A stretch of 64,000 nucleotides of DNA from Neoechinorhynchus agilis (Eukaryota > Animalia > Acanthocephala), in the NCBI GenBank assembly GCA_051530055.1, contig CM121342.1:1336797-1400796 (forward strand), in the 5' to 3' direction. The notes below the pieces were generated by a model. It had not been told where the DNA came from, made no database searches, and worked only from the letters and a program-made list of their open reading frames with translations. Shown piece by piece: positions 1 through 64,000 of this stretch; positions within the stretch are counted from its first letter, which is position 1, and the number at the start of each line of letters is the position of its first letter. The position numbers and the translations under genes were made by a program.

Positions 1-1030
1 GGCGTCCCAGAAAAGGCATTTGCCTCCCCTCGCCACGGGAATACTGTGACACCGTCCGGTCTACGGCCATCGAGTCGGCAAAGATTGCTCGGCTCTCAGA
101 TGTTGGGCGCATTCACAGTATTCAGGGCACGATTAAGAAATGAGTTTACTTCAACGTGCCGTGAGCAATTCCGCCTGATTGCCGACATACGAGACCATGG
201 CGTCCTAATGGTTCCAGGGTCGCTCCTTAACGGCTGCGATGGGATGTCGGTACTCCTAATCTGCATTCTTTACGGACTCGTCGGAGAGAAGAATACTCAC
301 AGAAGCGCTCGGGATAGCGTTGAGCCAAGCACCCGATTCTCTTGTAGAGACTGCCCCCCAATCAAGCTCGGTTCACCAGGTCACGAGAATCTTAAATTAG
401 AGAGTTATGGATTCTCGCTACCAGGGGGTGAGTCCCAAACTGATTGTTTGCAACCATTGACGGGTACCTACTCGCTGCCCTGGATCTCCACACCAAAGAT
501 TAAGCGCCTACACGAAATCTTCATCCAAAGTGTAATTCTCGCCAAGAACGGGTTGAACTATTTTGCGGCTTGCTTTATGCGACCTAAAATTAGCTGGCAG
601 AGAAATATCGGCTGCTTTTCGGATACCCAAAAAGGCGGACGACAATGGCAAGGACGCTTGACGCCACGCCTCGTCCGACACCGTCTGGTCTAACTTTGCC
701 AGCTTATCCTTATGTCTAAAAAGGCGCTGTGCGCAGCTTATACAACAATTTTGGAATGAAGAGGATGTTCTTGATCAGGAACAGAGCGTCGTGTGAAGAT
801 AATTCATTAATTCGTTCGCACAGCACCGAAAGTTGCGGTTGAAGATTGGCAATCGCAGAATCCGGAAGGATGTACAAACTTATAACCGTACGGTCTTGGG
901 GCATTGAGCGCAGACCAGCGCTTTCCAGACCGAAATCAATAGACTGTGTGTCCCCATCTGGCCGTGTATGGAAAAAATGTATCAAAAGACTACCAGCTGA
1001 GCCATATATAAAAATTCTAAAAAATCGCTA
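1..1030 (-). mobile_element. CRE-type (restriction-like endonuclease) non-LTR retrotransposon fragment, degenerate
   Basis: Minus strand reads the RT thumb (HDALFLIKNILFIPKLLYKLRTAP, ORF 716-985) and the RLE region (RHGEVNSFLNRALNTVNAPNI...DGRRPDGVTVFPWRGGKCL). It is a sister copy of 16.3-17.1 kb and 62.8-63.4 kb. Confidence 0.75.
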
Positions 1031-1699
1031 ATAGCTTTTAAGTCAGATTGTTCCTCGTGTTCCGATATCAGGACCAAGAACGAAATCCTTAAGAGAACGT
1101 ACTTTTTCATAGATCGTTTCCTTCGATTAAAAAATTACTTAAAGTTTTGGACTTTTATAAGGAAACAAGGATATGGTTGTCATATTTTATTTCATCAAAT
1201 GATTCATCAATGCTTTTTCCAAGGTGCACAACCAACCTGCGATTGTTGCAGTAACCAACACGGTGATCTTTAGGTCAAAGGTGCCTGAAAATATTCGAAC
1301 ATTAAACATCGAATATTCACACTCATCCACCACAATAGAAGGTTTTTAGGTTTCAGAAAATTTGTAATATTTTGCGAAGTCAAATCTTGGACCAGAAAGA
1401 TGTCAAGATAAACTTGATTGAATGGTGAAATTCCTATTTTAGAGCACTAATATTCAAGGTAGGACTTCTCCGGAAAGTCCACATCGTACGAAAAGTAATG
1501 TCGCCTAAAACTTAATAAACTGTTTAAAAAATTGAACAACCTTCGACCTTTAATAAAATAGATTAAAACGAAAAATTTAATAATAAATGATGTAACCTTG
1601 AAAATGAGACAATGATTACACGACATTTTTCTTATTTCGCATAAAGGAAAGTTTTCAAGAACAATTTTGTTTCCTTGAAAAATTCAGATTGCAATTTAA

Positions 1700-2433
1700 A
1701 TTTCTACAAAAAAAGCCGGCAGCGATCGAACCTGTTCAAAAAATAAGGAACGCTTCACGATTTTAGGTTTCATCCTTACGCAGGCGCCACAGGGAAGCTT
1801 TCGGAAATAAATCGGAATAATAATCCATCAATACTAATTTAGATCGAAAAAGACGATCCTCGGTTAAAAAAGTACTTTTTTTAGAAAAAGGTGCTTCTCA
1901 AAAAAGAAAAGCCGCAGTTGCAATGGATCGACTTTGAAATCTCAATAGTTAGAAAAGCTGACGGCGATCGAAACTGTTCAAAGAATATGGAACGCTTCAC
2001 GATTTTGCGTGTCATCCTTGCGCAGGGGACACAGAGAGCTTTCCCGAAACTACTAGGAATAATAATTGATCAGTACTAGTTAATATCGAAAAAGACGATC
2101 CTCGGTTAAAAACGTGCTTTTTTTTATAAAAATTTGTTTTAAAAAAAATAAAAAAGTTAAATTGAAATCGATCGACTCATTGAAATCTCAATAATTAAAA
2201 AAAGCTGGCAGCGATCGAAACTGTTCAACAAATATTGAACGCTTCACAATTTTGCATGTCATCCTTGCGCAGGGGCCACACAGAAGCTTTCGGAAATAAA
2301 TCGGAATAATAATTGATAAATACTAATTTATATTGAAAAAGACGATCCTCGGTTTAAAACGTGCTTTTTTAGAAAAAGTTGTTTCTGAAAAAAGAAAAAA
2401 GTTAGAATTATAATCGATCGACTCTTTGAAATC
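1700..2433 (-). repeat. Decayed ~242-bp U6-derived tandem repeat (about 3 units, no full U6 gene)
   Basis: Degenerate reverse-complement U6 3' halves (ggaacgcttcacgattttgcgtgtcatccttgcgcagg) near 1740, 1982 and 2228, with the same flank as the arrays at 18 kb and 41 kb. Confidence 0.9.
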
Positions 2434-2640
2434 TGGAGTGGAGACTCTTGGTGCGCTGGGTAGCTCGGCACTTAGATTTACGAAGGAATTATCGAGTAGA
2501 CTCCAGGCCAAGACAGGAAATACAAGAGCTGGTGCCTTACTGCGCCAAAAGATTGGTCTCGCGATCAAAAGAGGAAACGCAGCGACCGCGGTCGCGACCA
2601 TTAAGGGGAGAGCGATGCCTTTTCATCGTGGACGGTGGTG
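2434..2640 (+). mobile_element. 3' terminal fragment of a CRE-type LINE interrupting the U6-derived repeat
   Basis: GVETLGALGSSALRFTKELSSRLQAKTG...LRQKIGLAIKRGNAATAV is the typical RLE C-terminus (cf. 20334-20520). The junction is abrupt inside the repeat unit. Confidence 0.7.
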
Positions 2641-3278
2641 ATTGTTAAAACGTTTTGTTGTTGTGCGTGTAAATGATAAACCTTTTTTGCTCAAAAAAAA
2701 GAAAAAAATCGTTATCTTTAAAAATAAAAAATATAACCAATATGTTATAAAATCGGATCTTTTAATATGAAAGACAATTTTACTTGATGCAGGTTCTTTA
2801 TGATTGGCTTTTCGTACTCATATACTTTCTTATAGTGTGAAGATTAAAATATTAATGTTTTATATGAGTGAAAAAATCGAATTCATTTAATAAATTATTT
2901 CATTTTTTTCGGCCATATAAAAAGCAAGACCAACTTAAAGGTTTTCGAATATAAGTCTTTATTAGAGTCCGTAATTATACTGGGCACTTTCGACGTTGAT
3001 ATTTTACAAATACTGAACAGCCATTAGAACCGTACTACTTAAATACTAAAATTCTATTTTGAAATTCTGACGTGTTCACCGAAAAAATCATCTTTTAAAA
3101 ATTGTATTTAACAAAAGAAAGACCTATCTTTCGAATTGAAAACTAATTATCAACGATGCCTTGAAGTAGTATTATGTAATTATTTTTTTCATTTTGAGTT
3201 TTAATTTACTAGTGTGACTGTCTCAACTCCTATAATTCTCATATATTCTCAATAAAGATATAGTTTATATAAAAACCT

Positions 3279-3675
3279 TTACATTTGTAAACTCATCAGA
3301 CGAAATGTTATTCCTTTAGACGGTGTTTCGTGGAAAGATTGTGGAGCATTGTTGTGCTTTCCAAGAACCTGTATCAAAAATCCAGTGTATTTTTTATCCA
3401 TAGACTCTCTGATACTCATGACAATATCACAAAAGAGTCCATCCATAAGTTCAAGCTAAAAGTTTTAGTTTTACTAGATAATCGAAGATAATTTCTAGCC
3501 TTACGGTAATAAAAGATTGATGAACTCCATCAACAAATAATTGCAAAACGTGCTTTCTCACAATAAGATGTTCGAAAATTGACCCACCAATCTCTTTACA
3601 TATGATCTTCTTTGATTTGTCCACAATGCCTTGGACTATTGCTGTGTTTAAAAAAGTCTCTGGTTGGGTATTCAT
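3279..3675 (-). CDS. 2-exon orphan protein, 115 aa (exons 3675-3505, 3455-3279), divergent paralog of the 10067/14481 genes
   Basis: ATG start and a phase-0 GTAAGG...TTTTAG intron of 49 nt at the same position as in the paralog. Spliced product MNTQPETFLNTAIVQ...HQSFIT|LELMDGLFCDIVMSIRES aligns with MYSPSDTYLNTEIIQ...PTVIT|LELIDGRFCDILMNIRES with conservative substitutions. Confidence 0.75.
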
Positions 3676-5052
3676 GTGATCACTAGAAGCTTTATATTAG
3701 TGATTTTAAATGCTCACCTGCTTAAACTGAGTCGATAAATATATTTGTCACTATGGATACTGTTGAAATTTTCTATCATATACCCTAATACTTACGAGTT
3801 TTGAGATTTTAGAATTCATGATTTAGCACATTTCATATTTTATGCATTTTTATTGGATGTGATCTAATTTAGTTAACCATTAATATAACACCATCTTGCT
3901 TCAACTAGTTCATATCGACTGACCTTATGGAAATTTTTGTAATGTTAAGTTGACTAGTCGATCAAAAATACAAAAACATTTTGGTTAATGGAATATGATT
4001 ATAGTTTTCATTTGTATAAAAAATGAAAAAAAAACATAATATATTTTTAACAATTCAAACAATCTGTTTGAAGCACACTCACCACCTCCCGCCAATTATA
4101 TTTTACACAAAATTTTATCTTCTGGATTATACATTTCTATGTCGAGATCATCGGACGCTTTTTCCGCTTCAATAATTTGAGAGATCGAAGCTCTCAGATA
4201 CCATTTAAAACCCCGCAGCGCTCTTAAAGTTTGGGCAATCATTAATATGACAATGAGCGAAATCTATTCGATTTTGATATTATGAACTTGGCTACTTAAG
4301 TAGTCTCTTAAATTTCAGCTATATTCATTTATCCGTGTTACATAACTCTCTAAATATGCATAAAAAGAGCTTTATGAATGTTTCTTATGGGAATAATATC
4401 AAAAATCGATGATTAAAGAAATTTAAAAGTAATAATTCTCCAACAAAATCACCTCTTGGCGTACTAAGGAGAGCAATTGTACTTTTAAGTGTTTTATTGA
4501 AAAACGAAATTTGTTAAAAAGCGCGTCGTTGTAACGAAAAATATCGGAATAAAATGCATAATTCCAAATTCATGTCAAGAGTTCATTTATTTCCATTTAG
4601 GTTACAAAAGACGAAAGGAACTATCTTTATTGATAACTTTCATAGTTGTTTATTACTTTAAAAAACGTGTTCAAATGTTCAAAAACACAGTTCTCCTACG
4701 TGACGAAAGAGGAACTAAAATGGACGAATTGTTTTTATTCGGTTAAATTGAGACAATAGAATAGTTGGTATTTTGAACGAAGACTTCACGCAATTTAATT
4801 TTACGTCATTGATCTCCCGAGAAACTTCTGGATCCATGCTATCGATGCTTGAATTGCAATCTGATTTCACATCACCGGACACCTTTCTTTGGTCGGTTCT
4901 TTGTCTTGTTGGTGAAGTCTTTTTTCTTCGATGCTTCGAATTTGTTTCATTATCCGCGTCCTCCTGCAGTTACATTGCATGTTTTCTTAAATCTTTTGGG
5001 TTGAGATTCCTCTTTTATTTTGATTACAATTCGATTCGTTATTTGGAAACAT

Positions 5053-5805
5053 TTAACTCAAGATATCTATCAGTCCGGCCTTTCGTATTTCGTTAAAGCT
5101 AATTTTTCCTTTTAGAATATCTTCAAAAGCATTCTTTGCCCGAGCGCCACTTATGACTTTGTAACTTGAGTCCAGGCTCATCATCAACCGTCGACGGAGA
5201 ATAATGAGTTTTGACGGTTTTGCGATAGTTGATTTGGAGGTTACGGTGCTTTTATCTATTAACTTATTCCAACTTTGATCTTGAACACCGCGTATCTTTG
5301 TGGAGGTCCCAGGTTGATGTTCTTCATTTGCGCGTTTCTTGGTCTCAGTATCGGTCCAATTCTGTTTTAAATCCTTTTTCGCATTGTCAAAAACTGATTT
5401 AATTTTAGAGGCCAATTGTTTTATGAGATCTTCGAGAATTGCATTGTCCTTAATTTGTTTTATCCGGTATAAAATCCGTATTAGTTTCGATTCGCAGTAT
5501 TCGGCCATTGTCGCATTCATTTGAAGAACTTTATGCAAGATACCGGATACCTATTTCTTGTTTTCGACTTTGTAATCTTCGTTCAATGCCATTCCAAGCT
5601 TTCTAGGAAGCCCCCGAAGATGATTTCCGAACATTTTACACGGTGGATCTTCTTTGTTCGGTACCTTCCTTTTGGCCATTTCTTTATCTATGTCTTGAAG
5701 TAGTCGTTCCCAAGTTGATGGCGCAAAATTTACAGTTGGAAACTTCTTGTATTTTGGTAGTCTGCTGTGGTTTGCTACCAATATTTTCTTGAATTGTATC
5801 CTCAA
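5053..5805 (-). pseudogene. ~250-codon Lys-rich reading frame broken by one TAG (5551-5553); unknown protein, pseudogene or mini-intron gene
   Basis: ORFs 5551-5805 and 5053-5538 are in the same frame and separated by a single stop. No recognisable motif. Confidence 0.35.
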
Positions 5806-6356
5806 TTTAAGGAGGAACCAGTTTATACTCGAGGGCTATTCATTGCTAGTATTTTGCTCGACCATTTTGGAACAATTCACAATTAAGAATAGCGTAAACT
5901 GTAACCGATTAAATCAATAATTCTCGTAGATTCCGTTTCGGAAACAAGTTTGTGTGTAATTTCTTGTTTTTATTTAAAATATTTTTTTCATTTTCATACA
6001 CGTTATTTTCATTGCTTGCCTTTTCGTTTTCAAATCTCTAAGATTTTGAAATAATTATCACATATCAGTAAAACAAAAACATAAGAAAATACTCAATGAG
6101 AAAGGATTGCTCAAATTTCCTGAAGAGCAGGAAACAGCCATTAATGAAAAGTGAAGTTTTTCATTTGATATCAATTCACAATTGAGCCCCAATTAACAAT
6201 CAACTAAATCGTCTGAACAAACTGAAGATATAAATGACGCTGCCGTTGACGTTGATTCAAACGAAGATAGGCTAATCGAGTATCGAACGCCACTTTTTAT
6301 CAGCTGATTTTCAAACTTCATTAGAGGCTAAGAGTCAAATTGAAATCGTTAGTAAC

Positions 6357-7160
6357 TTGAGTGAGATTTCCATCTCGTATATTCGGCTAAAGTTCACATC
6401 GAGTACAGACAACTTTGTTTTTGTGATCCACTCAACTGGCCAAGACCAACTCTTATGGCTAAATATTCTGCTGCGCAGTAACGTGAGACGATTTCACGTG
6501 CTACGAAATGAAATCAGAAGCTCATGTTTCTATGTAGTCAATGCTACCTTTTACAGAACAAAGTTCAATTGTCCTGTAGCTGAGAGCGGACCAATGCTTG
6601 CTCGTATTGTAGATTTTGGTGGAAGCGTCAGAATCTGGGATGATTTCATATTTGAATGTCCTGAAGTGGTTAAGTATTTTCCGGAAATAGCTTTCCACTG
6701 TAAACTCTCGGGCGTCAATTTCAGCATTAACGATTATCCGTTTGGGGTTCAAATTCTCATGGGAATGGCTATGGTAGGTGCATTTAAAGTTAGCTGTGTA
6801 CAAGATGATGATAGGAACCAGCCCGTTGATCTCGTCCAATTGTGGAAAGTTCATGGACAGTTTAAAGTAGATCCTGAAAACTTTATTCAAGTCGACCAAA
6901 ATATGTTCATTTCCTTCTTAGGTGCTTTATTTACAAAATACTTAAGATTTAAGATACCACTTAAATCGCCGGTCGTACGAGAAGTTTCGGCGTTTACATG
7001 CTTGAATCTGTTCGAGATCCAACCCATGAAAGCCATCGAAAATCAATCAATAAGCTTTCAATTTCAAGATCGATTAATTACGAACAGAAGAGAGCAATCG
7101 AAGATAACACAAAACTCGAGTTTGGCGATGTTTTCCCCCCCGGATTGTTGTTGGTATTGA
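6357..7160 (+). CDS. Uncharacterised 267-aa ORF; its 3' end runs into a foldback element
   Basis: This is a long ORF for such AT-rich DNA. The start is a non-ATG codon, so the true 5' end is unknown. The last ~15 codons come from the repeat starting at 7116. Confidence 0.45.
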   Translation: MSEISISYIRLKFTSSTDNFVFVIHSTGQDQLLWLNILLRSNVRRFHVLRNEIRSSCFYVVNATFYRTKFNCPVAESGPMLARIVDFGGSVRIWDDFIFECPEVVKYFPEIAFHCKLSGVNFSINDYPFGVQILMGMAMVGAFKVSCVQDDDRNQPVDLVQLWKVHGQFKVDPENFIQVDQNMFISFLGALFTKYLRFKIPLKSPVVREVSAFTCLNLFEIQPMKAIENQSISFQFQDRLITNRREQSKITQNSSLAMFSPPDCCWY

Positions 7161-7595
7161 TCATTTATTTAAAATATTTCCTAAGCTTTTTGCTTACCTC
7201 TTCAGTTATATCTACAAATTAAGCTAAAGTCAAAATTGGACTATAGGCGTGGATCCGGGGGTTCGCCAAGCCGTACCAGCTGCGGCGTGGACTTCGGACG
7301 AGCATTAATAATACAGCCTATTGCTAATTTATGGAGGAGAATGGTAATGGAGGCAATATACTTCACAGGGAATGTAACCGTGGACGGTAACAAAGCGAAT
7401 CATATGCTGGTACTTCCGAAAATTCTTGACAAAACGAAAACGTTAGACGCGGATCCACGCCTGTAGTCCAATTTTGACTTGTAGCTTAATTTGTAGATAT
7501 AACTGAAGAGGTAAGCAAAAAGCTTACGAAATATTTTAAAATAAATGATCAACACCACCAACAACAATCCGGGGGAAAAACATCACCAAACTCGA
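7116..7595. mobile_element. Foldback/MITE-like element with ~140-bp inverted arms (7116-7257 / 7450-7595)
   Basis: The arms are imperfect reverse complements (e.g. tctacaaattaagct...ggcgtggatccg / cggatccacgcc...agcttaatttgtaga). The arm sequence is related to the hairpins at 33624, 44281 and 50702. Confidence 0.8.
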
Positions 7596-8549
7596 ATCAA
7601 ATTCACCCCGACGACAATTCTCTATGATATAACACAAAATGAAGTTTTCGATAAACGAATTATTGGTAAGGATCAAACTACGATCGTTCCAACTACGTTG
7701 CGGCGATCGTATCAAAGAAAATGATGACAAACTTCGACTGAGCAATTTTATCCACAATTTTCCAATGCAATTTGTGTTTTGTACCAAAACCTTAGCCTGC
7801 GTTGCATGCGTTCAATCGCCTCGCAAGTTCGACGTTTAGAGAGAAGATGCAATAAAATCTTAATTTCGATTATATCAAAGTGTTAAACAGGTATTACTCG
7901 GGTCTTGCCAAACAAACAATCGTTGATCGAGCAGAATTGAAGGATAGTCATATTTACGGGGTCCATCTAATAATAGCACGTTTATTTGTTAATTAAAAAA
8001 GAATATGTCCCATGTATCTTTTGGTTATTGTCCGAGAGTGAATGTATTGTAGGCGATTGTCAAGATAAGAGGCCAGCCAGTTGATCCACCACAAGTTGAG
8101 ACCCAAAATCGGAACAAGCCTGAAGAAGTAGCCGAATGGAATGAATCGGGCGAAATGAGAGGGATTATCGTCGGGGAAGCGTAGGAGAGTGTCGTAAATG
8201 CAAAGTCCGTTGCCGAAGATAGTTCAATTTTTTCGGATATCATAACCTGGAATGAACCAGTGGAAAGATCTAACCTAGAAAACTCACGGGCAAACAATTA
8301 CCGCCAGTCCCGAGGACTTCAAGATTTACAATCTTGCAGCTCCGAGATACTACTGGATCTGTCGGTGCTAGTTAAAATATTGAGAAGCTTACAACTTCCA
8401 CTCTATCGCTAAATGCTTAAGTGTTTTGTTGAGAGTTAGCATTGCTTAGATAATTAATACTAAAGGGTTTTAAAAATAAACACTCTTCCATAAACAATCC
8501 TGGAGTTTGACAAATTAAGTTTATTAAAAGCTTAAAGATTATCCATTAA

Positions 8550-8773
8550 TCACGGTCCTGTAAAGTTATTTTGGTTGCCTCCAGACATACCTCCCAAAAA
8601 ATATTCCGCTGGAAGCACTCCACGGCGGTATAAACCACCAGCACATCGCCTAAATTAGAATTAGTTAGTATTCTAGAACAAAGAAATAAATACATTATAA
8701 AGGCGGCCAGCAGACCAAAGAGTATAGTAATGCCACCAATCCCTAATGAAATATATAACCAGAGAAGATCCAT
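8550..8773 (-). CDS. 59-aa single-pass membrane micropeptide, copy 1 (exons 8773-8694, 8649-8550)
   Basis: 44-nt GT...CTAAT...TTTAG intron conserved in 3 paralogs. Spliced product: MDLLWLYISLGIGGITILFGLLAAFIM-RCAGGLYRRGVLPAEYFLGGMSGGNQNNFTGP. Confidence 0.7.
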
Positions 8774-10066
8774 CTTCTAAGTGATATAAAGTCCGTAAGG
8801 GTCTAGAGTAGTTGGTAAAGATTTTCAAGTCTAACCTAAAAACGAATTGCGTTGGTGAAACCGTAAAATAAATGTCAAAAAGTCATCTCGTAATACAAAA
8901 ATACGAAAACAAAGAAAAAATAAAATTCGTCTTGGTGTTAAAAACTTCAACTACTTAAATGTTGTGTATATCGAGGAACCTTCCAATAATTTGATCGCAT
9001 TTACTACAGAATATTAACTCTAGACTTTATTTTTCCCAATAAATATTTGCAGAAGTGTCGCCCTTGTTTGAAGATTAAATTGTTTATGTTTGCATCTGGC
9101 GTTAAAATTAAATTTTTTTATTGGTTCCAATATTTCGGCACAATCTTATTTCTTTATCAAGGTTGCTTGTAAGTTTTGAAATATGTAAGTTCGTCTATAG
9201 CAAAACCTACGAGCAACTTTGATAAAGGCATAAGATTCTGCCGAAATATTGGAACAAATAAATTCTTTTAATTTAAAACTATTATCTTCCAAATAAAAAA
9301 ATTGATGCTTAGAAAGGCTATGAATATGCTATGAAAATAAGGCATGACAAAGTTAATTAAACCGAATTGGAGCTTTGTCGAGATATTGATACTTTGTAAA
9401 CACTTCAGATCGCATTTAACCTTAGATTAAATCGATGGCTGTCATTTATGTCATCTTTAAGATAATAATCGTTTCAAGTTTTTTACAGTTCATAATATTT
9501 ATTGTGATTTATTGTAATGCTGACATGCTAATTTCTCGATTAAGACAGTCTCACATTACCGCGATGACTAATGTTTCACTGATGAAAATGCTAGAAATAG
9601 ACCGATTCAAAAATGAAATTATTTATTAATTGTAGTTTTTCTGCTTTATAAATACAAAAACAATTAAAGTAGTCTTTCTTAGATAAATGCATAAATCAAA
9701 TTTCTTAAGTATTTCAAGCTCCCATAAAAGTTCTCAGTCTTCAAAATAACCATTTTATGAGATTTAAAAGTTGTAAGAATAAAGTGTTTGCTCAATTCAA
9801 ATCCAAAGTTTTTAGAAACAAAAAATGACTACGTCGTGAAGACGAACATAAATTTGCGAATGAAATCACGTGCCTCCATCACCGACCCTTGAAACGAATC
9901 TCATTGGCTACAAGCTAAAAAAAGGGCAATACGAATAAAGTACATTCATGCAAAAAAGGGTTTATATCTTCTGGAGAAAAAAGTGTTCAGATAAACGTAT
10001 AGAAAAGTATTCATTTTCTTGCTCCTTCAAATTTTGCTTAAAAAACCGATCGCACTTTTTCGTAAG

Positions 10067-10426
10067 ATGTATTCTCCATCGGACACATATTTAAATACGG
10101 AAATAATCCAAGAATGCGTCAACAAGTCTAAAAATATTATTTGTAAGGAAATTCGAGTTACAAGATATTCTCATCTTATCGTTCGAAAGCACATTATTCG
10201 TCCTTGCATAGAAGGCGTACGTCCAACTGTCATAACGGTAAACCTCAGTTTTTTAAATCTTGATGAAAATTCCAATTTCTTTTAGCTTGAACTCATCGAT
10301 GGTCGTTTCTGTGATATTTTAATGAATATCAGAGAATCCAGTGAAGGAATATTCACTGGGTATTTTATGCACGTTTTGGCATTGAACAGCGCCCGTCCAC
10401 CTTCATTTGTAGAAAGACGCGACTAA
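10067..10426 (+). CDS. 2-exon orphan protein, 103 aa (exons 10067-10237, 10286-10426)
   Basis: ATG, 48-nt GTAAAC...TTTAG phase-0 intron, in-frame exon 2 ending TAA. Paralog at 3279-3675. Confidence 0.75.
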
Positions 10427-12802
10427 AAAGTTGCGTTTGAAATTAACCCAAGACAAATATTTGAACAAAAAAATTCATAACTTACAATTTTCAACAAAAA
10501 TTGTAATTGAATCATGCTAAATGTTTAATTATTATTTGTAAATATTGTTTACTTGTATCTAATAAATCCCCTAATAAATATGTAAAATTAACCTTGGATT
10601 TGTATAATTGACAACGACAGATAAATTGTTTCAGGCCAGCAAACGATACTTCATTAACTTTTACCATACAAGAAAACATGGCAATCACTTGCTTGCATTC
10701 GATGAAAAAGAATATTCGGCCGTGCCCAAAGAAAAATTATTGGCCGTGAAAAAGGGCACACCTAAAAAACATAAAATTGATGACTGCTCATTTAGTCTCG
10801 CTTTTGGACTAGGCCTTGGCGTGGCTTGCTTAATCCCTGCGACATGCAAGTGCTGTGCCAAAACCGACAGCATAAGAATCAACGGGTTCGATTGTCCCAA
10901 AACGATAGCCAAGACTATGGTCTCTCATCGAGCCGGTCGATTTAACCAGAGACGGCGAAAAAGACCGTCCCGTGGGAAATAGGTCGTCTCCTTTGCACTT
11001 CATCTACCCCCGAATGAAAATTGATTGAATACATTTATTTGATCATCAAAAAAACGTTGCCTATTTTTCTAGAGCAAATTGTCCCTTGCAGTTTCAGGAG
11101 TTCGCCGCTTTTACATTTTCCAACCATTCGCCATTGAGAGGATTGATGCTTTCGGACCAAGCGCCCCATAATTTTTAATATATGTAGGAAAATTGTTAGC
11201 CGATCAACAATAACACCGTGCAGCCAACTATTTTTGTGGGAGAATCAGCCTTGGGATTTCCAAAAGGATCAAAGCAATGGAGGGTAAACATATTCCTCCG
11301 TTTCGATCGGTACTTTTATAGATTATTTGCAAACTCAATATAAAGTCCCGGTTTTTAAAAAAAATTATGAAAGTGATTAAATACCCGTTTTCGCCGCGTA
11401 GTTTGCGGGTTGCTGAAATTTCGAGCAAGCATTTCAGCCAAAGCAGCGATCATATAAGACCCAATGAATTTTATGAGATTGCATGTGTTCCTCAGGTACG
11501 CGAGATCGCCGTTCCTTTGGCTCAGGGACCGTATGTCCACCTGCACTCGAGACTTATCTCAATAAAATATCTCTTTTATTCCTTAGGGGGAGTATGATCA
11601 CCACATCTCCAACTCTATCGTCCCGATGGAACGGCGATATTCGGATTTTAGAGTACTTTAGTCATTATTGCGACTAAAACGTCTAAATTGAAGTCTTGTC
11701 TTAAAATTGACATCTAGGTGGGCTGCTGTAATGATAAAGAAAATCTTTATTTTGAGCCTTCGTCGTCTTACGCCTCCTTCAGGAATCTACGAAATCAATG
11801 TCGTTACTTTAACTCACTTCACATCGCCGCGCGCCTTTGTAAATTAATGAAGAATGTGTAAAATGTGAAAAGCTCGAAAATAAAGATTTCTTTTTTCTTT
11901 ATCCATAGAATTCTACCCAAATGTCCATTTAATTTTCGACGTCTCTTTTTACTGCTTTCCAATGTCAATACAAGTAGTCGCGATGGCTACATTGCAGTTG
12001 TTTAGTTTTGCATTTCAAGCAGAAAAAACTTCCTTAATAGTTATTGGTAACATTAGATATTTCGACTTCGAATTAAATAATTTTTGCCGTTATAGCGAAA
12101 CGGATGTCTTCATCTTCAATGTTCTAATTGCCTCAAACTTTTAGACGGTTCTCATGGTGCCTTCTATTGCGCAAAATGTCATGGCATCAAGATTTGCGCT
12201 ATCTGGTAAGCTTTCTGTTAACATCGTCGTTGGGATGTAGAAACATTCCTGGGCTATCAAGAAATAGGAAAATTCGACTAGGTTTAAGCCTTTAGTGAAA
12301 TAAAAGCAACAACGTGATATTCATTTCAGTGTAATCTCCAAAAGTCGTAGTCGATCGTTATAGATCACTAAAGTTCCTCCCGCCAACAAAACATAATTTT
12401 GAAGAATGATTGTGAGGATTGGACTTTTGGCGAGTTACTGATGGTACAATTTGTGGTAAGTTGACTTGTCGTTTTTAGCCGTCAAATTCGGCATCGTTTT
12501 TATTTCCCTGCAATCCTTACCCAGAGTACAACAATGTTTATCTTTTGGCCTGCAGATTCTTGTTCTAAAAGAAGACTCCATTATTAGGTTCATGAGAAAT
12601 ATAAGTTCCTGCCTCTAAAAATTCATTATGCTTCACAAAGAAAAAACAAAAAGAGAAATAACAGAATTTGGGCATTTCTTTCAAATAAATTTTTGTGCAA
12701 ATATTTATTGCTTGTTTTATTTGTCGTTAAGAATAAAATAATAATCGAATAGGATAAAGGCATAGAAACGATTTCTTATTCCTTTTAAGGACTTTACACT
12801 AA

Positions 12803-24699: not shown

Positions 24700-27200
24700 C
24701 AGCTCAGAGTCAATGAGAGCGGAAATCGAAGCTCGATTGCTATCGTGGATATTGGTAGCAATCTTACATTTTGTTTGTCCCAAGTGATGATTTTTTTCAA
24801 AATTTCAGGCTTAGTTCATCTGAACAACCGTGGCGAAAAGGGAATTCTGATGGGACCCAAATCTCATTAGCCAAATCAAAAATCAAAGTTCGATTACTTT
24901 CTTTGACATTGGCAGCAATCTGACAATCCATTTGTCCTAGCTGACGATTTTTCCTAATCTACCGATTTATTTCATTTAAATAACGTAAACGACGCTGCCG
25001 ATTCCAATTCGCGATAAGACGAAGCTTCCGCATTGTAAAGATCGAAAACTCTTTCTTTAAATTGGAATGAATTTTTTGTCTTCTACTCGCATTCTAGAAG
25101 ATTTACCTTAAAATGCTAGTCTCATTCCTTAAGAACTGCTCACGAGCCGACTTTCATGCCTTCGAGTATGCGAGCGACAAGTGCAAAAATTAAGAGTCAA
25201 TAAGAGCGGAAATCGAAGCTCGATTGCTATCGTGGATATTCGTAGCGATCTTACATTTCGTTGGTCCCAAGTGATGATTTTTTCAAAATTTCAGGCTTAG
25301 TTCATCTTAAAAACTGTGGCGAAAAAAGCATTCTGATGGGATCCAAATCTCATTAGCCAAATCAAAAATCAAAGTTCGATTATTTTCTTTGATATTGCCA
25401 GCGATCTGACAATCCATTTGTCCTAGCTGAAGATTTTTCCTAACCTACCGATTTATTTCATTTAAATAACGTAAACGACGCTGCCGATTCCAATTCGCGA
25501 TAAGACGAAGCTTCCGCATTGTAAAGATCAAAAACTCTTTCTTTAAATTGGAATGAATTTTTGTCTTTTACTCGCATTCTAGAAGACTTATGTTAAAATG
25601 ATAGCCTCATTCCTAAAGAACTGCTCACGAGCCGACTTTCATGCCTTCGAGTATGTTAGCGACAAGTTCAAAAATTATGAGTCAATAGGAGCGGAAATCG
25701 AAGCTCGATTGCTATCGTGGATATTGGTAGCAATCTTACATTTTGTTGGCCCCAAGTGATGATTTTTTCAAAATTTCAGGCTTAGTTCATCTGAACAACC
25801 GTGGCGAAAAAAGAATTCTGATGGGACCCAAATCTCATTAGCCAAATCAAAAATCAAAGTTCGATTATTTTCTTTGATATTGGCAGCGATCTGGCAATCC
25901 ATTTGTCCTAGCTGATGAATTTTCCTAATCTAGCGATTTATTTGATTTAAACAGCGTGAACAACGCTGCCGATTCCAATTCGCGATAAGACGGAGCTTCC
26001 GCATTGTAAAGATCAAAAACTCTTTCTTTAAATTGGAATGAATTTTTGTCTTTTACTCGCATTCTAGAAGATTTATGTTGAAATGATAGTCTCATTCCTT
26101 AAGAACTGCTCACGAGCCGACTTTCATGCCTTCGAGTATGCGAGCGACAAGTTCAAAAATTATGAGTCAATAGGAGCGGAAATCGAACTGCGTTCGCTAT
26201 CCTGCATTTTGGTTGCGATCCTACATTCCGTTGATCCCAGGTGATTATTTTTTTCAAAATTTCAGGCTTAGTTCATCTGAACAACCATGGCGAAAAAAGC
26301 ATTCTGATGGGACCCAAATCTCATTAACCAAATCAAAAATCAAAGTTCGATTACTTTCTTTGATATTGGCAGCAATCGGGTAATCCATTTGTCCAAGCTG
26401 GTGATTTTTCCTAATCTACCGATTTATTTCATTTAAACAACGTGAACGATGCTGCTGATTAAAATTCGCGTTAAGAAGAAGCTTCCGCAGTGTAAAGATC
26501 GAAAACTATTTCTTTAAATTAGAATGAATTTTTATCTTTTCCTCGCATTGATGAAGATTTTAGCTAAAATGATAGTCTCTTTCCATAAGAACTGCTCACG
26601 AGCCGACTTTCATGCCTTCGAGTATGCGAGCGACAAGTTAAAAAATTGAGAGTCAATAAGAGCGGAAATCGAACTTCGATTGCTACCCTGGATATTGGTA
26701 GCGTTCGGACATTCTGTTGGTCCCAAGTCATGATTTTTTTAAAAATTTCAGGCTTAGTTCATCTGAACAACCGTGGCGAAAAGGGAATTCTGATGGGACT
26801 TAAATCTCATTAGCCAAATCAAAAATCAAAGTTCGATTAATTTTTGGTATTCTCAGCGATCTGGCAATCCATTTGTCCTAGCTGATGATTTTTCCTAATC
26901 TACCGATTTATTTCATTTAAACAACGTAAACGACGCTGCCGATTCCTATTCTCGATAATAGATCGAAAACTCTTTATTTAAATTGGAATGAATTTTTCTC
27001 TTTTACTCGCATTCCAGAAGATTTTAGCTAAAATGATAAAGTTTCATTCCTTAAGAACTGCTCACGAGTCGACTTTCATGCCTTCGGGCATGCGAGCGGC
27101 AAGTTCAAAAATTTTGAGTCAATAAGAATGGAAATCGAAGCTCGATTGCTATCCCGGATATTGGTAGCGATCGGACATTCCATTTGTCTAAAGATTGAAC
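24700..27200. repeat. ~485-bp tandem satellite, about 5 units
   Basis: gagcggaaatcgaa anchors near 24718, 25204, 25689, 26172, 26660 and 27126. Related pieces occur at 43720-44090, 48755-48975 and 55590-56213 (inverted). Confidence 0.95.
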
Positions 27201-27387
27201 TGTTCATGTTGGTCATTAATGGCGAATAAGTTGAAAAATCCGATATTTCTGTACATTCTTTATCTTTTATCAAGGTTGCTTCCCCTCGCAATCATCTTCA
27301 GAAATGGGTGAGAAAAAAGCTAGAAAGAGAGCTTCTCGTCATCTTCAGAAATGGGTGAGAAAAAAGCTAGAAAGAGAGCTTCTCGTA

Positions 27388-30300
27388 AAGCTGGTCGCTT
27401 TATTCTTGGCTCGCTAGGTGGAATTCGACGATGTGAGAGAGCATGTCAAGTCGAAGCCGAGGCAACTCAAGGGCAATGATTGCGTTTTCTGCTCAGTATC
27501 CTGCAAGGACTGTGACTATGTCGATATTGGACAAATACCACAATCCCCATCGGACTCCTGATAAAAGCTGGTCGCTTTATTCTTCGCTCGCTAGGTGGAA
27601 TTCTACGATGTAGAGCATGTCGTCGAAGCCGAGGCAACTCAAGGGCAATGATTGCGTTTTTCTGCTCAGTATCCTGCAAGGATTGTGACTATGTCTATAT
27701 TGACAAATACCACAATCCCCATCGGACTCTGATAAAAGCTGGTCGCTTTATTCTTGGCTCGCTAGGTGGAATTGACGATGTGAGAGAGTGCGTCGGGTCA
27801 GCGAGAGGCAACTCAAGGGCAATGATTGCGTGGTTCACTCAGTATCCTGTAAGCACTGTGACCATGCTCATATTGGACAAATGCTACAATCCTCATCGGA
27901 CTCTGATAAAAGCTGGTCGCTTTATTCTTCGCTCGCTAGGTGGAATTCGACGATGTGAGAGAGCATGTCAAGTCGAAGCCAGGCAACTCAAGGGCAATGA
28001 TTGCGTTTTCTGCTCAGTATCCTGCAAGGATTGTGACTATGTCTATATTGGACAAATGCCACAATCCCCATCGGACTCCTGATAAAAGCTGGTCGCTTTA
28101 TTCTTGGCTCGCTAGGTGGAATTCGATGATGTGAGAGAGCATGTCAAGTCGAAGCCGAGGCAACTCAAGGGCAATGATTGCGTTTTCTGCTCAGTATCCT
28201 GCAAGGACTGTGACTATGTCGATATTGGACAAATACCACAATCCCCATCGGACTCCTGATAAATGCTGGTCGCTTTATTCTTCGCTCGCTAGGTGGAATT
28301 CGACGATGTGAGAGAGCATGTCAAGTCGAAGCCGAGGCAACTCAAGGGCAATGATTGCGTTTTCTGCTCAGTATCCTGCAAGGATTGTGACTATGTCTAT
28401 ATTGGACAAATAACACAATCCCCATCGGACTCCTGATAAAAGCTGGTCGCTTTATTCTTGGCTCGCTAGGTGGAATTCGACGATGTGAGAGAGCATGTCA
28501 AGTCGAAGCAGAGGCAACTCAAGGGCAATGATTGCGTGGTCTACTCAGTATCCTGCAAGCACTGTGACCATGCCTATATTGGACAAATGCCACAATCCCC
28601 ATCGGACTCCTGATAAAAGCTGGTCGCTTTATTCTTCGCTCGCTAGGTGGAATTCTACGATGTGAGAGAGCATGTCAAGTCGAAGCAGAGGCAACTCAAG
28701 GGCAATTATTGCGTTTTCTGCTCAGTATCCTGCAAGGATTGTGACCATGTCGATATTGGACAAATACCACAATCCCCATCGGACTCCTAATAAAAGCTGG
28801 TCGCTTTATTCTTTGCTCGCTAGGTTGATTTCGACGATGTGAGAGCGCATGTCAAGTCGAAGCCGAGGCAACTCAAGGGCAATGATTGCGTTTTCTGCTC
28901 AGTACCCTGCAAGGACTGTGACTATGTCGATATTGGACAAATGCCACAATCCCTGCCGAACTCCTGATAAAATAAAAGCTGGTCGCTTTATTCTTGGCTC
29001 GCTAGGTTGAATTCGACGATGTGAGAGAGCATGTCAAGTCGAAGCCGAGGCAACTCAAGGGAAATTATTGCGTTTTCTGCTCAGTACCCTGCAAGGACTG
29101 TGACTATGTCGATATTGGACAAATGCCACAATCCCCATCGGACTCCTGATAAAAGCTGTCGCTTTATTCTTCGCTCGCTAGGTGGAATTCGACGATGTGA
29201 GAGAGCATGTCAAGTCGAAGCCGAGGCAACTCAAGGGCAAATGATTGCGTTTTCTGCTCAGTACTCTGCAGGGACCCTGACCATGTCGATATTGGACAAA
29301 TGCCACAATCCCCATCGGACTCCTGATAAAAGCTGGTCGCTTTATTCTTGGCTCGCTAGGTTGATTTCGACGATGTGAGAGAGCATGTCAAGTCGAAGCC
29401 GAGGCAACTCAAGGGAAATTATTGCGTTTTCTGCTCAGTACCCTGCAAGGACTGTGACTATGTCGATATTGGACAAATGCCACAATCCCCATCGGACTCC
29501 TGATAAAAGCTGGTCGCTTTATTCTTCGCTCGCTAGGTGGAATTCGACGATGTGAGAGAGCATGTCAAGTCGAAGCCGAGGCAACTCAAGGGCAATGATT
29601 GCGTTTTCTGCTCAGTACTCTGCAGGGACTGTGACCATGTCGATATTGGACAAATGCCACAATCCCCATCGGACTCCTGATAAAAGCTGGTCGCTTTATT
29701 CTTGGCTCGCTAGGTTGATTTCGACGATGTGAGAGAGCATGTCAAGTCGAAGCCGAGGCAACTCAAGCGGAAATTATTGCGTTTTCTGCTCAGTAATTCG
29801 CAAGGACTGTGACTATGTCGATATTGGACAAATGCCACAATCCCCATCGGACTCCTGATAAAAGCTGGTCGCTTTATTCTTGGCTCGCTAGGTGGTAATC
29901 GACGATGTGAGAGAGCATGTCAAGTCGATGCCGGAGCAACTCAAGGGAAATTATTGCGTTTTCTGCTCAGTACCCTGCAAGGACTGTGACCATGTCTATA
30001 TTGGACAAATGCCACAATCCCCATCGGACTCCTGATTAAAGCTGGTCGCTTTATTCTTCGCTCGCTAGGTGGAATTCGACGATGTGAGAGAGCATGTCAA
30101 GTCGAAGCCGAGGCAACTCAAGGGCAATGATTGCGTTTTCTGCTCAGTACTCTGCAGGGACTGTGACCATGCCTATATTGGACAAATGCCACAATCCCCA
30201 TCGGACTCCTGATAAAAGCTGGTCGCTTTATTCTTCGCTCGCTAGGTGGAATTCTACGATGTGAGAGAGCATGTCAAGTCGAAGCCGGAGCAACTCAAGG

Positions 30301-31590
30301 GAAATTATTGCGTGGTCTACTCAGTATCCTGCAAGGACTGTGACTATGTCGATATTGGACGAATCCCACAACCCCCGCCGAACTGATAAAAGCTGGTCGC
30401 TTTATTCTTCGCTCGCTAGGTGGAATTCGACGATGAGAGACATGTCATCGAAGCCGAGTGCAACTCAAGGGCAATGATTGCGTTGCTCAGTATCCTGCAA
30501 GGATTGTGACTATGTCTATATTGGACAAATACCACAATCCCCATCGGACTCCTGATAAAAGCTGGTCGCTTTTATCTTCGCTCGCTAGGTGGGAATTCGA
30601 CGATGCGGAGAGAGCATGTCAAGTCGAAGCCGAGGCAACTCAAGGGCAATGATTGCGTTTTCTGCTCAGTATCCTGCAAGGATTGTGACTATGTCTATAT
30701 TGGACAAATGCCACAATCCCCATCGGACTCCTGATAAAAGCTGGTCGCTTTATTCTTGGCTCGCTATATGGAATTCGACGATGTGAGAGAGCATGTCAAG
30801 TCGAAGCCGAGGCAACTCAAGGGCAATGATTGCGTTTTCTGCTCAGTATCCTGCAAGGATTGTGACCATGTCGATATTGGACAAATGCCACAATCCCCAT
30901 CGGACTCCTGATAAAAGCTGGTCGCTTTATTCTTCGCTCGCTAGGTGGAATTCGACGATGTGAGAGAGCATGTCAAGTGGAAGCCGAGGCAACTCAAGGG
31001 CAATGATTGCGTTTTCTGCTCAGTATCCTGCAAGGACAGTGACCATGTCGATATTGGACAAATGCCACAATCCCCATCGGACTCCTGATAAAAGCTGGTC
31101 GCTTTATTCCTCGATCGCGAGGTGGAATTCGACGATATGAGAGAGCATGTCAAGTCGAAGCCGAGGCAACTCAAGGGCAATGATTGCGTTTTCTGCTCAG
31201 TATCCTGCAAGGACAGTGACCATGTCGATATTGGACAAATGCCACAATCCCCATCGGACTCCTGATAAAAGCTGGTCGCTTTATTCCTCGATCGCTAGGT
31301 GGAATTCGACGATATGAGAGAGCATGTCAAGTCGAAATCGGAGCAACTCAAGGCAATGATTGCGTGGTCTGCTCAGTATCCTGCAAGGACTGTGACTATG
31401 TCATATTTGACAAATACCACAATCCCCATCGGACTCCTGATAAAAGCTGGTCGCTTTATTCCTCGATCGCTAGGTGGAATTCGACGATATGAGAGAGCAT
31501 GTCAAGTCGAAGCCGAGGCAACTCAAGGGCAATGATTGCGTTTTCTGCTCAGTATCCTGCAAGGACTGTGACCATGTCGATATTGGACAA
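27388..31590 (+). repeat. 177-bp tandem satellite (~24 units) derived from a Penelope-like element linker/GIY-YIG N-terminus
   Basis: aagct anchors at 28086, 28263, 28440 and 28617 give a period of 177. The unit encodes ...VKSKPRQLKGNDCVFCSVSCKDCDYVYIGQ, and the last unit continues into the rest of the endonuclease. Confidence 0.9.
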
Positions 31591-31860
31591 ACAAAGCATG
31601 AGTGCGGCAGCATGAATACGCAATCAAACGGAGTGATGTGTCATCGGCCATCTTCAACGACGCCGTGCAAAACGACCATACAATCGACTTCGGAGGAGCA
31701 ATGGCGAAAATGGTTGAGAACGGGATCCAGAATTTCTTCTCATGCTGTAATACCCGGTAGGAGTGAATTTGAGCAGCGTAATTGATGGTTCGGCGCACAC
31801 GAGTGCAGGGATCAAATGAGCTCGGAGGTCGATGCCTCGAAAATTTGCATGTTTACAAAT
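31520..31860 (+). mobile_element. Penelope-like element 3' end (GIY-YIG endonuclease remnant)
   Basis: SCKDCDHVDIGQTK, then after a frameshift VRQHEYAIKRSDVSSAIFNDAVQNDHTIDFGGA. This matches the PLE pattern CxxC...YIGxT.R.L..R..EH....H.IDF. Confidence 0.75.
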
Positions 31861-31918
31861 AAATTTCGAGGAGGGAAAAACTTGCTTTGTATAGAAAGGT
31901 AGTGGAATCCATCGAAGG

Positions 31919-32157
<239 letters not shown>

Positions 32158-32489
32158 CGAAGGAAAAACTCGGTCGAATGATTAACTATTCATTATTGGC
32201 GATTTATGATGATTTAAAAATAGCGAGCTTTTCTTTTCTGCAAACTCCCTTTGCGTTATTCTTGCTGCATACGGATCCCAGTCATTTCCTCTTGATTCTA
32301 TTTCCCACATAAAGTAAAACACGAATCTTTCTTCACAATAAAAAATAATATACGATTATGACTCCGAATAGAAATTCTAGAAGCCTTATAAGTTTTGTAC
32401 TGCTTTTTTAAAGCGTTTGACGCAATATTTATTTGTGATTTAAGAAGCCGTTTCTAGATGTGTTGATTCAAAAAAATGAAACACGAATT

Positions 32490-33300
32490 ACTACATCGGT
32501 CCACAGAAAGCCAACTGAAACAAATAATTATATACTTTGGAATATTGCTCATTGTAAAAGCACAAAAGTTGTATATTCAAATCTTTATGCAGTGAGGAGT
32601 GCCTCACATATGAAATATAAAAGTTGAAACGAATTTCCAGGAAGTTGGGGGACCCCAAAGATATTCTTAATTCAGCGCGAGAGCAAGTGGACCGTGCGAG
32701 GAACATACAGTCAAAAGAAACAGTCATGAGCCCGAATCGAATGAATCTACTACGCATTGAAGTGCCGGACATAGGACCGCAGACCAACTGTTGACGAAAT
32801 AAAATTTCAAGAACAATTAAGAACAGCGGTCTGCCGATAAAATGTCAATTTTATTTTTGACTTTCTGTACTTATAGGAAACATCATTTCCCGGAAATTCA
32901 GGGAAGTAGAAAGGAGGGCTGTTGCCTACAAAGTTTCTTGTAGCCAATGCAATAGCAATTACATCGGATAAACAGGCCATAATCTGTATACGAGATTGGC
33001 GGAGCGTAAACGGTCCAAGACCCAGAAAGTGGTATCGTCGAATATCGCCGACAAAACATTGGTTTTAGCAAATGAACATAATAACATTCGACGCCTAATT
33101 AAGGAAACGTTCTTAAACATAGAACAGAAACCGTATATAAACAACTGGGGAGTTTAAAATCTCTGTCTGCACAGCTAAAAAAATGTTACAACACAATAAA
33201 CCATAAGAGCGTGTGAGAGCGAAATAATTACTCATCCACTTGTATTTGAGAACTGATGATGAATTCGACGAGGTTCGCAGAACGTCTTTAATCAATAATC
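32490..33300 (+). mobile_element. Second, unrelated Penelope-like element remnant (RT C-terminal linker plus GIY-YIG)
   Basis: Plus strand AVAYKVSCSQCNSNYIG*TGHNLYTRLAE...NIRRLIKETFLNIEQKPYIN, with an upstream GPQT...KCQF linker. An inverted copy lies at ~51205-52015. Confidence 0.7.
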
Positions 33301-33623
33301 ATTTACCGGGTGCAGACCTAAACAAAAATTCCAAGTTTTTTGCTGCTTTTTGTTTTTAAAGCGTTTGACGCAAAATTTATTTGTGATTTAAGAAGCGATT
33401 CTCGAAACCAAAAGTCCTCTAATATTTTCTTCGTTTGAAATATCAGCGAGTCATTTTATTTTGAATGTAAGGAATTTTAATAATTTCAATCACAGTTTAA
33501 TTGCGTTAAAATTCAAAATCAAGGAATAGAAATAGTCATTGCGGTGTTAAATGCGTGGTTAAACAGTTAATAGAACGCAGTTGATTTTGGTCGAAAATCT
33601 TGCTCCTAAACATAAAAAGAATG

Positions 33624-33804
33624 TTGTGCGTTGGCGAATCCTTTCCCCGGTGTTTTCGTTACTCATTTATTTTAGAAATATTTCGGAACTCACATATTTA
33701 AAAAGTTACAAACAATAGACTGAAGAGGCAAGGAAAACCTTGCGAAATATTTCAAAAATAAATGAGTAACGAAAACATCGGGGAAAGGATTCGCCAACGC
33801 ACAA
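33624..33804. mobile_element. MITE-like hairpin with ~61-bp TIRs
   Basis: ttgtgcgttggcgaatcctttccccgg...cgaaatatttc / ...cggggaaaggattcgccaacgcacaa. Copies at 50702-50882, 44281-44497 (partial) and ~24340-24450 (decayed). Confidence 0.8.
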
Positions 33805-34116
33805 TCAAATTCACCCCGAGGACAATGACATATGACAATAAAAAGAATATTTATAACTTTAATTACAGAGCGACCAATCAGACTGCGCATTTCACATGTC
33901 AGATTGCGGAGCCTGCCGAAAAATAATTGTGCATTTAAAAGCCATGTTGTCTTTTTAAACTACTCAATATTTTAAAAGGTTCCTTTATTGCAATTATCCA
34001 TGCCAGCGCCATCACTCTTATTTTAGCGAAAGGTTATGATTCCCAAAAGTTAGAAGAATACTCACTTTAAGAAATAAATTTACCTCTACCAAAAATATAG
34101 AGCGAATCGAACATAT

Positions 34117-34655
34117 ATGTGAGAAAATTCAATCAAAAATTCAACTTTATATTGTACAAAGTATAGACGGCTACATTGCTCGTAAAAACGGTTCTTTGGA
34201 TTAACTTGTAAGCGAAATGGGCAATAAAATGTTAACCAAGTATGAGAGATTTTTGGAAGTTGTTTATACAATCATTATGGGTCGTAGGACTTATGATGAA
34301 ATCATGACAATCTTAAGTCCTAATAAGTGGCCATATCGAAACAAGAAGACATGCGTTTGCGCCCGTTCACCTGAAAAATACTTATCATCCAATCACCATA
34401 TCGTATTCGTAAAGTTTGATCGGAGTTTTTTAGAATTCACCCAAAATAATTCAAAGAGAAATATCTGGAATTATGGTGGAGCTTCGGTTTTTCACGATTG
34501 CATTCGTAATAGAATGACAGACGAAATGCTCATTTGTACTATCTCAATTATTCTCGACGATGGAATCTGCCTTTTAAACAACAAAATTATGTCGTAAAGG
34601 AAATTGTTGCTTTCGAAAAAGGATCGCTTGTCAAGTATCATAGATTAAAAAAACT
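34117..34655 (+). pseudogene. Bacterial-type dihydrofolate reductase family / RibD C-terminal domain pseudogene
   Basis: KIQLYIVQSIDGYIARKNGSLD*L...TIIMGRRTYDEI...WPYRNK...NIWNYGGASV...DEMLICTISIILDDGI, then a frameshift to ...EKGSLVKY. The conserved W is TAA at 34202-34204. No introns. Confidence 0.85.
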
Positions 34656-34849
34656 TATAATCTCATTTGGAGTTGGAACGATGGAGTTTAGAAGAAATGC
34701 GGAAAAATTATTATTCGGTTGCATTTGCATCAATTTATGTTTTGAAAAATATCCCCAAATCTTTTATTTATTAGCTTATGACGAACGCTTTACGATCCTC
34801 ACGCAAAAGTTTAGACCTTATTTTTTAGCAATTACTTAAATCCAGATTT

Positions 34850-36191
34850 TTAAAGTACTATTAAGTCGCCTCCGAATGCAATCGCCCATGGCAAGCCAAA
34901 TGACGGAGTATCCTCTCCATCTGTCACTACAACATCTAATGTTCTTACGCTTACTTTAGCTTTCCCCAACACCGGAGCACCTGTGCCTCCATAAGCAGTC
35001 AATGGGCCACTCTTTTCCATACTACCATTATCAATGTGTTCCCAAATCCTACTTGGAATAACGGATACGGCTGCCCCTGTATCGAACTGCATTCTAGTCT
35101 TTAATCCGCATATCTTTACCCATATTTCAGCGATGTGTGCTTCCGATAACATCATGCAAAATGCCCGAAACGCTGACATTTGAAGCACTTTGATTTTATC
35201 GCTCGACATGCCCCATCTGCATGGTAAAGTCCACATCTATCACACTTTTCTCGAGATTGTTAGATGCTTCATAACCGTTTTTATTATTTTTATGAACCGC
35301 ACCCTCACTCCACACCACGTACACACAAGTAGCTGCACGATATGGCTATCAACCGATCGATATTAGTTAATACGCAACAGAGATCGATTCCAAATCCTGT
35401 TTAAATCCGATTCCTCCCGCATCTTGACTTTATCTTCGATTATTTCTATCGCGCGTTCTGTTGACTCGAATGTGATTGCTATTCTCAACACATCTTCCAA
35501 TGACAACTGATCCTGTTGCAGTGCGCTTTTCTTTACGAATTCGTGCGGTGTGTATAGTACTAGCATATCGCGAATCCACTCGTCAATCGCTGCTTTTTCG
35601 TTATTGATATTTTTCTTAAAAAATTGCCACCCGCAGCAGTTCCAAGCAACTCACCCACCCACTCCATATGTTTGAAATTTATATCTGGCTGTCACTTCGT
35701 GGATACTTGGCTCGAATTGCTCATTTAATATTTTCAACAAGTCTTTGTACGATAAGTCCTCAATTTTGGTTGAACTTATGGATTTTCTTATTGCTGAAAA
35801 CATCTCAGCATTCAACCAGGTTGATAGATACTTCATTTTCCTCTCATCCTCGGTGACACCATATAAACTGAAATGTTGCTCAACTTGAGTTAGGTAATTC
35901 GTCCAAGACTCTCCATTTGGGTCAAAACTTCTACGGAATCGTTGTTCTTACAACACCGTAATCTTTGACATCTCTGTTGTTGTGCAAACTCATCAAAATC
36001 GCCTGATTTATCTCGTTTTGCTGCTTCTGCTGATCGAGCAGCATCTCGATGATTTTCTCCGAACAACCACCCTCGTCGCCAAATATGGTATTCGAACTCA
36101 TCGCACTTTTTTCTAACTCACTCGCTAACACACACAAAAACGAAAAACCATACGCACGATTCAGAAATCGATGCGCTATACGTTCCTAACA
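34850..36191 (-). mobile_element. Gypsy/Mag-like LTR retrotransposon 5' part (LTR start, gag, protease), degenerate
   Basis: TGTTAGG start at 36191, gag-like FDPNGESWTNYLTQVEQHF...ARYKF...LEDVLRIAITFE, and protease QFDTGAAVSVIP. It is inserted in the intron of the third orphan-gene copy. Confidence 0.8.
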
Positions 36192-36192
36192 C

Positions 36193-36421
36193 ACTGAGGT
36201 TTACCGTTATGACAGTTGACTCACATGGTCCTTTGCGAATAAATTTTTTTTGTTATGACAGTTGGACGTACGCCTTCTATGCAAGGACGAATAATGTGCT
36301 TTCGAACGATAAGATGAGAATATCTTGTAACTCGAATTTCCTTACAAATAATATTTTTAGACTTGTTGACGCATTCTTGGATTATTTCCGTATTTAAATA
36401 TGTGTCCGATGGAGAATACAT
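36193..36421 (-). pseudogene. Third copy of the 103-aa orphan gene: exon 1 only, disrupted
   Basis: Identical exon-1 translation, a 33-bp insertion with a 13-bp duplication at 36206-36264, and an intron cut off by the LTR element. Confidence 0.75.
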
Positions 36422-37481
36422 CTTACGAAAAAGTGCGATCGGTTTTTTAAGCAAAATTTGAAGGAGCAAGAAAATGAATACTTTTCTATACGTTTATCTG
36501 AACACTTTTTTCTCCAGAAGATATAAACCCTTTTTTGCATGAATGTACTTTATTCGTATTGCCCTTTTTTTAGCTTGTAGCCAATGAGATTCGTTTCAAG
36601 GGTCGGTGATGGAGGCACGTGATTTCATTCGCAAATTTATGTTCGTCTTCACGACGTGGTCATTTTTTGTTTCTAAAAACTTTGGATTTGAATTGAGCAA
36701 ACACTTTATTCTTACAACTTTTAAATCTCATAAAATGGTTATTTTGAAGACTGAGAACTTTTATGGGAGCTTGAAATACTTAAGAAATTTGATTTATGCA
36801 TTTATCTAAGAAAGACTACTTTAATTGTTTTTGTATTTATAAAGCAGAAAAACTACAATTAATAAATAATTTCATTTTTGAATCGGTCTATTTCTAGCAT
36901 TTTCATCTGTAAAACATTAGTCATCGCGGTAATGTGAGACTGTCTTAATCGAGAAATTAGCATGTCAGCATTACAATAAACCACAAAAAGGCACCAGATT
37001 GTACCGAAATATTGGAACCAATAAATTCTTTTAATTTTAACGCCAGATGCAAACATAAACATTTTAAACTTCAAATAATAGTTTTAAAGTAAAAGTGGAC
37101 GGTTATTTCAGAGCGCGCAATTCTAAAACAGTAAAAAAGGATAATTTTGAGCATCGTAAATTGTTAATATTGTGGTTGTAATTTCGAAACTACAGGGGCG
37201 ATACTTCTGCAAATATTCATTAGGAAAAAAGTCTAGAATTAATATTCTGTAATAAATGCGATCAAATTATTGGAAGGTTCCCCGATATTCACAACATTTA
37301 AGTAGTTGAAGTTTTTAACACCAAGACGGATTTTATTTTTGGTTGTTTTCGTCTTTTTGTATACGAGATGACTATTTAACATTTGTTTTCACGGTTTCAC
37401 CACCGCAATTCGTTTTTAGGTTAGACTTGAAAATCTTTACCAACTACTCTAGACTCTTACGGACTTTATATCACTTAGAAG

Positions 37482-37705
37482 ATGGGTGATACCTGGTTAT
37501 ATATTGTACCACCGATTTTATGCTTGTTGGTGTTTTCAGGTGTGGTGGCCGCCATTCTGATGTATATATTTTTCTGTTCTATAATACGATCTAATTTTAA
37601 TTTAGGCGATATGCTAGTAGTTTATACCGCCGTGGAATGCTTCCCGCGGAGTTTTTTTACGGAGGCATGTTTGGAGGCAACCAAAGGAACTTTACAGGAC
37701 CGTGA
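37482..37705 (+). CDS. 59-aa single-pass membrane micropeptide, copy 3 (exons 37482-37561, 37606-37705)
   Basis: Intron 37562-37605. Spliced product: MGDTWLYIVPPILCLLVFSGVVAAILM-RYASSLYRRGMLPAEFFYGGMFGGNQRNFTGP. Confidence 0.7.
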
Positions 37706-37826
37706 TTAATTGATAATGTTCAAGCTTTTAATAAACTTAATTAGTCAAACTTCAGGATTGTGTGTGGAAAAGTATTTATTTTCAAAACCCTTGAGTGTTC
37801 ATTACCTTAACAATGGGAACTTCAAA

Positions 37827-38425
37827 TCAATCGGCTGTTACATTGAACTCCAGTGTGTAGAGTGGGACAAAGTTGTAATACCATGTGAGCTTTTTATACC
37901 GGAAGCGTTTATATTTTGTGCAAAGCGCTTTGAATTTTAAATTCCATGGAATTGCTCCATCTCTTTGTTCAAAGACGAGAATCGCATACCTGCGAGTACC
38001 TTTCGTATGCGAAGGAGGTAAATAATCGACGATGGTCGTCCTTCCCAAGTTTTCCATCCTTAAATCATCAATAAAAATATATGCTAATTGTGGTAATTGT
38101 TCATTGGCCCCTTTCGGACCAAGATATAATATCATCATGCTTACTAAATAGTACTCTCGAGGAATCAGGCATTCAACTCTTGGCAGATTTTGAACTTGTT
38201 TCACCGGTACTGTATCGCCATTATGTATTCTTTTTCCGGCAAAGTAAACTTCGGGTCTTCTCTCAACAACAAGCAACTCATTGAGAGTTGTTAAGTCAGA
38301 TTGCTCCTCTTTCACTGTATCTCTTCCGAATGTGTCAAATAACCATTGAAAACGTCCTTTTGGTGGTCTGGGAATTCCGATATCAGGACCAAGAGCGAAA
38401 TGCTTAAGAGAACGTACTTTTTCAT
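37827..38425 (-). CDS. Divergent, probably secreted PEBP (phosphatidylethanolamine-binding protein)-like gene
   Basis: PEBP-like VYFAGKRIHNGDTV...DYLPPSHTKGTRRYAILVFEQ...F. An upstream ATG (38425) gives a signal-peptide-like MKKYVLLSISLLVLIS in another frame, which needs a short intron (e.g. 29 nt gttatt...tacag) or a frameshift. Confidence 0.65.
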
Positions 38426-38889
38426 AGATCGTTTCCTTCGATTAAAAAGATTAACGAGCAGATATACGAGTCAACTAACTCAAGACACATTCCATCGGCG
38501 AGTTGACAAAAGTTTCAGGTATGGGCGTGAAAGATTGTGTGGTGTTTTGATGTGGAGCAATGATTTTAATTTGAGTCTAGGCAAAGGTTCTGATTAATGG
38601 AATCTAGATCCCGTTTTAATTCCATGGAGGTCAAATTTGGTAAGATATCAGGGTTGCGTGGACCATTAGAGTTCTTGAGGTCCCGCCACCACGTTGAATT
38701 ATCACTTGAACGAATATTGGAGGAAAGAAAGCTTTTGCGGTGTTTTTTAAATGGGGAAAGTCAGGTAATTTATAGCGATGGCCAGAAATTTCAAAATAGG
38801 GGTTATCCTTGGTTGGTAGCGGTTGGATATTCTAATGAATTTCTGGGAAATTGTCGAAATCAGGAAATTTTTTAATGTTTGAGGTTATC

Positions 38890-39235
38890 CTACTAGTAAC
38901 CTCCCTAAAAATTCTGGGTCTCCAATTTCAATCAAATTTGAAATGAAACGCGCACATCAAAGCTCAACACCTTTAAAATCTACCTCCAAAGTGCTTCCGA
39001 CATTTAAGAATCCCTTCACTCGATTTCTACAAATTTTACTTCAGTTTTATTTTACCCTTCATCACCTACGGTTATCCCGTCTTTTGCAATCTATCCAAAT
39101 CTCAAATCCACTGTCTTGAAATTCTTCGCAAAAGAGCATCTAAAATTTACACAGCTGACTTTCTCCCTCTCACCGAATGCCTTGATACATCCACTCAAAA
39201 ATCAATAGCCAGTTTCATTTAGCCAATCGGAGCTC
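38890..39235 (+). mobile_element. L2/CR1-like LINE RT C-terminal remnant
   Basis: FYKFYFSFILPFITYGYPVFCNLSKSQIHCLEILRKRASKI resembles the LINE thumb region. Confidence 0.5.
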
Positions 39236-39659
39236 GAGTGTTTACGCGGACCCAAAGGGAGACATGGGTTCTCTTCTTTGTGTATTAACAAAATAAAACG
39301 TACCTCGCATCTCCATATATCGACGCTCCTTTTTCGATTTTGCCCGGTCTTCTAGGATTTCGTAAATTGAAATGAACCCGAGGAAAGACTCAATTCAAGA
39401 AATAATAGCCACCAACCTTACCACTCGACCGGTTCCCTGCGCTCATGAATAAAAAATGTTCCTCTTTGCATCGCGTCTCGCAATTTCATAGTCGGGTGAG
39501 CAATGGGGGAAGGCGTCATCCGTAATTTCTACCGTTACACCAAGAAGGCAGCCGAGTGATCCAGAGCGGTGGGGTGAATCATCTAACGCTATTTAAAATT
39601 CATCGGAGAATTGAATTTTTTTATAAAATTGTAGATGTGATGATCGCGTTTATCCCAGA

Positions 39660-41005
39660 CGGGTAGACGGAGAGATTTTATACGCTGAGGTGGGGTGGAG
39701 GGAGTAATAAGGGCAGAAGAGTGGTCAGAGTTCACGGGGGGAGGAGGAGTTTAGAGGCAGATGAGTAAGCGTCAATATTTGTGAACACTTTGTCGAGGTG
39801 AGCATCAAGACGAGTTGGGAAGTCAATAAGTTGACGCAATTCGGAGAAGGGTAGAATAGGAAATAGTTTATTGAAGTCTCCTGCAATTAAGAAATGGTTT
39901 GAATTTGTGGAATTTATGAGTTCTATCATAGAACCAATTTGAAGGAAAGAGGACTCAGGATGAGAGGCCGGAGGGCGATAGACGCCAGCAATGGTGAATT
40001 TTCTAATGCCATTTCTCAGAGGAGCTGAGAAGTGGACTGCGATGAATTTTAGATCGGGATTTTGAAGACAGCCTATGAGAGATAAAGAGTAAGATAGCGA
40101 TTGCCGTAAGTAAATTGAGATACCACCTAAGGGTTGGGGGGGGTTTGAAAGGTTTCGGCTGAGATGACCAAGCCGGCTTTTGAAGTAGATGACATGACTG
40201 AAATTAAGGGAATTTTGGATTGTGGGATATTAAGGTTGCATTGATCGTCGCGGTTGATGGATTAAAGGAGGAATTGTTACAAGTTACCGATGTAGAACCA
40301 TTGATTATCCCAAAGAGAGACGTACGGGAGTGAATCGAAAATTTGAGTTGCGATGAGTGATTGCCAATGATAGAAACGAGTTTAGAGTTGAAACTCTTTT
40401 CAGTAGGGGTACAGCGATAATTATTTACTTGCTTTGGAAAAAGAGAGTATTTAATGTGAAACGACTGAGAGAATGACCCTTGTGGTTATTCGAACGCCGG
40501 CGGAGCTGCACGTAATCAAAGAAACTGGGAAGTCGCTTATTCTTCGTGTTTTTGGGATTTGGAAGATGTTCGAGCGTGTACGCTAAAAGTAAAGGATTAT
40601 ATTGGGAAGATGAAGTCTGGGTTGAGTTTGGAGGGATGGTGGAAAGATTTTGTGATGAGTTCGTATGTGGATAGATACGAAAAGAAAGTTTAGAAGTAAG
40701 GAGTTTGTATCAACTGTTAAGAAAGAGGAAGACGTCCAGATATTTCGTCGACTTTTTGTTCAAACGTAGCTTTCTTAGTAGTTACTTCAGCAGAATCGCT
40801 TTCGCTTTTCCTATCGTCACCTTTTATCACAGTCACAATACCAAGTACCACAGGCTGAATATCTTCAAAGGCTGGTACCAAGTCCATAGTAATTGTTGAA
40901 ATGTTCGCAGTCTTTTGAACACCAATCGTTTCCAACGAATCTTCATTCGAGTTTAGCATACTGATGGAATCTACCAAAACCTTATTCTCCTTTGTGGTAG
41001 CTTCA
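39660..41005 (-). mobile_element. L2/CR1-like LINE 5' fragment with apurinic endonuclease
   Basis: GGISIYLRQ...AGVYRPP...LIAGDFN...FPTRLDAHLDKVFTN are APE motifs. The upstream part (40300-41005) is only tentatively ORF1-like. Confidence 0.75.
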
Positions 41006-41720
41006 CGGGGACGTTTCACGATTTTGCGTGTCATCCTTGCGCAGGGGCCGCATAGAGGCTTTCGGAAATAAATCGGAATAATAATCTATCAATACTAATT
41101 TATATCGAAAAAGACGATCCTCGGTTAAAAACGTGCTTTTTTAGAAAAAGTTGCTTCTCAAAAAAGAAAAGTCGCAGTTGCAATGGATCGACTTTGAAAT
41201 CTCAATAGTTAGAAAAGCTGACGGCGATCGAAACTGTTCAAAAAATATGGAACGCTTCACGATTTTGCGTGTCATCCTTGCGCAGCAGCCACACAGAAGC
41301 TTTCGGAAATAAATCGGAATAATAATTGATAAATACTAGTTAATATCGAAAAAGACGATCTTCGGTTAAAAACGTGCTTGTTTAGAAAAAGTTGCTTCTC
41401 AAAAAAGAAAAGCCGCAGTTGCAATGGATCGACTTTGAAATCTCAATAGTTAGAAAAGCTGACGGCGATCGAACTGTTCAAAAATATGGAACGCTTCACG
41501 ATTTTGCGTGTCATCCTTGCCAGGGCCGCATAGAAGCTTTCGGAAATAAATCGGAATAATAATTTGATAAATACTAGTTAATATCGAAAAAGACGATCTT
41601 CGGTTAAAAACGTGCTTGTTTAGAAAAAGTTGCTTCTCAAAAAAGAAAAGCCGCAGTTGCAATGGATCGACTCTTTGAAATCTCAATAGTTAGAAAAGCT
41701 GACGGCGATCGAAGCTGTTC
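41006..41720 (-). repeat. Second ~241-bp U6-derived tandem array
   Basis: U6 3' halves near 41010, 41240 and 41480. The block 41010-42350 directly duplicates ~18290-19390. Confidence 0.95.
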
Positions 41721-41771
41721 AAAAAATATGGAACGCTTCACGATTTTGCGTGTCATCCTTGCGCAGGGGCC

Positions 41772-41807
<36 letters not shown>

Positions 41808-41828
41808 GTGCGGCGCCGAAGCAACCAC
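41721..41828 (-). ncRNA. U6: U6 spliceosomal snRNA gene, second identical copy
   Basis: Same 108-nt sequence as 18768-18875, with ~520 bp of near-identical upstream flank. Confidence 0.97.
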
Positions 41829-42359
41829 GAGATCTGTGCAATGAATACCCAAACCGGTACCCGTAATGTTACAATATAAAACTTCTTATTATTTTGTTTC
41901 ACCTTCGACAAAACATATTCATACAAAATACATTAGCTATAAGATCGTAAAACATCATCATTTCGATTTATTTAAATTTGTTTAACTGAGGATCGAAACT
42001 TAAATTTGCATGTCGGAACTCCTGATATTGTTACCGGGAAATTTCGCATCATTAAATCTTTAATTTGTGTTCGCTATAAAATGGTACGAACGGTTAAGTT
42101 TTTGCATTGAGTTTTGGAAAGAGAATTTCTTGGCAATATCTCGCACGAATTTTTACTTTTCGGCGTGAGTAACTGCAAGTTTTCTTCGAAGACTCATGAA
42201 CGATCTTAAATACGAGATAGGAAAAATCATTTTTAGATTTGTCGGTAGAACAAAACTGTCAGTTCGCCAAAAGTTATATGCGTTCATGGATCCTTAAAAA
42301 GTATAAATGGCAATGCTACGAAATTTCAAGATTTTCAAATTGATTGTATTGTCTCATTT

Positions 42360-42640
42360 CCATTATCCGTTTATAAGATTCTTCTGTTTGTTGATTCCTT
42401 TATATCCCTGCAGTCCTCGTCTATTTCCCTCCATTGCCTCTTAATCCTAGTTTGTCCGGCGAATCGCAGTTGAAGTTGAGGCGTACTCTTCCCCCCTTTC
42501 CCCCTTCTTTAATTCCGGCCTCACATCATTGAGATGACGGTCCTTTTGAGTAACGATTTCCTGCGTCCGTGAGTGCCAAGGAAATCGTTACCAATTCTAC
42601 GTTTCTCGGCGTCAATGGGCGTTTCCCTGACGGATTGGAT
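42360..42640 (-). mobile_element. Short decayed RTE-like LINE 3' remnant
   Basis: A GC-richer patch resembling RTE C-terminal coding sequence; weak. Confidence 0.3.
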
Positions 42641-42969
42641 AAGTGGCAAGAGGTGAAGCTTTAGTAAAACACCTAAAATCATTACGTCTTCATTAGTTAA
42701 ATCGATTTGTGATTGAACTCTGCATGTGGACGGACATTACTTTTGCGTTCAATCACTTAAATCAATGAATAATCATCAAATAATCTGTAATTCGTTAGTG
42801 AAAGAATAAATAAGCTAAAAACGCATGCGTAATTCTTTAATGGTAAACAAGTGTATATTCTTTATGTTGTTGTAGCGAATTTGTACAACAAACAAGTTCG
42901 AAATAACTCCCTAAAAACAGTATAACAAAGATCTTTTACAAGAGAAAAGGGTAAATTCGTCTCGATAAC

Positions 42970-43500
42970 ATGTATTTCCCATCGATATTTGTAGCGCTCA
43001 ACTTAATCATGCAGGTTAATTCTCAACCAATAGTAGAGAAATTCATTTTACCAGGACGATCATTGGAAGCGATACTCAATGAAACCAAAGGTTCAATGGA
43101 TGAACCCAAACGGATTATCGTGATCCAGATGACCGGAACACCCATCGATGGCGAGTTGGACATTCCATCATTGGCCCGGATGCCATTTGAGCATCCATCT
43201 GAAACTTTTTCAAGGATGATGAACATGGTGAAAGAAATGCTCGGCAGTCTTGTTAATGTAGAAGGCCCAATGGAACAATTTAACATGAAATCAAAAATGG
43301 TAAATGCGACAGCGAGTGAAGAAAATCTTTTAAATGGTGAACAAATAACCAGTGATGAAGAGTGCGGTGGATACTACAGTCCGCGATCTTATTTGCACCA
43401 ATACAATTGCCCGATTAATACTATTGATTGGGACCCTGAAGAATATCAGGAAACCAATCTGCGTTATTGCCCGATCCACCGATGCTTCCATTACGATTGA
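42970..43500 (+). CDS. Intronless secreted orphan protein, 176 aa (copy 1)
   Basis: ATG ORF with a hydrophobic signal peptide (MYFPSIFVALNLIMQVNS) and two paralogs in the window. Confidence 0.8.
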   Translation: MYFPSIFVALNLIMQVNSQPIVEKFILPGRSLEAILNETKGSMDEPKRIIVIQMTGTPIDGELDIPSLARMPFEHPSETFSRMMNMVKEMLGSLVNVEGPMEQFNMKSKMVNATASEENLLNGEQITSDEECGGYYSPRSYLHQYNCPINTIDWDPEEYQETNLRYCPIHRCFHYD

Positions 43501-43719
43501 CCATTAAATAATCCGATATGGATTTATCTTTAGAGAAATATATCGAGTTTTTATTAACTTTAGCCAGTTTTAGGGTTCATGGGCGCAGTGGAAAATAAGG
43601 ACCCGTCGATTTGAATTTTATACATCTCAAAATCCTACGGCACACGAAAAAGCATGAAGAAATTCCAACTTAAAGAAATAATTTACCATCTAATGACATT
43701 GAAAATTCGATAAAATCAT

Positions 43720-44090
43720 TATTTAGGACAAATTGAATGTCCAATCGCTACCAATATCCAGAATAGCAATCGAGCTTCGATTTCCGTTGTCATTGAAGCT
43801 TCATTATTGAACTTGTCACTTGCACGCTCGAAGGGATGAAAGTCGGCTCGTAAGCAGTTCTTTTTAAAGGATAGGACCATCATTTTAGCCAAAATCTTCA
43901 TCAATTCGAGTAAACAAATAAAATTCATTCCAATTTAAAAAAAGGGTTTCCGACCTTTACAAAAATAAGAATCGCTCCATCAAAAATCAGATCACACAGC
44001 GTCTTCCCTGTTGTTCAGATAAAATAAGACTGAAAATTAGACAAAAATCAACATTTAGGACAAATTGAATGCCCGATCGCGACCAATATC
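43720..44090. repeat. Diverged inverted fragments of the 485-bp satellite
   Basis: Shares gaaagtcggctcg, gagcttcgatttcc and ggacaaattgaatg motifs. Confidence 0.65.
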
Positions 44091-46522
44091 GAAGGAATCA
44101 ATCGCATTTGAATGTTTAATTTATTTTTTAGGTAAAGATTCATATTGATGTATTTTCAATCGGAAATCTCTACTTCAATTTGCTTGTTTAGTTGGTCTTC
44201 GCGTTTATAGAGTTTACTTCTATAACAATTTCAACATTAGAGTATAATGTCATATATCATTGTCCTCGGGGTGAATTTGATTGTGCGTTGGCCGCAAGAG
44301 GTGTGTGCGGACGAAACTCCCCACACTTCGGGTATTAGCAAACCCGCGGATCTGAGCTACATCCAGACGTGACCGGCTGTGCATGCCGTATGTGTCCTCC
44401 ATTTTAGATAGACTGAAGAGGCAAGGAAAACCTTGCGAAATATTTCTAAAATAAATGAATAACGACAACACCGGGGACAGGATTCGCCAACGCACAATTA
44501 AAGAGTATAAGGCGTTCTATTATTTATTGTGATGGCATATTTGGGAGTATTTATGAACCGATCAAAATAATGTAAAATAGATGGTATTAAAGGGCTAACG
44601 TGTCGCCGTCAATAATAACGCCTTTAATTCAGTGTCAGAAATTCTTAAAATTGTTCTAATAAAGTCACAGCAGCTTATTCCCTGAAAACTGTATTAAGAA
44701 ACATCAATTCTGCCATTTAAAGTTGTTAATTGAACAATTTTAATTCCATTTTGTGCAAACTAAGTAGATTTGTAAATATTATTGAAGTTTTAGTAAACTT
44801 TTATGGATCTCGGTCAAGTTCGCCGCCTATAATGTAAATGTCGAAATATGAAGAAATTAATAAGGCCACCTTTTAAAGAGCATACGAGCAAAAAATTGGA
44901 AATTTTGACTCTATGTAGTGCGGAAATATAAAACGACTTGCATTATTTAACACTAACAATGCAACTGGATTCCCACAGAGAATTTTTGCTTAATCATGTC
45001 ATACAGAAAAAATTCTATAGCGAAATACGTTTAAGATATAGTTATAAGCAATAGGAGATTAGAGATATCAGATTAAGTTCAGTAAAAAATTTGATTCAAA
45101 GATTCTGCCTCTAACTGAATTGATTCGAAATTACTGATTCCGATGAACAGCAGTGATTAAAAATATGTGAAGAATGCCCTTGAAAAATAAGAAATTATCT
45201 AGGTTTGTCTTGAAACAAAGAATAGAAATTTGTTCCTTTGTATTTCATGAAAATTAATGTGGCCTGACAACATTTTTCCAGTAAACTTCATTAGCTAAGC
45301 GTTACCATACTATTATATAAGAATTTTAATGAACAATTTCTGCTCATATTCCAAGTCATAGGAATTCACAATATTTAAATGATTTTTTCAATTCCTTAAC
45401 AAAGCAAGATTGTTATAAAAAAGGGGAATCGTTCTAAAAAAGTAGACACACATAAGGGGTAACTTTTTTGCATGTATAAATCTCAAATATGCTTTTTATA
45501 CAAGGCTCATATCCTTCGATATTGATAGTTAGATATCGATAATGATGTATGATTTGATGAGACTGGATTCTATTAAGATTTTAGAGCAAGATGTATACTT
45601 TTATCAACGTTGCATTATGCAAGAATCAATTATTCTTCTAAAGGACGATTTTCAGCTGCGGATCATTTTTTAAATTTCGAACAGCGATATTGTGAAGGGT
45701 ATCATTAATGCAATTAACGTAGTCAGACCACAACTAAAATAGAAATACCTTTCGTAAGATGATGTTCGGAATATTTTTTGCATAATAACTATCGGTTTAT
45801 TGATAACCTACTAAATACATCAAGCCGTAGATGAAGGTTGCATTTTAAGTGACAAATATTTAAGAAAGTGAAAGTTCATGTGCTCGATTATACAAACGAT
45901 TATTGCCTAATCCAAGATTTGAAGATAATTTAAATAGAATGAACAGAATAAAAGGCATGCTGCAAAACGCCGGCACCGTTGAATATTTTTATGAAAAACA
46001 GTTACATTCTAACTTTTTTTACTTCATGACTTTAAGTATTCAAAATAATAAGACATTTACGAGGCAACCAGCGAGGCATCTTCGCTATGCTACTTGGTTC
46101 AGTCACATACTAATATTTAAATGAAACTGGAATTTGAAAAACAAAATTATAATATCTTTAACGGGACGTATTATGTTTATCTCAGTTTGTGCTAGAAAAT
46201 AGGCTTTCAATAATCCTGCGGCAAAATAAGCGAACATTTAATTAACCTGAACGCCCGCCCAGATTTCGTATAATAAAATTACAAAATTCGGCGAAAACCA
46301 ACAACGAAGAAAAGAGTTTGAAATAGTTGACTATGTAGCCATTCAATTCAGAAGTAATTGCGAATATAAATTCGGATTAATGCATCCTGATTGCATACAA
46401 AGTTGTTTAATGCAATACTTGAACCCTTCTCAACTTGCGAATTTGAATGAGCAGCTACTACATCGATAACTAGGTTTATATATTTCGATAAAAACTACGC
46501 TAATAATATCATCATTATCTCA

Positions 46523-47161
46523 CTACCAATAAAAGTACTGATGGGACGGGCAGCAGTAAACTGGCATTTCTTCATCTACCGGCAATAAGTAGACAAGTTG
46601 TCGTTGAGGATATTGGTCTTCCCAATATTCCTCTGGTCGTATACGGTCCAAGATCATTGGCAGGCGATAGGAACGAAAATGCATTTCCGGCTCATGGATT
46701 TCCTCATCGGTCAAGATAATTTGATCGCTACTTTTCGACATCGGTAAATCTTGTTGATCGCTTGTTTCACTTAATTTCAAGATTTCTGAGGCTTCTTTTG
46801 ATGACGAGAATTCCGCCTCAACAGGTTCCGAAATAATGTCATTTTTTGTGAGAGCATTGCCGAGCATTTCTTTCACCATGTTCAGTATCCTTGAAAAAGT
46901 GTCAGATGGATGCTCAAACGGCATCCGGGACAATGATGGAATGTCCAACTCGCCATCGATGGGTGTTCCGGTCATCTGGATCACGATAATCCTGTTAGGT
47001 TTATCCATTACGAGATCAGTGTCATTCAATGTCGCCCGGATCGATTTTGCGGGTAGAAGACTGAAATCAGAATTTTGTGGTATTTCAGCAATCACTTCAG
47101 CAGGCAAGGAATTAAGTTGATCAATAAAGTGGAGCACAAGAAATATTGATGTGAAATACAT
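46523..47161 (-). CDS. Intronless secreted orphan protein, 212 aa from ATG 47161 (divergent paralog)
   Basis: MYFTSIFLVLHFIDQLNS signal, shared core RIIVIQMTGTPIDGELDIPSLxRMPFEHPS, and shared PEEY and C-terminal YC..H..F motifs. Confidence 0.8.
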   Translation of the reverse strand: MYFTSIFLVLHFIDQLNSLPAEVIAEIPQNSDFSLLPAKSIRATLNDTDLVMDKPNRIIVIQMTGTPIDGELDIPSLSRMPFEHPSDTFSRILNMVKEMLGNALTKNDIISEPVEAEFSSSKEASEILKLSETSDQQDLPMSKSSDQIILTDEEIHEPEMHFRSYRLPMILDRIRPEEYWEDQYPQRQLVYLLPVDEEMPVYCCPSHQYFYW

Positions 47162-48007
47162 TCTCTCTCTCTCGTCGACTTCGCTCCTTTCTCTTACAAT
47201 CGATATTTTCCATCTTATTTTAGGAAAAGTCACTTCAGACGAGATAAAGCGTTGTTGACGTAACAAATATTTTCAACGCCAATAATAAAAGTTGATCTTC
47301 AAGATGAGTTCGCTACGTTAGACTGTTCCCATTCCGCTGAAATTTCTAAACGTTTTTAAGCTGAGAATAGTATAAGAATTCTAAAACGTAGATAAAAATA
47401 TAAAAACGGAACTAATTAATATCTTAATTAACGTGGAATTCATATGAACTGTAAAGTGTCTATGATCATTCATAAACTTTGGATCAATCAAACAACGCTG
47501 AGTTTTTGTTATTGAGCTCATATCCGTATTCGACTTAAGGAGTAACTTTTCGGAATTGGTTATCGTCAAGCTAAATTGTAAAGAAAACTTTAAAATGATT
47601 TCATGGAGCGCATTAATTGAATGGTATACCCGAAGAAATTGCATTCTATTACGAGATCTCTCATCCGTAATAGAAATCCGAATTGGATCAGTCTACAATT
47701 TCTGGACACGACGTATGCATACGTTCTGGGAAATCAAATATTTAAAATACAATAAAAGAAAACAAATCTAAAATTGGCAACTAATTCTTCAGTTTTTAAA
47801 TCCTGAAGAATAACCATTAAAAACCTAAAACATGTCGTTTCTAATATTAAAATTGCTCATACAAACTAATTTAAGTCTTCCAAAATTCCAATGCCCATAT
47901 ATAAATAAGCTAAACAAATAAGCTTACAAACAAGTTCGAAATAACTCCCTAAAAACAGTATAGCAAAGATCTTTTACAAGAGAAAAGGGTAAATTCGTCT
48001 CGATAAC

Positions 48008-48538
48008 ATGTATTTCCCATCGATATTTGTAGCGCTCAACTTAATCATGCAGGTTAATTCTCAACCAATAGTTGAGAAATTCATTTTACCAGGACGATCA
48101 TTGGAAGCGATACTCAATGAAACCAAAGGTTCAATGGATGAACCCAAAGGGATTATCATGATCCAGATGACCGGAACACCCATCGATGGCGAGTTGGACA
48201 TTCCATCATTGGCCCGGATGCCATTTGAGCATCCATCTGAAACTTTTTCAAGGATGATGAACATGGTGAAAGAAATGCTCGGCAGTCTTGTTAATGTAGA
48301 AGGCCCAATGGAACAATTTAACATGAAATCAAAAATGGTGAATGCGACAGCGAGTGAAGAAAATCTTTTAAATGGTGAACAAATAACCAGTGATGAAGAG
48401 AGCGGTGGATACTACAGTCCGCGATCTTATTTGCACCAATACAATTGCCCGATTAATACTATTGATTGGGACCCTGAAGAATATCAGGAAACCAATCTGC
48501 GTTATTGCCCGATCCACCGATGCTTCCATTACGATTGA
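48008..48538 (+). CDS. Intronless secreted orphan protein, 176 aa (copy 2)
   Basis: Differs from copy 1 at 3 residues. The block ~47930-48975 duplicates ~42890-44090. Confidence 0.8.
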   Translation: MYFPSIFVALNLIMQVNSQPIVEKFILPGRSLEAILNETKGSMDEPKGIIMIQMTGTPIDGELDIPSLARMPFEHPSETFSRMMNMVKEMLGSLVNVEGPMEQFNMKSKMVNATASEENLLNGEQITSDEESGGYYSPRSYLHQYNCPINTIDWDPEEYQETNLRYCPIHRCFHYD

Positions 48539-49964
48539 CCATTAAATAATCCGATATGGATTTATCTTTAGAGAAATATATCGAGTTTTTATTAACTTTA
48601 GCCAGTTTTAGGGTTCATGGGCGCAGTGGAAAATAAGGACCCGTCGATTTGAATTTTATACATCTCAAAATCCTACGGCACACGAAAAAGGATGAAGAAA
48701 TTCCAACTTAAAGAAATAATTTACCATCTAATGACATTGAAAATTCGATAAAATCATCATTTAGGACAAATTGAATGTCCAATCGCTACAAATATCCAGA
48801 ATAGCAATCGAGCTTCGATTTACGTTGTCATTGAATCTTCATTATTGAACTTTACACTTGCACGCTCGAATGCATGAAAGTCGGCTCGTTTTAGCTAAAA
48901 TCTTCATAAATGCGAGTAATCAGATAAAATTCATTCCAATTTAAAGATTGAGTTTTTGATCTTTACAAAAAAGAAGAATCGCTCCACACGTTTATTTGTT
49001 AATTAACAAAGAATTGAACTCATGTACCTTTGGATTCTCATGAACACCCGAGTTCAGAGTTGTTAAACGAATGCCGTTGTTGGGTACATCACATCACCTT
49101 GAGATACGATTTTTGATAGGGATATCATGATCGTTGAGATAGCCCGGCAGTGAATTTATTGTTTGTGGCCATTAGATCCGTCGAGGTAGCGTTGGAGCGT
49201 GTTCATTTGTAGATAATTTTTGAAAGAGCTTGTAGAATGGATATTGGACAGAATGATTCGGTGGGAATCGGATGTCTTTTTTTGGAAGAAGGATCACTTT
49301 AACCGTTTCCAGGCATAAGGGGTTTGAAAATTGGCAATCGCAGAATCCGGAAGGATGTACAAACTTATAACCGTACGGTCTTGGGGCATTGAGCGCAGAC
49401 CAGCGCTTTCCAGACCGAAATCAATGGACTGTGTGTCCCCATTTGGCCGTGTATGGAAAAAAATGTATCAAAAGACTACCAGCTGAGCCAAAATCGTTAA
49501 TGGCTTTTAAGTCCGTGTTCCGATATCAGGACCAAGTGCGAAATGCTTAAGAGAACATACTTTTTCATAGATCGTTTCCTTCGATTAAAAAGATTAACGA
49601 GCAGATATACGAGTCAACTAACTCAAGACACATTCCATCGGTGAGTTGCCAAAAGTTTCAGGTATGGGCGTGAAAGATTGTGTGGTGTTTGATGTGGAGC
49701 AATGATTTTAATTTGAGTCTAGGCAAAGGTTCTGATTAATGGAATCTAGATCCTGTTTTAATTTCATGGAGGTCAAATTTGGTAAGATATCAGGGTAGCG
49801 TAGACCATTAGAGTTCTTGACGGCCCGCCATCGTGTTGAGTTGCCATTTGAACGAATTTTGGAGGAAAGAAAGTTTTTGCGGTGTCTTGTAAATGGGGAA
49901 AGTGAGGTAATTTATTGCGATGGCCTTAGATGCTTGCCTTTGAAGAAGTTTCAAAATGAGGGTT

Positions 49965-50389
49965 TAGTACAAATGAGCATTTCGTCTGTCATTCTATTAA
50001 GAATGCAATCGTGAAAAACCGAAGCTCCACCATAATTCCAGATATTTCTCTTTGAATTATTTTGGGTGAATTCTAAAAAACTCCGATCAAACTTTACGAA
50101 TACGATATGGTGATTGGATGATAAGTATTTTTCAGGTGAACGGGCGCAAACGCATGTCTTCTTGTTTCGATATGGCCACTTATTAGGACTTAAGATTGTC
50201 ATGATTTCATCATAAGTCCTACGACCCATAATGATTGTATAAACAACTTCCAAAAATCTCTCATACTTGGTTAACATTTTATTGCCCATTTCGCTTACAA
50301 GTTAATCCAAAGAACCGTTTTTACGAGCAATGTAGCCGTCTATACTTTGTACAATATAAAGTTGAATTTTTGATTGAATTTTCCCGCAT
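49965..50389 (-). pseudogene. 3'-truncated second copy of the bacterial-type DHFR/RibD_C pseudogene
   Basis: Carries the same TAA at the conserved W and retains ATGCGG (M-R) at 50389. Confidence 0.85.
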
Positions 50390-52669
50390 ATATGTTCGAT
50401 TCGCTCTATATTTTTGGTAGAGGTAAATTTATTTCTTAAAGTGAGTATTCTTCTAACTTTTGGGAATCATAACCTTTCTCTAAAATAAGAGTGATGGCGC
50501 TGGCATGGATAATTGCAATAAAGGAACCTTTTAAAATATTGAGTAGTTTAAAAAGACAACATGGCTTTTAAATGCACAATTATTTTTCGGCAGGCTCCGC
50601 AATCTTACATGTGAAATGCGCAGTCTGATTGGTCGCTCTGTAATTAAAGTTATAAATATTCTTTTTATTGTCATATATCATTGTCCTCGGGGTGAATTTG
50701 ATTGTGCGTTGGCGAATCCTTTCCCCGATGTTTTCGTTACTCATTTATTTTTGAAATATTTCGCAAGATTTTCCTTGCCTCTTCAGTCTATTGTTTGTAA
50801 CTTTTTAAATATGTGAGTTCCGAAATATTTCTAAAATAAATGAGTAACGAAAACACCGGGGAAAGGATTCGCCAACGCACAACATTCTTTTTATGTCTAG
50901 GAGCAAGATTTTCGACCAAAATCAACTGCGTTCTATTAACTGTTTAACCACGCATTTAACACCGCAATGACTATTTCTATTCCTTGATTTTGAATTTTAA
51001 CGCAATTAAACTGTGATTGAAATTATTAAAATTCCTTACATTCAAAATAAAATGACTCGCTGATATTTCAAACGAAGAAAATATTAGAGGACTTTTGGTT
51101 TCGAGAATCGCTTCTTAAATCACAAATAAATTTTGCGTCAAACGCTTTAAAAACAAAAAGCAGCAAAAAACTTGGAATTTTTGTTTAGGTCTGCACCCGG
51201 TAAATGATTATTGATTAAAGACGTTCTGCGAACCTCGTCGAATTCATCATCAGTTCTCAAATACAAGTGGATGAGTAATTATTTCGCTCTCACACGCGCT
51301 TATGGTTTATTGTGTTGTAACATTTTTTTAGCTGTGCAGACAGAGATTTTAAACTCTCCAGTTGTTTATATACGGTTTCTGTTCTATGTTTAAGAACGTT
51401 TCCTTAATTAGGCGTCGAATGTTATTATGTTCATTTGCTAAAACCAATGTTTTGTCGGCGATATTCGACGATACCACTTTCTGGGTCTTGGACCGTTTAC
51501 GCTCCGCCAATCTCGTATACAGATTATGGCCTGTTTATCCGATGTAATTGCTATTGCATTGGCTACAAGAAACTTTGTAGGCAACAGCCCTCCTTTCTAC
51601 TTCCCTGAATTTCCGGGAAATGATGTTTCCTATAAGTACAGAAAGTCAAAAATAAAATTGACATTTTATCGGCAGACCGCTGTTCTTAATTGTTCTTGAA
51701 ATTTTATTTCGTCAACAGTTGGTCTGCGGTCCTATGTCCGGCACTTCAATGCGTAGTAGATTCATTCGATTCGGGCTCATGACTGTTTCTTTTGACTGTA
51801 TGTTCCTCGCACGGTCCACTTGCTCTCGCGCTGAATTAAGAATATCTTTGGGGTCCCCCAACTTCCTGGAAATTCGTTTCAACTTCTGGATTTCATATGT
51901 GAGGCACTCCTCACTGCATAAAGATTTGAATATACAACTTTTGTGCTTTTACAATGAGCAATATTCCAAAGTATATAATTATTTGTTTCAGTTGGCTTTC
52001 TGTGGACCGATGTAGTAATTCGTGTTTCATTTTTTTGAATCAACACATCTAGAAACGGCTTCTTAAATCACAAATAAATATTGCGTCAAACGCTTTAAAA
52101 AAGCAGTACAAAACTTATAAGGCTTCTAGAATTTCTATTCGGAGTCATAATCGTATATTATTTTTTATTGTGAAGAAAGATTCGTGTTTTACTTTATGTG
52201 GGAAATAGAATCAAGAGGAAATGACTGGGATCCGTATGCAGCAAGAATAACGCAAAGGGAGTTTGCAGAAAAGAAAAGCTCGCTATTTTTAAATCATCAT
52301 AAATCGCCAATAATGAATAGTTAATCATTCGACCGAGTTTTTCCTTCGAGGGATTCCACTACTTTTCTATACAAAGCAAGTTTTTCCCTCCTCGAAATTT
52401 ATTTGTAAACATGCAAATTTTCGAGGCATCGACCTCCGAGCTCATTTGATCCCTGCACTCGTGTGCGCCGAACCATCAATTACGCTGCTCAAATTCACTC
52501 CTACCGGGTATTACAGCATGAGAAGAAATTCTGGATCCCGTTCTCAACCATTTTCGCCATTGCTCCTCCGAAGTCGATTGTATGGTCGTTTTGCACGGCG
52601 TCGTTGAAGATGGCCGATGACACATCACTCCGTTTGATTGCGTATTCATGCTGCAGCACTCATGCTTTG

Positions 52670-55585
52670 TTTGTCCAATATCGACATGGTCACAGTCCTT
52701 GCAGGATACTGAGCAGAAAACGCAATCATTGCCCTTGAGTTGCCTCGGCTTCGACTTGACATGCTCTCTCACATCGTCGAATTCCACCTAGCGATCGAGG
52801 AATAAAGCGACCAGCTTTTATCAGGAGTCCGATGGGGATTGTGGCATTTGTCCAATATAGACATGGTCACAGTCCTTGCAGGGTACTGAGCAGAAAACGC
52901 AATAATTTCCCTTGAGTTGCTCCGGCATCGACTTGACATGCTCTCTCACATCGTCGATTACCACCTAGCGAGCGAAGAATAAAGCGACCAGCTTTTATCA
53001 GGAGTCCGACGGGGATTGTGGTATTTGTCAAATATAGACATGGTCACAGTCCTTGCAGGATACTGAGCAGAAAACGCAATCATTGCCCTTGAGTTGCCTC
53101 GGCTTCGACTTGACATGCTCTCTCACATCGTCGAATTCAACCTAGCGAGCCAAGAATAAAGCGACCAGCTTTTATCAGGAGTCCGATGGGGATTGTGGCA
53201 TTTGTCCAATATCGACATAGTCACAGTCCTTGCAGGGTACTGAGCAGAAAACGCAATAATTTCCCTTGAGTTGCCTCGGCTTCGACTTGACATGCTCTCT
53301 CACATCGTCGAATTCAACCTAGCGAGCCAAGAATAAAGCGACCAGCTTTTATCAGGAGTCCGATGGGGATTGTGGCATTTGTCCAATATCGACATGGTCA
53401 GTCCCTGCAGAGTACTGAGCAGAAAACGCAATCATTGCCCTTGAGTTGCCTCGGCTTCGACTTGACATGCTCTCTCACATCGTCGAATTCCACCTAGCGA
53501 CCGAAGAATAAAGCGACCAGCTTTTATCAGGAGTCCGATGGGGATTGTGGCATTTGTCCAATATCGACATAGTCACAGTCCTTGCAGGGTACTGAGCAGA
53601 AAACGCAATAATTTCCCTTGAGTTGCCTCGGCTTCGACTTGACATGCTCTCTCGCATCGTCGAAATCAACCTATGAGCCAAGAATAAAGCGACCAGCTTT
53701 TATCAGGAGTCCGATGGGGATTGTGGCATTTGTCCAATATCGACATGGTCACAGTCCCTGCAGAGTACTGAGCAGAAACGCAATCATTGCCTCTGAGTTG
53801 CCTCGGCTTCGACTTGACATGCCTTCTCACATCGTCGAATTCCACCTAGCGAGCGAAGAATAAAGCGACCAGCTTTTATCAGGAGTCCGATGGGGAATGT
53901 GGCATTTGTCCAATATCGACATAGTCACAGTCCTTGCAGGGTACTGAGCAGAAAACGCAATAATTTCCCTTGAGTTGCCTCGGCTTCGACTTGACATGCT
54001 CTCTCACATCGTCGAATTCAACCTAGCGAGCCAAGAATAAAGCGACCAGCTTTTATCAGGAGTCCGATGGGGATTGTGGCATTTGTCCAATATCGACATG
54101 GTCACAGTCCCTGCAGAGTACTGAGCAGAAAACGCAATCATTGCCCTTGAGTTGCCTCGGCTTCGACTTGACATGCTCTCTCACATCGTCGAATTCCACC
54201 TAGCGAGCGAAGAATAAAGCGACCAGCTTTTATCAGGAGTCCGATGGGGATTGTGGCATTTGTCCAATATCGACATAGTCACAGTCCTTGCAGGGTACTG
54301 AGCAGAAAACGCAATCATTGCCCTTGAGTTGCCTCGGCTTCGACTTGACATGCGCTCTCACATCGTCGAAATCAACCTAGCGAGCAAAGAATAAAGCGAC
54401 CAGCTTTTATTAGGAGTCCGATGGGGATTGTGGTATTTGTCCAATATCGACATGGTCACAATCCTTGCAGGATACTGAGCAGAAAACGCAATAATTGCCC
54501 TTGAGTTGCCTCTGCTTCGACTTGACATGCTCTCTCACATCGTAGAATTCCACCTAGCGAGCGAAGAATAAAGCGACCAGCTTTTATCAGGAGTCCGATG
54601 GGGATTGTGGCATTTGTCCAATATAGGCATGGTCACAGTGCTTGCAGGATACTGAGTAGACCACGCAATCATTGCCCTTGAGTTGCCTCTGCTTCGACTT
54701 GACATGCTCTCTCACATCGTCGAATTCCACCTAGCGAGCCAAGAATAAAGCGACCAGCTTTTATCAGGAGTCCGATGGGGATTGTGTTATTTGTCCAATA
54801 TAGACATAGTCACAATCCTTGCAGGATACTGAGCAGAAAACGCAATCATTGCCCTTGAGTTGCCTCGGCTTCGACTTGACATGCTCTCTCACATCGTCGA
54901 ATTCCACCTAGCGAGCCAAGAATAAAGCGACCAGCTTTTATCAGGAGTCCGATGGGGATTGTGGGATTTGTCCAATATAGACATAGTCACACTCCTTGCA
55001 GGATACTGAGCAGAAAACGCAATCATTGCCCTTGAGTTGCCTCGGCTTCGACTTGACATGCTCTCTCACATCGTCGAATTCCACCTAGCGAGCGAAGAAT
55101 AAAGCGACCAGCTTTTATCAGGAGTCCGATGGGGATTGTGGTATTTGTCCAATATAGACATGGTCACAGTCCCTGCAGAGTACTGAGCAGAAATCGCAAT
55201 TGCCCTTGAGTTGCCTCGGCTTCGACTTGACATGCTCTCTCACATCGTCGAATTCCACCTAGCGAGTGCAGAATGAAGCGACCAGCTTTTATTAGGAGTT
55301 CGGCGGGGATTGTGGCATTTGTCCAATATCGACATAGTCACAGTCCTTGCAGGATACTGAGTTGACCACGCAATAATTTCCCTTGAGTTGCTCCGGCATC
55401 GACTTGACATGCTCTCTCACATCGTCGATTACAACTTAACGAATGCAAAATGAAGCAACCAGCTTTTATTTGTTCGGCGGGGGTTGTGGGATTCGTCCAA
55501 TATAGACATGGTCACAGTCATTGCAGAGTGCAGAGTAAACGACGCAATCATTGTCCTTGAGTTGCTCCGGCTTCGACTTGACATG
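52670..55585 (-). repeat. 177-bp PLE-derived satellite, inverted copy (~16 units)
   Basis: Reverse complement of the 27388-31590 units, followed by the GIY-YIG remnant at ~52400-52740. Confidence 0.9.
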
Positions 55586-56213
55586 CTCTCGCCAAGGGAA
55601 TGTACAGAAATATCGGATTTTTCAACTCATTCGCCATTAATGACCAACATGAACAGTTCAATCTTTAGACAAATGGAATGTCCAATCGCTACCAATATCC
55701 ATGATAGCAATCGAGCTTCGATTTCCATTCTTATGTACTCTAAATTTTTGAACTTGCCGCTCGCATGCCCGAAGGCATGAAAGTCGGCTCGTGAGCAGTT
55801 CTTAAAGAATGAGACTTTATCATTTTAGCTAAAATCTTCATCAATGCGAGGAAAAGATAAAAATTCAATCTAATTTAAAGAAATAGTTTTCGATCTTTAC
55901 ATTGCGGAAGCTTCGTCTTATCGCGAATTGGAATCAGCAACGTCGTTTACGTTATTTAAATTAAATAAATCGGTATATTAGGAAAAACCATCAGCTAGAG
56001 CAGATGGATTGTCAGATTGCTGCCAATATCAAAGAAAGTAATCGAACTTTGATTTTTTATTTGGCTAATGAGATTTGGGTCCCATCAGAATGCTTTTTTC
56101 GCCATAGCTTTTCAGATGAACTAAGGCAAAAATTTCGAAAAAAATCATCACTAGGGACCAACGGAATGTCCGATCGCTACCAATATCCAGGATAGAAATC
56201 GAGCTTCGATTTC

Positions 56214-56480
56214 AACGTCTTGTCACTTCCGATAAATTCAGCCAAAATTCCTCCTTCTCCTCTTCACTACAACCGATTTGTGAGGCGTACGCAGAAACTG
56301 TTGTTGTGGCTTCGCCGTTAACGCTTACATTCAGCGCCATTACCCGATCGCTTGTTCGTGTCACCTCTACGACGTTGTCCGCTAGATCCTTTGATACTAT
56401 GACGCCCACTCGTTCCCTGCCACTTGCTCCTCCACTATAGAACAGTTTAAACCCGTCGCCTAATTCTCTAGCCTTCCCTC
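56214..56480 (-). mobile_element. RTE endonuclease fragment, near-identical to 61593-61850
   Basis: GKARELGDGFKLFYSGGASGRERVGVIVSKDL...EEFWLNLSEVT. Confidence 0.85.
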
Positions 56481-56559
56481 CTTGAATCAACACATCTAGA
56501 AACGGCTTCTTAACCCCACCCACCCCCCAAACCCAAAAAAAACAACCAACCAAGAGCAG

Positions 56560-56670
56560 GCTTATTTCTTCGACAAAATATCTCGCTGGCAGTACAACGG
56601 GGCAATGCTGCCAGCGTGATGGCGACGGTCGAGGAAGGACAAAAACTGGAATTTGGTGGGAGGTGGTGAA
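56560..56670 (+). mobile_element. CRE-type LINE 3' terminal fragment
   Basis: RAGLFLRQNISLAVQRGNAASVMATV. Confidence 0.65.
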
Positions 56671-57164
56671 TGTAAAGAAAAGTAACCAAATAGTTCAATG
56701 AATGTACGATTGGAATATTTTCACAAAGAATTTCGAGCGAAAAAAAAAAAAATTATGAAGTGCCTTTTAGAAGGCTCAACCATTAGCCAACTGATTGCCG
56801 CTTCTGAAGTGAGAATATTGGTATGAGAAACGAAGCAAAAATCATCAATATAAGGAGGCATTTCACTCTCGTGGTTTAGCAATGAAAAGATGATTTTACG
56901 AATCGTAAACCGTCGATTGGTTTTGATGTAGAGACGGACTTATCCGAGCAATGTCTAATCAAGAATATAATGGCCCTATGTAAAAGATCGAAGTTTTTAA
57001 GGAGCCTTCTCAATATTTTTTCGCCATCAAGGATTTATTTTTTACTTTATTTGGGAAATAGAATCAAGAGGAAATAACTGGGCTTCGTATGCAGCAAGTA
57101 TAATGCAAAAGGAGTTTGCAGAAAAGAAAAGCTCGTTATTAATAAATAAAATCATCATCAATCG

Positions 57165-57836
57165 TCAATAACGCATAGTTGATAATGTTAATTGCACCAG
57201 TGGAAGATCTGCACAATATGAGTCAAAATATTCGTATATAAACTCATCGCTTTGACCGAAATGTTCCTTTAATTCCATTAAAATTACATCAAAAGCTTCT
57301 TTAATAAATCCTACATGATCGTCATTACCAATTTTTCTTGCTATAAATTTGAGTTCATCAAGAGGTGGATAACCATTTATCTGTTGAATAGTAAATGGCA
57401 CAGTTTGGTCTCGAATGTACTCTACAGCATTTAGGAAACCTCTCGAACGAATATTCTCATTACATTACCGCGTTGTACAAGAAAGGGACTGAGAATACTT
57501 CGCTTTTATTATAAACGTAATTCTCGACAATATCCAAATCCCAGATGAATAATATTCGAGTGTTCAGGTTTACTCGTTTAAATCGGCGCAATCGAAACTT
57601 CCGCCCGCATCTGTCTTTACCATTGATCGCGAATAGTTTCTCGAAATTAAACTGCTATTTCTCGACCGATAGTGTACATTTAAACTTTGATAATAGATAT
57701 TTTCCTTCAGAATACTGAATTTGATAGGCGATTTTATAGGCTGTTCTGTCGCCTCCTCCGTTATTTCCTCCATCGGAACCATAGCAAGAACGCTAAGTAA
57801 AATACACATAAGACAATTAAATTGAATTAAACTCAT
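57165..57836 (-). CDS. Putative spliced secreted orphan protein
   Basis: ATG ORF 57836-57570 starts with a signal-like MSLIQFNCLMCILLSVLA and ends at a GTAAAC donor-like site. A downstream frame is open from ~57465 to 57165. The splice model is not resolved. Confidence 0.4.
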
Positions 57837-59459
57837 TTGGTATCCAATAAAAAATTATACCAAGAGTTCGTTGACGAGAAAATATCTTACTCATTTTTGG
57901 TGAGTATGAATAATCCGAAGAAAAAGAGACTGAGTAACTTAACGGCGCTGTATGTTGAACTGAATCGTATTAAAGACAAAAATAGGAATATTTCGGTATG
58001 GATTGTATCGGGAAATTAGGTGAAATTATTAAGCAAGTAAAATAACGTATTTTTGCTTAAGCGTCAGTTAAAAATCTTTGTGATCACCTTAGAATTCGGT
58101 TGATCTCTCATCGCACATTGAATTCGAAATTTATAAAAAGTAGTTTTCCTACAACCGACGATGATCGATGATTTCGGTTTGTCAACAATTCGTTGACGAA
58201 AAGTATAAAATCAATCTTACAAAAAAATGATAATCTTGATCAAGACAAACAAAGTGCAATTGTGATATTTGATCTCCTTAGCTTATCAGTACACACAAAG
58301 AATCTCGAAAACCCAACAAAGGATGATAATTAAAAAAAACCCAACTTAGTATAAATTCAAGTAACAACTTCCAAGAAATTAAACACGGGCCCGTTTAAAT
58401 CGACTTCGCATTTCTACCGAAACAAGTCCAATTGTACATCTTTATTCTCGCTAATGGACTAGCAATGAATTTCGTTGTTATTTGCTAACAAATCACGACC
58501 ACCGTTTGCCCGCCCATAAAAAACAACGGTCGATGCTGTCTTCATCTAAAATGTTTGTTAAACCAAGGATTTAGCACTATATTGCGCAATTCGATAGATA
58601 TCTTAATAATCTCAGTAAGTCGATGAACGTCTAATTTCGAGTGAACTTATAGGACTCCTAAAATTGAACTCACTATCGTTATCTGTAGCTGAAGAAATAA
58701 TTGCATACAATGAATATGTCAGAAAAGAGAACTCGCGAGACTTGGCGAAAATTGAATGTTATACTACTTTCGCTTTACAATCGATATAACATAATTGATT
58801 TTTGTGTTTCTTTATACCAATTTAACCCTTAAAGAATTTCAACCGTTGGATTATTGGCAACATATCAATCACCTCTCAGTATTTTTTCTTTTGAACGATT
58901 CGAAGTTTACATCGTCAGAGTTTATATTCCCGCCTCATAAAGTTTAAACTTATGAGACTCGTTCAATCCTATGTTATCATCAGTAATAAAGGAAAATAAA
59001 TAAAAATTATTAAAAATGAACGGCACTTGTTATCCTTTACCATCCGTCGCAGATGAGACAATGACGAGCTGATTTTTAAATGGAAAAAGTATTTATTTAA
59101 CGGCGACGCTTAAGACTGGCTCATAAATCTGAAGTCTCTGTTAATATCAAATTTGCATACTTGGCGATATAATCGCTCGATTATATTAAATAACGAACAC
59201 GAATTTTTCTGCCTTAACGATTCAATCACACAAAATTTTATTTCTAAACTAGTCGAAAAATAATATGAATTTAATTTCTCGAATCCAAAAAAAAACCGCT
59301 GATTAATGAACCCGTGCTAATTCCGTGGATCGAATCGGATCCATTTTAAATACATCTTTTATGTGTTTTAGAATTGGAGTTCTAACAAAACCCATAATAT
59401 TGCAACGATACATATTAAAAACAATTTAAAAATATACAGACTTCACTGAGCCAAGCCAT

Positions 59460-62211
59460 AAAAAACATTTCCTGGAACTTTTCTCTCACTTGAGAGGTCG
59501 TTCTTTCCAGCATTGTCGGTTTTCGTCTTTGTTCTCCTTTCCCAGCGTCTTGAATCTCCGCTCCTACTGTCCTTCCACCTCTTCTTGGGCCTCCCTCTTC
59601 TCGTTTTCCCCTCGAGCTCGATTCTCCATGCGCTCTTCACCCAGGCGTCTTCATCTGATTGTAACCATCGCATCCGCCTCTTAGCGATTGCCTCCTCGAT
59701 CGGCTCGACAACAAACAGCTTTCGCACCTCCTCATTGGGCACTCGAATCTTACGTGTCAATCCTGCGGACCATCCAAGCATCCGCATTTCGTTGACGGCT
59801 AATAGTTGAACGTCTTCCTTCTTCGTATCCCACCTCCCTGCTCCGTAGAGCATGGCGGGTCGCACTACTGCCTTGTACACCCGCAGTTTGAGCTTGTTCG
59901 GGAGACGCTTATCGCAAATTATGCCTGTTGTCTTCCTCCAGTTGTTCCACCCGCATTGAACTCTTTGTCCGATCTCTGGTTCGAGCTCACATTGCATGTT
60001 CAATAGGCTGCCCAAATATTTAAAGGTGTTCATCTTTTCGATCTGAGTTCCTTGCATATCGGGGTTACCCGACCCCATGTATTTCATTTTGCACCTGTTC
60101 ACTCCCAATCCTTTGCTCTCTAATCGCTGTCGCCAACTCTTCAGCAAATTCTTGAGCGTGTCCACGTCCCTAGCTGTGAGCACCAAATCGTCCGCGAATA
60201 GTATCGTCCATGGTGGGTTCATTTCTCTTTCCGCATTTCCTAGGACGTCCATCACGATCGCAAGAATGGGCTCAGGGCCCAACCCTGTTGCAGACTCACG
60301 GAGACACGGAAATAGTCGATGGTTCCGCTGTGGTCGCCGCGACGTAGTGTTCGGGACAATTCCTTTTCCTGAGACATGCCCACACCAGATCTCGAGGGAC
60401 CGTGTTGTACGCCCTTTCCAAATCGACGAACACACTGTGCAACGGGCACTGCATCTAACTGAACCTCTCATACAGCTGCCTTAGCACGAATATTGCGTCG
60501 ATTGTGCTTCTGCCGGGCGTATCTCCTCTCTAATCCTGTGATCGATCATTCGTTCCCACAGTTTCATTGTGTGAGACATGAGTTTGATGCCGCGGTAGCT
60601 TCTACACTGCAGAACATCTCCTTTGCCTTTGAAGATCGGTATCAATATGCTTCCCTGCCATTCCGACGGGATCTTTTCCTCCAAATCTATCTTCTGAAAG
60701 AGCCTCGTGAGCAAATTTATTCCGAAGACTCCCAGGGATTGCCACAGCTCGATCGGAATGCTATCTGGACCGGCGCTCCTACCAGTCTTCATTTTCCTGA
60801 GCTATGCAGCCACCTTGTCGTATGACTACGGCCTCGTCATATTGACATTCGGGTGTACGTCCTCTAGAGGCAGTCTGTCATTTTCAGTGTTCAGCAGAGT
60901 ACTAAAATATTCTTTCCACCTATCCAAAATGTCCTTGCATTGGTCCAGCGTCTTTCCATGGCTATCACTGATCATTTTGAGGTGCACGATATCCTGCGTT
61001 TTTTTTATCCCTGACTTTGGCCAACTTGAAGACCATATCTATACAACTCCCTCGCTGTAATTGCTCGTACAGTTCTCATGCGGCCTTCCTTTTTGCCTGT
61101 TTGTAAGCGTCTGCATTCGAGGCCGAAGCGTAAAAATCCAATCTTTTACTGGCTGACTTTTTCAGACTGATTGCGTCCTTGACGGCTGGATTCCACCACC
61201 ATGCATCTTTGTTTTGGGGTGGAGGTTTCCCCGATGTCATTCCAAGGATGTTCTTTTGCTTTGGTCCATCACGGGCACTCTATGTTGCGTCATGCACTCC
61301 TCTCCTAGTATTATCTTGACATTCTGAACTTCACCCCATCTCGCTATCGGATACAAAATGAAATCGTTTTAGCTTGATCTTCCACCGCTTGAGTATGTGT
61401 AAAGGTGCCGTGGGTCTTTTTTGAAGTATTGGAAATACGAAACTCCAACGCTGCTGCGTAATCCAATAGTCTAACATCCTCGGCGTTCCTTGATTCTACA
61501 CTGTGTCCTTCAGAAATTCGCTCGTATCCATCTCTCGGCCCCACGTGTCCGTTGAAATCGCCGGTTATCACACATCGACCTTCCCTAGGTCTTGTCACTT
61601 CCGATAAATTCAGCCAAAATTCCTCCTTCTCCTCTTCACTACAACCGATTTGTGAGGCGTACGCAGAAACTGTTGTTGTGGCTTCGCCGTTAACGCTTAC
61701 ATTCAGCGCCATTACCCGATCGCTTGTTCGTGTCACCTCTACGACGTTGTCCGCTAGATCCTTTGATACTATGACGCCCACTCGTTCCCTGCCACTTGCT
61801 CCTCCACTATAGAACAGTTTAAACCCGTCGCCTAATTCTCTAGCCTTCCCTTCTTTCCATCTGATCTCCTGGACGCCAAGAATTTCGATTTTTCTCTTCC
61901 TCATCAAATAGGCCACTTCTCTGCTTCTCCCTGTCATGGAACCTACGTTCAGGGTGCCGATTCATATTTTGAAAGCGACTCGCTTCTTTAGCCAGACCCG
62001 TCGTTGATCCGGTAACCCCGAATAATTTTTCACAAACCCCGGACGCCGGGTTCGCAACGCCCTAGCCCGATCGATCGGAGGTATTAGACTTGACATTGCT
62101 GATGTGTTTTTATTTCAAGGTTTTTACGGCCCGATGCCCTTTCTGACGTCTACCCTACCCATTTGTCCGGACTTGGAATCGGCCCCGAGTCACCCCGGTG
62201 GCTGGGTTCAT
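59460..62211 (-). mobile_element. RTE-clade LINE with 5' UTR, APE and RT, frameshifted or deleted, with a 13-bp TSD
   Basis: VQEIRW...ITGDFNGHVG (APE), YRGIKLMSHTMKLWER...LFADDLVL (RT) and RGRPKKRW. TSD tgagccaagccat at 59447-59459 and 62212-62224. Confidence 0.92.
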
Positions 62212-62794
62212 TGAGCCAAGCCATCAAAACTGATAATATTAACTCAATTTTCTCCTTGTTCGTAAACCTCGTCATAACAATCTTTGACACCTTTGAACTA
62301 AATATCAGTCATTGACATTGTCTCTTTTCGCCATTTGAAAATTGTGATGAATTTTAAACAATGTTTAGTTTACTCATTCCGTCCATAAATTCATCAAGAG
62401 GTTCAGTTCTCGTAGAGACCACGTTTCCAGCCCAATTAGATGGTCGAATATTGGTATTTATTTCGGAGTCGCGTTTAACTGCTTGGACTCAAAGGTTTTC
62501 GCATTTTTTTCAAATTTCTTAAAACAACAGAAAAGCGATCAAGGAAACAAAGATAGAGGACGTTGAATCATTCAGTATAGATTTTATTATTTCTTGGTTA
62601 GAGAAATATATTGTGTTTTAGTCCTCGTAGAGCATCATTGGGTTGATCGGTCTGCAAGACAATAATTGACCATCTGTAAGAAGAAACTAATTTCCTTCAA
62701 CATATTATGATTTGATTCGAAGTTGCGAAAAAAGGTGCCGGCGAAGTCGGAGGAAAGTTAATAAATACAGCAACTTCGCTGCATGATTTCTACT

Positions 62795-63420
62795 CAGGTC
62801 CCTGTATTTAATCTTTTTGCGGTCCTCATCGACGGTTGCTGCTCCCCTCTGGTTTAATAGTATCCAATTTTATGTTGCTGGCTGCGGATGGCGTCCCAGA
62901 GAAGGCATTTGCCTCCTTCGTCACGGGAATGCTGTGACACCATCCGGTCTACGGCAATCGAGCCGGCAAAGATTGCTCCGCTCTAGGATGTTGGGCGCAT
63001 TTACAGTATTCGGGGCACGGCTACGAATTGCGTTCACTTCGGCATGTCGTACCTTCCGCCTGATTGCCGACAGGCGAGACCATGGCGTCCCGATGATTCC
63101 ACGGTCGTTCCGCAGCGATGGGATTTCAACATTGGTAACCAAATACTTGGGCGATTTGGATAGCTACGAACCAAGTATCCGATTCGCTTGTCGAGATCAA
63201 AGCCAATCGAGCTGGGCTATGAATTCTCGCTACCAAAATTGAATTTATTGTTTGCGACGGTTACCTGCCCGATAACGGAATCTTCACATCAAAGATTAAC
63301 CGCAAGCACGAAATCATCGTCAAACCTGTAATACTCGCAAAGAAAAGACTGAACTATTTTGCGGCTCGCTTTATCCTCATTTGGGAAGACGCTAAGCCTC
63401 AACCATCGAAAAATCATCAT
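62795..63420 (-). mobile_element. CRE-type LINE fragment
   Basis: RHAEVNAIRSRAPNTVNAPNILERSNLCRLDCRRPDGVTAFP; sister of 1-700 and 16.6-17.1 kb. Confidence 0.8.
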
Positions 63421-63436
63421 TTAAGACAAACTTAAT

Positions 63437-64000
63437 GTCCTTCTTCTTTTTCTTAGCCTTTTCCGTTTGGAGGCAGGGTCGGCTGGTGGGGACTTTTGCT
63501 CCAACTTGTCCCGATCGAGAGCCTGGTCTGGGTGCAGCTTGGATTCTCGAAGGTCCACGTGTAGGGTGTCTAACCAGCGTTGCTTTGGTCTCCCTCTTGG
63601 GCGCATTCCGTCAACTTCGATGATCAATCCTTTCTTCGCGAGAGAGGTCTCATTTACACGCAGCGAATGATCGTACCATCTCAATCGGGCCTCGCGCATT
63701 TTGTCCTTGATCGGTACTACACCGAAGCGATTTCGAATATCGTCGTCTGATTGACACGGTCCAGCAATGTGATGCCGCTCATCTATCTTAACATCTTTGT
63801 CTCAATGACGCTCAGACGATGTTCGTCGCGCTTGGTGATTGGTCACCATTCGGCTCCATAGAGGGGCACGGAGCGAACTACTGGGCGATAAATCTTCCAA
63901 TTCAGGCGCGTATTGATTCGCCGATCGCCATCCGCAAATCGAATCTCGCCAATATGTCTCTCCATACTAAGACCACTCTTTCAAGGTCTTTTTGTCTTCA
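63437..64000 (-). mobile_element. RTE-clade LINE 3' end (different family)
   Basis: MREARLRWYDH...RPRGRPKQRWLDTLHVDL; upstream LYGAEW. Confidence 0.85.

Follow-up and report, generated by a model that had tools for sequence, protein, structure and literature searches.

A local 177-bp tandem repeat in Neoechinorhynchus agilis, half of whose unit derives from a Penelope-like element

A real 177-bp tandem array was confirmed in the genome of Neoechinorhynchus agilis, within the 64,000-nucleotide stretch of DNA analysed here (the window). Its unit is a chimera of coding sequence from a Penelope-like element (PLE) and DNA that is not recognisably PLE. We propose, with a probability of roughly 60%, that it is a small, local and non-coding tandem repeat seeded by a dead PLE fragment and grown by unequal exchange. 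Tandem Repeats Finder (TRF) located this array (array 1) on the forward strand at 27387–31591, with a period of 177 bp, 23.8 copies, 92% matches and 2% indels, in agreement with the roughly 24 tandem units described in the initial annotation. Unit chopping and homology searches divided each unit into a 5' half of 87 bp without homology (X) and a 3' half of 90 bp of PLE coding sequence (B1, for example at 31502–31591). B1 codes for the last codons of the PLE linker and for the start of the GIY-YIG nuclease (GIY..CxxC..YIG), ~19 codons that end after YIG; the CxxC motif is kept in the units, and GIY and YIG are mostly degraded. The unit matrix gave a divergence of ~9%. Within array 1 no two units are identical, the best pair reaching 99.4%, which argues that the array is not an assembler stutter.

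B1 is of PLE origin. In all units B1 is 79–92% identical to dispersed PLE copies, and B1 together with the post-array sequence shares 80–93% DNA identity with 19 of them (BLAST), the homology beginning sharply at 31502 in every copy. The parent ORF matched the unit in tblastn (E=1.3e-14) and aligned to residues 575–786 of a full-length 826-aa PLE carrying RVT_1 and GIY-YIG domains (E=5e-30). It displays the motifs VVY-SVP-CKDC-NHV-YIGQ followed by RQHE..H.., and by homology it is a PLE C-terminus. Against the Pfam GIY-YIG profile (PF01541), the nuclease assignment was borne out by the matching stretch in full-length relatives (E 2e-4 to 2e-6); the parent ORF alone scored weakly (E=0.064) and the unit pieces, which are too short, gave no Pfam match. 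The fragment at the locus carries the nuclease of the C-terminal EN+ type of PLE. A search for a PLE reverse transcriptase (RT) at the locus found none, the sequence upstream of the array consisting of a 486-bp local repeat and filler; RT is present in the related copies L013 and L020. Since RT is missing, the locus represents a PLE fragment and not an element.

As the initial annotation had noticed, only the last unit runs on into VRQHEY...NDHTIDF and the 3' end of the element. Alignment, BLAST to dispersed copies and translations placed this remainder at 31592–31923, in phase with the last unit and on the same forward strand. Alignment to the parent resolved it into a nuclease remainder with a 13-bp frameshifting deletion (31592–31729), a 42-bp piece (31738–31779) that is 83% identical to a parent segment normally upstream of B1 and replaces ~88 bp of the nuclease C-terminus, and a 3'UTR with a 32-bp deletion (31780–31923). 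An A-run, (AT)42 and a T-run of ~142–143 are inserted in this tail at 31924–32157 (sequence, TRF and run scan), flanked by the 11-bp direct repeat CGAAGGAAAAA (31913–31923 and 32158–32168). This insert is missing from the tail of the second array described below; it may have been truly inserted or may be a homopolymer artefact of long reads. Beyond it, the alignment recovered the last ~22 bp of the fragment at 32158–32179 (forward strand), with the 3' terminus common to the dispersed copies. The PLE fragment is decayed and rearranged.

The window also contains an inverted twin of 16.6 units on the reverse strand (array 2, 52670–55590; TRF and unit matrix), followed by its own PLE remainder and 3' end (52327–52669, reverse strand; sequence and alignments). 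Self-BLAST delimited a ~10-kb inverted duplication. Its left arm (24706–34541, forward strand) holds 5.1 copies of the 486-bp local repeat, array 1, the PLE tail and a 2.4-kb flank, and its right arm runs from 56213 to 49965; both arms have discrete ends and lie 15.4 kb apart. The flank at 32157–34541 is 99.5% identical to 52349–49965, and despite this the copy numbers are 23.8 and 16.6. Units 06–08 of array 1 are 100% identical to units 05–07 of array 2, and short orthologous unit runs connect the two arrays at several offsets. A two-unit higher-order repeat extends over units 08–14 of array 2. Units at the array edges diverge most (80–89%). Arrays 1 and 2 are recent inverted duplicates that still have identical units in common and differ by gains and losses of blocks. 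The two-unit repeat, the 100% shared units and the diverged edges are the marks of concerted evolution and higher-order structure.

Two further, older arrays (82–87% identity) were found elsewhere in the genome. All four arrays, of 23.8, 16.6, ~11.3 and 1.8 units, are made of head-to-tail monomers of fixed 177-bp length, as in a satellite. The genome-wide count amounts to ~54 units in four places, or ~9.5 kb of 46.2 Mb (~0.02%), which is neither the high copy number nor the sizeable genome share of a satellite, and 'local tandem repeat' or 'satellite seed' describes the 177-bp repeat better. The inverted twin at 52670–55590, the two arrays elsewhere and the PLE tail that continues ~22 bp past the microsatellite, to ~32179, were absent from the initial annotation. 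The idea that the array travelled as cargo of a ~890-bp dispersed repeat (32447–33334) was unsupported, as the C16 array adjoins no more than 125 bp from the end of that repeat. The flank upstream of the C16 mini-array was also considered as parent PLE sequence and scored no better than shuffles.

The locus takes up filler DNA, as seen at the 5' edge of array 1 (27283–27386, forward strand), where TRF, a genome search and the L032 sequence identified two copies, the downstream one of 47 bp, of the start of a myosin regulatory light chain (MRLC) gene, comprising its 5'UTR and 12 initial codons. The source gene lies on contig C1. Because the filler is 100% identical to it over 57 bp and is missing from array 2, it must be younger than the array and stand outside the founding event.

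In the history that we favour, a 5'-truncated or rearranged PLE fragment would have acquired a first B1-X-B1 duplication, either across the junction between its 5' end and flanking DNA or together with 87 bp of filler. The result would have been two 90-bp direct repeats at a distance of 177 bp, between which unequal exchange or replication slippage could have expanded and reshuffled the array, and later segmental duplications would have copied it. Unequal exchange is supported by the 100% identical units common to the twins, by the two-unit higher-order repeat and by the 24 versus 17 copies. Counting against this explanation, an intact original 5' junction is kept in none of the four arrays (0/4). 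The initial annotation had offered either RT re-priming or unequal exchange as the source of the array; its internal pattern points to DNA-level unequal exchange, and RT re-priming is possible.

The mosaic tail, in which the 42-bp piece from upstream of B1 follows the nuclease remainder, shows joins typical of a template-switching reverse transcriptase, as does the captured mRNA 5' end, so a founder made by RT is possible. We nevertheless consider it unlikely that the array began as a cDNA, multimeric or mosaic, which a PLE or other RT copied from the PLE 3' end onward, either switching templates serially or copying a rolling circle, with DNA exchange only modifying it afterwards. The polarity would fit, the PLE 3' fragment following the array on its 3' side with strand and phase unchanged, as would the relocated piece in the patchwork tail and the two joined copies, at the 5' edge of array 1, of a 5' end from an abundant mRNA of the host. 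Complex insertions, both tandem and inverted, are moreover a known trait of PLEs (PMC8557442), for which reverse transcription of circular RNA beyond one unit length has also been suggested (PMC4209133). However, the MRLC filler did not take part in the founding, a ~9% unit divergence with a higher-order repeat and diverged edges is what DNA exchange gives, and the flanks of the whole structure showed no target-site duplication. Nor do units and tail contain a hammerhead core that could make circular RNA. Such a core was sought in the units and was absent, and no Rfam family reached its gathering score (the best was mir-383, E=0.49, with 17.5 bits where 70 are required). Unit folding was no better than that of shuffles (z-scores of 0.05 on the plus and -1.68 on the minus strand). 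In the tail and three parent copies, neither an Rfam hammerhead nor a CUGANGA...GAAA core was detected. A retrozyme or hammerhead unit was ruled out, as the units contain no self-cleaving hammerhead. More doubtful still is the specific scenario in which the PLE RT primed at the PLE 3' end and hopped among PLE RNA, an RNA giving X and later host mRNA 5' ends (MRLC), laying down a ready-made array. If true, it would mean that a retrotransposon enzyme has been caught turning its own coding sequence into a satellite seed.

The initial annotation had also taken the whole unit as PLE-derived, reading the X peptide TIPIGLL... as the PLE linker. This is supported for B1 and the post-array sequence, and unsupported for X. 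Translation of the unit gives TIPIGLLIKAGRFIPRSLG and CVFCSVSCKDCDHVDIGQ in two different frames, and directly upstream of B1 the parent PLE has a different sequence (..LIPYHPAGVNLNSV) instead of X. As DNA, X has no match outside the arrays in the whole genome at E<=10, and as peptide it likewise has none in the genome; tblastn found no match between X and 14 PLE ORFs. When X was scored with a linker HMM built from 20 PLE lineages of the N. agilis genome, the best value was 0.7 bits (shuffle 95th percentile, 1.5), and the Smith-Waterman score of X against the parent was at shuffle level. On these DNA, peptide, tblastn, HMM and Smith-Waterman results, X was rejected as a PLE linker. Since X is matchless outside the arrays and the parent has another sequence before B1, the unit is not a contiguous internal PLE segment. 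When the fused frame of the unit (86 aa) was compared by HMMER with 1.84 billion proteins, the matches were limited to the gene model of this locus and two repeat proteins unrelated to it; PLE proteins were not recovered even through the B1 half, so this search is powerless on X. The reverse complement of X aligns repeatedly to the 80 nt upstream of B1, with z of only 1–3 and ~60% identity, a weak lead on which we make no claim.

For a contiguous linker-plus-nuclease-start segment to have been amplified, X would have to be the true linker of a PLE lineage otherwise lost from the genome, a disfavoured reading that we hold improbable. The X peptide does loosely fit the '..IP(Y/F)..' pattern in an alignment of 20 linkers, with roughly the right spacing to GIY, and its last five residues in the B1 frame resemble those of the distant relative L029 (LSEIL vs MREHV). 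Against this stand the search results for X, which found no counterpart among hundreds of PLE copies, and the location of the two linker and nuclease peptides in different frames. In addition, B1 matches its parents at ~84% identity, and right at the X/B1 border this identity vanishes.

Both the array lengths and the inverted arrangement of the duplication rest on one hybrid assembly of ~50 pooled worms (PMC12690905), built by MaSuRCA from ONT, HiFi and Illumina reads with Hi-C scaffolding, and although the T-run of ~142 beside (AT)42 resembles a long-read artefact and the two arms differ as alleles might, it is very improbable that array length or twin reflects an expansion or an uncollapsed haplotype, given the ~9% differences among units, a window without N or gaps (run scan), the discretely ended, separated arms and the older arrays at other places.

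The repeat is non-coding and without evident function. Two majority units in tandem contain 2–6 stops in every one of the six frames; array 1 contains 47–56 stops per frame and its consensus is closed in all six, which extends the earlier observation of stops in the forward frames. The longest open run within either array is 188 codons. A repeat-protein gene was ruled out, no frame being open across units. A public gene model of N. agilis nevertheless overlaps the array: KAL7669961.1, a 189-aa 'hypothetical protein' (27351–28079, forward strand), takes its start codon from the captured MRLC fragment and continues across array units, interrupted by small introns. The model is likely an annotation artefact, and flagging it as probably spurious is a practical outcome of our analysis. 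The case also shows that short peptides read from repeats can over-call transposon homology.

A transposon-derived tandem repeat is an already known kind of thing, and our results do not change what is known of PLEs or satellites. They provide a clean, still-attached example of a dead transposon fragment and unrelated DNA becoming a tandem-repeat monomer, and they show how fast an array is reshuffled after duplication, the units numbering 24 and 17 where the adjoining flank is 99.5% identical. Satellites from coding parts of retrotransposons include PROsat and Pvc20, from LINE-1 ORF2, and the chicken HinfI repeat, from the CR1 3'UTR and part of ORF2 (PMC9659126). As in these, a short piece of retroelement ORF that no longer codes has become the monomer of a head-to-tail array evolving by unequal exchange; in N. 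agilis, however, the donor is a PLE, it supplies only half of the monomer, and the ~54 units form four arrays, with the array still attached to the donor fragment. Tandem arrays descended from PLEs are also known as PLE-derived hammerhead arrays and non-LTR retrozymes (PMC4209133; bioRxiv 10.64898/2026.07.22.740005), whose pLTR or 3'-end units carry a hammerhead ribozyme, whereas the N. agilis unit joins a nuclease start to foreign sequence and has no hammerhead core. The 5'-truncated fragment and the tandem arrangement beside a PLE 3' end recall partial tandem (pLTR) and inverted, 5'-truncated PLE insertions (PMC8557442), but pLTR tandems repeat the 3' portion including the end in ~2 copies, while the present repeat excludes the 3' end, includes non-PLE DNA and reaches 24 copies. 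Finally, as in the retrotransposon-derived satellite seeds of plants (PMC7004042), a short array in or beside a retroelement provides starting material for a satellite; the plant repeats reside in the 3'UTRs of LTR elements and spread with the element, whereas that of N. agilis has spread by local segmental duplication only.

One PLE family, represented by 19 decayed dispersed copies, accounts for part of the 177-bp unit. We used the unit and the PLE tail as genome queries and aligned the resulting matches: the copies match the window from 31502 on with 76-93% identity, across the 90-bp B1 half of the unit (31502-31591), the remainder of the nuclease (31592-31729) and the 3'UTR down to a common 3' terminus. 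The last unit indeed runs on, as first noticed, into VRQHEY..NDHTIDF and beyond. One dispersed copy (locus L012:4601-5359) retains an open 253-codon C-terminus, which aligns with residues 575-786 of a full-length 826-aa PLE from the same genome (E=5e-30). The full-length protein carries Pfam RVT_1 and GIY-YIG domains, but the parent ORF alone matches PF01541 only weakly (E=0.064). Because the 19 copies match from 31502 and the parent ORF aligns to the full-length PLE, B1 can be said to code for the last ~10 linker codons and the first ~19 nuclease codons, with the GIY (here VVY), CxxC and YIGQ motifs. B1 is kept in every unit of all four arrays with 79-92% identity to the parents, and the parent ORF matches the unit by tblastn (E=1.3e-14). 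The nuclease-start origin proposed in the initial annotation is supported for B1.

X, the remaining 87 bp of the unit (e.g. 31415-31501), bears the peptide initially read as PLE linker. Both this peptide and the nuclease peptide are present in the units, but they lie in two different frames. In the parents, a different sequence (..SSVNLIPYHPAGVNLNSV) immediately precedes B1, and the alignment of X with this parent region scored no better than shuffles. At E<=10, X as DNA matched nothing in the genome but the arrays, and its 38-aa peptide, compared with hundreds of PLE copies, matched the arrays alone. Against a linker HMM built on 20 PLE lineages of the N. agilis genome, the three forward frames of X reached at best 0.7 bits, the 95th percentile of shuffled X being 1.5 bits. 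When the fused 86-aa unit frame was compared by HMMER with 1.84 billion proteins, only the gene model of the locus itself and two repeat proteins of no relation came back; since no PLE protein was recovered, this search is powerless on the X question. With other sequence preceding B1 in the parents and no PLE likeness in X, a unit made of one contiguous linker and nuclease segment is not supported. In reverse complement, X repeatedly aligned with the 80 nt upstream of B1 (z only 1-3), so that X as an inverted copy of these 80 nt would be an unproven lead.

Tandem Repeats Finder delimited array 1 at 27387-31591 (period 177 bp, 23.8 copies, 92% matches, 2% indels), in line with the roughly 24 units announced. 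Stop codons occur in all six frames of the 177-bp majority unit and 47-56 times per frame in array 1, confirming that no frame is open. Array 2, inverted at 52670-55590, contains 16.6 copies. Searches of the 46,219,100-bp assembly (102 contigs; window at C2:1336797-1400796) located the unit at only two sites outside the window: a third array of ~11 units at C2:1276819-1278816, 58 kb upstream on the same contig (82-87% identity), and a remnant of 1.8 units on the unplaced contig C16. The genome holds ~54 units in all, or ~9.5 kb. Both of these older arrays stop at one common point inside X, and the C16 array adjoins there the terminal 125 bp of a dispersed repeat of ~890 bp that is common in the genome. 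This dispersed repeat has one copy in the window (32447-33334) and at least 990 first-look candidates genome-wide.

Self-BLAST of the window revealed that arrays 1 and 2 belong to an inverted duplication of ~10 kb (24706-34541 versus 56213-49965), each arm containing a local 486-bp repeat (5.1 copies in the array 1 arm, 1.1 in the array 2 arm), a 177-bp array, the PLE tail and a 2,385-bp flank. Units 05-07 of array 2 are 100% identical to units 06-08 of array 1, and further short orthologous runs occur at differing offsets. Two variants alternate as a 354-bp higher-order repeat in array 2 units 08-14 and array 1 units 10-13, and mean identity is lowest in the edge units (80-89%). These identical, shifted and higher-order runs, together with the diverged edges, indicate that the array is older than the inverted duplication. 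Since then, blocks have been gained and lost via unequal exchange or conversion, so that flanks with 99.5% identity now adjoin arrays of 24 and 17 units. The 486-bp repeat (24707-27179 and 55598-56213) is restricted to this ~120-kb neighbourhood, with a third array just past the window end (G000:C2:1401623-1404590). Elsewhere in the window, two full-length U6 snRNA genes (18769-18875 and 41722-41828, minus strand, 111.9 bits) each sit within 241-247-bp tandem repeats, also found at 1708-2434.

The PLE fragment following array 1 is a decayed, rearranged patchwork. After YIGQT the frame is lost through a 13-bp deletion; a 42-bp piece (31738-31779) with 83% identity to the parent segment normally preceding B1 takes the place of ~88 bp of nuclease C-terminus, and the 3'UTR lacks 32 bp. 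An A-run, (AT)42 and a T-run of ~142-143 interrupt this tail between 11-bp direct repeats CGAAGGAAAAA (31913-32168), while the twin tail at ~52340 is an empty site; the stretch is either an odd simple-sequence insertion with target-site duplication or an artefact of long-read sequencing. The last ~80 bp of the family's 3'UTR (window 31843-31923) match two ~134-bp-period arrays (G000:C1:5442455-5444579 and C1:5395421-5396432), a separate tandem repeat derived from the PLE tail. No hammerhead was detectable in the units, the PLE tail or three parent copies, and folding of the unit RNA was no better than shuffles. Minimal hammerhead-like cores (CTGAAGAG, stem-loop, CGAAA), typical of Penelope ends, occur in the duplicated flank and elsewhere (33720-33747, 44413-44440, 50759-50786 and an inverted pair at 7177-7205 and 7503-7531).

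At its 5' edge (27283-27386), array 1 adjoins two copies of the 5'UTR and first 12 codons of myosin regulatory light chain (MRLC), 100% identical over 57 bp to the source gene (locus L032 2001-2057, G000:C1:7824926-7824982); this piece is absent at array 2. The piece resembles filler templated on an abundant mRNA's 5' end, apparently made by RT template switch or RNA-templated break repair. The captured MRLC ATG is the start of the 189-aa model KAL7669961.1 ('hypothetical protein ACOME3_004907', N. agilis; 27351-28079, plus strand), spliced through repeat units with small introns and most likely an annotation artefact, because the array frames are closed.

The most economical reading is a three-step origin by founding duplication, unequal exchange and segmental duplication. 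A 5'-truncated, rearranged PLE fragment would first have gained a B1-X-B1 duplication, X being either DNA flanking the fragment or 87 bp of filler; the 90-bp direct repeats, 177 bp apart, would then have expanded through unequal exchange, and segmental duplications would have spread the array locally. A founder array made by RT through template switching is possible and fits the shared polarity of array and PLE fragment, the patchwork tail and the mRNA 5' end captured at the edge, but the array predates the mRNA filler, and the unit has nothing able to circularise RNA. An assembly artefact is an unlikely source: units diverge by ~9% (best pair within array 1 99.4% identical), and the window contains 0 N. 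The published assembly (46.2 Mbp, N50 16.4 Mbp, 102 contigs) was built with MaSuRCA as a hybrid from ONT, HiFi and Illumina data of ~50 pooled worms, with Hi-C scaffolding (PMC12690905).

Satellites and tandem repeats that arose from pieces of retroelements, LINE ORF pieces included, are well documented (PMC9659126, PMC7004042). The N. agilis array is a small example of modest significance, with a chimeric monomer. The PLE-derived arrays known to date originate from the pLTR/3' end, which bears the hammerhead (PMC4209133; bioRxiv 10.64898/2026.07.22.740005), whereas the donor here is the PLE nuclease start; what is new is a small tandem repeat that combines this donor with a chimeric monomer.
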